DNA of 64,000 nt. Source: Candidatus Omnitrophota bacterium (GTDB lineage: Bacteria > Omnitrophota > Gorgyraeia > Zapsychrales > Zapsychraceae). The stretch covers positions 128,061 to 192,060 of the forward strand of contig JAGQKV010000002.1 of NCBI GenBank assembly GCA_020429915.1, in the 5' to 3' direction. This document shows positions 1-64,000 of this stretch, piece after piece. Numbering within the stretch: the stretch's first letter is position 1; the number at the start of each line of letters is the position of its first letter. Below the pieces are notes generated by a model. The model searched no databases. It was not told where the DNA came from and saw only the letters and a list, made by a program, of their open reading frames with translations. Both the position numbers and the translations under genes were made by a program.

Positions 1-8588: not shown

Positions 8589-8629
8589 TTGCTTAGTAAA
8601 TTATTTTGATTAAATAGTTTAAGTAATAT

Positions 8630-8959
8630 TTAATAGGTCACGTTGATGTCGACAATGCTGGCGCCCAGCAGGCCTCCGGGGCTGAGTGAGTAGCTGGCGG
8701 TGTGGGTGATATTGTTGAGTGTGAAGGTGAATGAGTCGGACATGGCGGGTGTGCCGGTGGTTTGCATTTCGCCGTATACGAGATTCAGAGTGGCCTCGGC
8801 AAGGACCTGGTTTTGCAGGCGCTTGTACTCGTCCTCGCTCAGCAGAATTTGGCTGACATTCATGCTGATAATAGAGGTGACCAGCATCAGGATCAGCAAA
8901 ATAATCACCACGACCGTGATGAGGACCACGCCCTGATTATCCAGTTTCCTTATGGGCAT
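8630..8959 (-). CDS. PilX-like minor pilin / pilus assembly protein (N-terminal TM)
   Basis: 109 aa. MPIRKLDNQGVVLITVVVIILLILMLVTSIISMNVSQ resembles the PilX N-terminal domain (QRGxxLIxxLIxL...). Confidence 0.4.
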   Translation of the reverse strand: MPIRKLDNQGVVLITVVVIILLILMLVTSIISMNVSQILLSEDEYKRLQNQVLAEATLNLVYGEMQTTGTPAMSDSFTFTLNNITHTASYSLSPGGLLGASIVDINVTY

Positions 8960-9224
8960 TGCTGCGCCTCCTCGCCTGTTTACGCGTCACTTTCTCCCGC
9001 CCTTCGGCCGAGATGTAACTGCGGCATAGCGGACAGATCAGGATGTCCGCCTGAAGGTGGTTGAAAAACAGATGTCCGCAGAATTCGCATTGAATAAGCT
9101 CCTCTGCGGATTGCGATAAATTATTGTCTTCTAGATAATTATAAGATATCCACAGGATCAGGACAAGGAGCAAGGCTGCGGAAATATAGAGCGCGATCGC
9201 CCAATCGAGCTGGATTCTAATCAT
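8937..9224 (-). CDS. Small membrane protein with a C-terminal CxxC...CxxC zinc-ribbon
   Basis: 95 aa. TM helix ALYISAALLLVLILWISY, then CEFCGH...CPLCRS. Confidence 0.35.
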   Translation of the reverse strand: MIRIQLDWAIALYISAALLLVLILWISYNYLEDNNLSQSAEELIQCEFCGHLFFNHLQADILICPLCRSYISAEGREKVTRKQARRRSNAHKETG

Positions 9225-9663
9225 TGGTTTTGGGGTGCAGTCTTAATGGTTGATATTTCGGCGTTTGAGGCAACTCGTCCGTGGTCTCGGCGGGGTGCGG
9301 AGCTACGGTTTTTTCGGGTGGCGGCAAGTAGTTAAATTTGACAGGAGCAATGGGCGACTTGCCGGCGGCCTCCGGATAGGCGGGTTTTCCCACCTCCCGG
9401 TCCTCATACGGAGCGACCGCGTGTGCCGGATGGTAGACCACCCGATGTGGCTGCAGGATCAACCGTTGATCCTGCTGATGGGCGGTCCCTCCCGTTACTT
9501 CCCCGTTGTCGAGCACCGCCCCGAAAAAGACCAGTTGCGGGCGCGGTTCAATTGTCTTCAACGGCCACGCAAACAGAAACAGCTGGGCTACGAGTAGATG
9601 CAACAGTAGAGACAGGATTAAGGCCTTCATCCAAAATGGGCCCGCGGACGCGGTCGGGGTCAT
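9217..9663 (-). CDS. TonB/TolA-like protein (N-terminal TM plus Pro-rich region, no recognisable C-terminal TonB domain)
   Basis: 148 aa. TM helix then a Pro-rich segment (PVKFNYLPPPEKTVAPHPAETT). Immediately downstream of exbD. Confidence 0.4.
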   Translation of the reverse strand: MTPTASAGPFWMKALILSLLLHLLVAQLFLFAWPLKTIEPRPQLVFFGAVLDNGEVTGGTAHQQDQRLILQPHRVVYHPAHAVAPYEDREVGKPAYPEAAGKSPIAPVKFNYLPPPEKTVAPHPAETTDELPQTPKYQPLRLHPKTND

Positions 9664-9665
9664 GA

Positions 9666-10070
9666 TCAGTTTTCCGCATTGGTGGCGATGTTCACCCGTT
9701 CAATACCGCTGATGCGGCACAAATCCCAGATATCGACGATCCGCCCTACTGAGGCCCGCCGGTCGGCCTTGATCAACAGCGGCCGTTTCTGGTAATCGGG
9801 ATTCTTGACGAAATCTTCCAGTTCCTTGGTGGTCACGATCCGGCCGTTCAGGTAGGTGACATTCTCGCTGGTGATCGTGATGATAATATTTTCTTCCTTG
9901 ATCGTGTCGCTCGTAGCGGCCTTGGGCAACTTGACCGTAATGCCCTTGTGGTACGTAAACGATGACTGCAGAAGAAAGAAGATCAGAAGTTGAAAAATGA
10001 CATCGATCAACGGGGCGATATCAATTTGCTTGAGGCTTTGTTCGACTTTGAGGTGACGACGGAAACGCAT
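9666..10070 (-). CDS. exbD: Biopolymer transport protein ExbD/TolR
   Basis: 134 aa. N-terminal TM IDIAPLIDVIFQLLIFFLL typical of ExbD/TolR. Confidence 0.8.
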   Translation of the reverse strand: MRFRRHLKVEQSLKQIDIAPLIDVIFQLLIFFLLQSSFTYHKGITVKLPKAATSDTIKEENIIITITSENVTYLNGRIVTTKELEDFVKNPDYQKRPLLIKADRRASVGRIVDIWDLCRISGIERVNIATNAEN

Positions 10071-10075
10071 GGCGG

Positions 10076-10732
10076 TCAGACTTTGGTCTCGGTGATTTGC
10101 GTCATGAAATTGACCAGCTCGGTTGCCGCACGTTCCATGTCCAGGACAAAATGATTGACCCGGTTCACGAAATAGTTGTATACCACATAAGTGGGGATCG
10201 CCACCATCAAACCGGCCACTGTGGTCAACAGGGCCTCCCCGATCGCACCGGCCAAGTCTCCCGGCGTTGTCGGATTCATGCTGGCCGCCCGAACCTGCAC
10301 GGTATGGAAACTGGCCGTCATTCCGGTCACGGTCCCCAGCAGGCCCAGCAGCGGGCTGACGTGGGCGATGGTCGCCATGGCTCCCAGGCGGCTTTCCAGC
10401 TTAGGGATCTCGAACAGGCTGGCGTCTTCCATCGCTTCCTTGATTTCATCGCGCGTTGCGCCGAACTTAACGATGCCAGCCTGCATCACCTTGGCCGCCG
10501 GCGAACGGCTTTGATCGCAGCGTTCTATGGCCTGTTTGATATTGTTGTGCTTGATGTCGTCAAAGACCGCCTTCTTCAGCTGCCGGACGTTCGTCCGGAT
10601 GCTGGCGAAATAAATCAGCCGTTCAATGATGATCGCCAGAGCCACCACCGAGCAGATGATTAGCGGGATCATGAGCGGACCGCCCATTTTGATCAGTGAT
10701 ATCGCATTCATTTCCCAAATACTCGTGCCCAT
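10076..10732 (-). CDS. exbB: MotA/TolQ/ExbB proton channel protein
   Basis: 218 aa, three TM helices, conserved GLLGTVTGM motif. Confidence 0.8.
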   Translation of the reverse strand: MGTSIWEMNAISLIKMGGPLMIPLIICSVVALAIIIERLIYFASIRTNVRQLKKAVFDDIKHNNIKQAIERCDQSRSPAAKVMQAGIVKFGATRDEIKEAMEDASLFEIPKLESRLGAMATIAHVSPLLGLLGTVTGMTASFHTVQVRAASMNPTTPGDLAGAIGEALLTTVAGLMVAIPTYVVYNYFVNRVNHFVLDMERAATELVNFMTQITETKV

Positions 10733-10759
10733 GCTTTTCCTCCTTGCCTGGGATGGCGT

Positions 10760-13270
10760 TTATTCCACGAACTGGCTGATCCAGTCAACCCGTTCCTTGG
10801 CAAATTTCATTTCGTCGGTTTTCAGGTCGATGACTTTTTGATAGGCGCTGATGGCCTCTGGCCACTTCTCGTCGTCCTCAAACATGCGTCCGAGACGCAG
10901 ATAGGATTTGACCACCCAGGATTTGTCATCGGGATACAAATAAGGAACCTTCATATATTCGTCGATGGCCTTTTGCGACTGGTTGAGCAGCTGATAGGTA
11001 TCGGCGATGCGGAACTGAATTTCCGAATTGTTGTAGAGGCTGTCTTTTTTGGCCACGCCCAGCGCTTCACCCAGCGACTGAATCGCCTTGTCGTAATCTT
11101 TGGTGCTCCGGTAAACTTCCGCGATTTTAACGAAAGCGTCGCGCTTGAACTCCGGGGAAGTCTCGATAACGTTACGGTAAGTGGTCAAGGCGGATTCCGG
11201 GTCCATTTCCTGTGAAAAGATATCGGCGATGGCCAGCCGGGCCTTAACGAACAATTCACGCCCGTTTTCCTTACTGATTTTGTTGAAGGCCTCCACGGCC
11301 TTGTCGAATTGCGCGAGGGCGGCGTGGGCCTGTCCGATTTCAAAATAGGCCATGCCCAGACTGTCGCTTCCCGGAAACGACTTGACGAACTGACTGTAGT
11401 AATCGATCGAACGCTGGTATTCCCCGGCCCTTAGATAGTGGTCTCCCAGCCAGATCAGTGACTCCTGCGCTTCCTGGGAATTCGGATAGCGGATCGCGAT
11501 TTGTTGAAAATTGGATACACCCTCGGCGGTGTCCCCTTTTTCATATAAGGCCTTAGCGATGCCGAGTTCCGCGGTCAGCAGCATGTCTTTATCCAACGGA
11601 TAGTTGCGGATAATCTTCTTAAAGTTGAGGACCGCGCTGTCGTATTCCTTGAGGTTGAATTGCGATAGTCCCAGTATGTACAGGGCTTCGGCCGTCAGCT
11701 CGTTTCGGCCGTGCTGCTGTTCCAGAAATTTCAGGATTTGATGCTTGGCCAGCGTCCAGTTGTTTTTCTTGAAATAGGCCACGGCCAAATAGTAATTCAC
11801 GTCGGCCAGATATTTGCTGTCGGCAAAATTCGAACGCAATGTTTGAAAGGACAGCGTCGCGGCCTCGATTTTTTCCATTTTCAGTAACGCGATGCCCTGC
11901 CGGTACTGCACGTAGTCCGCATACTGACTTTCCGGGTACTCCCGCAGGATTTCGTCATAAACGGACACGGCCTTTTCCCACTCCCCCGCGTCCTGGTAGG
12001 CGTCACCGATTTGCGTCATCGCGCTGATCTTGACCGTTTTTTTCTGCGCGCGGTTCTTGATTATTTCAAACTGCCGGATCGCCTGGGTGATATCGTTGTT
12101 TTTCAAATGCGACCAGGCCAATCCGAAAAAGGCCTTTTCATAGGTATCGGTCAGCTCCTGTCCGGCTTCAAAGTCCAGGATCACTTTCTCATAGTGCACA
12201 ATAGCACGGTCGTATTGCTCCAGCTTGTAGAAGATATTGGCCTTTCCCAGATAGGATTCCTTGATACGGCGGCTGTTGGGAAAGGTGTCGATCAGGTTTT
12301 GATAGGCGTCGAGGGCTTCGCTGTATTTTTCCATGCGTGTATACAGGGTCGCCTGCCCCAGATAGATGTCGTCCGAAAGGATCCCCTTTTCTTCGGCAAA
12401 CGTCAGCGCGGCCGAGAAATTATCGGCCGCCAGACTGAATTTTTCCAGTTTCAGGTAACACCATCCCAGGCTGACACGGGCCATAAGGATCAGTTTGTTG
12501 TCGTAAGCGATCTCGGCTGTCTTGGCATAGTAGGTCACGGCGGTCAGTGGATCCTCCAGGTAGTAGTAGGATTCCGCGATGTAAAAAAAGGCCTCGGCTT
12601 TCTTGGTGGATCGCGGGTATTGTTCGAGATACAGATTGAAGGCGTCGATGGTCTTCTCGAAATGACGCAGGTTGTATTCGATTTCCCCGAGTTTGAACGT
12701 GGCATCCTCGGCGAGTTGATGTTCCGGAAACTTCTTTTTCAATTCGGCGAAGCTGCTGGCGGCCTCGCGGAATTGATTCTGTTCGAATTCCACCCATCCC
12801 ACGGAGTAGAGCGCTTGCGGGGCGAATACGGAATTGGGATAAAGACTGATCAGCTGCCGGTAATGCTTTTTGGCCTGCTGATAGTCCGTTCCCTTGAGAT
12901 AGGTCTCTCCGAGCCAGTACAGGGTGTGATCGCGGTACTCCGTGTACTGGAGCAGGTCATTGAAGACCTCGTAGGCCTTGAGGTACTGGCTCTTGAAGAA
13001 ATAACATTGCCCCAGCAACAGACGGGCCTCGATTCGCTTGTTGGTGTCGGGATGCTGCGTCAGCAGCTGGTCGATATACCTGATGGCCACATCGTAAAAG
13101 CCGTCTTCGTAGGCTTTTTGGGCAACGAGGAACATTTCCTTGTCATCGGTTTGCGCCCTGGCGGACGGCACGGCGCCGGCTACGCAGAGGAGCAGCAAAA
13201 CCGCCGCGATTTTGAGGTGAAAGACTGAGGCTGATTTCATGCGCCCTATTATATCAGTTTTGTTCCGCAT
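10760..13270 (-). CDS. Large secreted tetratricopeptide-repeat protein
   Basis: 836 aa. Signal peptide (AAVLLLLCVAGAVPSARA) and more than 15 TPR-like repeats. Confidence 0.8.
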   Translation of the reverse strand: MRNKTDIIGRMKSASVFHLKIAAVLLLLCVAGAVPSARAQTDDKEMFLVAQKAYEDGFYDVAIRYIDQLLTQHPDTNKRIEARLLLGQCYFFKSQYLKAYEVFNDLLQYTEYRDHTLYWLGETYLKGTDYQQAKKHYRQLISLYPNSVFAPQALYSVGWVEFEQNQFREAASSFAELKKKFPEHQLAEDATFKLGEIEYNLRHFEKTIDAFNLYLEQYPRSTKKAEAFFYIAESYYYLEDPLTAVTYYAKTAEIAYDNKLILMARVSLGWCYLKLEKFSLAADNFSAALTFAEEKGILSDDIYLGQATLYTRMEKYSEALDAYQNLIDTFPNSRRIKESYLGKANIFYKLEQYDRAIVHYEKVILDFEAGQELTDTYEKAFFGLAWSHLKNNDITQAIRQFEIIKNRAQKKTVKISAMTQIGDAYQDAGEWEKAVSVYDEILREYPESQYADYVQYRQGIALLKMEKIEAATLSFQTLRSNFADSKYLADVNYYLAVAYFKKNNWTLAKHQILKFLEQQHGRNELTAEALYILGLSQFNLKEYDSAVLNFKKIIRNYPLDKDMLLTAELGIAKALYEKGDTAEGVSNFQQIAIRYPNSQEAQESLIWLGDHYLRAGEYQRSIDYYSQFVKSFPGSDSLGMAYFEIGQAHAALAQFDKAVEAFNKISKENGRELFVKARLAIADIFSQEMDPESALTTYRNVIETSPEFKRDAFVKIAEVYRSTKDYDKAIQSLGEALGVAKKDSLYNNSEIQFRIADTYQLLNQSQKAIDEYMKVPYLYPDDKSWVVKSYLRLGRMFEDDEKWPEAISAYQKVIDLKTDEMKFAKERVDWISQFVE

Positions 13271-13309
13271 TTCAATTTGCGTCGTCGATTGAGCAGAGGC
13301 GGCCGGCCG

Positions 13310-15037
13310 CTAGGGGGCCGGCGAAAGTCCGGACGGCCCCGCCAGGATGGTGCCGGCCAAATCACCGCGCAGGATCTCCAATTCCGCGGGGCTGAGTTGG
13401 GTTTGCGCCCGCCGGTACCAATCCGACCAACCCGCGGGGCGTTCCAGCGCCATGTAGCAACGTGCGGCGTAGCGGTAGGCGGCCAGGGCCGGTTGCAGGT
13501 CCACGCTGCGGCGCAGGTCCCGCAGGGCCGATTCGTAATCGCCTTGCAGCGCCGCGATCTGTCCCAGTCCGCGATATGGCGCCGCATAGTCCGGAGCGAG
13601 TGCCAGGGCCTGCCGGTAGTACGCCGCCGCCAGATTGTCATCGGGAACCGCACAGCGTCCCAGCATGAAAAACAGCCGCGGATCACGGTCGCCGAGTTGT
13701 ACCGCCCGCTGAAGCGCCGGGACGGCCTTGTCGCAATCGCCCCGCCGGAAGGTGGCGATCCCCAAGATGGCGTGCCCTTTGGCGTGACGCGGATAGTCCC
13801 GCGTCCAGGAATGGGCCAGCGTGAGATTGTCCTTCCACGCCACCGTCACCGTGAAACTGGTGAACACCGCGGCGGTCACCAGGCCGAGCCGCAAAAATCG
13901 GCGGATGTCGACGGAGAGCCGCGGCAGACTGACCTGGTCCAACAGGATCATGACGGCCACGCTCAGCCCAGCCGCGGGCAGATACAGGAAACGGTGGGCC
14001 ATGGGATTCGCCAGGGGAATGATATTGGCCGCCGGAAGATAAAACGCCGCCGCCATAACCGTAAAGAACATAAAATCGCGGTCCCGGCGCCGGGCCACGA
14101 TCGTGATGACCAGTAGTCCGCAAAACAGCACCGTGGACAACGGATTGATCAAATTTGGCTCACGGGCGGGATCAAAAAGCCCCGGTAAGGGCCGCACCGT
14201 CAGCGGTAATAACCACATGGACAGATACCGGCCGAGCAACATCAGCATGTAGGCGATATGGGCCCCGGCTGTAGTTCCCGGCGCGGGATTATGGCCGACG
14301 GCCGAGTTGGGGAAAACGACCAGATAAACCCAAATATAGAATGCGGTGACGAACCCATAGGCCGCCGTTGGGACGAGATGCTTCAGCCAGCCCTTTTCCC
14401 CTCTTTGCCGTTCGAAGAACCATTCGTAGGCCAGTAGGACCGCTGGCAGCAGCACGGCCGACTCCTTGCTGAAAACGGCCAATCCGTAGCAGAGCAGACT
14501 TCCGGCCAGCCACGCCTTCCGCCCTGAGGAACGAAAACGTATGTAAAGGATGATTGCCGTCAGACCGAAGAAGCAAGCCTGCAGATCATGCCGGTAACTG
14601 ATCGCGCACACCGCCTCGGCCGCTACCGGATGCGTACCGAACAGGGCCGCCGCCCACGCCGCCATCCGCGGCTGGCGTAAGACCATCCACGCAAGCAGAA
14701 AGACGAGCGCCGTGTTGGCCAGATGCAGCAGCCAGCTATGCAGATGATAGCCGAACGGATTCAGATCCCACAGGGCACGGTCGAGAAAATAGCTGAGGGA
14801 ATTGACCGGACGGTACGATACCGCCCCGCTGCTGTTGTAGGTACCGCTGTTCAGAAAGTACTCGCGGCTGTCGGAAATGTACCGGTCGCTGATCAATAGC
14901 GGCAGGTTATCCAATGAGCGGTAAAACTCATTACGGACGATCATGACCTCGTCGTCGCCGACAAAGCCGTTAAACAGACACAGACAAAAGGTCAAACCGG
15001 CGAGCGCCGTTGTTAATATAAGGAGGCGTTTGGGCAT
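13310..15037 (-). CDS. GT-C membrane glycosyltransferase (PMT/TMTC-like, DUF1736-type polytopic domain) with C-terminal TPR repeats
   Basis: 575 aa. N-terminal about 400 aa with roughly 10 TM helices, a DDE motif in the first loop (FVGDDEVMIVRNEF) and conserved PFGYHL. C-terminal TPR repeats. Paralogue of 42616-44325. Confidence 0.55.
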   Translation of the reverse strand: MPKRLLILTTALAGLTFCLCLFNGFVGDDEVMIVRNEFYRSLDNLPLLISDRYISDSREYFLNSGTYNSSGAVSYRPVNSLSYFLDRALWDLNPFGYHLHSWLLHLANTALVFLLAWMVLRQPRMAAWAAALFGTHPVAAEAVCAISYRHDLQACFFGLTAIILYIRFRSSGRKAWLAGSLLCYGLAVFSKESAVLLPAVLLAYEWFFERQRGEKGWLKHLVPTAAYGFVTAFYIWVYLVVFPNSAVGHNPAPGTTAGAHIAYMLMLLGRYLSMWLLPLTVRPLPGLFDPAREPNLINPLSTVLFCGLLVITIVARRRDRDFMFFTVMAAAFYLPAANIIPLANPMAHRFLYLPAAGLSVAVMILLDQVSLPRLSVDIRRFLRLGLVTAAVFTSFTVTVAWKDNLTLAHSWTRDYPRHAKGHAILGIATFRRGDCDKAVPALQRAVQLGDRDPRLFFMLGRCAVPDDNLAAAYYRQALALAPDYAAPYRGLGQIAALQGDYESALRDLRRSVDLQPALAAYRYAARCYMALERPAGWSDWYRRAQTQLSPAELEILRGDLAGTILAGPSGLSPAP

Positions 15038-15082
15038 AGGCGGTTGTGGTCGTTGGCAAGAAACGCCTCAGTATAACATAGC

Positions 15083-17875
15083 CTATGATTGCTTTAACAA
15101 GGGTTTAAGATATTTCGCGGTATGCGACGTCGGGTGTTCGGCCAGCTGTTCGGGCGGGCCGGCAAAAACGATCTCCCCCCCTTTGTCGCCGCCGTCCGGT
15201 CCCAAATCGATGATGTAGTCGGCCGTCTTGATAATATCCAGATTGTGCTCGATTACCAATATCGTGTTGCCCTTGTCCACCAGCCGTTGCAGCACCTTCA
15301 ACAGTTTGTCGACGTCCGCAAAGTGCAAGCCCGTGGTCGGTTCATCCAGAATGTAAAGGGTATTGCCGGTGGACTGTTTGCGCAGCTCGCTGGCCAACTT
15401 GACGCGTTGGGCCTCCCCTCCGGACAGGGTCGTTGCCTGCTGACCCAGCCGGATGTACCCGAGTCCGACGTCGTTGAGGGTGGTAAGCACGCTGCGAATC
15501 GGGGGAATGTTTTCGAACAGTTGAATCGCCTCGGTGACCGCCAGATTCAGGATGTCGCAGATCGAATATCCCTTGAACTGAATCTCCAACGTCTGCTCAT
15601 TGAAACGCTTTCCCTTGCACACCTCACATTCGACGTAGACATCCGGCAAGAAGTGCATCTCGATCTTGCGGATCCCGTCTCCCTGGCAGGCTTCGCAGCG
15701 GCCGCCTTTGACGTTGAAACTGAATCGGCCGGGTTTATATCCGCGCATCTTCGCTTCCGGCAGCTGTGAAAACAGGTTGCGAATATGACTGAAAACCCCT
15801 GTGTAGGTGGCCGGATTGGAACGCGGGGTGCGTCCGATCGGGGATTGATCGACTTCGATAATTTTGTCGACTTGTTGCAGGCCCGTGATGCGCTTGTGGC
15901 GTCCGGGTTTATCCTTGGCGTGGTGCAGTTCTTTGGCCAGCGCCTTGAAAAGGATTTCATTGACCAAGGTCGATTTTCCGGAACCCGAGACACCGGTGAC
16001 ACAGGTCAGCGTGCCCAGCGGGACGGTGACGTCGATGTTCTTGAGGTTGTTTTCCTCCGCCCCCTTAACGGTCAGGACACGTTTGGGATCCAGCGGCCGG
16101 CGCTCGGCGGGGACCGGGATAAAGCGCTTGCCGTTGAGGTATTGACCGGTCAGGGATTTCTTCGATTTGAGAATCCCCGCCGTCTTGCCCGCATAAATGA
16201 TCTCCCCGCCGTATTCACCGGCTCCGGGTCCAAGGTCAACGATGTAGTCGGATTTGCGGATGGTTTCCTCGTCATGTTCGACGACGATGAGCGTGTTGCC
16301 GATGTCGCGCAGGGAATGTAGTGTGGTGAGCAGGCGCTGATTATCCTTTTGATGCAGTCCGATACTCGGTTCGTCCAGGATGTAGATCACACCCGTTAAG
16401 CCCGAACCGACCTGAGTGGCCAGGCGGATGCGCTCGGCCTCCCCGCCCGACAGGGTGGCGCTCATTCGGTCGAGGGTCAGGTAATCCAGCCCCACGTTGA
16501 AACAGAAATCCAGTCGGCGGTTGATCTCTTTGATAATTTGTTCGCTGATTTCCCCCTCGGCTTTGTTCAACTTGACTTCGGCGAAGAATTTCTTGGCATC
16601 CTTGATGGAGAAATGATTGACCTCCGCGATATTCAAACCGTTGATCCTGAAGGCCAGCGCCTCCGGGCGCATGCGGGTGCCGTTGCAGGCGGGACATGGC
16701 AGTACCGACATGAACCGGGAGATCTCGTCCTTGAGCCAATCGCTGTCGGTATTCTGGAACATCCGTTCCAGGTAAGGAATGACCCCTTCAAAGGGTTTGC
16801 CCCAAATGGAGTCGCCTGTTCCATAGAAAATCTTCTTCATAAAAGATTTGGGAGTTTTTTTGAACGGCTGATACGGATCCACGTTGTGTATGTGCGCCAG
16901 TTCACGCATGACCGCGCGGTAGTACATCAGATAATGGCTGCGGCCGCGGGTCCGCGGTGCGATGGCGTTAATCCAGGGTTTGTCGCTGTCAGGAACCAGC
17001 AGTTCCGGGTCGATTTCCATTTTTGTGCCGAGGCCGTTACAGCTTTCGCAGGCCCCGTAGGGAGAATTAAAGGAAAACAGCCGCGGCGTCACCTCATCGA
17101 TATTGAAACCGGATTCACTGGAGAACTTCTCACTGTAAGTCTTCTCGGTTTCCTCTTCGGGTTGCAGGACAGTAACCGATCCCTGGCCGACCTCCAGCGC
17201 CGTCTCAATGGAATCGGTCAGGCGTTTTTTGACGCTATCCTTCAGGGCTATCCGGTCGACGACCACCTCGATGGTGTGCATTTTGTACTTGTCCAGCTTT
17301 AACTCTTCCTGGACATCCTGGATGTTGCCGTCGACCCGGATGCGCGCGAAACCGGCCTGGGCCACCTGCTTGGGGATGTTTTTATATTCCCCTTTTTTAC
17401 CTTTGATCAGCGGCGCGAGGATGATGATCCGGGTGCCCTCGGGCAGGGCCATGATCTGACTGACGATCTCCTGCGCCGATTGTTTTTCGATGGGTTTTCC
17501 CGTTTTGGGATCGTGAGGAACACCGATGGAGGCGTACAGCAGCCGCAGGTAGTCGCTGATTTCGGTTTGCGTGGCGACGGTGGAACGGGGATTACGGCTG
17601 GTGGTCTTTTGTTCGATGGAAATCGTCGGGGATAGGCCTTCTATTGACTCGACATCCGGTTTTTGCAGCTGCTCCAGGAATTGGCGGGCATACGCCGACA
17701 AGCTCTCGACATAGCGCCGTTGTCCCTCGGCGTATATGGTGTCGAAGGCCAGCGATGATTTGCCGGATCCGCTCAATCCGGTGATCACCACGAACTGATC
17801 GCGGGGGATTTTGAGATCGAGGCTTTTAAGGTTATGTTCCCGGGCTTGGCGAATTGTGATGTACTTGCTTTTCAT
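15083..17875 (-). CDS. uvrA: Excinuclease ABC subunit A
   Basis: 930 aa. Two ABC ATPase modules (GLSGSGKSSL and GVSGSGKSTL), zinc fingers and LSGGEAQR signature motifs. Confidence 0.95.
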   Translation of the reverse strand: MKSKYITIRQAREHNLKSLDLKIPRDQFVVITGLSGSGKSSLAFDTIYAEGQRRYVESLSAYARQFLEQLQKPDVESIEGLSPTISIEQKTTSRNPRSTVATQTEISDYLRLLYASIGVPHDPKTGKPIEKQSAQEIVSQIMALPEGTRIIILAPLIKGKKGEYKNIPKQVAQAGFARIRVDGNIQDVQEELKLDKYKMHTIEVVVDRIALKDSVKKRLTDSIETALEVGQGSVTVLQPEEETEKTYSEKFSSESGFNIDEVTPRLFSFNSPYGACESCNGLGTKMEIDPELLVPDSDKPWINAIAPRTRGRSHYLMYYRAVMRELAHIHNVDPYQPFKKTPKSFMKKIFYGTGDSIWGKPFEGVIPYLERMFQNTDSDWLKDEISRFMSVLPCPACNGTRMRPEALAFRINGLNIAEVNHFSIKDAKKFFAEVKLNKAEGEISEQIIKEINRRLDFCFNVGLDYLTLDRMSATLSGGEAERIRLATQVGSGLTGVIYILDEPSIGLHQKDNQRLLTTLHSLRDIGNTLIVVEHDEETIRKSDYIVDLGPGAGEYGGEIIYAGKTAGILKSKKSLTGQYLNGKRFIPVPAERRPLDPKRVLTVKGAEENNLKNIDVTVPLGTLTCVTGVSGSGKSTLVNEILFKALAKELHHAKDKPGRHKRITGLQQVDKIIEVDQSPIGRTPRSNPATYTGVFSHIRNLFSQLPEAKMRGYKPGRFSFNVKGGRCEACQGDGIRKIEMHFLPDVYVECEVCKGKRFNEQTLEIQFKGYSICDILNLAVTEAIQLFENIPPIRSVLTTLNDVGLGYIRLGQQATTLSGGEAQRVKLASELRKQSTGNTLYILDEPTTGLHFADVDKLLKVLQRLVDKGNTILVIEHNLDIIKTADYIIDLGPDGGDKGGEIVFAGPPEQLAEHPTSHTAKYLKPLLKQS

Positions 17876-17944
17876 AGTGGCGCGGGCGGCGCTTAGTGCG
17901 CGGCAGAGGCTCCATATTAGATCAAGGCGGGAACTGCGTCAATA

Positions 17945-17986
17945 CCAAAAAAAACAGCCCTTGTAATAGTTATATTACAAGGGCTG
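17945..17986 (-). terminator. Rho-independent terminator of the histone-like gene
   Basis: Perfect 14-bp stem CAGCCCTTGTAATA/TATTACAAGGGCTG with a 4-nt loop (17955-17986), followed on the minus strand by TTTTTTTT. Confidence 0.6.
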
Positions 17987-18009
17987 TTATGGTCGAGCGC
18001 GAATCGCGC

Positions 18010-18456
18010 CTATTTTCGCTTTGCGGCTTTCTTTTTGGTCGCCTTTTTCTTGACGGCCTTTTTCTTGGTCGCTTTTTTCTTCACGGCCTTTTTCTTGGTC
18101 GCCGGCCTGCGAACGGCCTTTTTCTTGGTCGCCTTACGCTTGACAGCCTTTTTCTTTGTTGCTTTCTTCTTGACGGCTTTCTTCTTGGTTGCTTTCTTGG
18201 TTGCCTTGCGTTTGGTGGCCTTACGCTTCTTTCCCCCGCGAACCATTTTTGCGCTGGAGATGTCACCATTCTTATCTATGAAGTATAGATAGCCTGGTTT
18301 CTTCTTCACTCCGACCTTAGCAACCTTTTTCGGCTTACCACCTTTTTTGCTGCCGCGGGCCATCTTCGCGCAAGAAATGTCGCCATTCTTATCGACAAAG
18401 TAAAGGTATCCGGATTCTTTCTTGATACCGATCTTTGCCACTTTTTGCGTAGCCAT
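18010..18456 (-). CDS. Lysine-rich histone H1-like / nucleoid-associated basic protein with tandem repeats
   Basis: 148 aa. Two N-terminal about 37-aa repeats (IGIKKESGYLYFVDKNGDISCAKMARG and VGVKKKPGYLYFIDKNGDISSAKMVRG) and a C-terminal (KKAVKKKATKKKAV)n tail. Encoded by tandem approx 30-bp DNA repeats. Confidence 0.6.
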   Translation of the reverse strand: MATQKVAKIGIKKESGYLYFVDKNGDISCAKMARGSKKGGKPKKVAKVGVKKKPGYLYFIDKNGDISSAKMVRGGKKRKATKRKATKKATKKKAVKKKATKKKAVKRKATKKKAVRRPATKKKAVKKKATKKKAVKKKATKKKAAKRK

Positions 18457-18481
18457 GCATTCACCCCCTTTCGTCAGATAT

Positions 18482-19309
18482 TTAAGTCCCGATCAAAATC
18501 CCGGTACAATACTGTTTGAGGGTCTGTAATCCGGACAACACGGCCATGTAACTGGTTTTCGGGTTGTCGGGGCAGACCACGTTTTCGGTCTTTGTATGTA
18601 TCCTTCCAAAATCGCCGTCGAGTTCGATTTCATGCGTGTTGCGTGTGTACTCGGGAGATACGACGATTCTAATATGGAGTTTGTCGGGATCCTGGCAAGC
18701 CAGGGCTATGGTAGCGGCGACATTGATGTTTCGGGGAAAATGTTTTACGGCCTCGTACACCTTGCCCTCAAAGATAACGGTCTCCTTGGTGATATCCTCC
18801 AGACGGATTCCCTTTTCGTCGAGATAGTCGTTGCCTTGAAATCCGGAGAGCGGTTTGCGGGTAGTGAGGGTGATTCGGTTGGTTTTGACGAGGCTGGCGG
18901 CCTTGATGGCATCCACGCCGGCGATCGCGCCTGACGGGAGCAAAATGTAGCATTTGTTCTTTTTGGCCAGATTAAACAGTTTGGCGGCGCCGAGTAATTT
19001 TCCGACGCTCATGGCGAGTACGCTTTTTTTAGCGCGAATGATTCTTTCGATGATGTCAAGAGTGTGATCTGAGTTGACGGCTTCCACTATACAGTCGCTT
19101 GCTGAAATGATGGAATCGATTGATCGTTTTTTAACGTTTTTCAAGTCCAGATCTTTCGCCAGCTTGTTGACTCTCTCGCCGTCGATGTCGTACAGCCCGC
19201 TTATCCGGCAATCCTTCTCAAAATCACGGACAATGGCGGTGGCCATTCTGGATCCGATAGCGCCGCAGCCGACTATGCCGACTTTAACTTTGTAGTTCGG
19301 AGATTTCAT
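18482..19309 (-). CDS. nadX: L-aspartate dehydrogenase
   Basis: 275 aa. N-terminal Rossmann GIVGCGAIG. C-terminal matches to the Thermotoga NadX family (FEG..A...FPRNINVAATI, PDNPKTS). Confidence 0.75.
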   Translation of the reverse strand: MKSPNYKVKVGIVGCGAIGSRMATAIVRDFEKDCRISGLYDIDGERVNKLAKDLDLKNVKKRSIDSIISASDCIVEAVNSDHTLDIIERIIRAKKSVLAMSVGKLLGAAKLFNLAKKNKCYILLPSGAIAGVDAIKAASLVKTNRITLTTRKPLSGFQGNDYLDEKGIRLEDITKETVIFEGKVYEAVKHFPRNINVAATIALACQDPDKLHIRIVVSPEYTRNTHEIELDGDFGRIHTKTENVVCPDNPKTSYMAVLSGLQTLKQYCTGILIGT

Positions 19310-20157
19310 CGCAGCTGCACAATCACATTGTCGATTAATCTCGCCTTGGCAAATTTTACGGCTATGGCTATCAGAACTTTACCAGAGAGATATTTCACCG
19401 GTTGTAACGATTTGAGGTCGACGCATTCGACATAATCGATTACACCCCCGGTGTGGGCGGTTATGCTCCCCCGGATTGACCGTTTGATAACGGCGGATCT
19501 GCGCTCACCGGCGTGAATTCGCCGCCGGGCATCCGTCAGGGATTTGTAAAGGAACGGGGCTTCTCGACGTTGCTGCGGGCTGAGGTATGCGTTTCGTGAA
19601 CTCATTGCCAACCCGTCGGCTTCCCGGACCGTCGGACAGATGACGGCCTTAACAGGGAAATTCAGATCTTCTATCATACGGTTGATAACTACGGCTTGCT
19701 GCGCGTCTTTTTGACCGAGATAGATTCTCGTCGGTTGAACCATGTTGAGCAGCTTGCCGACCACTGTCGTGACGCCCCGGAAGTGACCGGGCCGTGACTT
19801 TCCGCACAATGTTTCGGTAAGACCTGTCGTCGCTATGAAAGAGCTGAAGCCCTTCGGGTACATTACTCTGTCCGTCGGTAAAAAAATTATATCAACATTT
19901 CCTTTCTTTGCCAATAAAATGTCTTTTTTTTTGGGGCGGGGATACGAGGAGAAATCCTCTTTTTTGGCGTCGAACTGGATGGGATTCACGTAAATGCTGA
20001 GGACGGTTCGCTGGTTTTCTCGTCGGGAATACTGAATGAGTGACAGGTGGCCGTCGTGAAGCGCTCCCATAGTGGGAACGAACCCGATACTTTCTTTCTT
20101 TGTGCGGAACGCTTCAAGGTGGCGACGTAAGGACGATAGGGAACTAATCTGACGCAC
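19306..20157 (-). CDS. panC: Pantoate--beta-alanine ligase
   Basis: 283 aa. PTMGALHDGHLSL HIGH-type motif characteristic of PanC. Confidence 0.85.
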   Translation of the reverse strand: MRQISSLSSLRRHLEAFRTKKESIGFVPTMGALHDGHLSLIQYSRRENQRTVLSIYVNPIQFDAKKEDFSSYPRPKKKDILLAKKGNVDIIFLPTDRVMYPKGFSSFIATTGLTETLCGKSRPGHFRGVTTVVGKLLNMVQPTRIYLGQKDAQQAVVINRMIEDLNFPVKAVICPTVREADGLAMSSRNAYLSPQQRREAPFLYKSLTDARRRIHAGERRSAVIKRSIRGSITAHTGGVIDYVECVDLKSLQPVKYLSGKVLIAIAVKFAKARLIDNVIVQLR

Positions 20158-20575
20158 CGGTAATCCTTTCGGCTACCTGCGGTGCGATTTCCCGCAAGGG
20201 CCGCATAACGAATTCACGGTCGAGCATCCGGGGGTGCGGTATGATTAAATCGGAAGATTCCAGGACCACCTCGTCATACAGCAGGATGTCCAGATCGATC
20301 TCTCTCGGCCCGTTGCGGACCGTTTCCGACCGCCCCACAGCTTGTTCGATGTTCTTGAGCACCGCGAGCAGGGCGCGCGGTGATAATTCGGTTTCGGCCT
20401 CGCAGACGCTGTTCAGGTAGCGTCCTTGGGGCGGCCCACCGACGGGGTCCGTTTCGATCACCGAGGCTTGTTTGCGGATCGTGATCCCTGACTCAGTCAG
20501 CTCCGCGAGGGCCCGCTCGATGTGGGCTTCACGGTCGCCGACGTTGGATCCGATCCCGATGTAGACGATAGCCAA
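20144..20575 (-). CDS. folK: 2-amino-4-hydroxy-6-hydroxymethyldihydropteridine pyrophosphokinase (HPPK)
   Basis: 143 aa. IGIGSNVGDRE, REIDLDILLY and IPHPRMLDREFVMRPL motifs. Confidence 0.8.
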   Translation of the reverse strand: MAIVYIGIGSNVGDREAHIERALAELTESGITIRKQASVIETDPVGGPPQGRYLNSVCEAETELSPRALLAVLKNIEQAVGRSETVRNGPREIDLDILLYDEVVLESSDLIIPHPRMLDREFVMRPLREIAPQVAERITGASD

Positions 20576-21754
20576 TTAGAGTACCTTTTTTAGGCGTTGG
20601 ACGGCCTGTTCCAGGCGGTCCTTCTCGACGGTCAAGGCCATACGGATATAGCCCTCCCCTCCGGGGCCGAATCCGTTGCCCGGTGTGGCCACGATATCGG
20701 CCTTGTCGAGAAAAGTCTTGGCGCACGTCATCGAATCGGTGAAGCCTTTCGGCAACCTGGCCCAAACATAAAAAGCGGCTTGCGGCGGGGTGATATCCCA
20801 ACCCAGTCCCGCGAGTCCCTCGATCAGGCAGTCCCGGCGTTCCTGGTACAGGCGGCGCATGTCGTCGGTGACCGACGGGTCGCTTTTGAGGGCGGCTATG
20901 CCCGCGACCTGAATGGCGGTAAAGATGCCCGAATCGTAGTTGGATTTGACCTTGGCCAGGGCCGCGACCAGTGTTCGGTTGCCGCAGGCCCAGCCGATCC
21001 GCCACCCCGTCATGTAATAAGTCTTGGAGAGTGAATGGAACTCGATGGCCACATCTTTGGCGCCTTCGATCTCGAAGATGCTGATCGGCGGATTCCCGTC
21101 GAAGTACACCTCCGAATAGGCCATGTCGGACAGAATGATGATATTGTGTTCGCGGGCGAACGCGACCAGCTCGGCGTAGAATTCCCGCGTGGCCACGGCT
21201 GAGGTCGGGTTATTGGGATAGTTCAGGACCAGCATCTTGGCGTCGGTATGGCACTTTAGTTCAGCGAGCTCCGGCAACCAGCCGTTTTCTTCTTTCAGGG
21301 TAATGTTGATGATTTTCCCGCCGGCAAACTGGATCGTCGGCCGGTACGCTGGATAAGCCGGGTCCGTCAGCAAGACCTTGTCCCCGGGATTGATTACGCC
21401 CAGCGGCAGGTGAGCGATCCCTTCTTTGGTTCCGATCAAGGGATAAATTTCCCCGTCCGGGTCCAGTTCCACATGGAACCGGTCCTTAAACCAGCGTTGA
21501 ATCTCGACACGCAAATCGGGCAGGCCCGCGTCGAGCGCATAATGATGATAATCGCCGTTGGTCACTGATTTTTGCATCGCTTCGACGATATGCGGTGGCG
21601 TCGGGTAGTCCGGATCTCCGATCCCCAGGTTAATGACATCGCGTCCCTCTGCCACGGCGGCGCGTTTCGCGCGGTCGATCTCCACGAAGAGGTAGGGCGG
21701 CAAGGCCTTCAATCTGTCGGCAAATTCAATGCTTGGCTTGGTATCTGTGCTCAT
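20576..21754 (-). CDS. dapL: LL-diaminopimelate aminotransferase (DapL-type class I aminotransferase)
   Basis: PYLFVEIDR, NLGIGDPD and SLSKTYYMTGWRIG (PLP lysine) motifs. Embedded in a dapB-dapA-dapF-lysA cluster with no dapD/dapE. Probable start at MSTDTKPS. Confidence 0.7.
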   Translation of the reverse strand: MSTDTKPSIEFADRLKALPPYLFVEIDRAKRAAVAEGRDVINLGIGDPDYPTPPHIVEAMQKSVTNGDYHHYALDAGLPDLRVEIQRWFKDRFHVELDPDGEIYPLIGTKEGIAHLPLGVINPGDKVLLTDPAYPAYRPTIQFAGGKIINITLKEENGWLPELAELKCHTDAKMLVLNYPNNPTSAVATREFYAELVAFAREHNIIILSDMAYSEVYFDGNPPISIFEIEGAKDVAIEFHSLSKTYYMTGWRIGWACGNRTLVAALAKVKSNYDSGIFTAIQVAGIAALKSDPSVTDDMRRLYQERRDCLIEGLAGLGWDITPPQAAFYVWARLPKGFTDSMTCAKTFLDKADIVATPGNGFGPGGEGYIRMALTVEKDRLEQAVQRLKKVL

Positions 21755-21779
21755 GACGTACTTTTCCTTTCGTGGTGAC

Positions 21780-22499
21780 TTATGAAGTGAATCCCAGGAC
21801 ATCCTGCATATTGTACAGGCCGGGAGCCTTTCCCTGCAAATATTTGGCGGCGGTCAGGGCGCCGCGGGCGAACATGCTGCGGTCCTTGGCATGGTGGCTG
21901 ATCGTCAACACGTCCTCACCCGATTCGAGGCGGATGGTGTGATCGCCGATCACCTCACCTTCCCGGATTGATTCCACATTATCGATGGTCAGGCCGGATG
22001 CCTTTTCCGCGATCTGCAGCATGGTCTTGGCGGTCCCCGACGGCTTGTCCTTCTTATGAATGTGATGCGTTTCCGAGATACTGATGGTGTGCGGAGCGAT
22101 CTTTCCGGTGGCGATCTGGATCAGTTTAAACAGCGTGTTGACCCCGATCGACATGTTGCTGGCCAGAACGATCGGGATATCATTTGTCGCGGACTTGATG
22201 GCATCCACCTGCTGTACCGTAAATCCGGTGGTGCCGATCACCATGGGAACACCGTACTGCGCAGCGGCCTTCAGATTGGCCATGGTCCCGTCCGGCAGCG
22301 TGAATTCGATCAGCGCATCGCAGCCCTTGATACTGGCGTTGTCCGCTGTGAGTTGAGTGCCGTAACATTCGGTCCCCACCTCCGGGTGATCGGTGTGTTC
22401 AAGCAGGGCGGTTATCGTCAGTTCGGGATCGGCATCGGCAAGTTTGGCGATGGCCTGTCCCATGCGCCCCCGGGCGCCGCTTATGGCCAATTTGATCAT
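21780..22499 (-). CDS. dapB: 4-hydroxy-tetrahydrodipicolinate reductase
   Basis: 239 aa. N-terminal MIKLAISGARGRMG Rossmann motif and overall DapB architecture. Confidence 0.9.
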   Translation of the reverse strand: MIKLAISGARGRMGQAIAKLADADPELTITALLEHTDHPEVGTECYGTQLTADNASIKGCDALIEFTLPDGTMANLKAAAQYGVPMVIGTTGFTVQQVDAIKSATNDIPIVLASNMSIGVNTLFKLIQIATGKIAPHTISISETHHIHKKDKPSGTAKTMLQIAEKASGLTIDNVESIREGEVIGDHTIRLESGEDVLTISHHAKDRSMFARGALTAAKYLQGKAPGLYNMQDVLGFTS

Positions 22500-22508
22500 G
22501 AGGTGCTC

Positions 22509-23393
22509 CTAGACGGTTGTCAGGGCCCCGTACTCCAAGAGGGCCTGCTTGAGTTTTTCGAGGTTCGTGGGTTCCATTTCACACAGCGGGAGCCGAAGTC
22601 GTCCCGGCGCAAGGCCCATTAATTCCGCTGCCGTCTTGACCGGAATCGGATTGGTCTCCAGGAAGAGCGCATTGATGAGTGGCTTGAGTTTGCTGTCCAG
22701 GGCTGCGGCCTCATCCTTTTTCCCTTCTGCATAGAGCCTGGTCAGGGTGGCAATGTCCTCCGGGACGATATTCGCGGCCACCGAGATGACGCCGGTCCCT
22801 CCGAGTTCCATCATCGGCAGGGTCAGCGCATCGTCGCCGGAAAGGATGATAAAATCCGGTCCGCACGCCTGGCGGACGGCTTTGACCTGCTCCAGCGACC
22901 CGGACGCTTCCTTGACGCCCACGATGTTGGGACAGTCCGCGTTCAGCTTGGCGACGGTTTCGGTTTCGATATTACGTGCCGTTCTGCCGGCGATGTTATA
23001 GAGAATGATCGGTATGTCGACGCTTTCGGCCACGGCTTTGAAATGAAGATAAAGCCCGCGCTGTGTCGGTTTGTTGTAATAGGGCGTGACGACCAGCGCC
23101 GCATCGGCCCCCACATGGGCCGCGTGTTTGGTGAGCATCACCGCCTCGGCGGTCGAGTTGGAACCGGTACCGGCGATGACCGGGACCCTCTTGTTGACGG
23201 CCTCAACGGTCACTTCAATGACGCGGTTGTGTTCGGCCGGTGACAGCGTCGGCGACTCTCCCGTAGTTCCGCAGGGCACGATGCCGTTGGTGCCGCTCTC
23301 GATCTGCAGGGTGATCAACTTGCGCAATGTTCCCTCGTCCAGGCCGTTCTCGGTAAAAGGTGTAATGATGGCTACGATCGATCCCTTGAACAT
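22509..23393 (-). CDS. dapA: 4-hydroxy-tetrahydrodipicolinate synthase
   Basis: 294 aa. GSIVAIITPF and GTTGES motifs, catalytic Lys region. Confidence 0.9.
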   Translation of the reverse strand: MFKGSIVAIITPFTENGLDEGTLRKLITLQIESGTNGIVPCGTTGESPTLSPAEHNRVIEVTVEAVNKRVPVIAGTGSNSTAEAVMLTKHAAHVGADAALVVTPYYNKPTQRGLYLHFKAVAESVDIPIILYNIAGRTARNIETETVAKLNADCPNIVGVKEASGSLEQVKAVRQACGPDFIILSGDDALTLPMMELGGTGVISVAANIVPEDIATLTRLYAEGKKDEAAALDSKLKPLINALFLETNPIPVKTAAELMGLAPGRLRLPLCEMEPTNLEKLKQALLEYGALTTV

Positions 23394-23405
23394 AATGCTC
23401 TCCCC

Positions 23406-24233
23406 CTAGGTATAGTAGTATTCGCCGTGCGCGATGAATTTGGCGCTTCCCTTTAAATGGACATTGGTCACGACACAGTCATTAATATCGAAGGAAACCC
23501 TGAGAATTTCCCCGCTGCGTGTACGTACGCGCATACGTGCTCCCCGCTTGTTGATGATGCCGGGATTCAGCTGCAGGTAGGACACAATGGCCGCCGCCAC
23601 GCTGCCGGTACCGCAAGCCTTGGTTTCGTCCTCCACCCCGCGTTCGTACGTCCGGCAGTCCACCAGGTCCTTTTCAAGAAATTCGACAAAGTTGACGTTG
23701 GTGCCGCGCGGTTCGAACGCCTCGTGCGAGCGGATCGCCCGTCCGATGGTCCGCACCTCGATATCGTTTAAACCCTCTACGTAAATGATCGCGTGCGGAA
23801 CGCCGGTGTCGATGTAGTGGACGGTTACATCACGATCGTTGAGATCCACAGAGATGTCCGGACGGTAATCCTCGGGATCACTCAGGCGGACATCGGCAAC
23901 CTCATTAGCGGCCGTAGCCTCAAGGATGCCAGCCAGTGTTTCCATGGTAAAGGTTTTTTTGCGCGGGCGCTTGTGCCGTACGATATAGGCAGCCATGCAT
24001 CGCGCTCCGTTGCCGCACATTTCGGCCTCCGACCCGTCCGCGTTGATGATCCGCATCCGGTAATCCGCTTTCGCCGATTTGTCGTAGACCATCAAACCGT
24101 CGGCGCCGATGCCATTGGTGCGGTCGCAGACCTTAATTGCCAGGCGCTTAAGATTCATTTTGGCCTTGGGGGCATCAATGATGACAAAGTCATTGCCCGC
24201 CCCGGCCATTTTGATAAATGGGATTGTCTTCAT
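23406..24233 (-). CDS. dapF: Diaminopimelate epimerase
   Basis: 275 aa. FIKMAGAGNDFVIID, CGNGARC and CGTGS active-site cysteines. Confidence 0.9.
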   Translation of the reverse strand: MKTIPFIKMAGAGNDFVIIDAPKAKMNLKRLAIKVCDRTNGIGADGLMVYDKSAKADYRMRIINADGSEAEMCGNGARCMAAYIVRHKRPRKKTFTMETLAGILEATAANEVADVRLSDPEDYRPDISVDLNDRDVTVHYIDTGVPHAIIYVEGLNDIEVRTIGRAIRSHEAFEPRGTNVNFVEFLEKDLVDCRTYERGVEDETKACGTGSVAAAIVSYLQLNPGIINKRGARMRVRTRSGEILRVSFDINDCVVTNVHLKGSAKFIAHGEYYYT

Positions 24234-24242
24234 GTTTTGACC

Positions 24243-25499
24243 TTAATTGAGGAATGCCGGAATCCGTTCATCCTTGACCAGATCATCGAAGGTCTGCCGG
24301 ATCCGGGAAAGATCGAACTTCTTCCCTTTGACGAATGCGATCGGGACATTTCCGCGCATGTTGTAGTTGCTGGACATGACTGAACAGTAAGCTCCCGCGC
24401 CGAGCAGGGCGATCAGGTCATTTTTTTTCAAGGCCGGCAGGAGCCGGTCTTTGGCAAAAAAGTCCCCGCTTTCGCAGATCGGCCCGACGACGTCCATCTT
24501 CAACCGGCGGCCAGCCTTCTTGATTAACGGTACGATCTCATGATAGGACCCGTACAATGTGGGCCGCATGAGATCATTCATGCCGCCGTCCACGATCAGA
24601 AACTTTTTAACCCCGTTGTCTTTGAGATACAACACCCGGGTGACGAAAATGCCCGCGTTGCCCGAGATAAAACGGCCGGGTTCCATGATGATTTTCAAGC
24701 CCGTTTGTTTCAACAGCGGCAGCACGTTTTCGGCAAACCTGGCCGCGGTCTGGGGTTGCTCGTCCTTGTAAATGATGCCCAATCCCCCGCCGATGTCGAG
24801 GTATTCGAGCTCAAGGCCGGTTTTCTTGAGCTTTTCCTGAAAACGGATGACCCGCTGGATGGCTTCGACGAAGGGTTCGCCCGTCGTGATTTGCGAGCCG
24901 ATATGCACGTGCAATCCGCTGAACCGGATGTGGGCATATTTCTTGGTTTGCTTCATGATCTTCTGCGCCGTGTTCAGGTCGATGCCGAATTTGTTTTTCA
25001 GGGTTCCGGTCACGACCTGAGAATAGGTCGGCGCTTCGACATCCGGGTTGATCCGCAAGGCGACCTTGACGGTCTTCTTGTGCTTACCGGCGATGCGGTT
25101 GATTTCATCGAGTTCCGGCAGGGATTCGACGTTGAACAGCAGGATCCCTTTCTTGATGGCAAACACGATCTCCTCTTCCGTCTTTCCCACGGAGGCAAAT
25201 ACGATTTTCTTGGGATCGGCGCCGGCCAGCAGGGCCTTTCTCAGTTCACCGACCGATACGATATCAAATCCGGCCCCCGCGTTGATGAGCGTTTTCAGAA
25301 CCGCCAGGTTGTCGTTGGACTTCATGGCGAAACAGATGAGCGGATTGATGTCGGCAAATGCGCGCTGGATCTTGGTGAAATGGTCCACCAGTGTGTTATG
25401 GCTATAGACGTAACACGGCGTTCCCGTTTTCTCAACGATATCGGCAATGCGGACGTCTTCGCAAAAGAGTTCCTTACCCTTGTAATGAAAGTCGTGCAT
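24243..25499 (-). CDS. lysA: Diaminopimelate decarboxylase
   Basis: Fold-III PLP decarboxylase. GTPCYVYS, PLP Lys in AMKSN, EPGR and CESGD motifs. Start likely MHDFHYKG. Confidence 0.9.
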   Translation of the reverse strand: MHDFHYKGKELFCEDVRIADIVEKTGTPCYVYSHNTLVDHFTKIQRAFADINPLICFAMKSNDNLAVLKTLINAGAGFDIVSVGELRKALLAGADPKKIVFASVGKTEEEIVFAIKKGILLFNVESLPELDEINRIAGKHKKTVKVALRINPDVEAPTYSQVVTGTLKNKFGIDLNTAQKIMKQTKKYAHIRFSGLHVHIGSQITTGEPFVEAIQRVIRFQEKLKKTGLELEYLDIGGGLGIIYKDEQPQTAARFAENVLPLLKQTGLKIIMEPGRFISGNAGIFVTRVLYLKDNGVKKFLIVDGGMNDLMRPTLYGSYHEIVPLIKKAGRRLKMDVVGPICESGDFFAKDRLLPALKKNDLIALLGAGAYCSVMSSNYNMRGNVPIAFVKGKKFDLSRIRQTFDDLVKDERIPAFLN

Positions 25500-25510
25500 G
25501 TGGGGCCTTT

Positions 25511-26899
25511 CTAATCTTCGGAAACGCGTTCGAGGCGCTTCTCCCAAAAACGTATCTGCTGGGAGACCGAGCGCGGCGAGGTGGAGCCAAAGGATTTCTT
25601 GCCTTTGACCGAGGCCTCGGCATTCAGCAGTTTACGGATTTCGGTGGTGAGCTTGGGGTGAAACCCTTTTAATTCTTCATCGGTCAGGCAGGCGATCTTC
25701 TGACCGTTGTCGAGACAGTCGCGGACCAGACGGCCGACCGTGTCATGCGCCTCGCGATACGTCACGCCTTTACCGATAAGGAATTCCATAATGTCGACGG
25801 AAAAGAAACATTCATTGTCCAGTTGCTTGCGGATGTTCTCTTCCTTGATCTGAAGCGTCGCGAACAGGCGTGTTAATAACGGCAGCATCAGCTGGACCTG
25901 TTCCACCGACTCAAACAGGGGCGGCTTGTCCAGCTGCAGATCACGGTTATATGTCAATGGCAGGCCTTTCAGGAGGACCAGAATCTTATTGAGATTGCCG
26001 TAGACCGTCGCGGTTTCGCCGCGGATCAGCTCGAGGATGTCCGGGTTCTTTTTGTGCGGCATAATCGACGAGCCTGTGCACAAAGACCAGTCGATATTGA
26101 TGAAATTGAATTCACTGGTCGCCCAAATGATCATGTCCTCCGCGATCCGGGAGAAATGCATGCACATGATGGCCAGGTCCGACAGGGTTTCGACCAGAAA
26201 ATCACGGTCGCTCACGGAGTCGATGCTGTTGCGGGTGGTGGCCGCGAAGCCGAGTTCTTCCGAGACCTGTTTGCGGTCCGTTGGAAGTGTGGAGCCGGAC
26301 AAGGCACAGCTGCCCAGCGGATTGCTGTCCATCCGTTTGACGGCCTCACTGATCCGCTGCTTGTCGCGTTCGAGCATTTCGATATACGCCAGCATATGCT
26401 GGGCCAGCAGGACAGCCTGGGCGGATTGCAGGTGCGTGTAGGCCGGGATGATCACGTGTTTGTGTTCGACCGCGAAATCAAGAATGGCCCGTTGCAGATC
26501 GCTGATCAGTTCGGTGACCGTGTTCAGTTCGACCATGCAGTACAGCTTCATGTCGAGGACGATCAGGTCGTTGCGTGAGCGGGCGGTATGCAGACGGTCG
26601 GCTGCCTCGCCGATCCGTTCCTTCAGGACCGACTGAATGTTGGAGTGGACATCTTCCTCATCCGAGTCGTACTCAAAAACGCCTTCCTGGATTTCCTGTG
26701 CGATCACCTGCAGACCGTTCATGATCTTCTTGGCATCCGTCTTGGGAATGATGCCACAGTCGCCGAGCATTTTGGCGTGCGCGATCCCGCCGATGCAGTC
26801 GTATAAACCCAGTTTGTAGTCGTAGTCGATGCTGAAACTGAATGAATCGGCGAGATTGTCAGTGTCGCCCTGAAATCGTGAACCCCAGAATTTTGCCAT
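25511..26899 (-). CDS. argH: Argininosuccinate lyase
   Basis: Fumarase/aspartase family. MAKFWGSRF start and GSSIMPHKKNP signature. Confidence 0.9.
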   Translation of the reverse strand: MAKFWGSRFQGDTDNLADSFSFSIDYDYKLGLYDCIGGIAHAKMLGDCGIIPKTDAKKIMNGLQVIAQEIQEGVFEYDSDEEDVHSNIQSVLKERIGEAADRLHTARSRNDLIVLDMKLYCMVELNTVTELISDLQRAILDFAVEHKHVIIPAYTHLQSAQAVLLAQHMLAYIEMLERDKQRISEAVKRMDSNPLGSCALSGSTLPTDRKQVSEELGFAATTRNSIDSVSDRDFLVETLSDLAIMCMHFSRIAEDMIIWATSEFNFINIDWSLCTGSSIMPHKKNPDILELIRGETATVYGNLNKILVLLKGLPLTYNRDLQLDKPPLFESVEQVQLMLPLLTRLFATLQIKEENIRKQLDNECFFSVDIMEFLIGKGVTYREAHDTVGRLVRDCLDNGQKIACLTDEELKGFHPKLTTEIRKLLNAEASVKGKKSFGSTSPRSVSQQIRFWEKRLERVSED

Positions 26900-26919
26900 G
26901 TTCCCCTTCTCCTGCGTGC

Positions 26920-28089
26920 CTACTTCATGAACGGCATGGCCCACAGATGATTGAAGCCTTCGGCCAGGGACTGGTCGAATTGATCGCCTTCGCCGTAGGT
27001 GGCCATTTTCTCCCGGTAGCGGGAATATTTGGATTGGCGTCCGACCACACGGCAGCCGCCCTTAAACAGCTTGAGCCGCACGGTCCCGGTGGAATGCTCA
27101 TGCACTTTGTTAAAGAAAGCGTCCATCTGCTCTTTGAGCGGCGTAAACCACAGTCCGTTGTAAGTCAGTTCCGCGTATTTTTGTGACAGGATCTGTTTGA
27201 AGCGCATTGAATCCCGGTCGAGGACCAGTGTTTCGAGCTCGCGCAGGGCCATGTGCAGCACCTCGCCCGCCGGATTTTCATAGATCTCGCGCGACTTAAT
27301 GCCGACCAGCCGGTTCTCGACCATGTCCACACGGCCGACCCCGTTGCGCCCGGCCACTTGATTCAGGTGCTTGACCAGGTTGACGGGTGTGTAGGTCTTG
27401 CCGTCCACTTTCTTCGGGAGGCCCTTCTCGAAAGTGATCTCCACGTACGTCGGTTTATCCGGGGCCTTGGCCGGATCGGTGGTCAGCGCGTAGATTTCCT
27501 CCGGCGGTTCGCACCACGGATCTTCCAGCACGCCGCATTCGATAGCGCGGCCGTAGATGTTGTTGTCGATGCTGTACGGGCTTTTCTTGGTGACGTGGAT
27601 CGTGATCCCCTTGGATTGCAGATAGTCGATTTCCTGGTCGCGGGTCTTGAATTCCCAGACGCGGACCGGCGCGATGATTTCCATCTTGGGGGCCATGGTC
27701 AGGTAAACCGTTTCGAAACGGACCTGATCGTTCCCTTTGCCAGTGCATCCGTGCACGAGGGCCGCGGCCTTCTCTTTCTTGGCGATCTCGACTTGGTGCC
27801 GGGCGATCAACGGCCGCGATAGAGCGCAGGCAAGATAGTACTTGTTTTCGTAGGCCGCCCCCGCCTTAAGGGCCTTGAAGGCGTAGTCTTCGATGAGTTC
27901 CTTCTCCAGATTGAGGCGCACGATCTGCGCGGCGCCGGATTGCAGCGCGCGTTTTTCAATGGCCTTGAAATCATCCCCCTGTCCGAGATCGGCGATGAAG
28001 GCGATGGTCTCGTATCCTTTGTCTTTGAGCCAGGGGATAATGCAGGACGTGTCGAGTCCACCGGAATACGCTAGCACGACTTTTTTCAT
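26920..28089 (-). CDS. argG: Argininosuccinate synthase
   Basis: 389 aa. AYSGGLDTS PP-loop motif. Confidence 0.95.
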   Translation of the reverse strand: MKKVVLAYSGGLDTSCIIPWLKDKGYETIAFIADLGQGDDFKAIEKRALQSGAAQIVRLNLEKELIEDYAFKALKAGAAYENKYYLACALSRPLIARHQVEIAKKEKAAALVHGCTGKGNDQVRFETVYLTMAPKMEIIAPVRVWEFKTRDQEIDYLQSKGITIHVTKKSPYSIDNNIYGRAIECGVLEDPWCEPPEEIYALTTDPAKAPDKPTYVEITFEKGLPKKVDGKTYTPVNLVKHLNQVAGRNGVGRVDMVENRLVGIKSREIYENPAGEVLHMALRELETLVLDRDSMRFKQILSQKYAELTYNGLWFTPLKEQMDAFFNKVHEHSTGTVRLKLFKGGCRVVGRQSKYSRYREKMATYGEGDQFDQSLAEGFNHLWAMPFMK

Positions 28090-28098
28090 GATGACTCC

Positions 28099-29025
28099 TT
28101 ACCAGGTGTTAAATAGGAAATTCAGGACGGCCTTCTGCGAATGCAGCCGGTTTTCCGCCTGTGTGAAGACAATCGAATTGGGTCCGTCGATGATCTCGGC
28201 CGTCACTTCTTCGCCGCGGTGGGCGGGCAGACAATGCATGAAGGCGTACTGCCCGTGGGCTTCTTTGACGAGTTCGGCGTTGATCTGATAACCTTGAAAA
28301 TCTTGCAATCTCTTCTCACGCTCCGCCTCTTGTCCCATGCTTACCCATACATCGGCATAGATAACGTGAGCCCCCCGGACGGCGGCCCTGGGGTCCCGCG
28401 TCACTTCGATGCGGGCGCCGGAATCCATGCAGATGCTCAACACTTTCTCCATAATATTCTTATCGGGACCGTACCCCTCCGGCGTGGCGACATTCACGTT
28501 GACGCCGAGTTTGGCCGCTCCCAGAAGCAAGGAATGACACACGTTATTGCCGTCGCCGACGAAGGCAATGGTCAGTCCTTCCAGTGTCTGAAAGTGTTCT
28601 TTGACCGAAAACAGATCGGCCAGGCCTTGGCAGGGGTGGTGTAGATCCGTCAGCCCGTTGATGACCGGCACCGTCGCGTTTTCGGCCAATATCAGCAGAT
28701 CGTCATGCGAATTGGTGCGGGCAATGATGCCGTTCAGATAGCGCGAAAGGGTTTTGGAAACATCGGCGGTGCTTTCGCGTACGCCGAGGTTGATTTCATC
28801 CGGTCCCAAATAGACGCCGCGGCCGCCCATTTGCGCAATGCCCACTTCGAAGGAGACACGCGTCCGGTTGGACGGTTTTTGAAAAACGAGTCCGATCATA
28901 CGGTCACGCAGTAAATGCACCGAATGACCCGGATCGTTCTTCATCTCCATGGATAAAGCGATCAGCCGTAGCATTTCCTCTTTCGATACATTTTCCAGAC
29001 TGAGAAAGTCTTTTTTTCTGATCAC
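28099..29025 (-). CDS. argF: Ornithine carbamoyltransferase
   Basis: STRTR carbamoyl-phosphate motif and HCLP motif. Probable GTG start (VIRKKDFLSL) overlapping the argD stop as GTGA. The ORF-track start at 29157 adds a non-homologous N-terminus. Confidence 0.85.
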   Translation of the reverse strand: MIRKKDFLSLENVSKEEMLRLIALSMEMKNDPGHSVHLLRDRMIGLVFQKPSNRTRVSFEVGIAQMGGRGVYLGPDEINLGVRESTADVSKTLSRYLNGIIARTNSHDDLLILAENATVPVINGLTDLHHPCQGLADLFSVKEHFQTLEGLTIAFVGDGNNVCHSLLLGAAKLGVNVNVATPEGYGPDKNIMEKVLSICMDSGARIEVTRDPRAAVRGAHVIYADVWVSMGQEAEREKRLQDFQGYQINAELVKEAHGQYAFMHCLPAHRGEEVTAEIIDGPNSIVFTQAENRLHSQKAVLNFLFNTW

Positions 29026-30203
29026 GTAACAGTCTCCAGGGCTTTTTTCAGGATATACAAAGCGCGGTCGGCCTGCTTTTTGGTCACTGTGAGCGCGGGC
29101 ATCAGCCGCAGGACATTGCCCTGCGTGCAATTGATGATCAGTCCCTTGGCAAAGCATTCCTCATAAACAGGTTTGCCCGGGACGGTCAGCTCGATACCGA
29201 GCATCAGTCCGCAGCCGCGGACTTCCCGGATAACCGGCATCGACCGCTGCAGCTCGGTCAAGCAGCCAGAAATATATTGTCCCATGAGTTTCGCATTTTT
29301 CAACATTTTGTCCGTTTTAATCGCGCTGAACACACCCAAGGCCGCTTTGGTGACCAGCGGGGACCCGCCGAAAGTCGAGGCATGCATCCCCGGCTGAAAG
29401 GTGTCGGCAATACCGGCGCGCACCACAAGGGCGCTGATGGGCAGACCGCCTCCAAGGGCCTTGGCCAGAACCATAACGTCGGGTTTGACCCCGAAATGCT
29501 TAAAGGCAAACATCTCACCGGTCCGGCCCATACCGGTCTGGACCTCGTCAAAGATCAGCAGCATGCCTTTTTCATCGCAGAGTTTGCGCAATTGCTGCAG
29601 GTAGCTCTTGTCCGCCACATGGACACCGCCCTCGCCCTGGACCGGTTCCAGCATGATGGCCACGGTCTGGGGCGTCACGGCCTTTTTGACCGCAGCGAAA
29701 TCATTGAAAGGGACATGTGAAAATCCCTCCGGCAGCGGTTGAAAACCCTTCTGATACGCCACCTGTCCGGTCGCGGTCAATGCGGCCAGGGTCCGTCCGT
29801 GAAAGGATTTCTCCATGGTGATGACGTGATGCCGTTTGCCTGCGCCGTAGATACGGGCAAATTTAATGGCCCCTTCGCACCCTTCCGCCCCGCTGTTGCC
29901 GAAGAATACCTTGCCGGGAAATGAGTGGCGGATAATCTCCCGGGCGAGTTTGGCCTGGTTGGGATGATAGAAACTGTTGGGGACATGAATCAGTTTGCCG
30001 ATTTGGTCCCGCACCGCCGCCATGACCTTCGGATGGCAGTGGCCCACATTATTGACGCCCCATCCCGGAAAGAAGTCGAGATACTTCTTGCCGTCGATGT
30101 CGGTCAGCGTCATGCCCTTGCCTTTGACGAAGATGCCCGGTGTCCGGGTATACGTCGACATGACGTATTTGTCGTAATTCTTGATGACTTCGTGCTTTTT
30201 CAT
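29022..30203 (-). CDS. argD: Acetylornithine aminotransferase
   Basis: 393 aa class-III aminotransferase. PLP lysine in LAKALGGGLP. Position inside the arg operon. Confidence 0.85.
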   Translation of the reverse strand: MKKHEVIKNYDKYVMSTYTRTPGIFVKGKGMTLTDIDGKKYLDFFPGWGVNNVGHCHPKVMAAVRDQIGKLIHVPNSFYHPNQAKLAREIIRHSFPGKVFFGNSGAEGCEGAIKFARIYGAGKRHHVITMEKSFHGRTLAALTATGQVAYQKGFQPLPEGFSHVPFNDFAAVKKAVTPQTVAIMLEPVQGEGGVHVADKSYLQQLRKLCDEKGMLLIFDEVQTGMGRTGEMFAFKHFGVKPDVMVLAKALGGGLPISALVVRAGIADTFQPGMHASTFGGSPLVTKAALGVFSAIKTDKMLKNAKLMGQYISGCLTELQRSMPVIREVRGCGLMLGIELTVPGKPVYEECFAKGLIINCTQGNVLRLMPALTVTKKQADRALYILKKALETVT

Positions 30204-31066
30204 GAGTCCACCTTGTCCGGAATGATTTGGGTCCCGATCCCTTTGTTGGTGAAAAATTCCAGCAACAGGGCGTGCTGGATGCGGGCGTCGACGATGTGCG
30301 TCTTTTGTACGCCGCTGTTCAGCGCTTCAATACAGGACCTGACTTTCGGGATCATCCCGCCTTCGATGGTGTTCTTTTTGATCAGCTCATGGACTTGGGT
30401 CACGGTCAATGAGGAATACAGCGAATCCGGATCCGCGGGGTCACGCAGGACTCCCTGGACATTGGTCAGCAACACCAGCTTCTCGGCATGCATGGAGTTG
30501 GCGATGGCGCTGGCCACCTCATCCGCATTGATGTTGTGGGGGACTTTCTCGACAGTGATGCCCATCGGCGACACCACAGTGATATGCCCCCGGTGCAGGT
30601 GCTCATCCAGCGTCTTTTTATCCACCGACGCGACGCTGCCGACAAATCCCAAATCCTTGGAGGCGATTTTCTTTTCCACATGAATGATGTTTTCATGACC
30701 GTGCAGGCCGGTCACGTCGCCTTTCAGTTCGCGGATTTCCTTAACGATCAGCTGATTGAGCTTGTCGAGTTCCTCACTGACGACGTCCAGGGTTTGCTTG
30801 TCGGTCACCCGCATGCCTTCGTGCCATTCGCTCTTGATGTTGAGCTCCTTCAGGCGCGAGCTGATCGCCGGCCCGCCGCCGTGAACCAGAATGGTGCGGA
30901 TGCCCACGTAACTCAGAAAGACCACGTCCTGCAGGACGTTGCGCCGGATCTTGGCGTCACTCAGGATGCTGCCGCCGTATTTGATGACAAAGACCTTTTT
31001 ACGGAAGGCGTGAATGTAAGGGATCGCTTCGATAAGGACCCCGGCTTTCTTAATAACTTCGTCCAT
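30200..31066 (-). CDS. argB: Acetylglutamate kinase
   Basis: VIKYGGS and GGGP motifs. Start probably MDEVIKKAGVLIEAIPYI rather than the ORF-track start at 31105. Confidence 0.9.
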   Translation of the reverse strand: MDEVIKKAGVLIEAIPYIHAFRKKVFVIKYGGSILSDAKIRRNVLQDVVFLSYVGIRTILVHGGGPAISSRLKELNIKSEWHEGMRVTDKQTLDVVSEELDKLNQLIVKEIRELKGDVTGLHGHENIIHVEKKIASKDLGFVGSVASVDKKTLDEHLHRGHITVVSPMGITVEKVPHNINADEVASAIANSMHAEKLVLLTNVQGVLRDPADPDSLYSSLTVTQVHELIKKNTIEGGMIPKVRSCIEALNSGVQKTHIVDARIQHALLLEFFTNKGIGTQIIPDKVDS

Positions 31067-31070
31067 GCCT

Positions 31071-32213
31071 TTAATTGTACTCGGTGTTAATGCGGATGTA
31101 TTCATGAGTTAAGTCCGAGGTATAAACGGTCGCTTCGGCGCGACCCAGTTGCAGGGTTGTGGTTATGGAGACGTCCTTCTTCTTGAACGAACTGAAGCTG
31201 ATGTTCAGACTGTCTTCCGCGATGCCCTTGATGCCCAGGGCGCCGACCGCCGCCGCCACCCGGCCCCAATTGGGGTTCGAGCCGTAAATCGCTGTCTTGA
31301 CGAGCATGGAGTTGGCGACCATCAGGCCGATCTCCCGCGCCTGTTTGGCGGTCTTTGTCCCTTTGACGTGGATTGTGACGAACTTGGTCGCCCCTTCCCC
31401 GTCGAGAACGATCTTCTTGGCGAGATCCAGGCAGACGTCTTTCAGCGCGTCGCGAAAAGCGTCGTAATCCTTTCCCGGCTTGTCGATGACCGGGTTGCCG
31501 GCCATGCCGTTGGCCAGAACCGTCACCATGTCGTTTGTGCTCATGCAACCGTCAACGGAAATACAATTGAAGGAATCTTCATTCGCTTCCTTCAATGCCT
31601 GCTTCAACATTTTTCCGGTGATGGCCGCGTCCGTGGTGATGAATCCCAGCATGGTGGCCATATTCGGCGCGATCATACCCGAACCCTTGGCGCAGCCGCC
31701 GATGATCACCGGTTTTCCACCGACGGTCAGCCGTACGGTACGCTCTTTGATCACCAAGTCGGTCGTCAGGATCCCTTGGGCGAACGCCTTGCCGCCCGCC
31801 GGGGACAACGCGGCCGTCAGCTCAGGCAGGGCCGCGGTGATCTTGTCGATGGGCAACGGTTTTCCGATAATACCGGTGGAGGCCACCAGGACGTCGGTCG
31901 CCTTAATTCCCAACGCGGTCGCGCACGTCTCGGCCATGCGGACCGCGTCCGCGTAACCTTGTTTTCCGGTGAAACAATTCGCATTCCCGCTGTTGACGAT
32001 AATGGCCCGCGCGCGTCCGTTGCGACCGTGCCGGCGGCAAACCGTGATCGGGGCGGCGACGACGGAATTCTGCGTGTAGACTGAGGCCGTCGTGGCCGGG
32101 ACCTCACTAACAACCAGCGACAGGTCCTTTTTTTGCGAGCGTTTGATGCCGCTCCACATTCCGTGGGCCCGGAAGCCTTGCGGTTTAGTGATCCCTCCGC
32201 TGATGACTTTCAT
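31071..32213 (-). CDS. argJ: Bifunctional ornithine acetyltransferase / N-acetylglutamate synthase
   Basis: 380 aa. Autoproteolytic site MATMLGFITTDA (Thr nucleophile). Confidence 0.9.
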   Translation of the reverse strand: MKVISGGITKPQGFRAHGMWSGIKRSQKKDLSLVVSEVPATTASVYTQNSVVAAPITVCRRHGRNGRARAIIVNSGNANCFTGKQGYADAVRMAETCATALGIKATDVLVASTGIIGKPLPIDKITAALPELTAALSPAGGKAFAQGILTTDLVIKERTVRLTVGGKPVIIGGCAKGSGMIAPNMATMLGFITTDAAITGKMLKQALKEANEDSFNCISVDGCMSTNDMVTVLANGMAGNPVIDKPGKDYDAFRDALKDVCLDLAKKIVLDGEGATKFVTIHVKGTKTAKQAREIGLMVANSMLVKTAIYGSNPNWGRVAAAVGALGIKGIAEDSLNISFSSFKKKDVSITTTLQLGRAEATVYTSDLTHEYIRINTEYN

Positions 32214-33229
32214 AGCAGGCCCTCACTTTCCGAGAATCCGCACATGAGATTCATGTTTTGGATGGCCTGACCGGCGGCGCCCTTCACCAGGTTGTCGATA
32301 GCGACGGTGATGACCAGCAGGTTCTTCTGATCGTTGAGCGCGAGGCTGATATCACAAAAGTTGGTCTTCACCACGTTCTTGAGTTCCACCTGTTCCTCTA
32401 GTCCGAATACCCGCACGAACGGCTCCACCTTGAAAAAGTTGGTGTACAGTTTATGGCAACGGTTAAGGCGGACCCGAGAGGACAATTTCACATAGATCGT
32501 CTCCAGAATCCCGCGGTTGACGGGCAACAGATGCGGCACGAAGTTGATCGCCTTGCTGTGCGTGCAGAGTTTGGCCAGGTATCGCTCGATTTCCGGCACA
32601 TGCTGATGGTTCAGGACCTTGTAGGCCTTGAAGTTTTCGCTGACTTCCCCGTGACTGAACGCCACCGATGCCTTGCGGCCGGCGCCGGTGACACCGGACT
32701 TGGCATCGATGATGATCGATTCAATCAGCTCACAGTGGGTCCCGACCAGCGGGGCCAATCCGAGTAGCGCGGCCGTCGGATAGCAACCGGGGTTGGCCAC
32801 CAGGCTCGCCTTTTTGATTTCTTCCTTATAAAGTTCGGGCAGACCGTACACGGCCTTACGGAGATTGCGCGGGTCCGTGTGCGTCGCCTTGTACCATTTC
32901 TTGTAGGTTGCCACCGATCCCAAGCGGTAGTCGCCGCTGAGGTCGATGACCTTCACCCCGGCCTTCAGCAGTTTGGGGGTGATTTGCATCGCGATGGTGT
33001 GCGGCACGGCCAGCAGCGCGACGTCGCATTGGCCGGCGGCCTTTGTGACATCGAATTGGTCACAATACAATTTGGTACGATTCTTCAACTGCGGCCAGAT
33101 ATCACTGATCTTGCCGCGCGTGTTATTGGCGCTGACGTAGGTCACCCGTACGTTGGGGTGGCGCAGCAGCAGTTCCAGGGCGGTAAACCCGGAATACCCG
33201 CTGACGCCGACAATACCGACTTTAATCAT
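32210..33229 (-). CDS. argC: N-acetyl-gamma-glutamyl-phosphate reductase
   Basis: 339 aa. GVSGYSG NAD motif and active-site Cys in NPGCYPT. Confidence 0.9.
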   Translation of the reverse strand: MIKVGIVGVSGYSGFTALELLLRHPNVRVTYVSANNTRGKISDIWPQLKNRTKLYCDQFDVTKAAGQCDVALLAVPHTIAMQITPKLLKAGVKVIDLSGDYRLGSVATYKKWYKATHTDPRNLRKAVYGLPELYKEEIKKASLVANPGCYPTAALLGLAPLVGTHCELIESIIIDAKSGVTGAGRKASVAFSHGEVSENFKAYKVLNHQHVPEIERYLAKLCTHSKAINFVPHLLPVNRGILETIYVKLSSRVRLNRCHKLYTNFFKVEPFVRVFGLEEQVELKNVVKTNFCDISLALNDQKNLLVITVAIDNLVKGAAGQAIQNMNLMCGFSESEGLL

Positions 33230-33265
33230 GATATTATCCTCTCATGATGCCGCGCCGGGCGCGAC

Positions 33266-33315
33266 ACCAAATAAAAAGCCTATCTCTTAACTCGTCCGAG
33301 GTGGGAGATAGGCTT
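33266..33315 (-). terminator. Rho-independent terminator downstream of rplM-rpsI
   Basis: 11-bp stem AAGCCTATCTC/GAGATAGGCTT (33276-33315) followed on the minus strand by TTTTATTTGG. Confidence 0.5.
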
Positions 33316-33345
33316 GAAATTCGAAAGATTTATTAATGCTGCAAC

Positions 33346-33741
33346 TTAACGTTTAACCCACTGGAATTTCTTACGTGCTCCCTTTTGGCCCGGTTTTTGC
33401 CTTTCCTTCATCCTGGGGTCACGCCTGAGCATCAAGGCCTTCTTCAGTACGGGTTTGTTTTCCATATCGCATGCGGAGAGAGCGCGGGCCAGTCCGAGAC
33501 GAAAAGCGCCTGCCTGGCCGCTGATGCCGCCGCCGGTAACCTTGACTTCGATATCAAATTTGCCTATCGTGTTGGTGATCTTCAACGGTTCCAGAATGAT
33601 GATCTGGTCGGTTTCACGGTGAAAATATTCCGTGAACGGACGTTTGTTAACACGAATCTTGCCTTCCCCCGGCATGATGTTGACGCGGGCGACTGAACTT
33701 TTGCGACGGCCTGTGGCTCCGTACTTGACAATCTCGACCAT
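33346..33741 (-). CDS. rpsI: 30S ribosomal protein S9
   Basis: 131 aa. GGGISGQAGA motif and basic C-terminus ending ..KR. Confidence 0.9.
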   Translation of the reverse strand: MVEIVKYGATGRRKSSVARVNIMPGEGKIRVNKRPFTEYFHRETDQIIILEPLKITNTIGKFDIEVKVTGGGISGQAGAFRLGLARALSACDMENKPVLKKALMLRRDPRMKERQKPGQKGARKKFQWVKR

Positions 33742-33756
33742 GGGAATGATGTGCTC

Positions 33757-34191
33757 CTATACTTCCAATGCAATGGGTTTTTGCGCTTGATGCGGGTGTT
33801 CCGCCCCGGCATAGACCTTGAGTTTGCGGCGCTGCTGGTTGCCGAGCGGGCCGCTGGGGATCATCCGGTTGACGGCCAGCTCAATCACCTTGGCCGGGTT
33901 CTTGGCCATGAGATCCTTCAGCTTGACGGTCTTTTGTCCGGAGGGATAGCCGGAAAAGCGCTGATATTCTTTATCTTCCATCTTTTTGCCGGTGACGCGG
34001 ATTTTCTCCGCGTTGATGATGATGACGTTGTCCCCGGCATCGAAATGCGGTGTGAATGTGGGTTTGTGCTTGCCGCGCAGCACTGTGGCGGCTTTGGCCG
34101 CGACACGTCCCAAGATCTTGTCCGTGGCATCAATCAGGTAGCTTTGACGCTCGGTGTTTTGGGCGTTGGCCATGAATGTTTTCTGCTTCAT
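33757..34191 (-). CDS. rplM: 50S ribosomal protein L13
   Basis: 144 aa. LGRVAAKAATVLRGKHKPTFTPH typical of L13. Confidence 0.9.
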   Translation of the reverse strand: MKQKTFMANAQNTERQSYLIDATDKILGRVAAKAATVLRGKHKPTFTPHFDAGDNVIIINAEKIRVTGKKMEDKEYQRFSGYPSGQKTVKLKDLMAKNPAKVIELAVNRMIPSGPLGNQQRRKLKVYAGAEHPHQAQKPIALEV

Positions 34192-34276
34192 CGTTCCGTT
34201 CCGTATATAGGCGTATTGGTATGGCTTACAATAAGTATGAAGTATATCACTTTCGCAATGTTTGTCAACGGAAAAT

Positions 34277-35038
34277 TTAACCCATTTTCCGGCCGGGATA
34301 GGCCACCTTTATCAGGCTCAAACCGTGGGCCGGGGCGGCAGCCGGGGCTGCCTTTCTGTCCCTGGCCCGCAGGATCCGGCGGACTTCGCGGGGCGGTATC
34401 CTGCCGGCCCCGCATTCCAGCAGCAGGCCGGAGATATTACGTACCATCTTGTACAAAAATCCGTTGGCGGTGATATCGACCGTGATCAGTTCCCCCTTGC
34501 GCCGGACCTTCAGGACGCTCACGGTCCGTACGTCGTTCCCGTTGCGGTTGCTGCGGTTAGTCCCTTTGAACGAGCGGAAATCATGCTCGCCCACCAGCTC
34601 ATTGGCCGCCGTTTGCATCAATTCGGTATTCAAGGGATAAATAAAGCGTAGCGCGGTCCGTTCCCCTAAGGGGCTGCGCACCTCCCGGTTCAGTATCTGA
34701 TAGCGGTAGGTCTTGCTTTTGGCGCTATATTGGGCGTGAAAGTCGTCCGGGACCGGGACGGCCTCTAAAATCGCCACGTCCTTGGGCAGGTGCGCGTTCA
34801 GGGCGTTGCGGATTTCCGCCGGAGGCTTGCGGACGGCCGTGCGGAAGTTGGCCACCTGGCCGGCGGCGTGCACCCCGCTGTCGGTCCGTCCGGAACCGAT
34901 CAGATTGATGTTCTCGCCGAAAATGTGAAAGAAAGTGTCACGGATCACCGCCTGCACGGTGCGTTCGCCGCGGGATTGAATCTGCCACCCGCGAAAATCC
35001 GTTCCGTCGTACTCGATCGTCAGTTTGATGTTGGTCAT
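34277..35038 (-). CDS. truA: tRNA pseudouridine(38-40) synthase
   Basis: 253 aa. IEYDGTDFRGWQ and catalytic Asp region GSGRTDSGVHA. Confidence 0.85.
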   Translation of the reverse strand: MTNIKLTIEYDGTDFRGWQIQSRGERTVQAVIRDTFFHIFGENINLIGSGRTDSGVHAAGQVANFRTAVRKPPAEIRNALNAHLPKDVAILEAVPVPDDFHAQYSAKSKTYRYQILNREVRSPLGERTALRFIYPLNTELMQTAANELVGEHDFRSFKGTNRSNRNGNDVRTVSVLKVRRKGELITVDITANGFLYKMVRNISGLLLECGAGRIPPREVRRILRARDRKAAPAAAPAHGLSLIKVAYPGRKMG

Positions 35039-35062
35039 GGGCGACCGTGAAATGGCGCGGCG

Positions 35063-36061
35063 CTAGATCAGTTTGTCGGCGACCAGCAGCTCAGCGATTT
35101 GTACGGCATTGAGGGCCGCCCCCTTGCGCAGGTTGTCGGAGACGACCCACATATTCAGTCCGCAGGCCACGGTTTCGTCTTCCCGTATACGGCCGACGAA
35201 GGTGTCGTCCTTGCCCTGTGCCTCCAGCGGCAACGGATATTTGTTGTTGGGCAAATCGTCGATGACCGTCACGCCCGGGGCATTCTGCAGCAATGCGACA
35301 GCCTTTTCGCGGGTCACTTTTTCGACCGTTTCGATATTGACCGCCTCGGAATGCGCACGCAACACGGGTACGCGTACACAGGTCGCCGTAACCGCGATAT
35401 GCTGATCGTGCATGATCTTCTTGGTCTCGTGGACCATCTTCATTTCTTCTTTCGTGTACAGATTGGACTGCGGCACGTCGATATGCGGAATCAGATTATG
35501 CATGATTTGGTACTGAAACGCGTTTACGTCCATCGTTCCCTTGCTCTGATCTTCAAATTCCTTGATCGCCGCCGAGCCCGCTCCGGATACGGACTGGTAG
35601 GTTGATACCACCACTCGCTTGATTTTAGAAAAGTCATGAATGGGTTTTAACGCCACCACCATCTGGATGGTGGAACAGTTCGGGTTGGCGATGATTCCCT
35701 TGTGGCGTCTGATATCCTCCGGATTGACCTCGGGCACGACCAACGGCACGTCATCATCCATGCGAAACGCGCTGGTATTGTCGATAACCGCACAACCGGC
35801 CGCGGCCGCCAATGGGGCGATCACCTTGCTGACCGCAGCTCCCGGTGAGAATAGGCCGACTTGGACATCGGCAAATTTCTGTGCGGCGTTGCCTTCGTTC
35901 AGGGCTTCATATAGGTGGCCGTCGATTTCGGTGTCCTGTTCGAGGCTGGTCGAGAACAAGCGCAGTTTCCCCACGGGAAAATTGCGTTCCAGCAGGATGC
36001 TGAGCATCTCCTGTCCCACCGCACCGCGGATTCCGACGATTCCGACATTGTACTTTGACAT
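35063..36061 (-). CDS. asd: Aspartate-semialdehyde dehydrogenase
   Basis: 332 aa. NVGIVGIRGAVGQEM N-terminus and active-site NPNCSTI. Confidence 0.9.
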   Translation of the reverse strand: MSKYNVGIVGIRGAVGQEMLSILLERNFPVGKLRLFSTSLEQDTEIDGHLYEALNEGNAAQKFADVQVGLFSPGAAVSKVIAPLAAAAGCAVIDNTSAFRMDDDVPLVVPEVNPEDIRRHKGIIANPNCSTIQMVVALKPIHDFSKIKRVVVSTYQSVSGAGSAAIKEFEDQSKGTMDVNAFQYQIMHNLIPHIDVPQSNLYTKEEMKMVHETKKIMHDQHIAVTATCVRVPVLRAHSEAVNIETVEKVTREKAVALLQNAPGVTVIDDLPNNKYPLPLEAQGKDDTFVGRIREDETVACGLNMWVVSDNLRKGAALNAVQIAELLVADKLI

Positions 36062-36071
36062 GATGCTTCTC

Positions 36072-37172
36072 CTAAATGCGCGCGGCGATGCGGTCGCCGA
36101 CCTCCGCCGTGGTAAAGCCCATCTGCCCGACCAGCATGGACTTCATTTCCTTGATGGTCTTGCGGGTAGCCGCTTCCAAACTCAGGGCCGCTTCGGGTTC
36201 GCCGAGGTGGTTGAGCATCATTACGGCCGTCAGGATCGTCGCGACCGGATTGATCACTCCTTTGCCGGCAAACGACGGGGCGGTCCCGTGGACCGGTTCG
36301 AACATGCTCACGCCTTGCGGATTGATGTTGCCGCTGGGGGCGACGCCCATCCCGCCTTGCGTTACCGCGGCCAGATCGGTGATAATGTCGCCGAACATAT
36401 TGCTGGTCACAATCCCGTTAAATCGTTTCGGGTCCTCGACCATGTAAATGCAGATCGCGTCGACATGACAATAGTCGGCAATGATCGCGGGGTACTCCTT
36501 GGCGATTTCGTCGAATACACGCTGCCATAAATCGAACACGTAGGTCAGGACGTTGGTCTTGCCGCAGAGGGTCAGTTTGGCATAGTAGCCGTTGGCCTTC
36601 TCCTCGGCGCTGAGTCCCTTCCAGGGGGCGCCCTCATGGCGGTTCTTCAGACTTTCAAAGGCGTACCGGATGCAGCGTTCGACCTGATGACGGGTGTAAA
36701 TCATTTTTTGGACGGCGATCTCATCGTCCGTGCCCTTGTCAATAAATTCCCCTTCCCCCACGTACAAGCCGCCGGTATTTTCACGGAAGACGATATAATC
36801 GATGTCGGTCGGTCCCTTGCCTGCTAGCGGCGTGGTGACGTTTTCGTAAAGCTTGACCGGCCGCAGATTGATGTACAAGTCCAGATCGAAGCGGAGTTTC
36901 AGGAGGATGCCCCGTTCGAGGATGCCCGGTTTGACCTCGGGATGGCCGATTCCCCCGAGATAGATCGCGTCAAAGGCGCGCAGTTGGTCGACTTCATCGT
37001 CGGACAGCACTTCCTTGGTCTTCAAATAGCGCTCTCCTCCGAAGTTAAACTTTTCGGTGGTCAGCCGGAAGCCGAATTTATCCGCCGCTGTGTTGAGGAC
37101 CTTCAGTCCTTCACGGACCACTTCCGGGCCGATCCCGTCACCTTCGATCACTGCTATTTTGTATTCATTCAT
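36072..37172 (-). CDS. Isocitrate/isopropylmalate dehydrogenase-family enzyme (tartrate/D-malate dehydrogenase-like or LeuB-like)
   Basis: 366 aa. IAVIEGDGIGPEV and DLYINLRP motifs. N-terminal region looks closer to the TtuC/D-malate DH subgroup than to canonical LeuB. Confidence 0.7.
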   Translation of the reverse strand: MNEYKIAVIEGDGIGPEVVREGLKVLNTAADKFGFRLTTEKFNFGGERYLKTKEVLSDDEVDQLRAFDAIYLGGIGHPEVKPGILERGILLKLRFDLDLYINLRPVKLYENVTTPLAGKGPTDIDYIVFRENTGGLYVGEGEFIDKGTDDEIAVQKMIYTRHQVERCIRYAFESLKNRHEGAPWKGLSAEEKANGYYAKLTLCGKTNVLTYVFDLWQRVFDEIAKEYPAIIADYCHVDAICIYMVEDPKRFNGIVTSNMFGDIITDLAAVTQGGMGVAPSGNINPQGVSMFEPVHGTAPSFAGKGVINPVATILTAVMMLNHLGEPEAALSLEAATRKTIKEMKSMLVGQMGFTTAEVGDRIAARI

Positions 37173-37255
37173 GGCAAAACCTGTATTTGAGGTTTACTAA
37201 AAACCTGAGTATATCACAGATTGTTTCTTTTCCAAGCTGATTTTGGTCGGGGGGA

Positions 37256-38500
37256 TTACTCGCGGAATTTCTTGACCACAACGCTGGCATTATGTCCCCC
37301 AAAGCCCAGAGAATTGGACATGGCGGCCTCCACCTTCACGGCGCGGGCCTCATTAGGGACGTAATCCAGATCACAATCCGGATCCGGCGTCGTGTAATTG
37401 ATGGTCGGTGGGACGATGTCGTCCCGGACGGCCAGGACGCAGGCGGCGAACTCGATCCCTCCGGCCGCACCCAGCAGGTGCCCGGTCATAGACTTGGTCG
37501 AGCTGATAGGGATCTTGGGGGCAAGCGGTCCAAAAGAATTCTTGATGGCCAGCGTTTCCACTTTGTCGTTCAGGTGCGTGGATGTTCCGTGCGCGTTAAT
37601 ATAGGAGATGTCCTCGGCCTTGAGTCCGGCGTCCTTTATGGCAAATTCCATAGCCTTGGAGGCCCCGCGGCCGGTCGATTCCGGCGCGGTAATGTGATAG
37701 GCGTCCGAGGTGCGGCCGTAGCCGGCCATTTCGGCCAGGATCGGGGCGCCCCGTTTCAGTGCATGTTCCAGTGTCTCAAGGATCACGATCCCGGCCCCTT
37801 CGGCCATGACAAAACCGTCCCGGTCCTTGTCGAACGGACGTGACGCTTTTTCCGGTTCATCATTGCGTCGGCTTAACGCCTTCAGGGCGCAGAAACCGCC
37901 CACGCCGAGAATCGTGGTGGCGCTTTCGGTCCCGCCGGCGATCATCACGTCGGCATCACCATACTGGATAAAACGGTAAGCATCCCCGATAGCATTGGTG
38001 GCGGTGGAACAAGCGGTGGCCACACAGGTTGCTGGTCCGTAGGCGCCGTGTTCGATCGACACCTGTCCGGCCGCCTCGTTGATAATAATCTTCGGGATAA
38101 GATGCGGCGATAAGCGGTTCGGACCGCGGTCGACAAATTTCTGGTGTTCCTCTTCGGCGGTTCCGATACTGCCGATCCCCGAACCGATCAGCACGCCGAC
38201 CCGGTCGCGGTCCACCTCATCCATGTTGAGCTGCGCGTTATTCACCGCTTCCCGGCTGGCCACCGCGGCAAACTGGACGAAGCGTGAAAGATTACGGGCT
38301 TCTTTGGAGTTGAAGTATTTCAGCGGGTCATAATCATTGCAATGTCCGGCAATCCGGCAGTCGAATTCGCTGACGTCAAAATGGGTGATCGGTTTGATCC
38401 CGCTTTCTCCGGCCTTGAGGGCTTCCCAAAACGGATCAACCAAAATGCCGACCGGAGAGATGATCCCCAGTCCGGTGATGACAACACGTTTTTTGCTCAT
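37256..38500 (-). CDS. fabF: 3-oxoacyl-[acyl-carrier-protein] synthase II
   Basis: 414 aa. Active-site Cys in ATACSTATNA, His-His in AHGTST and GHLLGAAG. Confidence 0.9.
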   Translation of the reverse strand: MSKKRVVITGLGIISPVGILVDPFWEALKAGESGIKPITHFDVSEFDCRIAGHCNDYDPLKYFNSKEARNLSRFVQFAAVASREAVNNAQLNMDEVDRDRVGVLIGSGIGSIGTAEEEHQKFVDRGPNRLSPHLIPKIIINEAAGQVSIEHGAYGPATCVATACSTATNAIGDAYRFIQYGDADVMIAGGTESATTILGVGGFCALKALSRRNDEPEKASRPFDKDRDGFVMAEGAGIVILETLEHALKRGAPILAEMAGYGRTSDAYHITAPESTGRGASKAMEFAIKDAGLKAEDISYINAHGTSTHLNDKVETLAIKNSFGPLAPKIPISSTKSMTGHLLGAAGGIEFAACVLAVRDDIVPPTINYTTPDPDCDLDYVPNEARAVKVEAAMSNSLGFGGHNASVVVKKFRE

Positions 38501-38577
38501 AGTCTTCTCTAAAGATAAGGCCCCGGCGGATGCCGAGGCGCCTAATCTGTAAATCGAAATATTGCTGCGGAGGAAAC

Positions 38578-38820
38578 TTACGCTTCGGACGAAGCCTTTT
38601 CACTGATGTATTTGATCGCGTCGCCGACTGTTGTCATCTTTTCCGCGTCTTCATCCGGGATTTCTACGCTGAATTCCTCTTCCAAGGCCATGATCAATTC
38701 CACCGTATCCAATGAATCTGCCCCGAGATCATCAATGAATGACGCTTCGGGCGTGACTTCGTCTTGCTTGACACCGAGTTGTTCGGCAATGATCGACTTG
38801 ATTTTTTCTTCAACGGCCAT
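38578..38820 (-). CDS. acpP: Acyl carrier protein
   Basis: 80 aa. [12 protein letters not shown] phosphopantetheine attachment site. Confidence 0.9.
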
Positions 38821-38853
38821 TTGATTTCCTCCTTAAAGGTTCCTTACAAAATG

Positions 38854-39594
38854 TTAAATCGCCATACCGCCGTCAACGACGATTGTTTGTCCCGTAATGT
38901 AATCAGCCAGTTCAGACGCCAAAAACAGGCAGGCCCCTGCAACATCATTGGCCGTGCCGAATTTTCCGAGGGGAATGTCTTTGAGAAGGTCTTCCTGGGC
39001 AGAGGTTTTGAGTTGAGCGGTCATATCGGTCTCTATATAGCCGGGGGCAACGGCATTCGCCGTGATCCCGCGTGAGGCAAATTCTTTGGCAAGCGACTTG
39101 GTGAACCCGATGATCCCCGCCTTGCTTGCGGCATAATTAGCCTGTCCGGCATTGCCCACGATTCCGATGATCGAAGAAATGTTAATGATCTTACCTTTCT
39201 TCGCTCTGAGCATTGCCTTGGAAACTACTTTGGAAAAATGAAAAACCCCCTTGAGATTGACCGTCATGACTTCATCCCAGTCAGTTTCGCTCATTCGCAA
39301 GAGGAGATTATCCTTGGTAATGCCTGCGTTATTGACTAATATATCAATGCCCTTATGTTTGTCAAGAATTTTGTTGACGATTTCGACGACATTTTCGGCA
39401 TTGGTGACATCACAGGCAAAGGCGTCGGCCTGGCCGTTGGCGGCCGCAATTTCATCGCGGACCTGCGCGGCCCGTTCGCCGTCACGACCGATCACCATGA
39501 CATTCCCACCGGCCTGCGCGAACTGAATAGCGATTTCGCGTCCTATCCCGCGGGTCGATCCGGTAACCACAATCGTCTTTCCCTTAAAATCCAT
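38854..39594 (-). CDS. fabG: 3-oxoacyl-[acyl-carrier-protein] reductase
   Basis: 246 aa SDR. TGSTRGIG and YAASKAG motifs. Next to acpP and fabF. Confidence 0.85.
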   Translation of the reverse strand: MDFKGKTIVVTGSTRGIGREIAIQFAQAGGNVMVIGRDGERAAQVRDEIAAANGQADAFACDVTNAENVVEIVNKILDKHKGIDILVNNAGITKDNLLLRMSETDWDEVMTVNLKGVFHFSKVVSKAMLRAKKGKIINISSIIGIVGNAGQANYAASKAGIIGFTKSLAKEFASRGITANAVAPGYIETDMTAQLKTSAQEDLLKDIPLGKFGTANDVAGACLFLASELADYITGQTIVVDGGMAI

Positions 39595-39670
39595 TCATCT
39601 GCCTTGTAAATCCGATTTGAATTAATGGGTACTATAGCAAGTCGCCTCAAGTTTGCAAGGAAAAAAGTCG

Positions 39671-40108
39671 CTATCCGATATCGATGTCATCGTAGCCGGA
39701 CCTCCCCCCTTGACCGCGGCTGCGGAACTGAACGATCTGCCCTTTGCGGAGCATATCCTCCATTTTATGCCGCACGAGACCTTTGATAAGATTGCGTGTG
39801 AACGGGATCAGGAGCAGAAAGCCCAGGGTGTCGGTGACAAAGCCGGGCGTAAGCAGCGTAATACCCCCTACCAGGATCATCAGCCCGTCCAGCAGTTCCC
39901 CGCTGGGCAGGTTCCCCCCGTTGAGGCTCGTTTGGATCTTGCGGACCACGATAAATCCCTGCAAACGGGCCAATGAGGCCCCCAGGACCCCGGTCAGCAG
40001 GATCAGCAGGATGGTATTGAGCGATCCGATGTGCGATCCGACCTCGATGAGGATCATCAATTCTATGGCCGGCACCACGGTAAACAGTAGCAAAAGGTAA
40101 GGAAACAT
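39671..40108 (-). CDS. fxsA: FxsA-family cytoplasmic membrane protein
   Basis: 145 aa. Two hydrophobic N-terminal helices (AIELMILIEVG, LLTPGFVTDTLGFLLLIP) and a charged Gly-rich tail, matching FxsA. Confidence 0.6.
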   Translation of the reverse strand: MFPYLLLLFTVVPAIELMILIEVGSHIGSLNTILLILLTGVLGASLARLQGFIVVRKIQTSLNGGNLPSGELLDGLMILVGGITLLTPGFVTDTLGFLLLIPFTRNLIKGLVRHKMEDMLRKGQIVQFRSRGQGGRSGYDDIDIG

Positions 40109-40110
40109 AT

Positions 40111-40497
40111 TCAGTAGACCAGTTTCGGGATCAACTCCAGGACCGAATCCCGTAGAAAATCGCGTTCATAAAAGTCATTGTCGATAATTTGCCCGTTAAA
40201 AACAACCACATCCAGGTCGATGGTCCGCGGACCGTGTTTGATCACGGACCGTTGCCGGCCCAACCGTTCTTCCAGCTGTTTCAGCCGGGAAGACAAATCC
40301 GCCAGCGGGAGATCGGTCTCAATATGGACGGCGCCGTTGATAAAGTCATCCTGATCGATGTATCCGACGGGGGCCGTTTGCACAAAGCGGGATTCTCCGA
40401 GGACCTGAAATTCCTGTTTGAGCAGCGCGCGGGCGGCTGCGATATTCTTTTCAGGATCGATGTTCGATCCCAGTCCGATGACGCTGGTGTTGCTCAT
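40111..40497 (-). CDS. Divergent, short HPPK-like protein (second folK paralogue)
   Basis: 128 aa. IGLGSNI and RTIDLDVVVF motifs are conserved, but the PHP/HP catalytic segment is replaced (IDNDFYERDFL). Translationally coupled to folB. Confidence 0.55.
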   Translation of the reverse strand: MSNTSVIGLGSNIDPEKNIAAARALLKQEFQVLGESRFVQTAPVGYIDQDDFINGAVHIETDLPLADLSSRLKQLEERLGRQRSVIKHGPRTIDLDVVVFNGQIIDNDFYERDFLRDSVLELIPKLVY

Positions 40498-40847
40498 TCT
40501 TTTGATTTTTCCACTTCTACTGAAACACTGTCCGCGAAGCGCAGCGCGTGGGGCTTGTCCACCCGCACCGTAGCCGCCTTTACCCCTTCGTGCGCGGCGA
40601 CAATATCGAGCAGTCGCGTGGCCAGTTTCTCGAGTAGTTGATACGAGGAGTCTTCGACCTCGGCAATGATCTTCTTGGTGATGTTTTTATAATCGACGGT
40701 GTCGGTCAAATCGTCACTGGCGCCTGACTTGGCCGCGTCAAAGTCGATCCGTACATTAATGATCAAGTCCTGCTTGTGATCACGTTCCCAGTCGTTGGCA
40801 CCGATGATCGCGCGCAGGCGCAGGTTACTGATGCGGATGACGGCCAT
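40494..40847 (-). CDS. folB: Dihydroneopterin aldolase
   Basis: 117 aa. LRAIIGANDWER and ATVRVDKPHAL motifs. Confidence 0.8.
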   Translation of the reverse strand: MAVIRISNLRLRAIIGANDWERDHKQDLIINVRIDFDAAKSGASDDLTDTVDYKNITKKIIAEVEDSSYQLLEKLATRLLDIVAAHEGVKAATVRVDKPHALRFADSVSVEVEKSKE

Positions 40848-40863
40848 ATTCGTTCACTCCGGT

Positions 40864-41592
40864 TTACAGCAGGTGTTCCCCGCCGTCGTTAAAAATGACC
40901 TGACCGGTCAAATAATCGTTTTCGAGCAAAAAACCGACGGTCTGTTCGATATTCTCCAACCGGCCTTTGCGCTGCAGCGGGATGTCTTTGGCCAGCCGCT
41001 GCAAATAGCCGTCGGACTCCTCCTCCGGCGGCAGGATCAATCCCGGAGCGATCCCGTTGACCCGGATGGCCGGAGCCAGCGCCACGGCCGACATCTCGGT
41101 CAGCGCGAGGAGATTTTTTTTGGACAGCAGGTACGTGAAATGGTTGGTCTCGTTGTCGTTGACATGCGTATCCAGCAGATTGATGATTTGCCCCTCCCGG
41201 CAATGCCGGGCAAAATCCTGGGACAGCAGGAACGGGGCCAGGCCATGGATGCGGTGATGATCCTCGTAGTGGGTCAAATCCGCCTCCGCCAGGGTATCCT
41301 TGCGGAATACCGAGGCATTGTTGACCAGCAGGCAAAGCCCGGGGTAATGTTCGGTCACCATCGGGATCAGCTGCCGTATTTGTGCCTGATCAAGCAGATT
41401 ACAACTGAACGTGCCGGCCTCCCCGCCCTCTTGCCGGATTTCCTCTTTTAGGTCTTCGGCCGCCTGCCGTGAGTTCTGGTAATGAATGGCGATCCCGTAG
41501 CCCATACGGCTCAGTTTCAGACAGATTGTCCTTCCGATGCGGCGGGCCCCGCCGGTGACCAAGGCAAACGGTTTGTGCGCAAAGGTCGTCAT
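40864..41592 (-). CDS. Short-chain dehydrogenase/reductase, pteridine reductase (FolM/PTR1)-like
   Basis: 242 aa. TGGARRIG cofactor motif and YxxxK (YLLSKK). Located next to folB/folK-like genes. Confidence 0.55.
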   Translation of the reverse strand: MTTFAHKPFALVTGGARRIGRTICLKLSRMGYGIAIHYQNSRQAAEDLKEEIRQEGGEAGTFSCNLLDQAQIRQLIPMVTEHYPGLCLLVNNASVFRKDTLAEADLTHYEDHHRIHGLAPFLLSQDFARHCREGQIINLLDTHVNDNETNHFTYLLSKKNLLALTEMSAVALAPAIRVNGIAPGLILPPEEESDGYLQRLAKDIPLQRKGRLENIEQTVGFLLENDYLTGQVIFNDGGEHLL

Positions 41593-41739
41593 GATAGGGG
41601 ATCATAACACAGCGGATTTGTCCCGTCAATCCACAATCAGGGGCAAAGCCCTGGCATAATACAGGTTATAATCAATTCGGGTTGTGCCGTCCGGCAATTG
41701 TGCTATACTACTTCCCTTAATCGCAGGATATATATTATT

Positions 41740-42543
41740 ATGATACCCTTTAATGACTACCATATGCATACGCCGCTATGCGGGCATGCCAGCGGCGAGC
41801 CGGCGGAATACGCCCGCCAGGCCGTGGCCAAGGGGCTGCGGGAGATCGGATTTTCGGACCATGCGCCCTTTGTCCACATGGTGGATCCCGGTGTGACCAT
41901 GAGTACCGATCAACTTCCGGAGTATTACGAAATGATCGAGGCGGTCCGTGACCGTTACCGGAAGGAGCTGATCGTCAAGATCGCCATCGAGGCGGACTTT
42001 ATCCCCGGTTACGAGGACAAAACCCGGGCGATCCTCGAGGATTACCCCTATGACTATGTCATCGGATCGGTGCACTTCATTAAGGATTGGGGTTTTGACG
42101 ATCCGTCGCAGCGGGAAAAATGGAACGACCATGACGTTAATGCCGTCTACCGCGACTACTATGAGTTGCTGCGGCAGAGCGCCCGTACCGGGATGTTCAA
42201 TATCATCGCGCACAGCGACCTGGTCAAAAAATTCGGTCACCGTCCCACCGCGGATATGTCCGCCGAGGTGGACCGGACCGCACAGGTCTTCAAGGAGGCG
42301 GGTGTGGCCGTCGAAATCAACACCTCGGGCTGGCGCAAGACGTGTCAGGAGCAGTACCCGGCCCTCAACTGTCTGGAAATTTACGCCGCGCACGGGATTC
42401 CCTTGACCTTCGGCTCGGACGCGCACAGGCCCGAGGATGTTGGGGCGGATTTTGAGCGGGCGGTCCAGTTGGCCCGCGACGCCGGATTTCAGGAATATGT
42501 GCTTTTCAAGGACCGTCAGATAGAGCGTGTGATCAGGTTGTAG
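41740..42543 (+). CDS. hisK: Histidinol-phosphatase, PHP family (HisK type)
   Basis: DYHMHT, FSDH and GSDAH metal-binding motifs of PHP histidinol phosphatases. Start likely MIPFNDYHMH. Confidence 0.8.
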   Translation: MIPFNDYHMHTPLCGHASGEPAEYARQAVAKGLREIGFSDHAPFVHMVDPGVTMSTDQLPEYYEMIEAVRDRYRKELIVKIAIEADFIPGYEDKTRAILEDYPYDYVIGSVHFIKDWGFDDPSQREKWNDHDVNAVYRDYYELLRQSARTGMFNIIAHSDLVKKFGHRPTADMSAEVDRTAQVFKEAGVAVEINTSGWRKTCQEQYPALNCLEIYAAHGIPLTFGSDAHRPEDVGADFERAVQLARDAGFQEYVLFKDRQIERVIRL

Positions 42544-42615
42544 CGAGTGAGGAATAACGGTAAACGAACAGGCTGTGCCGGACGTTGGCGGCAGCCGAAG
42601 GATCTGGGCTAACCG

Positions 42616-44325
42616 ATGCGGTTGATTTGGGGTAAAGTTTCACATTTCGTCTTTGCGATCCTGTGTATCGTCATTGTGGTCACGGCGAGCTATTTTTCCT
42701 CTCTGTCTGCGCCTTTCGTCTGGCAGGACCAGACGCTCATCGTCAACAACGAACAGATCAAACATCTGGAAAAGTGGGACGAGCTGCTCACAACCACGGT
42801 GCAGATGGATACCGTCTCCCAGACGTTCTACCGTCCCCTGCAGATGATGACCTATATGTTCGACCATATGATCTGGAAGGACGAGCCGTTCGGTTATCAC
42901 CTCACGAATTTGGTCCTCCACTGTCTGGCCGGGGTTTGCCTGATGGAGCTGTTGTGGCTGTTAACGCTGAACCGCTGGACCGCTTTTTTCGGCGCTCTAT
43001 TGTTTGTGTCCCACCCCATTCATACCGAGGCCGTGGCCTACGTGTCCGGCCGGTCCGACCCGCTGGCCGCCATCTTCACCTTTCTGACTATCGGCAATTA
43101 CATCTATTCCTGCAAAATGAAGAACGCCTTCAAGTCGAGCGTGTACGCCCTGCTCGGACTGATTTTTTTTGCCGTCGCCTTGCTGGCCAAGGAGCACGCG
43201 GTCATTGTCCCGCTGCTGATGGTGTTGTATCACGTCGCGTATAAAACCAAGATCCGCTGGGCTGCGATCATGCCCTACTTCCTGGTGGCCGCGACGTATA
43301 TCGGGCTGCGCGTGACAGGGGTATTCGTGTCCGCGATCCAGCTGGATTCTCTGTCGGGAGTGACCCTGCCGGAACGGCTGCCCGGATTCTTCGTCGCCCT
43401 CTTTTCCTACATCCGGCTGCTGATCCTGCCGATCAACCTGCAGTCCCACTACGGTCAGGAGACGTTTGACTTCGGAGATTCGCAGTCGATCGCCGGGATG
43501 TCGATCTTTATCTTGATGGTGATCCTCTTTTTTAAGCAACGGCGCGACTACCCGCTGATGAGCTTTGCCATCGGCTGGTTTCTGCTGGCCCTGCTGCCGG
43601 TCTCCAATTTGGTCCCGATCCAGTCGTATATGGCTGAGCATTGGCTGTATATTCCCTCGGTGGGATACTTCATCCTGTTCGGGATGTTTTTCGGTTTTCT
43701 CTACCGGCGTATCAAACAGAAATGGTTTGTCGAGATTATGTTCGGGATCCTGCTCGTGTTTCAGATCGTGTTGACTGTCCAACAGAACCGTGTGTGGCAA
43801 GACCCGGTGGCGTTGTACACCCGGATGCTCAATCACAATCCTTCGATGGCCAAGGGGCATGTCAATTTGGGAACGGCGTACCTGCGCGACGGTGATCTCG
43901 AGAAAGCCCTGATGCATTTCGGCTCGGCCATCAAGATCAACCCGCGTTACGCGGACGCACACAATCTGCTTGGGGAGGTGTATTTGCGTAAAGGGGAATA
44001 CGGCAAGGCGTACAAGAGCTTCCTGGAAGCGGTGAATTCACGGCCGCAGCATTTGGCCGGAAACACGAACGTGGCGCGCATGCTGGTTCATGAGCAACGC
44101 CTCGACGAGGCCCAGATTACGCTGGAGAAGGTGTTGCTGCTCGATCCGGACTATGTTCCCGCCCTGTACGAATTGGGACGGATCCACGAATTGATGGGAC
44201 GAACGCAGAAGGCCGTGCGATACTATCGGCAGGTGTTGACTCTCGACCCCGGGCACAAAGAAAGCCTTCAGCGGCTGGAAGCGCTGGAGGAACCGATCGA
44301 ACCCTCACCCACCCCGTTGCCGTAA
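42616..44325 (+). CDS. GT-C membrane glycosyltransferase (PMT/TMTC-like) with C-terminal TPR repeats; paralogue of 13310-15037
   Basis: 569 aa. Polytopic N-terminal domain with conserved PFGYHLTNL and HPIHTEAV. C-terminal TPR repeats (NPSMAKGHVNLGTAYLRDGD...). Confidence 0.55.
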   Translation: MRLIWGKVSHFVFAILCIVIVVTASYFSSLSAPFVWQDQTLIVNNEQIKHLEKWDELLTTTVQMDTVSQTFYRPLQMMTYMFDHMIWKDEPFGYHLTNLVLHCLAGVCLMELLWLLTLNRWTAFFGALLFVSHPIHTEAVAYVSGRSDPLAAIFTFLTIGNYIYSCKMKNAFKSSVYALLGLIFFAVALLAKEHAVIVPLLMVLYHVAYKTKIRWAAIMPYFLVAATYIGLRVTGVFVSAIQLDSLSGVTLPERLPGFFVALFSYIRLLILPINLQSHYGQETFDFGDSQSIAGMSIFILMVILFFKQRRDYPLMSFAIGWFLLALLPVSNLVPIQSYMAEHWLYIPSVGYFILFGMFFGFLYRRIKQKWFVEIMFGILLVFQIVLTVQQNRVWQDPVALYTRMLNHNPSMAKGHVNLGTAYLRDGDLEKALMHFGSAIKINPRYADAHNLLGEVYLRKGEYGKAYKSFLEAVNSRPQHLAGNTNVARMLVHEQRLDEAQITLEKVLLLDPDYVPALYELGRIHELMGRTQKAVRYYRQVLTLDPGHKESLQRLEALEEPIEPSPTPLP

Positions 44326-44684
44326 CCCTTACGGCGCAGCAGCCAATTCAATAACCCGATAAGGATTAACGGCAGGAGCCCCGCGACGACCAACGCGCGG
44401 TCGATGACCGAACCGTATCCGGGTTTGACAACCATCGCCATTGCCGTCGGTAGCTCTTGCGCCAATTGCCCCGGGGCATCGTTTGTGACGGCCTTGTCGG
44501 CCGGAACGTGATAAAAGTGGGTCGCCGCAGTGCTTTGACGTACTTGGGAAGCCTGCACCTGCCCGCCCTTCACTTTTTGCAGCATGGCCGCCTGTGTCAA
44601 GGCGATCCCCGTCATCATCAGGCCGAGGGTGAACATCGGCAGAATGATCAGGGTCAGGATGGTCATACGCCGCAGGCTAAACAT
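44268..44684 (-). CDS. Hypothetical small membrane protein
   Basis: 138 aa with N- and C-terminal TM helices. Starts 5 nt after the upstream gene, but its 3' end overlaps the convergent GT-C gene by about 58 nt, so the call is uncertain. Confidence 0.3.
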   Translation of the reverse strand: MFSLRRMTILTLIILPMFTLGLMMTGIALTQAAMLQKVKGGQVQASQVRQSTAATHFYHVPADKAVTNDAPGQLAQELPTAMAMVVKPGYGSVIDRALVVAGLLPLILIGLLNWLLRRKGYGNGVGEGSIGSSSASSR

Positions 44685-44688
44685 GTCG

Positions 44689-45207
44689 TCACTCCTCTGT
44701 TGATTTTAATAAATAGTGTCTTGCCATGTAATACCCCGTTGCCGCTGGCCATAGGATTGCTGCTCCATAGCAAATGGGATTAAATAGCCTATAGGATTCC
44801 ATGTGAGAGTGGATATATAATTTCATCATCAACTCCGATACGATCATCATCGGTGTGTTGATGATGATCAAGATGTGGTATTTCCACTCTGCATCGACGG
44901 AAAGCGGGTGAGGCGCGAGCATCAGCAGGATACCGCTCATAACCATGATGCCAAGCATCAAAACCAGGAATCGAACGGCAAATTTCCATTTGAAACATGC
45001 GGCAACGCAGGCGAAGCACAGAAATAGCTGGTACAAGCTGCCGATGGTATTGGCACATGCGCGTGTGTACTCCCGGTCCCTGTTCAGACATCCTTCAAAC
45101 CACGGTAGCCAGTCGTCTATGTCCGTTCCCAGGTAGCGCACCTTCAATCCCACAAAAGAGGCACAAATAAGCCAGCCGACCATGTTTTGCGTGCGGAGTT
45201 TCATCAA
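44689..45207 (-). CDS. Hypothetical polytopic membrane protein co-transcribed with ispG
   Basis: 172 aa with about 5 TM helices. Start overlaps the ispG stop as ATGA. Local GC is clearly lower than in the flanks. Confidence 0.4.
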   Translation of the reverse strand: MMKLRTQNMVGWLICASFVGLKVRYLGTDIDDWLPWFEGCLNRDREYTRACANTIGSLYQLFLCFACVAACFKWKFAVRFLVLMLGIMVMSGILLMLAPHPLSVDAEWKYHILIIINTPMMIVSELMMKLYIHSHMESYRLFNPICYGAAILWPAATGYYMARHYLLKSTEE

Positions 45208-46436
45208 TATTGATTCTGAATACCACCGAACTTGGCTTCGATGTGCTTCTCAAGAATAGCAATGAATTCATCCTTGATGTTCTCACCCCGTAGTGTCTTG
45301 GTTTTTTCACCGTTTTCGTAGACCGGGGCGATCGGTTCTTCCGAGGTGCCCGGCAGACTGATCCCGATATCGGCATGGCGGCTCTCGCCGGGGCCGTTGA
45401 CGACGCAGCCCATCACCGCGATTTTCATTTTCTCCACGCCGGGAAATTCCTTTTTCCAGGCCGGCATCTTGCGTTCGATATGTTCGTTGATGTCCCGGGC
45501 CAGGATCTGAAAATAATTACTGCTGGTCCGTCCGCAGCCCGGGCAGCTGGTGACGCTGGGTTTGAAATACCGCAGTCCCAGCGCCTGGAGCAAATGTTTG
45601 CAGACCTCCACCTCGCGTGAACGGGGGATGTCCGGTTGAGGCGTCAGCGAGACGCGGATGGTGTCGCCGATCCCCTGTTGCAGTAATATGCCCAGGGCCG
45701 CGGCGCTGGCGGCAATCCCCTGGACCTGGGCGCCCGCCTCCGTGAGCCCCAAGTGGAGCGCGTAGTCGCATTGTTGCGCAAGGCGGTGGTACACGGTGAC
45801 CATATCTTGAAGGATCGACATCTTCACGCTCAGCACGATCCGGTCGGGACCGAGGCCGAGCTCTTCCGCCAGCCGCGCGCTGGCCAGGGCGCTGTGGATC
45901 ATGGCGGCGTAGGTGACTTCCTTAAAGTCTTTCGGTTCGGGAAAGGCGGCGTTTTCGTCCATGAGCCGGGTGAGCAGTTCCTGGTCGAGTGACCCCCAGT
46001 TCACCCCGATACGCACCGGTTTCCCGTGCTTAATGGCGACCCGGATGATTTGGGCAAAGTTATCGTCATGACGCTCGCCCTTGCCCACATTTCCCGGATT
46101 GATCCGGTATTTGCTCAGGGCGGCCGCGCACTCGGGGTGTTTGGTGAGCAGCGTGTGGCCGTTGAAGTGGAAATCTCCGATAATGGGGGCCTGGTACCCG
46201 CCCTCCCGCAGACGCTTGATGATGCCGGGCACGGCTTGGGCCGCGGCGTCATCGTTCACGGTCCAGCGCACCAACTGGGAACCGGCCTCGATCAGCTCGA
46301 CCGTCTGCCGGTATGTCGCCTCTTCGTTTGCGGTCGGGGTATCAGTCATGGACTGGACCACCACCGGGTGGCCGCCGCCGACCGGCACGCCGCCGATGTC
46401 GACTGCCTGAGATTGCCGCCTGGGTTTCATTTCCAT
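45204..46436 (-). CDS. ispG: 4-hydroxy-3-methylbut-2-en-1-yl diphosphate synthase (GcpE)
   Basis: 410 aa. VVVQSMTDT and the CPGCGRTSS cluster-ligand motif. Confidence 0.9.
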   Translation of the reverse strand: MEMKPRRQSQAVDIGGVPVGGGHPVVVQSMTDTPTANEEATYRQTVELIEAGSQLVRWTVNDDAAAQAVPGIIKRLREGGYQAPIIGDFHFNGHTLLTKHPECAAALSKYRINPGNVGKGERHDDNFAQIIRVAIKHGKPVRIGVNWGSLDQELLTRLMDENAAFPEPKDFKEVTYAAMIHSALASARLAEELGLGPDRIVLSVKMSILQDMVTVYHRLAQQCDYALHLGLTEAGAQVQGIAASAAALGILLQQGIGDTIRVSLTPQPDIPRSREVEVCKHLLQALGLRYFKPSVTSCPGCGRTSSNYFQILARDINEHIERKMPAWKKEFPGVEKMKIAVMGCVVNGPGESRHADIGISLPGTSEEPIAPVYENGEKTKTLRGENIKDEFIAILEKHIEAKFGGIQNQY

Positions 46437-46618
46437 AGGAATAATATGATTATCTGTATGAGTATTGTAAGATATTTACACGAGGAAAAATCATGATATA
46501 ATGACACAATTCCAGGGCAATATCAAGCCTGTCCGCAGGACGAGCGTCCCGTTTCGGCGGGACTTGCGATAACCGAGTAACAGCTGGGGGTGTCCCCCCG
46601 CCTTCTCCAAGGAAACTT

Positions 46619-47551
46619 ATGGATATCTATCTAGCCAAAACCCAGGGGTTTTGCGCGGGTGTTTCATTTGCCATCGAGATCGTTGATGAGGCCCTGCGCC
46701 GGTTCGGAGCCCCGCTGTATGTGTATCACGAAATCGTGCACAACACTTATGTGGTCAACCAGTTCCGCGACAAAGGTGTGATTTTTGTCGAGCGCATCCA
46801 GGACGTGCCGGAAGGGTCCCGGATCATCTTTTCCGCGCACGGAGTCCCGCCCACGGTCATCGAGCAAGCCGAGGCGCGCCGGCTGCAGTTTGTCGACGCT
46901 ACCTGCCCGTTGGTGACCAAGGTCCATAATGAGGCCACCAAGTTTTCCAATCATCACTACGAAACGGTGCTGATCGGCCATCGCGGGCATCAGGAACTCA
47001 TCGGGACCGCCGGGTATGTAGATCCGCAATATCTGCATATCGTCGAGGACGAGGAAGACATCGATGCCCTCAACATCGATCCCCAGGCGCCGGTGGCCTT
47101 CATTACCCAAACGACCTTGTCGGTCGATGACACCGAGGCGATGGTCGAGAAGCTCAAACAAAAATTTCCGAACCTCAATGCCCCGCCGCGCTCCGATCTT
47201 TGTTACGCGACGCAAAACCGGCAGGATTCGGTCAAGGAACTGGCCAAGGACTGCGATGTGATCATCATCTGCGGATCGCCCAATAGTTCCAACAGCAACC
47301 GTCTGCGCGAGACCGGCGAAAAAGCGGGCTGTCCCAGCTACATAATCGACACCGCCGACGAGCTGGACTTGTCCGTTCTCAACGGAAAGAAGAAAGTCGG
47401 CATCAGCTCGGGCGCCTCGGTGCCGCGCATTATCGTGGACGATTTGGTCGCCCGCATACAGCAGCGGCATCCGGACAGCCGGGTGCATGAGTTCGACAAT
47501 CCTGAGAAAAATATCGTCTTTGCCCTGCCCAAGGAGCTGCGGGAGAATTAA
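46619..47551 (+). CDS. ispH: 4-hydroxy-3-methylbut-2-enyl diphosphate reductase (LytB)
   Basis: 310 aa. GFCAGV, HEIVHN and TCPLV motifs carrying the three cluster cysteines. Confidence 0.9.
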   Translation: MDIYLAKTQGFCAGVSFAIEIVDEALRRFGAPLYVYHEIVHNTYVVNQFRDKGVIFVERIQDVPEGSRIIFSAHGVPPTVIEQAEARRLQFVDATCPLVTKVHNEATKFSNHHYETVLIGHRGHQELIGTAGYVDPQYLHIVEDEEDIDALNIDPQAPVAFITQTTLSVDDTEAMVEKLKQKFPNLNAPPRSDLCYATQNRQDSVKELAKDCDVIIICGSPNSSNSNRLRETGEKAGCPSYIIDTADELDLSVLNGKKKVGISSGASVPRIIVDDLVARIQQRHPDSRVHEFDNPEKNIVFALPKELREN

Positions 47552-47554
47552 GCC

Positions 47555-47809
47555 ATGGCCAAGCTGATCATCGACGGCAGTGAGCATGATGTGCAGGACG
47601 GCGCCTTGATCGACGAGATCTGCGAAAATGAAGGCGTTCCTTTCAGCTGCAATTCCGGGGTGTGCGGGACCTGTCAAATCGAGGTCCTTGAGGGACAGGA
47701 GCATCTCAACGATTTGAATGACGAAGAGCGTGAACTGGGTATGGACCGGAATAACCGGCTCGGCTGCCAATGCCGCATCATGGGCGGTACCGTGAAGGTG
47801 ACCTACTAA
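47555..47809 (+). CDS. fdx: [2Fe-2S] ferredoxin
   Basis: 84 aa. C-x4-C-x2-C...C pattern (SCNSGVCGTC ... LGCQC). Starts 4 nt after the ispH stop. Confidence 0.75.
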   Translation: MAKLIIDGSEHDVQDGALIDEICENEGVPFSCNSGVCGTCQIEVLEGQEHLNDLNDEERELGMDRNNRLGCQCRIMGGTVKVTY

Positions 47810-47810
47810 A

Positions 47811-48563
47811 ATGCACTTCTCCCTCTCCGATCAAACTCTTAATCCTATACAGCTCGCGGAGTGTCTCGCCTCCGATGAGTGCGGCGCGCTGGCGACCTTT
47901 GCGGGTACGGTCCGCAATCGTAATCTTGATCGTGAGGTGACCGCCCTGGAGTACGAGGCCTATGCCGATCTTTGCGCGGTGGAGATGGAACGACTTTTTG
48001 AGGAAGTCCGCTCAAGGTTCGCGATTGCCGATGTCCGCGTCTGTCATCGCACGGGGCGCCTGGCGGTCGGTGAAACGGCCGTCTGGATCGGTGTGACCGC
48101 GGGCCACCGTGCGGCCGCCTTTGACGCGTGCCGGTATCTTATCGACGAGCTTAAACAGCGGCTGCCGATCTGGAAAAAGGAATACTACCGCGACGGGGAT
48201 TCCGGCTGGATCGGATGCGCACCGGAAGCGGGTACGGTCCCCCCGGCGGCAGATACCCTCGAAAAGGACGTGCGGCAGCTTTCCGCCCGGCAATTATCGG
48301 AGGCGGTCCTGGTGGACGTCCGGGAACCGATTGAACGGATGATGGCGCCGTTATCCGGCATCGATTGCCTGGAGATTCCTTATGGAAGTTTTCCGTGTGA
48401 AGAGGAACTCTTCCGGGATGGCCGCGAATACCTGCTTTTTTGCGCTCAGGGTATCCGTTCCCTGCAGGCGGTGCGGTTGCTGCGGGAAGCCGGGATCAGG
48501 AATGCCTATTCCCTGAACAATACCTTTGGTGAAATCAAGGCGGCGGTGAATGCCCCCCGCTGA
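47811..48563 (+). CDS. moaE: Molybdopterin synthase catalytic subunit MoaE fused to a C-terminal rhodanese domain
   Basis: Residues 1-150 align with MoaE (ATFAGTVRN, GVTAGHRAAAFDACRYLIDELKQRLPIWKKE). Residues 160-250 are a rhodanese fold with active-site Cys (LLFCAQGIRS). Confidence 0.7.
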   Translation: MHFSLSDQTLNPIQLAECLASDECGALATFAGTVRNRNLDREVTALEYEAYADLCAVEMERLFEEVRSRFAIADVRVCHRTGRLAVGETAVWIGVTAGHRAAAFDACRYLIDELKQRLPIWKKEYYRDGDSGWIGCAPEAGTVPPAADTLEKDVRQLSARQLSEAVLVDVREPIERMMAPLSGIDCLEIPYGSFPCEEELFRDGREYLLFCAQGIRSLQAVRLLREAGIRNAYSLNNTFGEIKAAVNAPR

Positions 48564-49533
48564 TCAGTCCAAGGATGCCGCTGCCTTTATCCCGCCTGCC
48601 GGCATCCCGCTCCTACCTGAACGTCAATTATCCCGATATACAACTTTTCAATTAGGCGGCCCGGCCCGCGGTGTCCTGTCGTGCCGGACCCCTGCCGAGC
48701 TCAGGCAGGCGGTCCTGGCCCTGACCTCCCAAGGCTGTCCGTTTATCCTGATCGGCGGCGGGTCGAACCTGGTCGTTTCCGATCAGGGCCTCGAATGTTA
48801 CGTGATCCGCTATTTTAGCGAAGAGCCGGTTCTCCGGCTGGAGGAGGATGTGCTGACAGTCTCCGGCAGCACCCGGCTGGATGACGCCGTGGCCTATGCG
48901 GCCTGTCACGGCTACGAAGGGCTTAATTATGCCAGCGGCATTCCCGGTACGGTCGGCGGTGCGGTGGTCGGCAATGCGGGCGCCTTCGGCCGGCAGGTAG
49001 GTGATGTCTTGAGTTCGGCCCTGCTCATTCATCCTGACGGGACACAACGCCGGGTCGGAGCTCAGGAGCTTGATTTTCAGTACCGGCATTCCGCTTTGAA
49101 GGAATCCCGCGAGATTGTCGCGGAAGCGGCGTTCGCGCTGCGGTCCGCCGATGCCGCGGGGCTCCAAAAAGAACGCGCAGAGATCTTGAAGATCAGGGCC
49201 GGAAAGCATCCGGATCTGTCTCAAAACCCCTGCGCGGGAAGTTTCTTTCGCAATATTGAACCCACCTCTCAGGCCGGGCGCCGCCAGGCGGCCGGGTGGT
49301 TTCTCGATCAGGCCGGAGGAAAGGCCTTGTCTTACGGCGGTGCCGCTATCTATCCGAAGCACGCGAATATCATCGTGAAGGGGCCGGACTGCAAGGCCCA
49401 GGATGTTTATGAGCTTTCACGCATGATGGCGCGTCTCGCCAAAGATCACTTCAATCTGGATCTCGTACGCGAGGTTCGCTTCGTCGGTGATTTCGACGGC
49501 GCAGAGCCGAGCGAGCACACCCTGATCTGGTAA
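48550..49533 (+). CDS. murB: UDP-N-acetylenolpyruvoylglucosamine reductase
   Basis: 327 aa. TTFQLGGPA FAD-binding start, GGGSNL, and C-terminal MurB domain. Confidence 0.8.
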   Translation: MPPADQSKDAAAFIPPAGIPLLPERQLSRYTTFQLGGPARGVLSCRTPAELRQAVLALTSQGCPFILIGGGSNLVVSDQGLECYVIRYFSEEPVLRLEEDVLTVSGSTRLDDAVAYAACHGYEGLNYASGIPGTVGGAVVGNAGAFGRQVGDVLSSALLIHPDGTQRRVGAQELDFQYRHSALKESREIVAEAAFALRSADAAGLQKERAEILKIRAGKHPDLSQNPCAGSFFRNIEPTSQAGRRQAAGWFLDQAGGKALSYGGAAIYPKHANIIVKGPDCKAQDVYELSRMMARLAKDHFNLDLVREVRFVGDFDGAEPSEHTLIW

Positions 49534-49537
49534 ACCT

Positions 49538-50626
49538 TTACTTCGTATCTTTCAGCTTCTTTTGCAGCATGCGCTTCTGGTCTTCATAGAAGCGGTCCTG
49601 TTCTTGGATGAACTCGGTCCGGTCTGAGCTCAGCTTCTCGAGAAGCTTTTTTTCTTCCATCTTTTGCTGCTCTACCGCTTCACGCAGGTCTTCCACGCGT
49701 TTGTTGCGGCGGGAAAGGAGCTTTTCAAAGTCTTGATAGTACTCCTTTTCCTTTTCGTAGAACATTTCGCGCTTGAGTTTCATCGCGTCCTGCTTCTTGG
49801 TCAGCTCAGCCAATTCTTGTTCCATTTTGGCCTTGGCTTCTTCATAGTCGGACTTGACCTTGGCGTGCTCCATTTTGAGATTCTTGAGTTCGCGTTCCTG
49901 GTCACGTTCCAGGTGTTCCTTCTCTTTTTTGAAATCGTCCTCGGCAGACTTGAGCTGCTTGGTGTACTGCATGCGCTCGGTCTTGAATTTTTCCTTGGCT
50001 TCTTCCATGGCCTTCATTTCCGCGGCATGTTCGCTTTTGGCGCGCGACATTTCTTCCTTGTGCGCGGCCATCATGGCGTTGGTTTCGCTTTCGACGCGGG
50101 CGCGTGATTCATTTTGCTCCTTCGCGAGGTTGGCCTTAAGAGTTTCGAGTTCCGTCTCGATCTTTTTGCGTTCCGCTTCGAGGTCTTTTTCGACCTGCTT
50201 TTTCTGCTCGGTCAATGAGCGAAGTTCGGCGCGGGTGTTGCGTTCGAGTTCTTCGCGTTCCGCCTCGATTTCGGCCTTCATTTTGTTCTTTTCTTCCATC
50301 AGGCGCTTTTCCGCGGCTTTGTTAATTTCCTGCTGAGCGCGGATCTTGTCGATGACCTTGGCTTGTTCTGCCTTGAGTTTGTCATAATCGGCGCGGAGTT
50401 TTTCATTTTCCAGATAGAGTTCGCGGTTCATATCGCGAACCTTTGAGTTGTCCTTCTTCTGGATCGTCCGTTCTTCCGTGTCGATGTCGTTCTGAATTCC
50501 GGAAATCCCCTTGTAAGCCTTCATCTGCTCACGGTATAGGGAATCATCCGCTGTGTACCCCGGTCGCGCGACGGCTACAGCCAAGACGGCGACAACTGCT
50601 ACGATAAAGTTCATCCTGCGTTTCAT
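49538..50626 (-). CDS. Secreted, highly charged coiled-coil protein (hypothetical)
   Basis: Signal peptide MKRRMNFIVAVVAVLAVAVA followed by about 340 aa of E/K/R-rich heptad-like sequence. Confidence 0.5.
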   Translation of the reverse strand: MKRRMNFIVAVVAVLAVAVARPGYTADDSLYREQMKAYKGISGIQNDIDTEERTIQKKDNSKVRDMNRELYLENEKLRADYDKLKAEQAKVIDKIRAQQEINKAAEKRLMEEKNKMKAEIEAEREELERNTRAELRSLTEQKKQVEKDLEAERKKIETELETLKANLAKEQNESRARVESETNAMMAAHKEEMSRAKSEHAAEMKAMEEAKEKFKTERMQYTKQLKSAEDDFKKEKEHLERDQERELKNLKMEHAKVKSDYEEAKAKMEQELAELTKKQDAMKLKREMFYEKEKEYYQDFEKLLSRRNKRVEDLREAVEQQKMEEKKLLEKLSSDRTEFIQEQDRFYEDQKRMLQKKLKDTK

Positions 50627-50766
50627 GATAGCTACCTCTCCTCCTCCAGTTAAATTAAACATATGGGTAAATATAACACATATTCACGCAGTAGCAAGTT
50701 TTTTAAATGATGTAACTTATTCCAACTATTATGCTTAGTATAAAAGTACGGGCAGGAAGGCGATGA

Positions 50767-51783
50767 CTAACCGCCGATTTGGTACATTTCCAGCTTTTTT
50801 TGAGTATTTTGATCCGCCCCCGGCCCGGCCCGCAGTTCGGAATAACGGTCCGATCGCCCCTGCCAAGTCTGCCCGATCAGTTCCCGCAGACGATTATCCG
50901 TAGCCCCGCCGCGCAGCTCGTCGCGCAGATTGACGCCTCCCTCGGCGAACAGGCACGTGACCAGCCGTCCGTCCGTGGTGATCCGTAAGCGGGTGCATGA
51001 ACGGCAAAACGGTTGGCTCACGGAGGAGATAAAACCGATCTCTCCCTGCCCGTCCCGGTAAGCATAGCGTTCGGCCACCTCACCGAAGTAGTTGCGGTCC
51101 AGCGCCTGCAGCGGATAGCGCCGGTCGATGAGTGTCAGGATCTTGGCCGACGGCACTACGTAGCGTCGGTCCCAGTGATTGCACGTCCCGACATCCATGT
51201 ACTCAATGAATCGCAGGATGCAACCGGTTCCCCGGAAATAATCAACCAGATCGAGGATGCTGCCGTCGTTGACCCCTTTCTGGATGACGACATTGATCTT
51301 GATCGATGCGATGCCGGAGTCCCTCGCGGCGGAAATCCCGTCGAGGACTGTTGTCAGAGGTGTTTGGGTGCCGCCCATGTCGCGAAAGATGCGCGAATCC
51401 AGCGTATCCAGACTGACCGTCAGCCGGCTGAGTCCCGCCGCCTTAAGCTGTCCGGCGTAACGGGAGAGCAACGAGCCGTTGGTCGTCAAGGCGATATCCG
51501 GGGCGGGTGTCAGCGCGTTCAGGTTCCGGACCAAATCCGGGATGTCCGGACGCAACAAAGGTTCGCCGCCGGTGAGTCGGACCTTTTGCACCCCGCAGGT
51601 CAGCAGCACGCGCGCCAGCCGCAGGATTTCCTCGCCCGTCAGCCATTCGCGTTTGGCGAGAAACGCGTATTCCTTTTCCGGCTGCGCGGGCATGCAATAC
51701 TGGCAGCGAAAGTTGCAGCGATCGATGACCGAGACACGGACATCCTGCAACGGCCGGTTAAATTGATCGGTAATGGTGTTCAT
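50767..51783 (-). CDS. moaA: GTP 3',8-cyclase (radical SAM)
   Basis: 338 aa. CNFRCQYC radical-SAM cluster motif and C-terminal second-cluster cysteines. Confidence 0.9.
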   Translation of the reverse strand: MNTITDQFNRPLQDVRVSVIDRCNFRCQYCMPAQPEKEYAFLAKREWLTGEEILRLARVLLTCGVQKVRLTGGEPLLRPDIPDLVRNLNALTPAPDIALTTNGSLLSRYAGQLKAAGLSRLTVSLDTLDSRIFRDMGGTQTPLTTVLDGISAARDSGIASIKINVVIQKGVNDGSILDLVDYFRGTGCILRFIEYMDVGTCNHWDRRYVVPSAKILTLIDRRYPLQALDRNYFGEVAERYAYRDGQGEIGFISSVSQPFCRSCTRLRITTDGRLVTCLFAEGGVNLRDELRGGATDNRLRELIGQTWQGRSDRYSELRAGPGADQNTQKKLEMYQIGG

Positions 51784-51786
51784 GAA

Positions 51787-52242
51787 TTACTCCGTCGATA
51801 CTTGCGGTAAGCTGGCCCATGCGGCCCGGGCCGTGTGCCACGGCAGCGTGGCGCATGGCACGCGTGAAGGGAATTCCCTGATTCCTTCAAAGACATTCAA
51901 TTCCCCAAGAAGTTGCTCGTCGATGACAGTCGTCCTTCGGGGCTTGACCAAGCGCTCGAATTCTGTCATCAACGCTTCGAAAGCCGGCGCGTCCATTCCC
52001 GTAAGCCGGTCCGTAAGCAGGGATGCCGAACATGTACACACCGCGCAGCAGTCGCCTTCGAATGAGGCGGCCGTGACGGTCCCGTCACGCAGACTGAAAT
52101 ATACAGTCACCGCGTCGCCGCACACCGGGTTATAACCGCGCGCCTGATGAGTGGCCTCTGCCAAAGGGCCGTAATTGTGCGGATCACGGTTATGTGCGAT
52201 CACCACCTGTTGGTAGAGTCGGGATATGTCCTTGTCCGTCAT
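51787..52242 (-). CDS. sufU: SUF-type Fe-S assembly sulfur-acceptor/scaffold protein SufU (NifU-like N-domain)
   Basis: LYQQVVIAHNRDPHNYG, NPVCGD and GDCCAVC motifs. True start MTDKDISRLY overlaps the sufS stop as ATGA. The ORF-track 5' extension is non-homologous. Confidence 0.75.
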   Translation of the reverse strand: MTDKDISRLYQQVVIAHNRDPHNYGPLAEATHQARGYNPVCGDAVTVYFSLRDGTVTAASFEGDCCAVCTCSASLLTDRLTGMDAPAFEALMTEFERLVKPRRTTVIDEQLLGELNVFEGIREFPSRVPCATLPWHTARAAWASLPQVSTE

Positions 52243-52243
52243 G

Positions 52244-53479
52244 TCAGTGGAAAATATCGATCGCCTTGCGGACCGCTTCGGCCAGGATATCCATCTCCTC
52301 GATTGTGTTGTACAACGAAACCGATGCCCGCGAGGTCGCGCTGATCTCGAAATGATCCATGACGGGTTGCGTGCAGTGATGCCCCGTACGGATGGCCACA
52401 CCTTGTTTGTCGACAAGCGTTCCCATGTCGTGGGCGTGAACGTCCGGATGGACGAACGAGATCACCGATGTTTTCTCGCGTGCCCGTCCGATGATACGCA
52501 CGCCGGGAATTTCCTCGAGTTTGGCCGTGGCGTAACGTAGCAACTCTTGTCGGTGCGGATGCGTGTTGGGTAAACCGATTTCCGCGACATAATCGATGGC
52601 GGCGCCGAGGCCGATCACGTCCGCAATGTTCGGTGTGCCTGCCTCGAATTTGTAGGGAAGGCTGTTGAAGGTCGTCTTGGCGAAGCTGACGCTTTCGATC
52701 ATGTCGCCGCCGCCGCGATACGGTGGCATCCTGTTGAGCAGGTCCTTTTTGCCGTACAACACTCCGACACCCGTCGGGCCGAAGAGTTTATGCCCTGAAA
52801 AAGCCAGAAAGTCGCAATCCAAATCCTGCACATCGATCGGCGCATAACTGACGGCCTGGGCCGCGTCGATCAATACCGGTGTCCCCTGTGCGCGGGCCGC
52901 GCCGATCATCTCGCGGACCGGATTGATCGTGCCCAGCGAGTTCGAGATATAAACCGCCGCGACCAATTTGGTTTTCGGACCGAGCAGCGCGCGGTAGGCG
53001 TCCATATCGAGTTCGCCGTCTTCGTTGAACGGGACAACTTTTAGGACACATTTCTTCTCTTCGCAAAGCATCTGCCAGGGAACGATATTCGAGTGATGCT
53101 CCATCTCGGTGATGAGGATTTCGTCTCCGGCGCCGATAAAGGCGCGTCCGAAGCATTGCGCCACGAGGTTGATCGAATCCGTGGTCCCGCCCGTCAGGAG
53201 GATCTCCTCACGGGAAGCCGCATTCAGAAACCGCCGGATCTTCTCCCGGGCGCCTTCATAGGCTGCTGTGGCGCGTTCGCTCAGCGTGTGCACCCCGCGG
53301 TGCACGTTGGCGGTTTCATGCCGGTAGTGATGTTCAATGGCCTCGATGACGCGGTTGGGTTTGAGCGTCGTGGCGGCATTGTCCAGATACACCAAAGGCT
53401 TGCCGTTGACCTGTTCGGCCAGAATCGGAAAGTCGCGGCGCACCTTGGAGACGTCGAATGTGGCGGCGGTATGGTCCAT
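52244..53479 (-). CDS. sufS: Cysteine desulfurase SufS
   Basis: 411 aa class-V aminotransferase. PLP Lys in SGHKLFGPTG and active-site Cys in RTGHHCTQP. Confidence 0.9.
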   Translation of the reverse strand: MDHTAATFDVSKVRRDFPILAEQVNGKPLVYLDNAATTLKPNRVIEAIEHHYRHETANVHRGVHTLSERATAAYEGAREKIRRFLNAASREEILLTGGTTDSINLVAQCFGRAFIGAGDEILITEMEHHSNIVPWQMLCEEKKCVLKVVPFNEDGELDMDAYRALLGPKTKLVAAVYISNSLGTINPVREMIGAARAQGTPVLIDAAQAVSYAPIDVQDLDCDFLAFSGHKLFGPTGVGVLYGKKDLLNRMPPYRGGGDMIESVSFAKTTFNSLPYKFEAGTPNIADVIGLGAAIDYVAEIGLPNTHPHRQELLRYATAKLEEIPGVRIIGRAREKTSVISFVHPDVHAHDMGTLVDKQGVAIRTGHHCTQPVMDHFEISATSRASVSLYNTIEEMDILAEAVRKAIDIFH

Positions 53480-53486
53480 GAATCCC

Positions 53487-54809
53487 TTATGTCAGATGGG
53501 CAAAGGCCGGTTCGATAAGCGAGTGCATCTTGCGGTTGATCTCGTCGTTCTGCACGTGGTTGAGCAGATCATCCACAAATCCGCGCGCCAGCATGCTGCG
53601 GGCGGCGTGCCTTCCTATCCCCCGGGTTTGCAGGTAAAACAACTCGTCCTCCTCCAACTGACCGATGGTGGCGCCATGTGTGCAGCGCACGTCGTCGGCA
53701 AAGATCTCGAGCTGCGGTTTGGTGTCGACCCTGCAGGCGGTTCCCAACAGCAGATTCTTGTTCAGCTGATAGGAATTGGTCTGCTGCGCGATGTCTTTGA
53801 CAAAAATCTTGCCATTGAATACGGCGCGGGCCGATTCGTTGAGGATCCCCTTGTACAGCTGATTGCTCGTGCAATTGGGGAAACGGTGGTCGACCGAGGT
53901 GTGGTTGTCGATGTGCTGGCTGCCGTAGTTCACGTAGAGTCCGTTGAGGGTTGAATCGATGCCTTCCCCGTTGAGAATGATGTCGAGATTGTTTCGGTTC
54001 AAGGCCGATCCGGTCATGACCGAGATGCTGTCGAAATGCGAATCACGCTCCTGCCACACACGGGTATTATTGATGTGATAAGCCTTCAGGCTTTCGTGCT
54101 GGGTCTTCGTGTAGTGCAGAATGCCGTTGGCGGCCAAATAGATGTCGGTGAGCGCGTTGGTGAAATAGGTGATTTCCTGGTCGAAGCAAATATGGCTTTC
54201 CAGGACCGTGAACTCACAGGATGGTCGGCCGATGATGAGCGTGCGCGGGAGCGACAAGGCCTCGCCGTTGGAGGCGCTGGTCACGTGAACGATATGGACA
54301 TAGTCCTCCACGTGCGTATTGGCGGCTGCTTCGATGTAGACACCGTTATCAGTCAGCGCGGTGTTCAGGGCCGCGAACGAAGACGCCTTGGCCGTGTCAT
54401 AACGCGAGATTAACTCCTTGATCTGGTCGCCGTGACTTTGCACCGCCTTGTCGAGGGTCAGGACCGTCAATCCGGCCGGGATGTCGGTCAGCTCGGAAAG
54501 TTCCGGACTGAAGCGGCCGTTCAGGAAGGTCACCCTGATTTTGTCGGTGGCGCAGTAGTCGGCAAATTCGGCGCGCTCTTTCAACTCGCCGGCGGTGTTC
54601 AGTTGAAATTTTTGTTTGGTGAGCGCGGTGATGTTGGTGTATTTCCATTCCTCGTCTTTGACCGTCGGGATGCCGGCTTCCTGAAAACGTGACAGGCTGG
54701 CCTGCCGCAGGGTCTTCAACCAGCCCACGCTTTCGTCCGCCAGACGCTGGTCGGCCAGGCCCGCGAAATTGTCGATAAAGTCGGTGGTTTGTATCGTTGT
54801 ATTACTCAT
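53487..54809 (-). CDS. sufD: Fe-S cluster assembly protein SufD
   Basis: 440 aa. C-terminal SufBD beta-helix motif (EIFADDVRCTHGATIGQLEEDELFYLQTRGI). Confidence 0.85.
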   Translation of the reverse strand: MSNTTIQTTDFIDNFAGLADQRLADESVGWLKTLRQASLSRFQEAGIPTVKDEEWKYTNITALTKQKFQLNTAGELKERAEFADYCATDKIRVTFLNGRFSPELSELTDIPAGLTVLTLDKAVQSHGDQIKELISRYDTAKASSFAALNTALTDNGVYIEAAANTHVEDYVHIVHVTSASNGEALSLPRTLIIGRPSCEFTVLESHICFDQEITYFTNALTDIYLAANGILHYTKTQHESLKAYHINNTRVWQERDSHFDSISVMTGSALNRNNLDIILNGEGIDSTLNGLYVNYGSQHIDNHTSVDHRFPNCTSNQLYKGILNESARAVFNGKIFVKDIAQQTNSYQLNKNLLLGTACRVDTKPQLEIFADDVRCTHGATIGQLEEDELFYLQTRGIGRHAARSMLARGFVDDLLNHVQNDEINRKMHSLIEPAFAHLT

Positions 54810-54828
54810 GGGATTGTGTCCTCAATGC

Positions 54829-55587
54829 TTATTTGATTAACCAATCGTAGCCTTTTTCCTCGACCGCCAGGGCCAGTTCCTTGCCTTCCGAACGGATGAT
54901 CTTGCCGTTAACCAGAATATGCACGAAGTCCGGCACGATGTAGTTCAGCAGACGCTGGTAATGGGTGATCACCAGGGTGGCGTTGTCCTTGCTTTTCAGT
55001 TTGTTGACGCCGTGGGCCACGATCTTCATCGAATCGATGTCCAGACCCGAGTCGGTTTCGTCGAGTACGGAAAAGCGCGGGTTGAGTATGGCCATCTGCA
55101 GGATCTCGTTGCGCTTCTTTTCCCCTCCGGAAAAGTCCACATTAAGCGGACGCTGGGTGAACTTGTCGTCCATCTCCAGCAATTCCAGTTTGGTCTTCAT
55201 GTGTTCGTTGAAGGCGACCGGGTCCATTTCGTCGACCCCCTGATGGCGGCAGACTTCGTTGAAGGCGGCGCGCAAAAACACGCTGGTATTCACTCCGGGG
55301 ATTTCCACCGGATACTGGAACGCCAGAAATATCCCCTCCCGGGCGCGTTCCTCCGGCTCCAGTTCGAGAATATTGATCTTCTTGAAGTTCACTTCGTAAT
55401 TGATTTCACCGTCTGTGACCTCGTATTCCGGATGGCCGGCGATGACCTTGGCCAGCGTGCTCTTGCCGGATCCGTTAGGACCCATGATGGCGTGTACTTC
55501 TCCCGGATTGATGGTCAGGTCGATGCCCTTGATGATTTCGGTATCGCTGTCGACGACTTTGACGTGGAGGTTCTTGATTTCGATCAT
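54829..55587 (-). CDS. sufC: Fe-S cluster assembly ATPase SufC
   Basis: 252 aa. Walker A GPNGSGKST, ABC signature FSGGEKKR. Confidence 0.95.
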   Translation of the reverse strand: MIEIKNLHVKVVDSDTEIIKGIDLTINPGEVHAIMGPNGSGKSTLAKVIAGHPEYEVTDGEINYEVNFKKINILELEPEERAREGIFLAFQYPVEIPGVNTSVFLRAAFNEVCRHQGVDEMDPVAFNEHMKTKLELLEMDDKFTQRPLNVDFSGGEKKRNEILQMAILNPRFSVLDETDSGLDIDSMKIVAHGVNKLKSKDNATLVITHYQRLLNYIVPDFVHILVNGKIIRSEGKELALAVEEKGYDWLIK

Positions 55588-55646
55588 GATTCGTATCCTT
55601 TACTATTTGATGTGACAGCAAAGGGCGGCTGCGCCCTCTGCGTAAT

Positions 55647-57137
55647 TTATCCGACACTTCCCTCGAGTTTCATTTCCAGCAGCTTGACAGCCTCCACGGC
55701 AAACTCGAGAGGCAATTCCTTGAAGACTTCCTTGCAGAAGCCGTTAATGATCAAACTGATCGACGCCTCCAAGTCGAGACCGCGGCTTTGCAGGTAAAAT
55801 AACTGCTCCGCGTTGATCTTGGAGGTGGATGCCTCATGTTCCATGGTCGCCGAATTATTGTTGATTTCGATATAGGGGAACGTGTTGGCCGCGCACTTGT
55901 TCCCGACCAGCATCGAATCGCACTGTGAGAAATTACGGGCGTTGTCCGCACTCGGCAAGACTTTTACCAGCCCCCGATAGGTATTGTTGGACTCATCGGT
56001 AGAAATCCCCTTGGACACGATGGTGCTGGTGGTATTTTTACCGATGTGGATCATCTTCGTACCGGTATCGGCCTGCATGCGGTGATTGGTCAGCGCCACC
56101 GAGTAAAACTCGCCAACGGACTTGTCGCCCTGCAGGATGACGCTCGGATACTTCCATGTGATGGCTGATCCGGCCTCGACCTGGGTCCAGGAGATCTTGG
56201 ATTTAAAACCGGCGCACTTGCCGCGCTTGGTTACGAAGTTATAAACCCCGCCTTTGCCGTCCTTGTCTCCGGAATACCAGTTTTGCACTGTGGAATACTT
56301 GATTTCTGCGTTGTCCAGGGCGATCAGTTCGACCACCGCCGCGTGCAGTTGGTTTTCGTCGCGGCTCGGTGCCGTGCAACCTTCCAGATAACTGACGTAG
56401 CTGCTGTCCTCCGCGATGATCAACGTGCGTTCGAACTGTCCGGTACCGGCCGAATTGATACGGAAATAAGTCGACAGTTCCATGGGGCAACGCACCCCCT
56501 TGGGAATAAAACAGAACGAACCGTCGCTGAAGACCGCCGAGTTCATGGCGGCGAAGAAATTGTCCGTGTACGGCACGACCGAACCCATATACTTCTTGAC
56601 CAGTTCGGGATGGTGTTCGATGGCCTCGCTGATCGAACAGAAGATCACGCCGACCTTTTCCAGTTCCGACTGATGGGTCGTTCCCACCGAAACGCTGTCG
56701 AACACGGCATCCACGGCCACTCCGGACAGGCGTTTCTGTTCGCTTAAGGGAATGCCGAGTTTTTCGAAGGTCTTGAGCAGCTCAGGGTCGACTTCGTCCA
56801 GACTCTTGGGGCCCTCCTTTGTGCCCTTGGGGGCCGTCCAGTAGCTGAGGGCCTGGTAATCAATCGGACCGTAGTTGAAGTTCGGCCAGTGCGGCTCCTT
56901 CATTTGAGACCAATGCCGGTAGGCCTTCAGTCGCCATTCCCGCAACCAGTCCGGTTCCTTCTTGATGTCGCAGATTTGATGGATGGTCTTTTCCGTCAGG
57001 CCCGGTTCGAGGCGGTCCGTTTCGATATCGGTATACCACCCGTATTTGTAATCGCGGGATGAGAGCGCGTTTTCTTCGATGGTGCGTTCATTAAGCAGTT
57101 TGTCTTCAACAGCTTTGTTCATGGGTTCATCCTTCAT
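55647..57137 (-). CDS. sufB: Fe-S cluster assembly protein SufB
   Basis: SufB/SufD family with the conserved C-terminal region. Probable start [15 protein letters not shown] overlapping the rrf2 stop. The ORF-track start at 57284 adds about 49 non-homologous residues. Confidence 0.9.
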
Positions 57138-57601
57138 TGTGAGTTTGATTCCTGAAGTTGTTCCTTTTGCCGGATCTTCTTTTCCTTGGCATGCTTGGTC
57201 TGGATCAGGTCGCCGATCATAACGGTATCGAAAACGACGTTGATCTGCTCGTTCAACGTCAGCATCGGCGAGATAATATGGCACGTTTGACTGATATCAC
57301 AGGTCGAGTAATCTCCGTGAAAGCAATTGGCGATCTCGATCGGTCCGACGATTAACAGCGACAATTCGCGCAACGACAGGGTGTTGAGGTCCTTGACGAT
57401 CAGATATCCCCCCCGTGCGCCCTGTTCGGCCTGGAGGATCCCGTTTTGAGACAGAATCTGCAAGACCCGAGACGTCGGATCGAACGGGGTCCGGTAGATA
57501 TCACATATCTCCTTGGCCGAAGTCAGCTGCCCGGGCTTCTTGTGGCTCATGTGCTTGAGGGCTATCAGTGCGTATTCTATTTTTCTGTTGATCTTAAACA
57601 T
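57134..57601 (-). CDS. Rrf2-family transcriptional regulator (IscR/SufR-like) with a cysteine cluster
   Basis: 155 aa. N-terminal wHTH ([18 protein letters not shown]) and C-x7-C-x5-C ([18 protein letters not shown]) like the IscR cluster ligands. First gene of the suf operon. Confidence 0.8.
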
Positions 57602-57603
57602 AA

Positions 57604-57635
57604 GTCGGGATACGGGATATGTGATACGGGATACG
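57604..57635. repeat. Left inverted repeat of IVS-like cassette 1 (GTCGGGATACGGGATATGTGATACGGGATACG)
   Basis: Pairs with 58061-58091 (reverse complement GTCGGGATACGTGATACGGGATAAGTGATAC). Each arm contains two direct GTGATACGGGATA-like sub-repeats. Starts 2 nt upstream of the rrf2 ATG. Confidence 0.7.
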
Positions 57636-57651
57636 AACTGGTGGCGCTACT

Positions 57652-58005
57652 TTAAAGCAGGCGATTTCGTAGTCCTGTAAGCATTTTCCCTATGTCTTCA
57701 GCTTCGGCGAATAATTTATCAAAATGGGATTCTGTTAAGTACCCAAGATCTTTGCTGAGAATAAGATGATACTTAGTTTCCTGCAAAGAACCTTGGGAAA
57801 TCTCCAAAAATCTGGCAAAATCTCGGGTCCTCTTTCGGTGACCTTCCGCGATATTGGCTCCAACCGAGGCACTTGAGCGCCGGATTTGGCTTGTTAGGCC
57901 AAACATTTCTTCGCGTGGAAATAACTTTGATGCGGAGTAGATCTCAATTGTCAGTTGGTGCGCTTTTTTCCAGACCCGAAGGTCCGTAAAATTTGAAATT
58001 TGCAT
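57652..58005 (-). CDS. Four-helix-bundle protein, TIGR02436 / 23S rRNA-IVS protein / Avd-like family
   Basis: 117 aa. WKKAHQLTIEIY, GLTSQIRRSSASVGANIAEG and RDFARFLEISQGSLQET family signature. Paralogue at 60942-61298. Confidence 0.75.
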   Translation of the reverse strand: MQISNFTDLRVWKKAHQLTIEIYSASKLFPREEMFGLTSQIRRSSASVGANIAEGHRKRTRDFARFLEISQGSLQETKYHLILSKDLGYLTESHFDKLFAEAEDIGKMLTGLRNRLL

Positions 58006-58060
58006 ACCATCCCCTTTCGTTTTCGAAGCCGGGGGATGGTAGCTCCGTAGTAAACTGTTC

Positions 58061-58091
58061 GTATCACTTATCCCGTATCACGTATCCCGAC
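58061..58091. repeat. Right inverted repeat of IVS-like cassette 1
   Basis: Reverse complement matches 57604-57635 with a few mismatches. Lies 20 nt upstream of the pcd stop codon. Confidence 0.7.
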
Positions 58092-58110
58092 TCGAATGCG
58101 AGCCGGCCGA

Positions 58111-58470
58111 TCAATTTTCACCCTTCAGGTCCGGCGCAAGTTCACCCACTTTCGCCGCCACGATAAAATCATTCTCCGACAATCCGCCGATGGCGTGGGT
58201 GCTGAGGACGATGCGCAGGTTACGGTATCCGGTCAGGTGAAGGTCCGGGTGATGGTCCTCGTCTTCGGCGATGCCGGCGACCTGGCCGATGAAGTCCACC
58301 GCCGCCATAAAGTTCTTCATCCGGTAAGTGCGTGAGATACTCTTACCCGATTCGTCGAGTTCCCACAGCGGCGTCATTTTCAAAAAGCCCCGGGCCTCCA
58401 TCTCCGACATGGGAGCGGCATGGCCTTCGCACGGCGCGCATTTGCGTTGCGTCAACGGGTTATCGGACAT
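58111..58470 (-). CDS. pcd: Pterin-4a-carbinolamine dehydratase
   Basis: 119 aa. DCoH signature (EDEDHHPDL...LSTHAIGGLSENDFIVAAK). Confidence 0.85.
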   Translation of the reverse strand: MSDNPLTQRKCAPCEGHAAPMSEMEARGFLKMTPLWELDESGKSISRTYRMKNFMAAVDFIGQVAGIAEDEDHHPDLHLTGYRNLRIVLSTHAIGGLSENDFIVAAKVGELAPDLKGEN

Positions 58471-58496
58471 CAGGTATGCTCCGTCAAGTAAAACGA

Positions 58497-59066
58497 CTAG
58501 TAGACGTCACCCAGTTCGACTACGATCGCCGGATCGTACTGATCGCGCAGGATATTTTCGATGGCCTTCATGGTGCCCATCGAGGCGCTGGGACAGGATC
58601 CGCACGCGCCTTGGTAAAAGACCTTGAGAATCTTGTTGTCGTAACTCATCAGCTGGATGTCACCACCGTCCATTTGTAAGGCCGGGCGGACGGTTTGGTC
58701 CAGAATGGCATTGATCTGGTCCATCTCGGGTGAACTCTGTGCCTCGACTTTATTTTGGGTCTCCGGTTCCACCACCTGAAAATTCGGGTCGTGCTCCGCC
58801 GCTTTCTGCAGAATGGTGAGGCGGATCTTCTCTTCCAGCTCGTCCCAGTCGGCGGATCCGTCTTGGGTGACCGTAATGTAGTTATCGAAGAAATAAACTT
58901 CCTGGACCGCCGGATTGATATCGAAAATGTTCCGGGCCAACGGGTTATGTTCGGTGCCGGCGCCTTTTTTATAGGTATAGTTGCCCTCGGCCTTGACCGG
59001 GATATTGAGCACAAACTTCAGGGCGTTGGGATTGGGGGTGCTTTGGATCATTAAGCGGATGTCCAT
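58497..59066 (-). CDS. nfu: NFU1-type Fe-S cluster scaffold (Nfu N-terminal domain plus NifU C-terminal CxxC domain)
   Basis: 189 aa. N-terminal Nfu_N-like domain (TPNPNALKF) and C-terminal GACGSCPSA. Confidence 0.8.
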   Translation of the reverse strand: MDIRLMIQSTPNPNALKFVLNIPVKAEGNYTYKKGAGTEHNPLARNIFDINPAVQEVYFFDNYITVTQDGSADWDELEEKIRLTILQKAAEHDPNFQVVEPETQNKVEAQSSPEMDQINAILDQTVRPALQMDGGDIQLMSYDNKILKVFYQGACGSCPSASMGTMKAIENILRDQYDPAIVVELGDVY

Positions 59067-59179
59067 TTCGATCTCTCCGTTTCGCTGGTACCGTTAAATA
59101 CTTCGAAAAATAACTTATATAGGTTACTAATATTACACAGATAATTCTATAAATCAAGCGATTTATAGGGCTGGAAGGC

Positions 59180-60382
59180 CTATACCGCGGCCAGGCCGTA
59201 CTCGTCCACCACCATTTCGGCGAAGGCCAGGCTGCAGGTGTAGGCGGGGGACACGGCGTTCAGGATGTGCAGGCTATGCGCGTCGCCCTCGATCAGAAAA
59301 TCCGTCACCAGTGCACGGGTCTTGATGTTTAACAGCTGGGCGCGGATGCCGGGTTTGGTGAACTCCGTAAAACCGGCCGGATCGATCTGCTGCACCATGT
59401 CCGCAGCCAGTTTGATGAAATAGTCACGTTCGTACTTCTTCATCTCTTCGATGGCCAGATCGCGGAAACCGAAGGAGTTACGGACAAACAACCGGGCCTC
59501 TTCCCCGGCGATGCGCAGCATTTCCTTGAGGCTGAAGTTTTCCCAAGGGCCGTATTGCTCCTTCCAGAAAGCGGGAATCGCGGTCGGTCCGATCTTGATG
59601 GTGCCGTCGACCGTCTTGGTAAAGTGCACGCCGAGAAACGGATTGCGCAGGTTCGGGACGGGATAAATATTCACCCGGACATCGCTGGTGTTCTTGGTGT
59701 ATTTCAGGTACAGCCCTTTAAAGGGGATCATCGTGTAATCCGTGCCGAATCCGTAATCCTGGGCGATCGTCTCGGCGTACAGACCGGCGCAGTTGATGAT
59801 GCGGTCCGCGGAAAAGCCGCCACGGTTCGTGAAGATGGTCTGTCCTTCATGACCCTTGTACCGGGTCTCGAAGGCGAACTCCACCTTTTGTTCCTTCAAT
59901 CGCCGCCACAGGCAGTCGTTGACCTGCGCCGGATCCACGCTGGCGGTCGCCGGTGACCACAGGGCCTCCTGATAGGTCCGCACGTTGGGTTCGATTTCAC
60001 GGGCGGCCTGCGCACTGATGATGGTGACGTCGGATCCGTTGACTTTTCCGCGCCGTTCGAGTTCGTGCAGGGTCTGGCGTTCCGCCTCATCGCGGGCCAC
60101 GACCAGTTTGCCGCATTCGTTGAGCGTCAAGCCGTGTTCCCGGCAAAACGCCTTCATCATCCGGTTGCCCGTGACGGTCAGCCGGGCCTTGAGGCTGTTG
60201 GCCGTGTAGTAGAATCCCGCGTGCAGGACACCACTGTTGCGGCTGGAAGCATGGTATCCGGCGTGGTATTCTTTATCGATAATCAGGATGGCTGTGTCCG
60301 GCCGGCGGCGGCGGAGTTCGCGCGCCAGGGTCATGCCGATGATCCCGCTGCCGATGATTATGTAGTTGTAATGTTTGGGCAT
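59180..60382 (-). CDS. FAD-dependent oxidoreductase, L-2-hydroxyglutarate oxidase (LhgO)-like
   Basis: 400 aa. IIGSGIIG dinucleotide motif and SSRNSGVLHAGFYY typical of LhgO and GlpA-like DAO enzymes. Confidence 0.65.
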   Translation of the reverse strand: MPKHYNYIIIGSGIIGMTLARELRRRRPDTAILIIDKEYHAGYHASSRNSGVLHAGFYYTANSLKARLTVTGNRMMKAFCREHGLTLNECGKLVVARDEAERQTLHELERRGKVNGSDVTIISAQAAREIEPNVRTYQEALWSPATASVDPAQVNDCLWRRLKEQKVEFAFETRYKGHEGQTIFTNRGGFSADRIINCAGLYAETIAQDYGFGTDYTMIPFKGLYLKYTKNTSDVRVNIYPVPNLRNPFLGVHFTKTVDGTIKIGPTAIPAFWKEQYGPWENFSLKEMLRIAGEEARLFVRNSFGFRDLAIEEMKKYERDYFIKLAADMVQQIDPAGFTEFTKPGIRAQLLNIKTRALVTDFLIEGDAHSLHILNAVSPAYTCSLAFAEMVVDEYGLAAV

Positions 60383-60419
60383 TGTGTACTAGAATATGGT
60401 TGTTCAGCGATTGGAGGCG

Positions 60420-60662
60420 ATGATGAGTAAACCCGAAGTCCCCCAGAAAGCCCCGTATGTGATGGAAATGGAGCCCGGTAAATATGCCTGGTGCGCCTGC
60501 GGTAAATCGGCCAATCAGCCCTTCTGCGACGGTTCCCACCGCGGGACCGATTTCTCCCCCGTCGTCACTGAGATCCCCGAAAAAAAGAAAGTCGCCTGGT
60601 GCGGCTGCAAACATTCCGAAGGCAAACCGATGTGTGACGGATCTCACCGGGACCTGACTTGA
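60420..60662 (+). CDS. CDGSH iron-sulfur domain protein with two canonical CDGSH motifs
   Basis: CACGKSANQPFCDGSHRG and CGCKHSEGKPMCDGSHRD. Probable start MMSKPEV, preceded by a GGAGG RBS (ORF-track start 60396). Confidence 0.8.
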   Translation: MMSKPEVPQKAPYVMEMEPGKYAWCACGKSANQPFCDGSHRGTDFSPVVTEIPEKKKVAWCGCKHSEGKPMCDGSHRDLT

Positions 60663-60919
60663 TGGCCCGCAAAAAATTCTCTCAAGCCCAAAACGCGCCG
60701 TTTGTCATGACCATGAAACCGGGGCGCTATGCCTGGTGTTCATGCGGCGAATCCCGCAAGCAACCCTTCTGCGACGGTAACCATGAAGAAACCGGCATGT
60801 TTCCGGTCGTGGTTCATATCGATCATGAGCAGGAGGTGCGGTGGTGTGGGTGCAAATCATCGGAATCGGCGCCGTGGTGTGATAATACGCACCTGAAGTT
60901 TCTGGAGGGTGGTGAGTGA
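60662..60919 (+). CDS. CDGSH-type domain protein with degenerate motifs (CDGNH, CDNTH)
   Basis: CSCGESRKQPFCDGNHEE and CGCKSSESAPWCDNTHLK. Start overlaps the upstream stop (TGATG). Confidence 0.7.
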   Translation: MARKKFSQAQNAPFVMTMKPGRYAWCSCGESRKQPFCDGNHEETGMFPVVVHIDHEQEVRWCGCKSSESAPWCDNTHLKFLEGGE

Positions 60920-60938
60920 TGAGTGCTGTGTGATGATC
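60905..60938. repeat. Left inverted repeat of IVS-like cassette 2 (GGTGGTGAGTGATGAGTGCTGTGTGATGATC)
   Basis: Pairs with 61357-61388 (reverse complement GGGTGATGAGTGGTGAGTGATGGGTGATGATC). Overlaps the last codons and stop of the CDGSH-2 gene. Confidence 0.7.
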
Positions 60939-60941
60939 CAG

Positions 60942-61298
60942 TTAGCGGGATTCTAGTTTTGATCTCAATCCATGTAACATCCGTCCCACTTCCTCCGCTT
61001 CTTCGTACATTCTTCTGGACTCCGCTTCCTCCAAGTACCCCAAATCACAACTGAGTATGAGATAGTATTTTATTTCTTCCAAAGAACCATGTGATATTTG
61101 CAGAAAGCGGGCAAAGTCTCGAGTTTTTTTCTTCTTTCCTTCCGCAATATTGGCGCAAACTGAAACCGCAGCTTTACGGATTTGACTCGTGAGAGAGAAC
61201 TCCTCTGATTGAGGATAATCTCGGGTGGCTTTGTAAATGCATAATGTTAATTGGTGGGCCTTCTGCCAGACGTACAAGTCTTGAAATTCTCTGATCAT
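60942..61298 (-). CDS. Four-helix-bundle protein, TIGR02436 / 23S rRNA-IVS protein / Avd-like family (second paralogue)
   Basis: 118 aa. WQKAHQLTLCIY, SLTSQIRKAAVSVCANIAEG and RDFARFLQISHGSLEE. Confidence 0.75.
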   Translation of the reverse strand: MIREFQDLYVWQKAHQLTLCIYKATRDYPQSEEFSLTSQIRKAAVSVCANIAEGKKKKTRDFARFLQISHGSLEEIKYYLILSCDLGYLEEAESRRMYEEAEEVGRMLHGLRSKLESR

Positions 61299-61356
61299 AA
61301 TTTCCCTCCTTGCTTGAATTACCGAGGGGAAACGAGAATTCTATGACACCCAATAC

Positions 61357-61388
61357 GATCATCACCCATCACTCACCACTCATCACCC
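61357..61388. repeat. Right inverted repeat of IVS-like cassette 2
   Basis: Reverse complement of the 60905-60938 arm. Ends 1 nt before the tautomerase stop codon. Confidence 0.7.
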
Positions 61389-61568
61389 TTACGCAAGAAA
61401 CTTATCCCCCTTCGCCCAATTCTCCCGCTCCACTTCGTCGATCACCAGATACGTGCTTTCCTTGGGTTTGTTGCAGACGTCGAGCATGGTTTGGGCGAAG
61501 CTGGCGGCGATTTTTTGCTTCTGCTCTTGGGTGAGTTTTCCGGCCACTCTGAGGCTGATGTACGGCAT
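61389..61568 (-). CDS. 4-oxalocrotonate tautomerase-family protein (59 aa); absent from the ORF track
   Basis: Reverse-complement translation MPYISLRVAGKLTQEQKQKIAASFAQTMLDVCNKPKESTYLVIDEVERENWAKGDKFLA, with catalytic Pro at position 2 and a beta-alpha-beta 4-OT pattern. Confidence 0.65.
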   Translation of the reverse strand: MPYISLRVAGKLTQEQKQKIAASFAQTMLDVCNKPKESTYLVIDEVERENWAKGDKFLA

Positions 61569-61577
61569 GGCGTGCTC

Positions 61578-62174
61578 CTATTCTTTTTCGAGGAGAAACA
61601 GCCCTTGGTTGGCCAGCACATTGCGCATGAACGCCATGCGGCGGTTCCCCAGGACGGCCGTCTCCTTGGTGATTCGGATATTATGTTTGTGACAAAAATC
61701 GCGGAAGTCTTTAATACTCAAGAAACGCAAGTTCGGCGTGTCGTACCAGTCATAGGGCAGGCCTTTGGTGCGCGGCACGCGGCCGGTAAAAAAGATCTGC
61801 AGCCGGGAGGGCAGGTGGCAAAAATTCGGGATCCCGACGATGACCTTTTTGCCGACCCGCAGCGCCTCGAGGATCACCTTCTTCGGATGCAGGACCTCCT
61901 GCAAGCTGCCGTTGAGGATCACATAGTCGAAACGTTTGCTGGAGTAGTCCTCCAGTCCCGAGTCGATATCGCCGTGGGAGACACTCACCCCCTTGGCCAT
62001 CGCTTCGTAGATTGCCTGCTCGTTGATTTCGATGCCGGAGACATGGCACTGCTTCTGTTCCTTGAGCAGGGCCAGTAACGTGCCGTCGCCGCACCCCAGG
62101 TCAAGGACCTTGGACCCTTCTTCGACGGCGCTGACGATAAGCTTATGATCTAACCGCATTGGATTTCTTCTCAA
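61578..62174 (-). CDS. metW: Methionine biosynthesis protein MetW (SAM-dependent methyltransferase fold)
   Basis: VLDLGCGDG motif, downstream of and overlapping metX. Start may be MRLDHK (62156). Confidence 0.8.
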   Translation of the reverse strand: MRRNPMRLDHKLIVSAVEEGSKVLDLGCGDGTLLALLKEQKQCHVSGIEINEQAIYEAMAKGVSVSHGDIDSGLEDYSSKRFDYVILNGSLQEVLHPKKVILEALRVGKKVIVGIPNFCHLPSRLQIFFTGRVPRTKGLPYDWYDTPNLRFLSIKDFRDFCHKHNIRITKETAVLGNRRMAFMRNVLANQGLFLLEKE

Positions 62175-63285
62175 AACGTTGCAGGAAATGACTGACGACC
62201 TTGGACTGATTGTCCACCTCGATGAGAAAGGCGTCGTGTCCGTAACTCGACTCGATCAGGATCGCCGAGACATCCAGATCATTGGCCTTCAGGGCCTTGA
62301 CCATCTGCTGCGACTGATAAGGCGGATACAACCAGTCGGAACTGAACGACACCACCAGAAACGCGCACTTGGCCGGTTTGAAGGCCTCGATCAAATCGCC
62401 GGTCTCCTCGGTCAGATCGAAATAGTCGAGCGCCTTGGACAGGTACAGATAGGAGTTGGCGTCAAAACGCTGCACGAAGCTCTCACCACGGTACTTCAGG
62501 TAACTTTCCACCTCGAAGTCCGTGGAAAAATCATATCCCACCTTCTCTTTGCGCATGAGCTTGCGGCCGAATTTTTCGTCCATCGATTTTTCGCTCATGT
62601 AAGTGATGTGCCCGATCATCCGCGCCACGGCCATGCCGCGCGCCGGGATGGTGCGGTTGTAATACACGCCGTTCTCCCAGTCGGGATCACTCATGATCGC
62701 CTGTCGCGCGACCTCGTGAAGTGCGATCTGCTGCGCGGTGTGACGGGTGTTGGTGGCGATCAGGATGCAGGACTCGGTCGACTCGGGGTACATGATGGCC
62801 CATTTTTGCGCGAGCAGTCCGCCCATCGAGCCGCCGGCGATGTTCATCAGCTTCTTGATCCCGAGATGATCGATCAGCATCTTCTGCGGGACGCACATGT
62901 CCTCGATCGTCACCACCGGAAAGCCGAGCCCGTAGGGCTGGCCGGTCTTCGGATTGGTCGATGCCGGACCGGTCGATCCTTTGCATCCGCCCAGGACATT
63001 GGCGCAGATGACGAAATATTTGTCGGTGTCGAAGGCCTTGCCCGGGCCGATCATCGGGTCCCACCAGCCGGGTTTTTTGTCGCCTTCATGAAAACCGGCG
63101 GCGTGCGCGTCCGATGTCAACGAATGGAAAATCAGGATGGCGTTGGATTTGTCCGCGTTGAGTTGGCCGTAGGTCTCGTAGGCCACGGTAATGGGGCCGA
63201 GTTTCTCGCCGCTTTTCAGCAGCAGCTCGTTCGGAGTTTCGCAGAAGGTCACAAACTGGGTTTTGACGGTACCGAGATCGGCCAT
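62143..63285 (-). CDS. metX: Homoserine O-acetyltransferase
   Basis: 380 aa alpha/beta hydrolase. GGSMGG nucleophile elbow. metXW arrangement. Confidence 0.9.
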   Translation of the reverse strand: MADLGTVKTQFVTFCETPNELLLKSGEKLGPITVAYETYGQLNADKSNAILIFHSLTSDAHAAGFHEGDKKPGWWDPMIGPGKAFDTDKYFVICANVLGGCKGSTGPASTNPKTGQPYGLGFPVVTIEDMCVPQKMLIDHLGIKKLMNIAGGSMGGLLAQKWAIMYPESTESCILIATNTRHTAQQIALHEVARQAIMSDPDWENGVYYNRTIPARGMAVARMIGHITYMSEKSMDEKFGRKLMRKEKVGYDFSTDFEVESYLKYRGESFVQRFDANSYLYLSKALDYFDLTEETGDLIEAFKPAKCAFLVVSFSSDWLYPPYQSQQMVKALKANDLDVSAILIESSYGHDAFLIEVDNQSKVVSHFLQRFEKKSNAVRS

Positions 63286-63387
63286 GGGAAGACGTTGGGT
63301 TAGATCAGGTTATAGAAATCATTGAATGTTAGCATAGGGTTGGGGGGGTGTAAAGTTATAATACGCTTGGGGGGATTCAGCTTTTTG

Positions 63388-63565
63388 TAGTGATTGGGGA
63401 TCCGTCGACTCGGCTCGGGATTGAATCTGCTAATCTTTGCAGATGGTGAGCGAAGTCGAACCATTTGGGATTTGAATGTACTTCACGGTTGCGCCTAGAA
63501 CCCCAGTCCTGTCTCGGGAATGACTGTGGTCCAACTTTTCAAATCCCCAATCACTAATCACTAAT
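63388..63565. repeat. Long-range inverted repeat (TAGTGATTGGGGAT ... ATCCCCAATCACTA) enclosing about 150 nt between nadA and metX
   Basis: 14-bp arms with one mismatch at 63388-63402 and 63550-63565. Internal hairpin ATCTGC-N8-GCAGAT at 63425-63444. Confidence 0.4.
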
Positions 63566-63571
63566 TCACGC

Positions 63572-64000
63572 CTATTGTGCGTATTCGAACATCGCCTCAA
63601 TGCAGCGCCGCGCGCGGTCCATGACCAGAGGATCAATGTGGATCCGGTCGCGCCCGGTTGGTTGGGTGAGGACCCGCTTGATATCTTCCAGCGAGTTCGA
63701 TTTCATGTAGCGGCACAGATTACACGATCCGACCAGCTTTTTGCCGGGCAGTTCGACCTGCAGGCGGCCGGCCAGCCCGCATTCGGTGAGCATCAGGAAC
63801 TCTCCGTCCGGGGCGGTCTTCATGTAATCCAGCAACTGGGCGGTGCTGCCGACGTAATCCGAATTCTTCACGATGTCGTCGTTGCACTCCGGGTGGGCGA
63901 TGATCTTGGCGTTGGGATACTCGGTGCGGACCTTGAAGATTTGTTCGGCGTCATATTCTTCGTGGACGTAGCAGGTGCCGTTGTAGAAGCGGATGTCCTT
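63572..64000 (-). CDS. nadA: Quinolinate synthase A, C-terminal part (gene continues beyond the window end)
   Basis: Translation to the window edge (..FYNGTCYVHEEYDAEQIFKVRTEYPNAKIIAHPEC...LTECGLAG...GSCNLCRYMK) matches the NadA C-terminal domain including cluster cysteines. No start codon inside the window. Confidence 0.85.
   Translation of the reverse strand, partial: KDIRFYNGTCYVHEEYDAEQIFKVRTEYPNAKIIAHPECNDDIVKNSDYVGSTAQLLDYMKTAPDGEFLMLTECGLAGRLQVELPGKKLVGSCNLCRYMKSNSLEDIKRVLTQPTGRDRIHIDPLVMDRARRCIEAMFEYAQ

Follow-up and report, generated by a model that had tools for sequence, protein, structure and literature searches.

A two-repeat basic protein family with an optional lysine-rich tail in uncultured Omnitrophota, Elusimicrobiota and Woesearchaeota

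The window analyzed here, a 64-kb stretch of DNA from a Candidatus Omnitrophota bacterium, carries on its minus strand a gene encoding a 148-aa protein (16.3 kDa, pI 11.1, net charge +58) in which two N-terminal repeats, here called the core, are followed by a long lysine-rich tail. The gene and its surrounding features, numbered from the first nucleotide of the window, are as follows.

15083..17875, minus strand: uvrA (930 aa), the downstream gene, a conserved neighbor in related loci
17945..17988, minus strand: intrinsic terminator (stem-loop 17953-17988, T run 17945-17952)
17997..18009, minus strand: small G+C-rich hairpin, GCGCGAUUCGCGC as minus-strand RNA, immediately past the stop codon and upstream of the main terminator
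18010..18456, minus strand: coding sequence of the 148-aa protein, with ATG start, stop codon at 18010-18012 and more than 4000 homologous clusters
18013..18231, minus strand: K/A/T-rich tail (aa 76-148), about six 10-aa units of KKKATKKKAV
18024..18198: tandem array in the tail DNA (30-nt period, 5.8 copies, 77% matches; TRF)
18227..18332, minus strand: core repeat 2 (approximately aa 42-77), the same module as repeat 1; strands E43-46, E56-60 and E66-70 in the AF2 model
18344..18449, minus strand: core repeat 1 (approximately aa 3-38), found as a DNA repeat family; strands E3-7, E17-21 and E27-31 in the AF2 model
18457-18481: intergenic gap of 25 nt between the stop of the aspartate dehydrogenase-like gene and the ATG, most of it taken up by the Shine-Dalgarno sequence
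18461-18470, minus strand: strong Shine-Dalgarno sequence AAGGGGGTGA, 4 nt before the ATG, found by sequence inspection
18482..19309, minus strand: upstream aspartate dehydrogenase-like (aspDH-like) gene (Pfam Asp_DH_C, NAD_binding_3)

As originally predicted, a 148-aa protein is encoded here, by an ORF that starts with ATG behind a strong Shine-Dalgarno sequence. The minus-strand gene order is dap operon, aminotransferase, folK, panC, aspDH-like gene, 148-aa gene and uvrA. Nearly all long ORFs between positions 1 and 39600 lie on this strand, over approximately 39 kb, and the block of dapF, dapA, dapB, the aminotransferase gene, folK, panC, the aspDH-like gene, the small gene, uvrA and genes for TPR proteins recurs in other Omnitrophota genomes. 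The original prediction described the gene as a monocistron, an arrangement taken as a sign of high expression. However, only 25 nt separate the stop of the aspDH-like gene from the ATG, too few for an intergenic promoter, and the sole promoter-like match upstream (18698..18671) is a weak 9-of-12 match inside the aspDH-like gene. The monocistronic arrangement was therefore not upheld, the argument for high expression fails with it, and the aspDH-like gene is the probable cotranscription partner. The terminator does have the perfect stem that was claimed, but of 16 rather than 14 bp, with a 4-nt loop and eight T/U residues following; the 73-nt region around it folds with a dG of -34.8 kcal/mol (z = -7.5 versus shuffled sequences). 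It stands between the 148-aa gene and uvrA, so that the 148-aa gene is the last of its transcription unit, and uvrA has a promoter-like site of its own beyond it (17942..17914). Rfam matches on the minus strand at 17942-18115 and 17949-18009 (NsiR1, CsrC and mir-H11) were sub-threshold (for NsiR1, 23.6 bits versus a gathering score of 39) and were dismissed as chance similarity to the terminator hairpin.

The two N-terminal repeats of approximately 37 aa were confirmed at both levels. The DNA copies lie 117 nt apart and are 72% identical, and the encoded peptides, 39 residues apart, share 79% identity over 24 residues (E = 1e-13) and the motif GYLYF(V/I)DKNGDIS(C/S)AKM(A/V)RG. Repeat 1 is laid out as a first strand (KVA), a K-x-G-I-K-K-E-x-G loop, a second strand (YLYFV), a DKNGD turn, a third strand (ISCAK) and a closing M-A-R-G. 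By itself the core has a mass of 8.1 kDa, a pI of 10.1 and a net charge of +14. AF2 modeling of residues 1-79 with a 50-sequence alignment returned a confident all-beta structure (pLDDT 89.6, pTM 0.72) of six strands forming two equivalent triplets. In an alignment of 20 members, G16, L18, Y19, F20, D22 and G25 are invariant together with their counterparts in repeat 2, as are the basic positions K8, K12 and R34, while K5, K13, K47, K51, K52 and R73 are at least 90% conserved. The conserved basic positions persist in divergent copies that are fused to other domains. Judged by sequence, the stand-alone proteins carry neither a signal peptide nor a membrane segment.

The repeat had been described as not assignable to a known domain, and this held. 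Comparison of the protein and divergent members with Pfam, NCBIfam and PHROGs gave noise only, and no significant match was obtained for the core among PDB sequences, either with the single sequence or with a 50-sequence profile. The top PDB profile match was to the YWTD repeats of LRP6 (E = 0.04), in which no single stretch was significant. Foldseek searches with the full-length and core AF2 models found no match at E ≤ 0.001 in the PDB or BFVD. Two readings of the motif were rejected: the glycine is wrongly placed for an EF-hand-like interpretation of DKNGD, and a zinc ribbon is incompatible with a single Cys per module, for which most archaeal and Elusimicrobiota copies have Arg.

The profile search of the N-terminal repeat that had been proposed as a check recovered an unannotated family of approximately 80-aa proteins and no known domain. 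Residues 1-79 matched 4003 clusters (90% identity) in a collection of 5.8 billion proteins, with E values down to 1e-43; the best clusters were 77-88% identical, almost all were 79-96 residues long and unnamed or called "hypothetical," and many were labeled Omnitrophota. A profile search of 1.84 billion representatives at 50% identity returned 1093 clusters at E ≤ 1e-3, of which 383 reached E ≤ 1e-10. With each GTDB species represented by a single genome, a scan confirmed relatives in 573 of 600 stretches among the matches listed (thus at least 573). When the profile search was seeded with the repeats of divergent multidomain copies, again only unannotated proteins of approximately 80 aa were found. 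The exact 148-aa sequence has no entry in the cluster collection by exact look-up. No description of the family or motif was found in the literature on Omnitrophota (a survey of this lineage included), nucleoid-associated proteins and DPANN chromatin or by motif strings. A typical member has approximately 80 aa and a short K/R tail, and the family signature, which the 148-aa protein fits, consists of two modules approximately 39 aa apart and then a K/R run, each module following the consensus K-x-G-[IV]-K-[KR]-x-x-G-[YFW]-L-Y-[FY]-[IVL]-D-K-x-G-[DN]-[IV]-[SA]-x-x-x-M-x-R-G. Against the 20 aligned members, the core of the 148-aa protein is mostly 74-81% identical, with three divergent members at 57-61%. 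The core thus defines an undescribed, strongly basic family of approximately 75-85 aa that has no Pfam or NCBIfam entry. What is new is this uncharacterized core domain; small basic proteins that bear low-complexity lysine tails are of a known kind.

By its sequence matches, the family is present in uncultured Omnitrophota, Elusimicrobiota and Woesearchaeota (DPANN archaea) by the thousands. Among species-level loci, the best 80 are labeled Omnitrophota (the largest single label), Elusimicrobiota/Endomicrobia or Woesearchaeota/Nanoarchaeota, with a few other labels. Core identity averages 75-76% within these groups and 67-72% between them, including between bacteria and archaea, and so flat a pattern points either to extreme constraint or to repeated interdomain transfer. 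The archaeal assignment is supported by the neighboring genes, which encode OapB, OapC, an oapA-like GTPase, HerA and a Mre11-like phosphoesterase. One Woesearchaeota-labeled copy with OapC and OapB neighbors (L013, 3992-4408) is most similar to Omnitrophota copies, being 88% identical to L064 in the core, and it has the Omnitrophota-typical "SC" residues and a 66-aa KKKAV tail; this suggests interdomain transfer or a chimeric assembly. Several MAGs labeled "uncultured Planctomycetales/Planctomycetia" and one labeled "Deltaproteobacteria" share the Omnitrophota-specific panC-aspDH-X-uvrA synteny, and these labels are probably wrong.

The tail of the 148-aa protein comprises 73 aa with 52% K, 21% A, 11% T, 8% R and 7% V and a net charge of +44. 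It contains a single proline (1% P), no S/TPKK motifs and no acidic or aromatic residues. In composition it does resemble H1 C-terminal domains (CTDs) and bacterial K/A-rich tails, as had been noted from the sequence. The underlying DNA repeats of approximately 30 bp are less alike than the "near-identical" of the original prediction, as the six 30-nt units share 60-87% identity with one another and exact direct repeats do not exceed 21 nt. AF2 draws the tail of the full-length model as a long helix; in K/A-rich, low-complexity sequence, such a helix does not count as evidence of folding.

Across the family, tails of this kind are the exception. In 79 loci from the best 80 species-level loci, themselves drawn from at least 573 confirmed relatives, the segment after repeat 2 has a median length of 8 residues (range, 2-76) and holds at least 4 K/R residues in 60 cases. 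Tails of 30 residues or more, with 51-79% K+R, occur in 11 of the 79 and are scattered over Omnitrophota, Elusimicrobiota, archaeal and "Clostridia"-labeled genomes; that of the 148-aa protein is the longest. The repeated units differ as well (KKKAV, KKAAKKT, KKAVKKVA, KKTARKKPARR and RRTTARR), and different units in scattered lineages argue that long tails arose repeatedly and independently. Judged by these comparisons, the lysine tail is an optional, lineage-specific add-on and the two-repeat core of approximately 75 aa is the conserved entity. The designation of the protein as H1-like is accordingly abandoned, as most of the 79 loci lack a long tail and the core has neither a winged helix nor an HU fold. 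The object of interest is the undescribed core family and not the H1-like tail.

The repeats had also been expected to make the gene prone to expansion and contraction. This was not seen at the strain level: the index of the assembly collection lists the identical 148-aa protein in 81 blocks, and all 24 contigs read with an identical aspDH-like neighbor also encode the 148-aa form, although rare variants may exist. An exact 35-mer search for strain variants in JGI metagenomes gave no match. Over evolutionary time, judged from the spread among related loci, tail length has clearly been plastic.

A low-complexity tail invites the suspicion that the ORF is an annotation artefact, either no gene at all or a gene whose tail stems from a misassembled repeat, and ORFs on the opposite strand mirror it. 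Two such plus-strand ORFs rich in F, L and G, at 17896-18288 (130 aa) and 18035-18292 (85 aa), are mirror artefacts of the lysine-codon repeats. For the gene itself, the chance of an artefact is negligible. The core is found in more than 4000 protein clusters and in at least 573 species genomes among the matches listed, and the identical 148-aa product is encoded on at least 24 independently assembled contigs and in 81 index blocks. Furthermore, the ORF is framed by a strong Shine-Dalgarno sequence and a terminator. As the core is kept at 60-88% identity in hundreds of genomes, at loci ranging from 24% to 52% GC, the gene is certainly real, and conservation already refutes the artefact.

The order panC, aspDH-like gene, X and uvrA is shared by the window and 36-42 related loci of an Omnitrophota subgroup, and uvrA lies immediately downstream of the small gene in 36-38 Omnitrophota-type loci. 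Of the 75 loci with an identified upstream ORF, 29 have a gap of less than 50 nt to it, in most cases with both genes on one strand, and in many Omnitrophota loci the small gene follows a biosynthetic gene by 16-60 nt (25 nt here). In Woesearchaeota-type loci the neighbors are herA and genes for a Mre11-like phosphoesterase, an origin-associated oapA-like GTPase, oapB and oapC. Such neighbors (oapA-like GTPase, oapB, oapC, herA and Mre11-like) recur in L035, L036, L022, L061, L041, L053 and L077, where the small gene lies at approximately position 4000. In these loci the small gene may be situated near a replication origin and a DNA-repair cluster. Relatives also occur on six viral contigs of IMG/VR, including single-module forms of 45 aa, which are consistent with a dimeric working unit. 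Two of the single-module versions, MSELVVARAVVREKGYLYFIDKDGNICRSKMNRAGRPKKIDKQAN, are found at L092 1849-1989 and L093 2995-3135 on contigs predicted to be viral, and on L093 the copy lies among small genes, one ORF upstream of a gene for a ParB-like DNA methyltransferase. No family match was obtained by tblastn in the cultured-phage and plasmid collections.

These neighborhoods bear on the idea that the protein is RNA or ribosome associated, that is, an accessory ribosomal protein, hibernation factor or RNA chaperone whose core binds structured RNA and whose tail resembles a ribosomal-protein extension. Like many ribosomal proteins it is small, very basic and beta-rich, and 67-72% identity between bacteria and archaea would be in keeping with a partner conserved to the degree that rRNA is. 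One member is fused to a HIT/DcpS-like nucleotide hydrolase, and one oapA-like GTPase neighbor matches the 50S-ribosome-binding GTPase family MMR_HSR1. However, a recurrent ribosomal-protein or translation cluster was present in none of the 79 loci analyzed; the recurrent neighbors are instead biosynthetic genes, uvrA, herA/Mre11-like genes and oapABC. The enzymatic fusions with nucleic acid substrates are directed at DNA (ParB and HNH), no Pfam or NCBIfam ribosomal family was matched above noise, and ribosomal chains were returned by Foldseek only at E > 0.5. We consider an RNA- or ribosome-associated role improbable.

Module fusions are heterogeneous. In a 595-aa protein (P0192), ParB_N and HTH_ParB domains are followed by two C-terminal modules in place of the usual ParB C-terminal region. 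Two members are fused to an HNH endonuclease domain, and further matches to HNH_5, HNH_4 and NinG were found. One of the two, P0239 (370 aa), has two N-terminal modules and then a C-terminal HNH nuclease domain. Other fusion partners are TIR, HIT, OmpA, SLT, GAF/RING, DoxX and several membrane proteins, and in one fused member there is an additional match to the propeller domain Hemopexin. Individual architectures include ten or more modules in a large membrane protein (P0121, 886 aa), six modules with acidic linkers between them (P0122, 354 aa) and a pair of modules ahead of a membrane segment and OmpA (P0180, 257 aa).

Heterogeneous partners of this kind mean that the module could be a general adaptor. 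The core might then bind proteins or ligands rather than nucleic acids, perhaps by oligomerizing into a propeller-like ring in the way of two-blade lectins, or might bind anionic membranes or polymers, with the tail playing a secondary and separate role. The module is indeed promiscuous, occurring with TIR, OmpA, SLT, GAF/RING, DoxX and membrane-anchored proteins, P0122 has acidic linkers, and G-x-LY[FYW]-x-D resembles the strands of propeller blades, in line with the LRP6 YWTD match (E = 0.04) and the Hemopexin match in a fused member. The YWTD similarity is nevertheless below significance, and the AF2 monomer is compact and confident by itself (pTM 0.72). The stand-alone proteins lack a signal peptide and a membrane segment, and a conserved positive surface together with a near-universal poly-K/R C-terminus (60 of 79 loci) is a better fit to a polyanionic partner. 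An adaptor function is thus a serious but rather unlikely alternative.

We favor, with a probability of roughly one-half, the interpretation that the core is a sequence-nonspecific nucleic acid-binding module, most likely for DNA, and that the tail, where present, would raise affinity or condensation. This reading is favored by charge, the ParB and HNH fusions, DNA-acting neighbors and the repeated acquisition of H1-like tails, taken together. In being small and basic, both the core and the whole protein resemble nucleoid-associated proteins. The DNA-acting neighbors occur in three unrelated settings, namely, uvrA in Omnitrophota, herA/Mre11-like/oapABC in Woesearchaeota and the ParB-like DNA methyltransferase on a viral contig, and the 67-72% identity between bacteria and archaea fits a universal polyanionic partner. 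In mechanistic terms, internal duplication of a three-stranded beta module of approximately 37 aa would have produced a pseudo-dimer, and conserved lysines and arginines of the core would contact the DNA backbone. The candidate contact sites are the K-x-G-[IV]-K-[KR] loop before the second strand, the [SA]-R/C-x-K-M-x-R-G segment after the third and the short poly-K/R C-terminus. A long tail would add approximately 44 positive charges, in the manner of the H1 linker histone CTD or of the K/A tails on HU from mycobacteria and Streptomyces, and could thereby increase affinity, neutralize charge and bridge or condense DNA. Nucleic acid binding itself is inferred, as are the choice of DNA as the partner, condensation by the tail and the level of expression.

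Several observations count against DNA binding. In the searches made, the core showed no homology or fold match to known DNA-binding domains; the gene stands at operon-like spacing behind a biosynthetic gene, while genes for classical nucleoid-associated proteins usually form single-gene operons (PMC11390915); and the acidic linkers of P0122 are odd for a DNA binder. Omnitrophota encode IHF-like proteins (PMC11390915), so that the 148-aa protein fills no obvious gap. Moreover, repair genes may be syntenic by chance, and the heterogeneity of the fusion partners also weighs against this reading.

A bolder form of the DNA-binding interpretation is put forward only tentatively, and we hold it to be possible rather than probable. 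The core may represent a new DNA-binding fold that founds an unrecognized chromatin or nucleoid family, shared by Omnitrophota, Elusimicrobiota and Woesearchaeota/Nanoarchaeota (DPANN archaea), probably exchanged horizontally among them and carried by a few viruses as well, with tails added independently to tune compaction. Elusimicrobiota have very small cells. The Omnitrophota lineage has likewise been described with very small cells (PMC10066038), and DPANN archaea have been described as very small-celled too.

If the core binds DNA, its family would be a new one among architectural DNA proteins, perhaps with a new fold, in major uncultured lineages with essentially undescribed chromatin. 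A small chromatin-type protein kept at approximately 70% identity across the bacteria-archaea divide would then be an unusual case. The natural series of tails, from 2 to 76 residues on a near-constant core, offers a ready system for testing the effect of H1-like tails on DNA binding and condensation. Even with another function, a family of more than 4000 clusters at 90% identity and approximately 1100 at 50% deserves description.

Among known systems, the tail is most readily compared with the CTD of linker histones, which acts by charge neutralization and DNA condensation. The tail of the 148-aa protein and the H1/H5 CTD are alike in composition, length (approximately 70 aa) and the possession of short internal repeats. 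However, T and V take the place of P in the tail and S/TPKK motifs are absent, and the likeness is compositional, without homology. Furthermore, H1/H5 has a winged-helix globular domain, whereas the 148-aa protein has an N-terminal all-beta two-repeat domain. Linker_histone (PF00538) and Hc1 (PF07432) gave no Pfam hit even at E ≤ 10, HU (PF00216) gave none in Pfam or NCBIfam, and tblastn with E. coli HupA found nothing in the 64-kb window. Given the lack of a winged helix, an HU fold or Hc1 homology, membership in the H1, HU and Hc1 families is rejected.

K/A-rich tails are known from other bacterial proteins, including mycobacterial Hlp/MDP1, Streptomyces HupS, Chlamydia Hc1/Hc2, Pseudomonas AlgP and Bordetella BpH1, and in Actinobacteria both HU and topoisomerase I (TopA) gained lysine tails. 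For Streptomyces, two reports name DdbA (PMC3643593) and the lysine repeats of TopA (PMC5714199) as further cases. The proline-containing KPAA repeats of AlgP/AlgR3 are absent from the 148-aa protein, whose tail unit is KKKATKKKAV, with one proline in the whole tail, and membership in this group is rejected as well. What the 148-aa protein shares with the tailed bacterial proteins (HU/Hlp, Hc1, DdbA, TopA and others) is the arrangement of a K/A repeat of lineage-variable length on a small folded domain. In contrast to those proteins, the folded domain of the core family is a different one, and most members lack the tail.

For the core, two-blade lectins and YWTD blades offer a structural parallel in their tandem beta modules of approximately 40 aa with a G-x-LY[FYW]-x-D strand motif. 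These have four strands per module, however, compared with three in the core, which is highly basic and cytoplasmic, and Ldl_recept_b gave no Pfam hit for the core, the YWTD match at E = 0.04 not being significant. Comparison with reference sequences of Sso7d and Cren7 by hhalign gave a probability of 0.1%, and neither family was hit in Pfam or appeared among the Foldseek PDB matches. Sul7d (Sso7d/Sac7d) and Cren7 form an SH3-like barrel, while in the core a three-stranded module is duplicated internally. Nevertheless, Sul7d/Cren7 would provide the closest functional analogy for the core, as both are all-beta proteins of 7-9 kDa with high lysine content, each encoded by one small gene across a lineage.

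Follow-up and report, generated by a model that had tools for sequence, protein, structure and literature searches.

What is a rhodanese domain doing at the end of the large subunit of molybdopterin (MPT) synthase? The question is raised by a gene in a 64,000-nucleotide stretch of DNA from a Candidatus Omnitrophota bacterium, referred to below as the window, in which the reading frame of MoaE continues into a rhodanese-like domain. Four tightly packed genes, namely ispH, a ferredoxin gene, moaE::rhodanese and murB, likely constitute one operon, judging from the arrangement of their reading frames (Table 1). The intergenic distances given in a preliminary description of the locus were re-checked and agree, with the ATG of the ferredoxin gene located 4 nt past the final base of the ispH stop codon and the ATG of the fusion gene 2 nt past that of the ferredoxin stop codon; murB and the fusion gene overlap by 14 nt, and murB is kept 3' of moaE in related loci. 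A consensus scan matched the promoter-like site upstream of ispH at 11 of 12 consensus positions, which is to be read as a consensus match only, and detected no terminator-like site between it and the end of murB. The moaA gene lies 2.2 kb from the fusion gene on the opposite strand, directly after a sufBCDSU operon, and occupies the equivalent position in three related loci (L001, L002 and L004).

Table 1. Features of the moaE::rhodanese locus and its surroundings (positions within the window; the sufU start was set by analogy with a 151-aa gene called in L001)
Feature	Position	Strand	Evidence or description
ispG (GcpE), divergent from ispH	45204..46436	-	Pfam GcpE 1e-111; NF001540 above cut-off
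Promoter-like site 5' of ispH	46475..46502	+	TTTACA, 16 nt spacer, TATAAT with upstream TG
ispH (LytB), 4-hydroxy-3-methylbut-2-enyl diphosphate reductase, [4Fe-4S] enzyme	46619..47551	+	310 aa; Pfam LYTB 8e-92, TIGR00216 8e-96 (above cut-off)
[2Fe-2S] ferredoxin (Fer2) gene	47555..47809	+	84 aa; PF00111 4e-12
moaE::rhodanese fusion gene	47811..48563	+	250 aa
MoaE domain, aa 1-135	47811..48215	+	PF02391 9e-36; matches MoaE/MOCS2B crystal structures in sequence and fold
Flexible linker of the fusion protein, aa 136-150	48216-48260	+	pLDDT <50 (AlphaFold)
Rhodanese-like domain, aa 151-250	48261..48560	+	Profile, motif, fold
Rhodanese active-site loop C211-A-Q-G-I-R-S217	48441-48461	+
murB, terminal gene of the likely operon	48550..49533	+	Pfam FAD_binding_4 and MurB_C; TIGR00179 above cut-off
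moaA (GTP 3',8-cyclase, radical SAM), final gene of the neighbouring suf operon	50767..51783	-	TIGR02666 2e-112, above cut-off
sufU	about 51787-52242	-	Pfam NifU_N 1e-14
sufS cysteine desulfurase	52244-53479	-	Pfam Aminotran_5 8e-145

The identity of both halves of the protein, as first described from the letters of the DNA, was borne out. PF02391 matches residues 8-117 with 123 bits against a cut-off of 23.4, the N-terminal 135 residues match the sequences of MoaE structures at E 1e-25 to 1e-28, and the AlphaFold N-domain (pLDDT about 90) matches 9jbd, 6jc0, 5mpo, 1fm0_E and others at E 1e-13 to 1e-15 and TM 0.8-0.9. The score for the full-length equivalog NF007959 is below its cut-off (101 vs 175), which is what a diverged protein of two domains would be expected to give. 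R35, H99, R100, K115 and K122 are invariant among 10 full-length homologues; the match to 1fm0_E (query 21-134, chain 25-137) has an offset of +4, by which they would correspond to R39, H103, R104, K119 and K126 of Escherichia coli MoaE, the basic active-site residues of the mutational work on that protein. On this mapping the conserved active-site basic residues appear to be present in the MoaE domain, and the residues binding the MoaD tail region are unchanged. The fusion protein is 100% identical to an NCBI entry named 'MAG: molybdenum cofactor biosynthesis protein MoaE [Candidatus Omnitrophica bacterium]'.

For the C-terminal part, PF00581 matches residues 163-244 at 22.2 bits, exactly its gathering score. 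This weak score is backed by evidence independent of it, which includes domain-level NCBIfam matches to the C-terminal rhodanese of ThiI (36 bits) and, in the MoeB/MoeZ models, to their rhodanese portions, a PDB sequence match to the rhodanese domain of CoA-persulfide reductase (8a56, E 2.7e-5), and the fold of the C-terminal half of the AlphaFold model, which matches rhodanese structures (3gk5, TM 0.72). The model as a whole has a pLDDT of 83 and a pTM of 0.51, and hence gives no confident inter-domain geometry. The catalytic cysteine reported earlier sits in an intact loop, C211-A-Q-G-I-R-S, aligned opposite C-H-S-G-L-R-S of the CoA-persulfide reductase domain, with Cys211, G214, R216 and S217 invariant in the 10 full-length homologues. 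When domain HMMs built from alignment A1 were run on the fetched proteins to classify their domains, 87 of the 104 fusion-protein rhodanese domains proved to carry the loop motif, and the cysteine was absent from only two. The domain keeps the six-residue active-site loop, C-x-x-G-x-R/K-S/T with the catalytic Cys at its start, and is a predicted sulfurtransferase.

The preliminary description had considered the fusion unusual on the grounds that rhodanese domains are normally attached to MoeB/MOCS3 and not to MoaE. That contrast proved to be off target, as the domain is itself, on sequence grounds, a MoeB-type C-terminal domain that probably descends from a MoaE::MoeB::rhodanese protein. Beyond its own clade, it is closest to the C-terminal domains of three MoaE::ThiF::rhodanese proteins (L010, 45%; L012; L055). 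No match to the ThiF-family E1 (PF00899) was obtained for the window protein in Pfam and NCBIfam scans; with the ThiF block missing, the protein is not a member of the MoeB/MOCS3 family, and its rhodanese domain is nevertheless of that family's type. These triple fusions, to which a Micavibrio protein (MAG, MAM34451.1) can be added, match the window protein in both MoaE and rhodanese and differ from it in the extra residues of a ThiF-family E1 between the two domains. The Omnitrophota triple fusions occupy the same locus (ispH, fer2, moaE..., murB) and align with the window protein from end to end, leaving a clean gap of ~260 aa at the ThiF position (L010, in which Pfam confirmed MoaE, ThiF and rhodanese, and L012), and they share with it a clade-specific rhodanese tail, 'SLNNTFxxI(K/R)'. 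When IspH was taken as a stand-in for species relationships, its tree nested the window and the 74%-identical orthologue within a clade of triple-fusion genomes; all trees were constructed by neighbour-joining on short domains. Most likely, the window protein descends from a MoaE::MoeB(E1)::rhodanese protein, a type common in Omnitrophota and also present in other phyla, through in-frame loss of the E1 block. Misassembly was ruled out as the reason for the absent E1, given that an identical protein is recorded on 49 contigs and that three orthologues (74, 60 and 56% identity) share the architecture. The ratio dN/dS against the 74%-identical orthologue is 0.18 for MoaE and 0.14 for the rhodanese, so both domains have been under purifying selection after the E1 loss.

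The fusion is also found beyond the window and is rare rather than unique. Among the best 150 matches from 1.84 billion representative proteins, 74 were MoaE::MoeB(ThiF)::rhodanese, 40 plain MoaE, 19 MoaE::ThiF and 13 MoaE::rhodanese. Within Omnitrophota, the moaE reading frame is complete in 74 loci, which vary in what lies 3' of ispH-fer2-moaE, with nothing in 42, a separate abutting rhodanese gene in 16, a triple fusion in 14 and a direct fusion in two. It appears from these comparisons that MoaE::rhodanese is a derived state within a variable series (MoaE alone, MoaE with a separate rhodanese gene, MoaE::rhodanese, MoaE::MoeB::rhodanese) and not an isolated invention, because close relatives encode MoaE::MoeB::rhodanese proteins of 500-560 aa and the window protein is the same minus the E1. 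Proteins of this architecture are already in public databases for two phyla under generic names, and no description of MoaE-rhodanese or MoaE-MoeB-rhodanese fusions was found in the literature searched, coverage of which was incomplete. We regard MoaE::rhodanese as a rare and so far undescribed variation on a known pathway and not as a new kind of system.

The same survey bears on whether the domain has any role specific to the molybdenum cofactor (Moco). A general-purpose sulfurtransferase, engaged in tRNA thiolation, thiamine synthesis or persulfide handling, could have been joined to MoaE by loss of a stop codon through an accident of operon structure. Fused and split forms interconvert easily: where the two are separate genes, the start of the rhodanese overlaps or adjoins the stop of MoaE. 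E1-rhodanese proteins of the MOCS3 and MoeZR type are known to work in more than one pathway (PMC5372717; PMC3227635). The 42 loci with MoaE alone carry no rhodanese at this position, which fits such an accident and also counts against our own model, since the domain would seem dispensable in many relatives; no hidden ThiF or rhodanese genes occur between moaE and murB in these loci, where the gaps are taken up by a pterin-binding protein with DUF4346 and a PduO-type cobalamin adenosyltransferase, the latter assigned from the Pfam Cob_adeno_trans label that its counterpart bears in L002/L004. Against an accidental fusion, however, the pairing of moaE and rhodanese persists where identity has fallen to about 40% and is shared by at least two phyla, the rhodanese domain evolves as slowly as MoaE, the related triple fusions hold the type of E1 that activates MoaD, and the pairing is found inside dedicated Moco operons beside moaD. 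MoaE::rhodanese follows directly after moaD in L006 and L008, and likewise in CP129494.1, a complete Armatimonadota genome, where the operon reads moaA, moaC::moaB, moeA, moaD, moaE::rhodanese and has no moeB, and the triple fusion directly follows moaD in L055; the lineages with moaD directly 5' of a MoaE fusion or triple form number four (L006, L008, L090 and L055). A fusion without Moco-specific meaning is consequently considered unlikely.

If the domain does serve Moco synthesis, its partners would be encoded outside the window. As the preliminary description had indicated, moaD and moeB are absent from the window: tblastn with E. coli MoaD, MoeB and ThiS and with an Omnitrophota MoaD and ThiF domain returned nothing better than E 0.05, Pfam scans of the 47 window ORFs (7 + 10 + 30) revealed no ThiS or ThiF, and no small ORF in the window ends in Gly-Gly. 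Nor were moaD remnants present in the 150-200-nt gaps between ferredoxin gene and moaE of relatives, apart from the intact gene in L055, and moaD occurs within 6 kb in only one of 80 Omnitrophota loci. It could be speculated from these absences that the tethered persulfide delivers sulfur within the MoaE site, to unadenylated MoaD or directly to cyclic pyranopterin monophosphate (cPMP), in which case MoeB would not be needed and, in the extreme, neither would MoaD. Persisting selection on the rhodanese domain after the E1 loss and the lack of moeB in an Armatimonadota operon that carries moaD and moaE::rhodanese are in line with this proposal. Yet moeB is usually located outside moa operons, so its local absence says little; moaD adjoins the fusion in three other lineages, which suggests that MoaD is still used there; the unchanged residues for the MoaD tail argue in the same direction; and we know of no chemistry by which a thiocarboxylate is formed without activation of the carboxylate. 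We therefore judge an E1-independent route to be highly improbable. If true, it would represent a shortened sulfur relay unlike that of any described MPT synthase, with the dithiolene sulfurs of molybdopterin supplied in the absence of a dedicated MoeB, by Cys211 persulfide acting within a MoaE-MoaD complex or on cPMP itself.

The reading that we prefer, at a probability of roughly 60%, is that the fusion combines the large subunit of MPT synthase with a tethered sulfur donor of the MOCS3 rhodanese type, that the E1 was lost from it, and that a separate E1 and MoaD act with it. The large, catalytic subunit would carry the MoeB/MOCS3-type rhodanese on a flexible linker of ~15 residues, and a cysteine desulfurase would load a persulfide onto Cys211. 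An E1 of the MoeB/ThiF type would adenylate MoaD at its C-terminal glycine, both partners being assumed and each encoded by a gene of its own, and attack of the Cys211 persulfide on the MoaD acyl-adenylate would yield the MoaD thiocarboxylate. The MoaE domain of the same chain would receive this and convert cPMP, supplied by the MoaA encoded 2 kb away, into molybdopterin, with the tether holding the sulfur donor beside the sulfur consumer. The products of sufS and sufU are candidates for the persulfide source, which is a guess, since SufS-type desulfurases usually hand their sulfur to SufU or SufE.

Crystal structures of MoaD-MoaE and MoaD-MoeB show the same MoaD tail inserted into either partner. 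In known systems MoaD is sulfurated while bound to MoeB and not to MoaE (PMC5372717), so a rhodanese tethered to MoaE is not in an obviously optimal place. The persulfide of MOCS3's rhodanese-like domain is the direct sulfur donor for the MOCS2A thiocarboxylate, a role that IscS and TusA fill in E. coli (PMC5372717). Of the 'direct persulfide relay' to MoaD suggested in the preliminary description, the part that assigns the rhodanese to MoaD sulfuration is supported by the adjacency of moaD to homologous fusions in four lineages, whereas a relay that bypasses the E1 is supported by none of our results.

Another member of the operon is the ferredoxin gene. The 84-aa protein scores 46 bits against PF00111 (cut-off 21), its Cys32, Cys37, Cys40, Cys71 and Cys73 are invariant in six orthologues, and the ligand signature C-x4-C-x2-C...C predicts binding of a [2Fe-2S] cluster. 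The best solved relative in the PDB is 9i2a, 'Ferredoxin-4' (E 2e-14). With its Fer2 signature, its length and its Pfam and PDB matches it resembles the small YfaE-like and plant-type [2Fe-2S] ferredoxins, from which it differs in belonging to no curated equivalog, NCBIfam scores being far below cut-off. The position just 5' of moaE, which is that of moaD in other lineages, prompted the question of whether this protein is a disguised MoaD. This was ruled out: the match is to Fer2 and not to ThiS, the protein ends in ...VKVTY, its cysteines are invariant, an internal Gly-Gly near the C-terminus is not conserved (MRG, KSG and KCG in orthologues), and in L055 a true moaD is present alongside the ferredoxin gene.

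In 77 of the 80 Omnitrophota loci the ferredoxin gene is flanked by ispH and moaE, the only loci without ispH or moaE being L083, at a contig end, and L088, a paralogue. In a scan of a genome collection the ispH-fer2-moaE arrangement was almost confined to Omnitrophota-labelled genomes. Across the 77 loci the median gap is 12 nt to moaE (often with overlap) and 11 nt to ispH, and with such equal distributions synteny cannot assign the ferredoxin to IspH, whose dedicated electron donor it was in the preliminary description, or to MoaE. It is doubtful, in our view, that the ferredoxin works with the Moco genes, as a reductant for MoaA or as a partner of the fusion protein, instead of with IspH. 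Its gene is as near to moaE as to ispH, the sole locus with a local moaD (L055) has that gene between the ferredoxin gene and moaE, and the 52%-identical paralogue L088 lies, as a single case, in a cluster that resembles a molybdate-uptake locus (TetR, Fer2, a PNPOx-like gene, a porin, an SBP_bac_11 binding protein and a TOBE protein). To our knowledge, however, no reaction of MoaE requires electrons; the fusion does not need the ferredoxin, given that Armatimonadota and L006/L008 have MoaE::rhodanese without it; and IspH and IspG are established clients of ferredoxin or flavodoxin (PMC12605070; PMC8896826). Most simply, the protein would serve the Fe-S enzymes encoded together at this locus (IspH, IspG and possibly MoaA) as their low-potential electron donor and would not be a dedicated part of the MoaE module.

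Set against known systems, the fusion protein shares with MOCS3, Uba4 and the mycobacterial MoeZR-MoeBR a C-terminal rhodanese-like domain with the loop C-x-x-G-x-R-S in a protein of Moco sulfur transfer, and presumably a role as persulfide donor for the MoaD/MOCS2A thiocarboxylate. Unlike them, it has no ThiF E1 and bears the rhodanese on MoaE, the consumer of the thiocarboxylate, and not on the activating enzyme. Canonical MoaD2-MoaE2 synthases (E. coli, 1fm0; human MOCS2A/MOCS2B, 5mpo) have the same MoaE fold with its invariant Arg, His-Arg and Lys, whereas the window protein has an additional C-terminal rhodanese and no adjacent moaD. Linear fusions of MoaD with MoaE have been reported, as in MoaX of Mycobacterium tuberculosis and in Deinococcus (PMC4326299; PMC11237513), and these likewise are Rosetta-stone fusions of MoaE with a partner from the sulfur-transfer step. 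Their partner, however, is the sulfur carrier and needs cleavage to work, while that of the window fusion is the upstream sulfur donor, is placed C-terminally and in principle requires no cleavage.

Gene fusions are strong natural evidence of working partners, and the supply of sulfur to MoaD is known to vary, with E. coli using IscS and TusA and humans the MOCS3 rhodanese domain. The fusion alters no established principle of the Moco pathway. It serves as a warning for annotation, considering that these proteins are currently labelled just 'MoaE' or 'ThiF family'. As they are small, soluble-looking and present in complete genomes (Armatimonadota), they are experimentally approachable, and the form without the E1 offers a simple test case for the action of a rhodanese next to MoaE. 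That MoaE is joined to an E1 and a rhodanese, or to just a rhodanese, suggests that MoaD may be activated, sulfurated and used on one scaffold.

Two domains can be recognised in the 250-aa fusion protein, which NCBI records in identical form as 'MAG: molybdenum cofactor biosynthesis protein MoaE [Candidatus Omnitrophica bacterium]'. Residues 1-135 are MoaE (PF02391, 9e-36): their sequence matches MoaE entries of the PDB from Aquifex, M. tuberculosis, human and E. coli at 1e-25 to 1e-28, and the predicted model gives fold matches at TM 0.8-0.9. R35, H99, R100, K115 and K122 are invariant in the homologue alignment, and we take them to be the counterparts of R39, H103, R104, K119 and K126 in the E. 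coli active site, as assigned by the offset of the PDB sequence match. Beyond a linker modelled with low confidence (residues 136-150), residues 151-250 form a rhodanese-like domain. Its Pfam score of 22.2 bits lies exactly at the threshold, but the assignment is backed by NCBIfam sub-domain matches to ThiI, MoeB and MoeZ, a fold match to 3gk5 and a PDB sequence match (E 2.7e-5) to CoA-persulfide reductase, whose rhodanese domain has C-H-S-G-L-R-S opposite C211-A-Q-G-I-R-S. C211, G214, R216 and S217 of this loop are invariant in ten full-length homologues, 39-74% identical overall. Both the MoaE domain and the catalytic Cys of the preliminary description are thus borne out.

The gene layout and spacing proposed there likewise agree with the ORF list, the profile scans and the DNA. 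Since a promoter-like site lies 5' of ispH and no terminator-like site was found from there through murB, the four genes from ispH to murB most likely form one operon. The suf operon, on the opposite strand 2.2 kb downstream, ends with moaA, as it does in L001 (the locus of a 74%-identical orthologue with the same architecture) and in the related loci L002 and L004. With ispG, ispH, the ferredoxin gene and nfu included, this region groups genes for Fe-S assembly with those for Fe-S client enzymes. L001 has a 362-aa gene at the position of the coiled-coil gene and a 140-aa gene in place of the hydrophobic ORF, both without a Pfam match.

Features of the window around the fusion gene
Feature	Position	Strand	Remarks
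172-aa hydrophobic ORF	44689-45207	-	directly downstream of ispG, 4-nt overlap with ispG stop codon; no Pfam match
ispG	45204-46436	-	divergent from ispH operon
promoter-like site, strong	46475-46502		5' of ispH
ispH	46619-47551	+	ORF list, profile scans, DNA
84-aa [2Fe-2S] ferredoxin gene	47555-47809	+	ATG 4 nt past last base of ispH stop codon
250-aa fusion gene	47811-48563	+	ATG 2 nt past last base of ferredoxin stop codon
murB	48550-49533	+	14-nt overlap with fusion gene
374-aa predicted coiled-coil protein	49538-50662	-	between murB and moaA; very Lys/Glu-rich, hydrophobic N-terminal segment; no significant Pfam family
sufB-sufC-sufD-sufS-sufU-moaA	50767-57284	-	moaA 3 nt past sufU stop codon
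nfu	58497-59066

A profile of ten fusions was run against 1.84 billion representative proteins, with domains assigned by HMMs built here. Among the 150 best matches, 74 are MoaE::ThiF::Rhd proteins of about 470-570 aa, in which a MoeB-type E1 adenylating domain (ThiF) lies between MoaE and rhodanese, 40 are plain MoaE, 19 are MoaE::ThiF (several truncated) and 13 are MoaE::Rhd. Set against the 74 triple fusions, these 13 make the direct fusion rare. It is part of a far larger, apparently undescribed family of MoaE fused to a MoeB-type E1 with a C-terminal rhodanese, and Armatimonadota have MoaE::Rhd too (Fimbriimonadaceae; Candidatus Nitrosymbiomonas proteolyticus BBO23767.1). As a family the triple fusions, single chains of about 500-560 aa (proteins P0123-P0265; 74 of the 150 best representatives, clustered at 50% identity), come from Omnitrophota, from a Micavibrio MAG and from unnamed metagenomes. 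A full-text literature search found no paper mentioning either architecture, and database names are generic ('MoaE', 'ThiF family adenylyltransferase', 'adenylyltransferase/sulfurtransferase'); JGI uses 'molybdopterin synthase catalytic subunit/rhodanese-related sulfurtransferase'.

With the ferredoxin as query, a scan of genomes gave 80 loci, nearly all labelled Omnitrophota or 'uncultured Planctomycetales', of which 77 keep the order ispG (opposite strand), ispH, fer2, moaE ... murB. In 74 loci the moaE reading frame is complete, and according to ORF analysis of these MoaE stands alone downstream of the ferredoxin gene in 42, is followed by a separate rhodanese gene abutting or overlapping its stop codon in 16, forms a single MoaE::ThiF::Rhd ORF in 14 (L010:6283-7824, where Pfam confirms all three domains, L012:1096-2637, L055:6569-8107 and 11 more) and is MoaE::Rhd in two. 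At the split loci (L014, L022, L042, L069, L070, L085, L089 and nine others) the moaE stop and the rhodanese start often overlap by 4 nt (ATGA type), so that one base change would convert split into fused, which helps to account for repeated switches between the two. Between moaE and murB, many related loci have a gene for a PduO-type cob(I)alamin adenosyltransferase (L015:6859-7778, L049:6715-7638, L052, L064, L084; called from the Pfam assignment of its counterpart in L002:3439-3993 and L004:2485-3048), in some cases accompanied by a DUF4346 'pterin-binding' gene of 120 aa (Pfam on L049); the window has neither. At several 'species representative' MAG loci (L036, L039, L029, L082), ispG, ispH, moaE or murB falls into several tblastn pieces in different frames, probably through frameshifts or sequencing errors of long-read or low-coverage assemblies, and architecture calls from them are unreliable.

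A full-length alignment of the window protein with its relatives' triple fusions shows one clean gap of ~260 residues, at ThiF. An unusual 'SLNNTFxxI(K/R)' tail of the rhodanese domain is common to both, where other members have Gly-Gly; the nearest rhodanese domains outside its small clade are those of triple fusions (L010, 45%; L012; L055), and one of the nearest MoaE domains (67%) belongs to P0009, a truncated MoaE::ThiF protein. With IspH as species proxy, a neighbour-joining tree places the window and L001 as sister to L011 (MoaE alone) and then L010 (triple fusion), all within a clade of triple-fusion genomes (L013, L016, L018, L055). L002, L024 and L004 make up a further MoaE::Rhd clade, independent of this one, whose sisters are loci with split MoaE + Rhd. 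The most economical reading is that the window architecture arose from a MoaE::MoeB::Rhd ancestor that lost its E1 block in frame; to this we assign a probability of about 0.75, because the trees are simple and the domains short. Purifying selection has continued to act on both domains after this loss, with dN/dS against L001 of 0.18 for MoaE and 0.14 for rhodanese at dS about 1.

As previously noted, neither moaD nor moeB was found within the 64-kb window: tblastn with E. coli MoaD, MoeB and ThiS and with an Omnitrophota ThiF domain and MoaD gave a best E of 0.05, no ORF of at least 50 aa except moaA ends in Gly-Gly, and Pfam scans of 47 ORFs returned housekeeping genes only (type II/IV secretion, uvrA, pantothenate, lysine, arginine and fatty-acid synthesis, suf, nfu). 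The missing moeB would suit a protein that delivers sulfur independently of E1, but this is unlikely because moaD is retained beside the same fusion in other lineages. Outside the phylum-specific ispH-fer2 locus it directly precedes MoaE::Rhd in three places, namely L006 (moaC, mobA-like gene, moaD, moaE::Rhd), L008 and a complete Armatimonadota genome (moaA, moaC::moaB, moeA, moaD, moaE::Rhd); at L055 a true moaD (ThiS, 1e-17) separates the ferredoxin gene from the triple fusion. For a route through E1, a cysteine desulfurase, for which sufS, encoded 3.7 kb from the fusion gene, is a candidate, would form a persulfide on Cys211; this would sulfurate MoaD already adenylated by a separately encoded E1, as the MOCS3 rhodanese-like domain does with MOCS2A (PMC5372717), and the resulting thiocarboxylate would be consumed by the MoaE half of the fusion protein itself. 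We consider this mechanism as a whole somewhat favoured, on the basis of the domain identities, the catalytic residues, the recurrent linkage with moaD and MoaD-type E1, and selection. Its weak points are that both partners are assumed and lie outside the window, that known systems sulfurate on E1 rather than on MoaE (PMC5372717), and that many relatives, namely those with MoaE alone, have no local rhodanese gene.

The 84-aa protein is, as judged from its sequence, a genuine small [2Fe-2S] ferredoxin; the possibility of a disguised MoaD was rejected on sequence and structure-database matches, which are to [2Fe-2S] ferredoxins. The earlier proposal of a donor dedicated to IspH is reasonable, since the role of ferredoxins in reducing IspG and IspH is established (PMC12605070) and IspG orthologues require taxon-specific carriers (PMC8896826). 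IspH is not singled out, however: the ferredoxin gene lies a median of 12 nt from moaE versus 11 nt from ispH in 77 loci, and the IspG and MoaA genes are both in its neighbourhood. IspG and the radical-SAM enzyme MoaA are Fe-S enzymes that need low-potential electrons. The occurrence of MoaE::Rhd without a ferredoxin gene in L006, L008 and Armatimonadota argues against an obligate MoaE-ferredoxin partnership. The most economical interpretation is that the local Fe-S enzymes share this ferredoxin as their reductant. A 52%-identical ferredoxin paralogue (L088, same MAG as L073) sits in a gene cluster (L088:5412-9332) with TetR, a PNPOx-like protein, an Alginate_exp porin, an SBP_bac_11 binding protein and a TOBE protein, which looks like a putative molybdate or tungstate uptake locus and gives a weak hint of a MoaE/Moco link.

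The preliminary description therefore stands as an observation and in part as an interpretation. The window protein is a rare, uncharacterised arrangement of well-known domains, best described as an E1-less derivative of the MoaE::MoeB::rhodanese family, and it is this larger triple-fusion family, with its repeated domain loss, that is the more useful result for the field of molybdenum-cofactor sulfur transfer.

Follow-up and report, generated by a model that had tools for sequence, protein, structure and literature searches.

S23p-family genes enclosed in heptamer-repeat arms at operon junctions: a proposed IVS-type cassette between pcd and rrf2-suf in an Omnitrophota bacterium

Intervening sequences (IVSs) have so far been regarded as a peculiarity of rRNA genes, and S23p proteins as a family of unknown function. 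The IVS in the 23S rRNA gene of Coxiella burnetii is 428 nt long and is closed by a terminal 28-bp stem, within which RNase III cuts; two or three tandem GACAGAT heptamers precede the ATG of its S23p gene, the product of which is, according to the same study, probably not produced in vivo (PMC4990558). Members of the S23p family have further been reported inside insertions of the 16S and 23S rRNA genes of CPR bacteria and between cmr3 and cmr2 (PMC3936711). In a search that covered the literature in part, we found no published account of S23p cassettes outside rRNA, of heptamer arms as a family-wide feature, or of a preference for operon junctions.

The locus described here lies in a stretch of 64 kb (64,000 nt; hereafter the window) from a Candidatus Omnitrophota bacterium (GCA_020429915.1). 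A four-helix-bundle gene of the S23p family (PF05635/TIGR02436; 57652..58005, minus strand, 117 aa) is situated between the upstream host gene pcd, encoding pterin-4a-carbinolamine dehydratase (58111..58470, minus strand), and the downstream host gene rrf2 (57134..57601, minus strand), the first gene of rrf2-sufBCDSU. The gene lies between the two arms of an inverted repeat. Read in the direction of the ORF, the 5' arm (58057..58092, minus strand) is G-rich, with the sequence GGGATAC GTGATAC GGGATAA GTGATAC, and the 3' arm (57603..57638, minus strand) is C-rich on the sense strand. The arms are 36 nt each, 86% complementary and spaced 418 nt apart, and each consists of about four tandem heptamers in which GATACGGGATA is repeated with a period of 7 (or 14; 4.3 and 3.9 copies according to TRF). 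The ORF, the inverted repeat and the tandem-repeat nature of the arms had been pointed out in the initial annotation and are all present where it placed them, with arms of 36 nt in place of the estimated 32 bp or so. With an alignment score of 47, compared to a mean of 16.7, a 99th percentile of 25 and a maximum of 39 among 429 shifted-geometry controls, the inverted repeat is far above chance expectation. The pcd stop codon (58111-58113) is followed after 18 nt by the 5' arm, and the rrf2 ATG (57601) begins 1-2 nt beyond the 3' arm; no Shine-Dalgarno sequence is left upstream of rrf2 next to the cassette. The predicted fold of the cassette RNA is closed by the arms (-166 kcal/mol, z = -5.5). 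Within it, a local hairpin of UACCAUCCCC and GGGGAUGGUA (58005..58041, minus strand; 10/10 bp) is predicted to sequester the Shine-Dalgarno sequence, which has a duplex energy of -8.0 kcal/mol, together with the ATG of the ORF. Candidate sites for an own promoter or terminator of the cassette were no commoner than in shuffled sequences.

An S23p ORF placed in a loop, an inverted-repeat stem and heptamers are thus common to this element, hereafter cassette 1, and to the Coxiella IVS, which has counterparts in Leptospira, Brucella and Xanthomonas, and the likeness to 23S rRNA IVSs that had been proposed for the locus is well founded (PMC4990558). The two are of similar length, with 428 nt for the Coxiella IVS and about 490 nt for cassette 1, and differ in the host RNA: the Coxiella element resides in helix 45 of the 23S rRNA, whereas cassette 1 lies outside the 23S helix 25 or 45 location, in a presumed mRNA between two cistrons, flanked by pcd and rrf2. 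A further difference concerns the ORF, which in Coxiella is thought to be decaying but in cassette 1 has a strong Shine-Dalgarno sequence and shows the signature of purifying selection. Excision by RNase III has been observed for the Coxiella IVS, while for the cassettes described here we infer it by analogy. Our preferred explanation, to which we assign a probability of roughly 60%, is that cassette 1 is an IVS-type insertion, consisting of a promoterless S23p gene enclosed in heptamer arms, which is transcribed by read-through, is processed at its stem and occupies a pcd-rrf2 junction that originally measured a single nucleotide.

A second cassette of the same geometry is located 3 kb away (60906-61389, minus strand), downstream of a tautomerase gene (61389-61568). 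Its 5' arm, GGGTGAT GAGTGGT GAGTGAT GGGTGAT (61357..61389, minus strand), begins at the tautomerase stop codon, the 3' arm spans 60906..60938 (minus strand), and the enclosed four-helix-bundle gene (60942..61298, minus strand) encodes a protein of 118 aa with 60% identity to that of cassette 1. The distance of 418 nt between the arms is identical in both cassettes. The heptamers of cassette 2 (GTGATGA/GTGGTGA) are unlike those of cassette 1 (GGGATAC/GTGATAC), yet its arms stay complementary to each other, and its predicted fold likewise closes on the arms (z = -3.7). The ORF of cassette 2 is preceded by an even stronger Shine-Dalgarno sequence (-11.9 kcal/mol), which is predicted to be sequestered, along with the ATG, by a hairpin of GUUUCCCCUC and GGAGGGAAA (approximately 61301..61333, minus strand). 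This CCCC...GGGG hairpin is found again, with compensatory changes in its flanks, not only in cassette 2 but also in the related cassettes of L088, L094 (at both sites), L096, L098 and L099. A third heptamer inverted repeat, TAGTGAT TAGTGAT TGGGGAT ... ATCCCCAATCACTA (63388..63563, minus strand), lies past the NadA stop codon, has 141 nt between its arms and lacks an ORF. A GTGATCA-type array similar to this repeat is present at the NadA site of the relative L094, and an array is absent from that site in L087 and L089; the ORF-less element is probably a decayed or miniature relative of the cassettes. Stringent heptamer arrays were detected nowhere else in the 64 kb of the window and in none of the compared stretches of cassette-free relatives.

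Assignment of the encoded proteins to the S23p/four-helix-bundle family, as suggested initially, is supported by scores far above the cut-offs of both PF05635 (E = 1.2e-39 for cassette 1; 135.2 and 126 bits for the two proteins, cut-off 33.8) and TIGR02436 (129.8 bits for cassette 1 and 119.7 bits, cut-off 24). The R-x3-S-x3-N-x2-E motif is kept as R43, S47, N51 and E54, and the cassette protein matches the structures PDB 2gsc (XCC0516; E = 1.5e-16) and 2rld (E = 5e-8). In this lineage, all six ORFs are intact, and comparison of the cassette 1 gene with its orthologue in L088 yielded a pN of 0.155 and a pS of 0.756, the latter being saturated. Judged by these rates, the cassette protein is under purifying selection and, since the ORFs are intact and pN is well below pS, it is functional. 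No matches to PADLOC defence-system models were obtained at E <= 0.01, and no phage copy of the gene was found. Avd, the accessory protein of diversity-generating retroelements (DGRs), has a homologous four-helix-bundle fold and forms a pentamer, and the cassette proteins show weak matches to bAvd (PF22296, below the cut-off), PHROG 3206 and NF033474, so that the locus might be taken for the remnant of a DGR with the protein as its Avd subunit. The NF033474 scores of 28.5 and 42.6 bits, however, fall far short of the cut-off of 80, the cassettes lack a reverse transcriptase as well as template and variable repeats, no reverse-transcriptase motifs occur in the window, and the neighbours are housekeeping genes, all of which makes a DGR origin scarcely credible.

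The gene order from NadA to sufBCDSU is kept in related Omnitrophota, which allowed us to compare the insertion sites. Site 1, between pcd and rrf2, is occupied in the window and in L087, L088 and L094 and empty in L176, L177, L178 and L089, where the distance from the pcd stop to the rrf2 ATG is 1, 1, 6 and 45 nt, respectively, and the two genes are co-directional. Thus, the idea of a cassette that is present in some relatives and absent from the orthologous region of others is borne out by these four empty sites. In contrast, the suggestion of the initial annotation that the element had entered the promoter region of the suf operon has to be abandoned, since co-directional empty sites of 1-45 nt identify the cassette as an insertion at an intercistronic pcd-rrf2-suf junction. 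At site 2, located between a tautomerase or methyltransferase gene and a CDGSH gene, a cassette is present in the window, L094 and L176, and L087 and L089 have an empty site. Cassette proteins from the same site share 64-77% identity, compared to 55-62% across sites, which suggests that the cassettes are old and have mainly been inherited vertically, with losses. The site-1 protein of L087 is equally distant from every other cassette protein, and L088 carries a solo GTGATCN array, which resembles the arms of L087, at around 365-395, outside the GTGATAA-type 5' arm of its own cassette. Together, these two observations suggest serial insertion or cassette replacement at the pcd-rrf2 junction.

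The largely vertical inheritance and the purifying selection on the protein would also be expected of a resident gene with slippage-prone repeats which form a stabilising or attenuating hairpin in the mRNA, the absences then being secondary deletions rather than empty sites of an insertion element; it would fit, too, that according to work cited in PMC4679880 no long simple repeat is commoner in bacteria than the heptamer. We nevertheless consider this improbable, as the empty sites are 1-nt junctions of the kind typical of coupled genes, the same cassette design recurs in unrelated operons of many phyla, and members of the family are known from inside rRNA genes (Coxiella 23S; CPR 16S and 23S). 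Heptamer copy number did not vary among near-identical population contigs. L094 has six GTTTAAA/GTTTAAC heptamers in a solo array directly where the DAO gene ends (5373-5417), for which a partner arm was not seen. The neighbourhood is otherwise plastic, since in L177 DAO and nfu are separated by an inserted MazE/PIN toxin-antitoxin pair and a gene for sulfite reductase (3246-3939).

To determine how general this organisation is, relatives were collected in a scan at one genome per species, resulting in 80 loci with 42-59% identity from Acidobacteriota, Patescibacteria, Planctomycetota, Verrucomicrobiota, Bacteroidota, Chloroflexota, Alphaproteobacteria and others. Among the 79 analysable genome loci (77 retrieved loci and the two window cassettes), 66 have inverted arms that score above the 99th percentile of the controls. 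The best arm period is 7 in 49-50 of these 66, whereas 7% of control segments have this period. The arms have a median length of 31.5 nt and are separated by a median of 410 nt, and in 53 of the 66 the 5' arm contains more G than C on the sense strand. An independent set of metagenome loci gave a similar picture, with arms at 36 of 65 loci, a period of 7 in 33 of the 36 and an excess of G over C in 31. The heptamers themselves are lineage-specific and include GCGAATA, GGCAGTA, GTGAGGC, TAGCCAT, GTTGAGA and TTAGACT, among others. Hence, as far as these sequences indicate, the conserved trait is the complementarity of the arms and their period, and not the arm sequence.

The position of the cassettes relative to the adjacent genes follows a similarly strict rule. 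The median distance from the end of the upstream ORF to the 5' arm is 2 nt (interquartile range -2 to 30), and that from the end of the 3' arm to the start of the downstream ORF is 6.5 nt (interquartile range -6 to 29). Co-directional neighbours are present upstream at 57 of 64 loci, downstream at 51 of 62 and on both sides at 46. Sampled hosts are tight operon pairs such as nuoC|nuoD, dprA|topA, cysD|cysN, livG|livF and rsmI|metG; to these are added the genes for the beta and alpha subunits of oxaloacetate decarboxylase (oadB|oadA), an ABC permease and its ATPase, and, in Xanthomonas, accB|accC. Rfam rRNA models found no match in the window and none at 13 related loci with ORF-free flanks. 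The survey thus suggests that IVS-type elements live mainly in mRNAs, where the genes of core operons (nuo, acc, cys, liv, suf) are most tightly joined. At eight alphaproteobacterial loci (L021, L034, L051, L062, L064, L066, L068 and L070), the neighbouring ORFs agree in size, with about 200-350 aa upstream and 396-398 aa downstream, and the heptamers vary (GCGAATA, GGCAGTC, GTGAATA). Pfam confirms a nuoC|nuoD junction for L021, and for the other seven this assignment is drawn from ORF length; if all share one junction, they would offer a natural set of co-varying arms from a single orthologous site. Two neighbouring four-helix-bundle genes were observed on the metagenome contigs L135 (2414-3155), L174 (67-847), L116, L120, L150 and L158, and in L135 and L174 both genes are directly in tandem, forming cassette arrays.

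Based on these features, the following mechanism might be envisaged for an IVS-type insertion in an mRNA. The cassette would be transcribed by read-through from the pcd-rrf2-sufBCDSU operon, and in the resulting RNA the arms would pair to form a stem of 30-36 bp. The base of this stem would rejoin the pcd stop (18 nt off) and the rrf2 start (2 nt off), and we propose that the insertion is tolerated because the two are reunited in this way. More generally, arms that are flush with stop and start codons point to a way of tolerating insertions between coupled genes. In analogy to the 23S rRNA IVSs, the stem is a probable substrate of RNase III, cleavage of which would release an ORF-bearing RNA of about 450 nt and either separate the pcd and rrf2-suf messages or redefine their ends. 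The local hairpin hiding the strong Shine-Dalgarno sequence may, in addition, gate translation of the four-helix-bundle protein. Expression of rrf2-suf in this organism probably depends on folding and processing of the cassette RNA. Loss of the Shine-Dalgarno sequence of the downstream gene holds for rrf2 but not in general (median -2.75 kcal/mol, compared to -3.0 kcal/mol in controls), and because downstream genes generally keep theirs, the idea of restored coupling draws on the geometry of the junctions. We also considered that the 5' arm might supply stops in all three frames. This proposal is weak: three-frame stops were present in 35% of arms, compared to 11% of shuffles, yet 21% of arms are free of stops, and 58 of 101 heptamer units contain a stop where 47% would be expected.

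An explanation at the level of DNA deserves consideration, in which the cassette is a mobile element and the heptamer arrays are its terminal inverted repeats or binding sites, possibly for the pentameric four-helix-bundle protein, pairing in the RNA being incidental. G-U pairs in the arms occur at nearly the same frequency when counted on the sense strand (113) and on the antisense strand (107; Wilcoxon p = 0.12), and duplex energy is likewise unbiased by strand; as no strand bias is apparent, arm complementarity may be selected or generated in the DNA. Gain and loss at two sites, with the apparent replacement at site 1 indicated by the equidistant L087 protein and the solo GTGATCN array of L088, would be in line with such an element, as would the occurrence of copies on cyanobacterial conjugative plasmids. 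In Nostoc, Trichormus and Calothrix, the arms of plasmid-borne cassettes are again built of heptamers. The great majority of plasmid-borne family members stem from heterocystous cyanobacteria, with 21 from Nostoc and 4 from Calothrix among others, and their plasmids are often conjugative. Heterocystous cyanobacteria are also known for tandem heptanucleotide (STRR) repeats.

Correia elements (NEMIS) of Neisseria are small inverted-repeat insertions which are co-transcribed in mRNAs, and cleavage of their terminal-repeat stem by RNase III alters the fate of the mRNA. They are free of ORFs, duplicate a TA target and have terminal repeats which are conserved over hundreds of copies and are not heptameric. 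The cassettes resemble them as inverted-repeat insertions and differ in possessing an ORF and heptamer arms. REPtrons consist of a RAYT gene, encoding an HUH transposase, flanked by inverted REP sequences, which are palindromes. A comparable arrangement, a gene flanked on both sides, in inverted orientation, by a short repeat which is itself abundant throughout the genome, is found in Xanthomonas, where the cassette unit GGGAATC also occurs in about 186 genomic arrays, reminiscent of RAYT/REP; the cassette protein, however, is without a known catalytic fold, and the repeats are tandem heptamers rather than palindromes. Several further features disfavour a mobile DNA element. The arms differ among copies, even between the two within the window, the flanks are orthologous, and neither a transposase nor a target duplication nor near-identical copies in other surroundings were seen, the site spacers being too diverged for alignment in the case of the target duplication; the cassettes thus do not behave as MITE- or IS-type transposons. 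Similar cassettes in differing flanks were sought in the genome and metagenome sets and no convincing case was obtained; recent mobility does not emerge from these sets, since cassettes that resemble each other have, with few exceptions, flanks that are orthologous. Moreover, a DNA transposon would need neither an ORF oriented along the host operon (57/64) nor arms that directly abut the stop and start codons. Taken together, we regard a mobile DNA element as an unlikely, if serious, explanation for the cassettes.

The Xanthomonas cassette links the elements described here to repeats that have been described previously. The homologue corresponding to XCC0516 of Xanthomonas campestris sits between accB and accC (L183 2924-3372, GCA_035012225.1), with arms of GGGAATC GGGAGTG GAGAATC GGGAATC and their complement, and its 3' arm extends up to the accC ATG. 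In Xanthomonas, GGGAATC repeats are present at about 186 sites and form 70-75 convergent pairs per genome (PMC4692102). Together with the GGGGAYT repeats of Nostoc, they typically comprise four units, are preferentially located between aligned ORFs and are mostly transcribed; no mention of PF05635 or of an enclosed gene was found in the text of that study (PMC4692102). Unit length and the typical number of four units are equal to those of the cassette arms, and the GGGAATC unit itself is that of the Xanthomonas cassette. XCC0516, a protein with a solved structure but without a function, is now tied to a published, abundant and unexplained class of heptamer repeats. As G4 structures are formed in vitro by repeats of both the GGGAATC and the GGGGAYT type, these have been read as G-quadruplex elements (PMC4692102), and a regulatory role of this kind might be extended to the arms described here. 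The window arms, however, carry just two GGG tracts each, the conserved feature is the complementarity of both arms, and many units are without G runs (TTAGACT, TCAGAAT, GTGATAA), so that a G-quadruplex cannot be the general explanation; as an account of the cassettes we consider it very improbable.

It might further be speculated, with the odds in our estimation somewhat against it, that PF05635 cassettes, S23p-bearing 23S IVSs and abundant heptamer inverted pairs belong to a single family of IVSs that can reside in any transcript, in which the pentameric protein would recognise its own four to five or so heptamers, and the arms would zip the insert shut, thereby restoring the junction or rRNA helix or excising the insert. 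That the five subunits of a pentamer correspond to the four to five heptamers of an arm is an attractive idea and may apply here. The heptamer pairs would then include the GGGAATC pairs of Xanthomonas, the repeats of heterocystous cyanobacteria and the ORF-less element of the window. If true, this would account for the fact that, among the long simple repeats of bacteria, heptamers are over-represented most strongly.

Two minor elements of the window remain to be mentioned. A c-di-GMP-I riboswitch (RF01051, 57.5 bits; 215-296, minus strand) is the sole Rfam match, and a tandem repeat with a period of 30 (or 15), about 5.8 copies and 77% matches, which is probably coding, is located at 18024-18198.

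Follow-up and report, generated by a model that had tools for sequence, protein, structure and literature searches.

In the window, by which we mean the whole stretch of 64,000 nucleotides (64 kb) analysed here, the convergent genes for a tautomerase and for CDGSH-2 are separated by a compact element that we call cassette 2. A paralogous element, cassette 1, lies on the same strand (Table 1). Read in the sense of its own gene, cassette 2 starts at the tautomerase stop and consists of the upstream arm, a leader of about 58 nt, the ORF, 3 nt and the downstream arm. Its arms are 33 nt long each, 88% complementary and separated by 418 nt, and the score of their local alignment is 46 compared to 24 at the 99th percentile of shuffled flanks. 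Tandem Repeats Finder describes the two arms as arrays with a period of 7 and with 4.0 and 4.1 copies. Arrays of this period with at least 3.9 copies were found nowhere else in the 64-kb window than in the two arms of each cassette. The imperfect inverted repeats with internal sub-repeats that the original prediction had placed on both sides of the gene are thus real features of the locus. It had also been proposed that the arms abut or overlap the stop codons of both neighbours, and this holds at either end: The TGA of CDGSH-2 (60917-60919) is inside the left, i.e. downstream, arm, which on the plus strand ends the CDGSH-2 reading frame with its last three codons (GGE) and stop, and the stop codon of the tautomerase gene (61389-61391) overlaps the final base of the right arm.

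Table 1. Positions of the two cassettes, of their parts and of an ORF-less pair of arms in the window
Feature	Positions	Strand	Description
Cassette 2	60906-61389	minus	discrete unit of about 484 nt between the CDGSH-2 and tautomerase genes
Cassette 2, upstream arm (gene sense)	61357-61389	minus	GG GTGATGA GTGGTGA GTGATGG GTGATGA TC, four tandem heptamers
Cassette 2, downstream arm	60906-60938	minus	GA TCATCAC ACAGCAC TCATCAC TCACCAC CCT on the minus strand
Cassette 2, four-helix-bundle gene	60942-61298	minus	118 aa plus stop; TIGR02436 / PF05635 23S_rRNA_IVP
Cassette 2, 5'-leader hairpin	61301-61332	minus	RNAfold; 3' end 2 nt short of the ATG
Cassette 1	57603-58092	minus	paralogous element of the same geometry between the genes for pterin-4a-carbinolamine dehydratase (PCD) and an Rrf2 regulator
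Cassette 1, gene	57652-58005	minus	117 aa; about 60% identical to the cassette 2 protein
Cassette 1, arms	57603-57638 and 58057-58092		36 nt, 86% complementary, 418 nt apart
Cassette 1, leader hairpin	58006-58040		
ORF-less inverted pair of heptamer-type arms	63388-63563		NadA-MetX spacer: TAGTGATTGGGGAT and ATCCCCAATCACTAATCACTA

The arms of cassette 1 are built from GGGATAC/GTGATAC heptamers, and one of them stops 1 nt ahead of the ATG of the Rrf2 gene. According to the original prediction, the two cassettes have the same architecture but different inverted-repeat sequences. The common architecture is evident from Table 1, whereas the arms turned out to be related, as both sets are G(T/G)GAT-NN heptamer arrays. 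They are intergenic and have a 7-nt unit as in bacterial heptamer simple-sequence repeats. The GC content of both cassettes is approximately 43% compared to 55% for the window.

Predicted RNA folds and the encoded protein

The stem expected from the inverted repeats was recovered by RNA structure prediction: In the RNAs of both cassettes the arms are paired in the minimum-energy as well as in the centroid structure (z = -2.1 and -6.5). They pair in register with about one mismatch per one to two heptamers, amounting to four mismatches over roughly 4.5 units in cassette 2 and to five in cassette 1. Within the leader of cassette 2, a second predicted hairpin pairs the C-run TTTCCCCTC with the Shine-Dalgarno region GGAGGGAAA. 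A leader hairpin between a C-run and the Shine-Dalgarno region recurs in all Omnitrophota copies; in the CCCCC/GGGGG form with differing outer pairs it is also present in cassette 1 and in the related loci L094, L095, L096, L103, L013 and L022. These hairpins are based on single-sequence folds obtained with RNAfold; a consensus fold of the leaders with MAFFT and RNAalifold predicted no pairs, with variable loop lengths spoiling the alignment.

The 118-aa protein belongs to TIGR02436 as originally predicted (E = 6e-35, 119.7 bits at a cutoff of 24) and matches PF05635 equally well (E = 9e-37, 126 bits at a cutoff of 33.8). Its closest solved relative is XCC0516, which was matched by phmmer over residues 6-112 (PDB 2gsc_A, E = 3.9e-17) and is, according to PMC4990558 citing Lin et al. 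2006, a pentamer whose subunits are four-helix bundles. The accessory protein Avd of diversity-generating retroelements (DGRs) has a homologous four-helix-bundle fold and is a pentameric barrel with a positive charge and affinity for nucleic acid (PMC10053308). By analogy with these solved and DGR relatives, the 118-aa protein probably forms a pentameric nucleic-acid-binding ring. Possible targets of the protein are the RNA or the arrays of the element itself. No transposase or recombinase match and no catalytic domain were found for this protein in Pfam, NCBIfam and PADLOC, and a HUH (Y1) domain is absent from the only gene of cassette 2 in Pfam. Membership of cassette 2 in a defence system was considered as well and was dismissed as PADLOC returned no match. 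An identical 118-aa protein is present in metagenome-assembled genomes labelled Candidatus Omnitrophica/Omnitrophota. The dN/dS ratio of the gene is 0.06 in comparison with its L094 orthologue and 0.05-0.06 across its orthologues; it is clearly under purifying selection. The protein family as a whole comprises 21,011 clusters (50% identity) at E ≤ 0.001.

Heptamer arrays around related genes

Our metagenome scan covered 80 loci encoding relatives with 46-60% identity. Flanking inverted repeats exceeding the 99th percentile of shuffled flanks were detected at 42 of 76 testable loci with a median arm of 31 nt, and in 40 of these 42 the upstream arm is purine-rich in the sense strand. Arrays adjoin 39 of 68 genes compared to 1% of control segments. 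Periods other than 7 (45 arrays) and 8 (7 arrays) did not occur. Copy numbers across the family range from 2 to 11. Both sides carry arrays at 48 loci, which contain 36 distinct units. At 36 of these 48 loci, the upstream unit recurs as its reverse complement in the downstream array with at most one mismatch, compared to 9.7% of non-cognate pairs. The arms are therefore conserved as a complementary pair in other genomic copies, the point on which the original prediction hinged. About 40% of the sampled family members have no detectable arms, partly owing to guessed start codons and short contigs.

At the 26 loci with long flanks, the distance between the stop codon of the left neighbour and the array has a median of 4 nt and that between the array and the start codon of the right neighbour a median of 7 nt. 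The cassette has the same direction as its left neighbour in 24 of 25 loci and as its right neighbour in 18 of 21. Given these co-directional neighbours and tiny gaps, the cassettes lie inside operons and in operon sense, and the intervals between cistrons consist of the arrays. No Rfam family was detected in 40 sampled related loci, which are hence not located in rRNA, and an Rfam search of the window at the gathering threshold found no rRNA either. A family of compact elements that are bounded by inverted repeats and carry Avd-like (TIGR02436) genes outside rRNA, as had been suggested from the two cassettes, is therefore well founded. One candidate function of the arms was that of frame-independent translation stops, since GTGATGA contains TGA and a 7-nt period places it in all three frames in turn. 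This idea fits the Omnitrophota clade but is not general, as 22 of 48 units contain a stop codon compared to 25 expected from shuffled units.

The same build was found in cultured hosts. On plasmid pNPUN01 of Nostoc punctiforme (NPUN_RS33770), CAGGAGT/CAGAATT arrays cover the whole distance between the stop codon of the upstream gene and the ATG of the cassette, and CTCCTGA/CTTCTGA arrays that between the stop of the cassette gene and the next ATG. Plasmid C of Trichormus variabilis harbors a cassette of the same build, and in Picosynechococcus PCC 7003 a cassette (AWQ21_RS15215) is wedged between cas10/cmr2 and cmr3. Plasmid matches are mostly from heterocystous cyanobacteria. Overall, the heptamer-array build around related genes recurs in several bacterial phyla.

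Inverted arms of the heptamer type also occur without a gene. L094 but not L095 shares the ORF-less pair in the NadA-MetX spacer of the window; this pair possibly represents a derivative of such an element without a gene. One Nostoc plasmid combines a gene-bearing cassette with ORF-less inverted heptamer pairs.

The STRR of cyanobacteria are tandem heptamer repeats, too, and the named STRR1-3 units do not match the units reported here. In Xanthomonas campestris, 186 GGGAATC heptamer arrays have been described, including 70 convergent pairs (Rehm et al. 2015, PMC4692102). The supplementary table of that study contains a GGGAATC array of four units directly upstream of XCC0516, the crystallised family member, and its authors make no connection between the arrays and the four-helix-bundle family (PMC4692102). 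Furthermore, Beggiatoaceae and cyanobacteria carry TAACTGA repeats (PMC4679880). GGGAATC, TAACTGA and STRR repeats resemble the arms of the cassettes in that they are intergenic, comprise about four tandem heptamers near gene ends and often form convergent inverted pairs. They differ in their units, and most of these arrays have no adjacent four-helix-bundle gene. The two papers treat the heptamers as G-quadruplex or translational signals without linking them to four-helix-bundle genes (PMC4692102, PMC4679880). Within the literature we found, heptamers beside the gene of S23p, the protein encoded in 23S rRNA intervening sequences (IVS), are mentioned only for Coxiella (PMC4990558), and we came across no work that links four-helix-bundle genes generally to heptamer repeats; subscription journals were mostly outside this search, so that the novelty of the connection is provisional.

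Filled and empty sites in Omnitrophota relatives

Neighbourhoods of relatives were recovered via orthologues of the neighbouring L-2-hydroxyglutarate oxidase by a homologous-protein search that led to the encoding contigs. A contig scan with the same oxidase gave a best match of only 60% identity and thereby neither a close relative nor an empty site. In the recovered contigs, clean empty sites were found at the positions of both cassettes. A cassette occupies site 2, which follows the tautomerase gene, in the window as well as in L094 (oxidase 92% identical), L013 and L011. The site is empty in L095 (83%), where about 5 nt separate the convergent genes for the tautomerase and CDGSH-2 and the C-terminus of CDGSH-2 differs, and in L105 (68% clade), where these genes have an overlap of 4 nt. 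The tautomerase gene is missing in L096, L103 and L104, and a cassette directly follows metW there. Site 1, between the PCD and Rrf2 genes, is filled in the window, in L094 and in L095 and empty in L096, L097, L103 and L104, in which the stop codon and the ATG are separated by 1 nt, as well as in L105, where the gap is 45 nt. As the relatives with empty sites lack the arms, the flanks are not simply repeated 3' ends of the neighbouring genes. Comparison of filled and empty sites revealed no target-site duplication at site 1 or site 2. Instead, a few bases in the vicinity of the upstream stop codon have been exchanged at the insertion sites, and the arm often provides the new stop. In L011, an element of the IS256 family is inserted between the cassette gene and the downstream arm.

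The two sites differ in the history that they suggest. Between cassette 2 and its counterpart in L094, amino acid identity is 94%, dN/dS 0.06 and pS 0.39, which is near the values of the flanking genes; on this evidence cassette 2 has evolved vertically under purifying selection. At site 1, protein identity between the window and L094 drops to 63% with saturation at synonymous sites (pS 0.81), whereas the flanks show 84-95% identity (pS approximately 0.5); arms and leader are 80-87% and 73% identical, respectively. Since the protein is far more diverged than its flanks, close relatives seem to carry non-orthologous cassettes at this site.

The unit sequence varies from copy to copy and both arms change in step. 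At site 2, the unit is GTGATGA in the window, GTGATCA in L096 and GTGATAA in L103, and at site 1 it is GGGATAC/GTGATAC in the window, GGGATAA/GTGATAA in L094 and GTGATCA/GTGATCG in L095. Among the cassette 2 orthologues of L013, L011 and L094, the number of heptamers ranges from 2 to 4 units. Taken together, these comparisons indicate that the element comes and goes at gene junctions and is gained, lost and replaced between close relatives.

Relation to rRNA intervening sequences and possible modes of action

The known elements that cassette 2 resembles most are IVS of 23S rRNA. The IVS of Coxiella burnetii is 428-444 nt long, forms a 28-bp stem from its terminal inverted repeats (Warrier et al. 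2016, PMC4990558) and contains two to three tandem copies of GACAGAT plus GACAGAA just before the ATG of S23p, the copy number of which varies between strains (PMC4990558). RNase III cuts the stem in vitro and the 5' cut coincides with the start of the first repeat (PMC4990558). The GC content of the IVS is below that of the genome, and the authors of that study think that S23p is unexpressed and decaying (PMC4990558). ORF-containing IVS in 23S rRNA are also cited for Leptospira (Ralph & McClelland 1993, as cited in PMC4990558). Both systems thus share the S23p/PF05635 protein family, a similar size, terminal inverted repeats that enclose the entire element in a stem of about 28-33 bp, tandem heptamers of variable copy number in the 5' arm beside the start codon, a GC content below that of the host and an ORF in the sense of the host transcript. 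In particular, the heptamers in the 5' arm and the cleavage of the terminal stem in Coxiella strengthen the analogy to IVS that had been drawn from the sequence of the locus. Differences concern the location, which is between protein-coding genes for cassette 2 and in helix 9, 25 or 45 of 23S rRNA for IVS, and the state of the gene. The parallel with Coxiella is incomplete, because S23p is thought not to be made there whereas the gene of cassette 2 is, by its substitution pattern, strongly selected. Overall, our findings support the classification of cassette 2 as an IVS-type four-helix-bundle cassette outside rRNA.

Other known systems fit less well. Unlike a DGR, in which Avd occurs together with a reverse transcriptase and TR and VR repeats, cassette 2 has its gene bracketed by heptamer arrays. 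No reverse-transcriptase Pfam domain was found in the genes called up to 6 kb away from it in both directions, and no TR/VR-type direct repeat of at least 35 nt in the 52-64 kb interval. The 118-aa protein shows weak similarity to Avd (phrog_3206), with scores under the curated cutoffs of NF033474 (42.6 bits, cutoff 80) and PF22296 (39.4 bits, cutoff 40). It is therefore highly improbable that cassette 2 is the degenerate remnant of a DGR with an orphan Avd, in agreement with the earlier claim that the cassettes are not associated with DGRs. An equally remote idea, that of a chance or gene-end repeat, conflicts with arms that far exceed chance and that relatives with empty sites lack at the corresponding gene ends. 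An integron gene cassette was rejected, too, since the repeats flank the ORF on both sides in place of a single 3' attC and no integron integrase is encoded within 6 kb of cassette 2. With REP/RAYT elements and MITEs the cassettes have in common a small gene with inverted cognate repeats, gene-less pairs elsewhere and an intergenic location. They differ in lacking a HUH or other transposase and target-site duplications, in having tandem arrays as arms instead of single palindromes and in their strong co-orientation with host operons. A transposon of the IS or MITE type was discarded on the grounds that there is no transposase and no target-site duplication and that the arms differ between copies in the same genome.

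We propose that cassette 2 is a promoterless IVS-type element embedded in an operon, the arms of which form an RNA duplex that RNase III cuts, a reading that we regard as evenly poised between right and wrong. Without a promoter of its own, the cassette would be transcribed as the tail of the metX-metW-tautomerase operon. A search with a consensus of the sigma-70 type, which may not suit Omnitrophota, found no promoter in the segment from the arm to the ATG, and a terminator upstream was not found either. The two arms would pair in the operon transcript to give a double-stranded stem of about 30 bp that encloses the whole cassette. By analogy with the in vitro cleavage of the Coxiella stem, RNase III would cut this stem and free the cassette RNA from the host cistrons, which would limit the harm of the insertion. 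The leader hairpin could hold translation of the protein low or conditional. The tandem-heptamer arms would grow, shrink and homogenise by slippage, so that the length of the stem could easily be restored. Slipping and homogenising arms would also explain that the number and sequence of units differ between copies, yet complementarity is kept.

However, a stem that acts only in the sense RNA should favor G.U pairs, and mismatches of the G.U type (35) and of the A.C type (38) on the sense strand are about equally frequent. A signature of sense RNA in the arms was therefore abandoned, as these numbers lend no support to selection on one strand. Complementarity is perhaps kept at the level of DNA, and maintenance at this level or on both strands may fit the mismatch spectrum at least as well. 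An alternative that we consider possible, though on the unlikely side, is that the cassettes are mobile elements at the DNA level. The arrays would then be terminal inverted repeats and putative binding sites for the element's own pentamer or a host recombinase and would mediate insertion, excision or exchange of the cassette, with the pairing of the arms in RNA being incidental. Apart from the strand-symmetric mismatches, the presence and absence of cassettes at sites 1 and 2 among relatives, the non-orthologous cassettes at site 1 and the low GC content of the cassettes relative to the window speak for it, as do the ORF-less inverted pairs in the window, on the Nostoc plasmid and in Xanthomonas (70 pairs, PMC4692102), which resemble non-autonomous derivatives. 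On the other hand, neither site shows a target-site duplication in comparison with the empty sites, and the protein has no catalytic domain or match to a transposase or recombinase. Moreover, arms that differ within one genome make a single trans-acting sequence-specific enzyme unlikely, and the co-orientation with the left neighbour at nearly every locus would be unexpected for a DNA transposon unless selection acts later.

The arrays could also belong to a module for translational control, which we deem improbable. Here, the purine-rich upstream array would serve as a ribosome landing site resembling a Shine-Dalgarno region or as a putative platform for the pentamer, with one unit per subunit as in TRAP, and the downstream array as its anti-sequence; pairing or protein binding would autoregulate the gene or restore translational coupling of the split host genes. 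Purine-rich sense arms are indeed nearly universal among the loci with inverted repeats, many arrays reach to 4-13 nt from the ATG with the last unit (CAGGAGT and similar) as the sole Shine-Dalgarno-like sequence, and other arrays end at the ATG of the next gene. A GGAG/GAGG/AGGA core is found in 12 of 48 units compared to 1 of 48 on the opposite strand, which leaves 36 of 48 units without such a core. The predicted sequestration of the ribosome-binding site by the leader hairpin in Omnitrophota cassettes and the pentameric state cited for 2GSC would suit this explanation as well. Yet purine richness of the inward strand at both ends is a property of inverted repeats and may be inherited, and copy numbers between 2 and 11 are not fixed at five.

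Coming back to the IVS-type element, it was already known from rRNA that an S23p ORF can lie within a stem of terminal inverted repeats accompanied by heptamers. What appears to be undescribed is that the element also occurs embedded in operons, that inverted heptamer arrays with many cognate units are a trait of the whole family and that cassettes are gained, lost and replaced. A broader idea, which is speculative and in our view rather doubtful, is that S23p cassettes are the gene-bearing, "autonomous" form of widespread heptamer-array elements. The pentamer would recognise the arrays with about one unit per subunit and promote their spread, maintenance or processing, and STRR-like, GGGAATC and TAACTGA repeats as well as ORF-less rRNA IVS would be gene-less derivatives or relics.

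The S23p family of four-helix-bundle proteins is large and annotated everywhere with no function assigned, and rRNA intervening sequences and bacterial tandem heptamer repeats have each been puzzling for more than 25 years. A single anatomy, i.e. inverted arrays around a promoterless gene in host operons, joins all three. The operons split by such cassettes include the type III-B CRISPR operon of Picosynechococcus. For genome annotation, the cassettes explain small "hypothetical" genes that are wedged in conserved operons and spurious associations such as that of 23S_rRNA_IVP beside cas genes.

Possible cassette turnover at the PCD-Rrf2 junction

We compared the four-helix-bundle genes that lie between pterin-4a-carbinolamine dehydratase (PCD) and Rrf2 in the window and in two close relatives, L094 and L095. 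Because the cassette proteins share only 56-63% identity among these three, with synonymous sites saturated, whereas the flanking genes are 82-95% identical, the comparison points to a site at which the cassette would have been replaced or inserted independently. The arms, i.e. the inverted tandem heptamer arrays on either side of the gene, are 60-87% identical. A spacer of 18 nt separates the stop codon of PCD from the arm of cassette 1. It opens with GTGAAAA TTGATCG, which resembles a GTGATCA GTGATCG array at the same position in L095 and may be left over from the arm of an earlier cassette.

Other cassettes and a gene-less arm pair

A third 23S_rRNA_IVP gene of the same genome lies upstream of the NAPRTase gene, about 3 kb to the right of the window, and repeats of the ATTCGAAG type, each about 8 nt long, follow it. 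It is more divergent than the other two. The genome thus carries three cassettes in about 10 kb, from 57.6 kb of the window to ~67.3 kb, just past its right end.

The cassette 2 orthologue in L011 is interrupted by an IS256-family transposase element, which lies after the stop codon of the four-helix-bundle gene and before the downstream arm, with the target duplication GACTGG(A). In one Omnitrophota clade (L096 and L103) the cassette directly follows metW and the tautomerase gene is missing; L105, of the same clade, shows the reverse state, with the tautomerase gene present and the cassette absent.

The NadA-MetX spacer of the window holds an inverted pair of heptamer-type arms, separated by 141 nt, with no ORF. 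A longer form exists in L094, and the spacer of L095 measures only 105 nt and does not contain the inverted heptamer pair. The pair appears to derive from an element of the cassette type, but without the gene.

Coordinates of cassette genes, arm arrays and additional features
Feature	Sequence	Position	Strand	Details
PCD-Rrf2 cassette gene	window	57652-58005
	L094	6847-7203
	L095	6852-7220
PCD-cassette 1 spacer	window	58093-58120	minus	GGTGAAAATTGATCGGCCGGCTCGCATTCG
Third 23S_rRNA_IVP gene	L001	1-480
IS256-family element	L011 / L012	428-1730
Cassette after metW	L096	3495-3981
	L103	3692-4161
NadA-MetX ORF-less pair	window	63388-63401 + 63543-63563		TAGTGATTGGGGAT + ATCCCCAATCACTAATCACTA
Longer form	L094	1207-1237 + 1472-1490
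Tandem four-helix-bundle gene pairs (metagenome contigs)	L023	49-850		spacing 65-92 nt across the two contigs
	L024	2396-3170
c-di-GMP-I riboswitch aptamer	window	215-296	minus	RF01051, 57.5 bits
Tandem repeat	window	18024-18198		period 30 nt (sub-period 15 nt), 5.8 copies, 77% matches
Picosynechococcus sp. PCC 7003 plasmid cassette (L101)	NZ_CP016476.1	126543-126899		GGAGATA/TATCTCC arrays
Additional period-7 arrays without adjoining four-helix-bundle gene	L102 (Nostoc punctiforme pNPUN01)	964-997, 43828-43859, 44801-44883, 46627-46818

Cyanobacterial plasmids

Two of the pNPUN01 arrays are ORF-less inverted pairs (GAGTAAT/ACTTATT with a gap of 9 nt; AGAAGGC/GCCTCCT with a gap of 126 nt). The four-helix-bundle cassette of Picosynechococcus sits inside a type III-B CRISPR operon, with cas10/cmr2 on one side and cmr3 on the other, and may account for the reported occurrence of 23S_rRNA_IVP domains close to cas genes.
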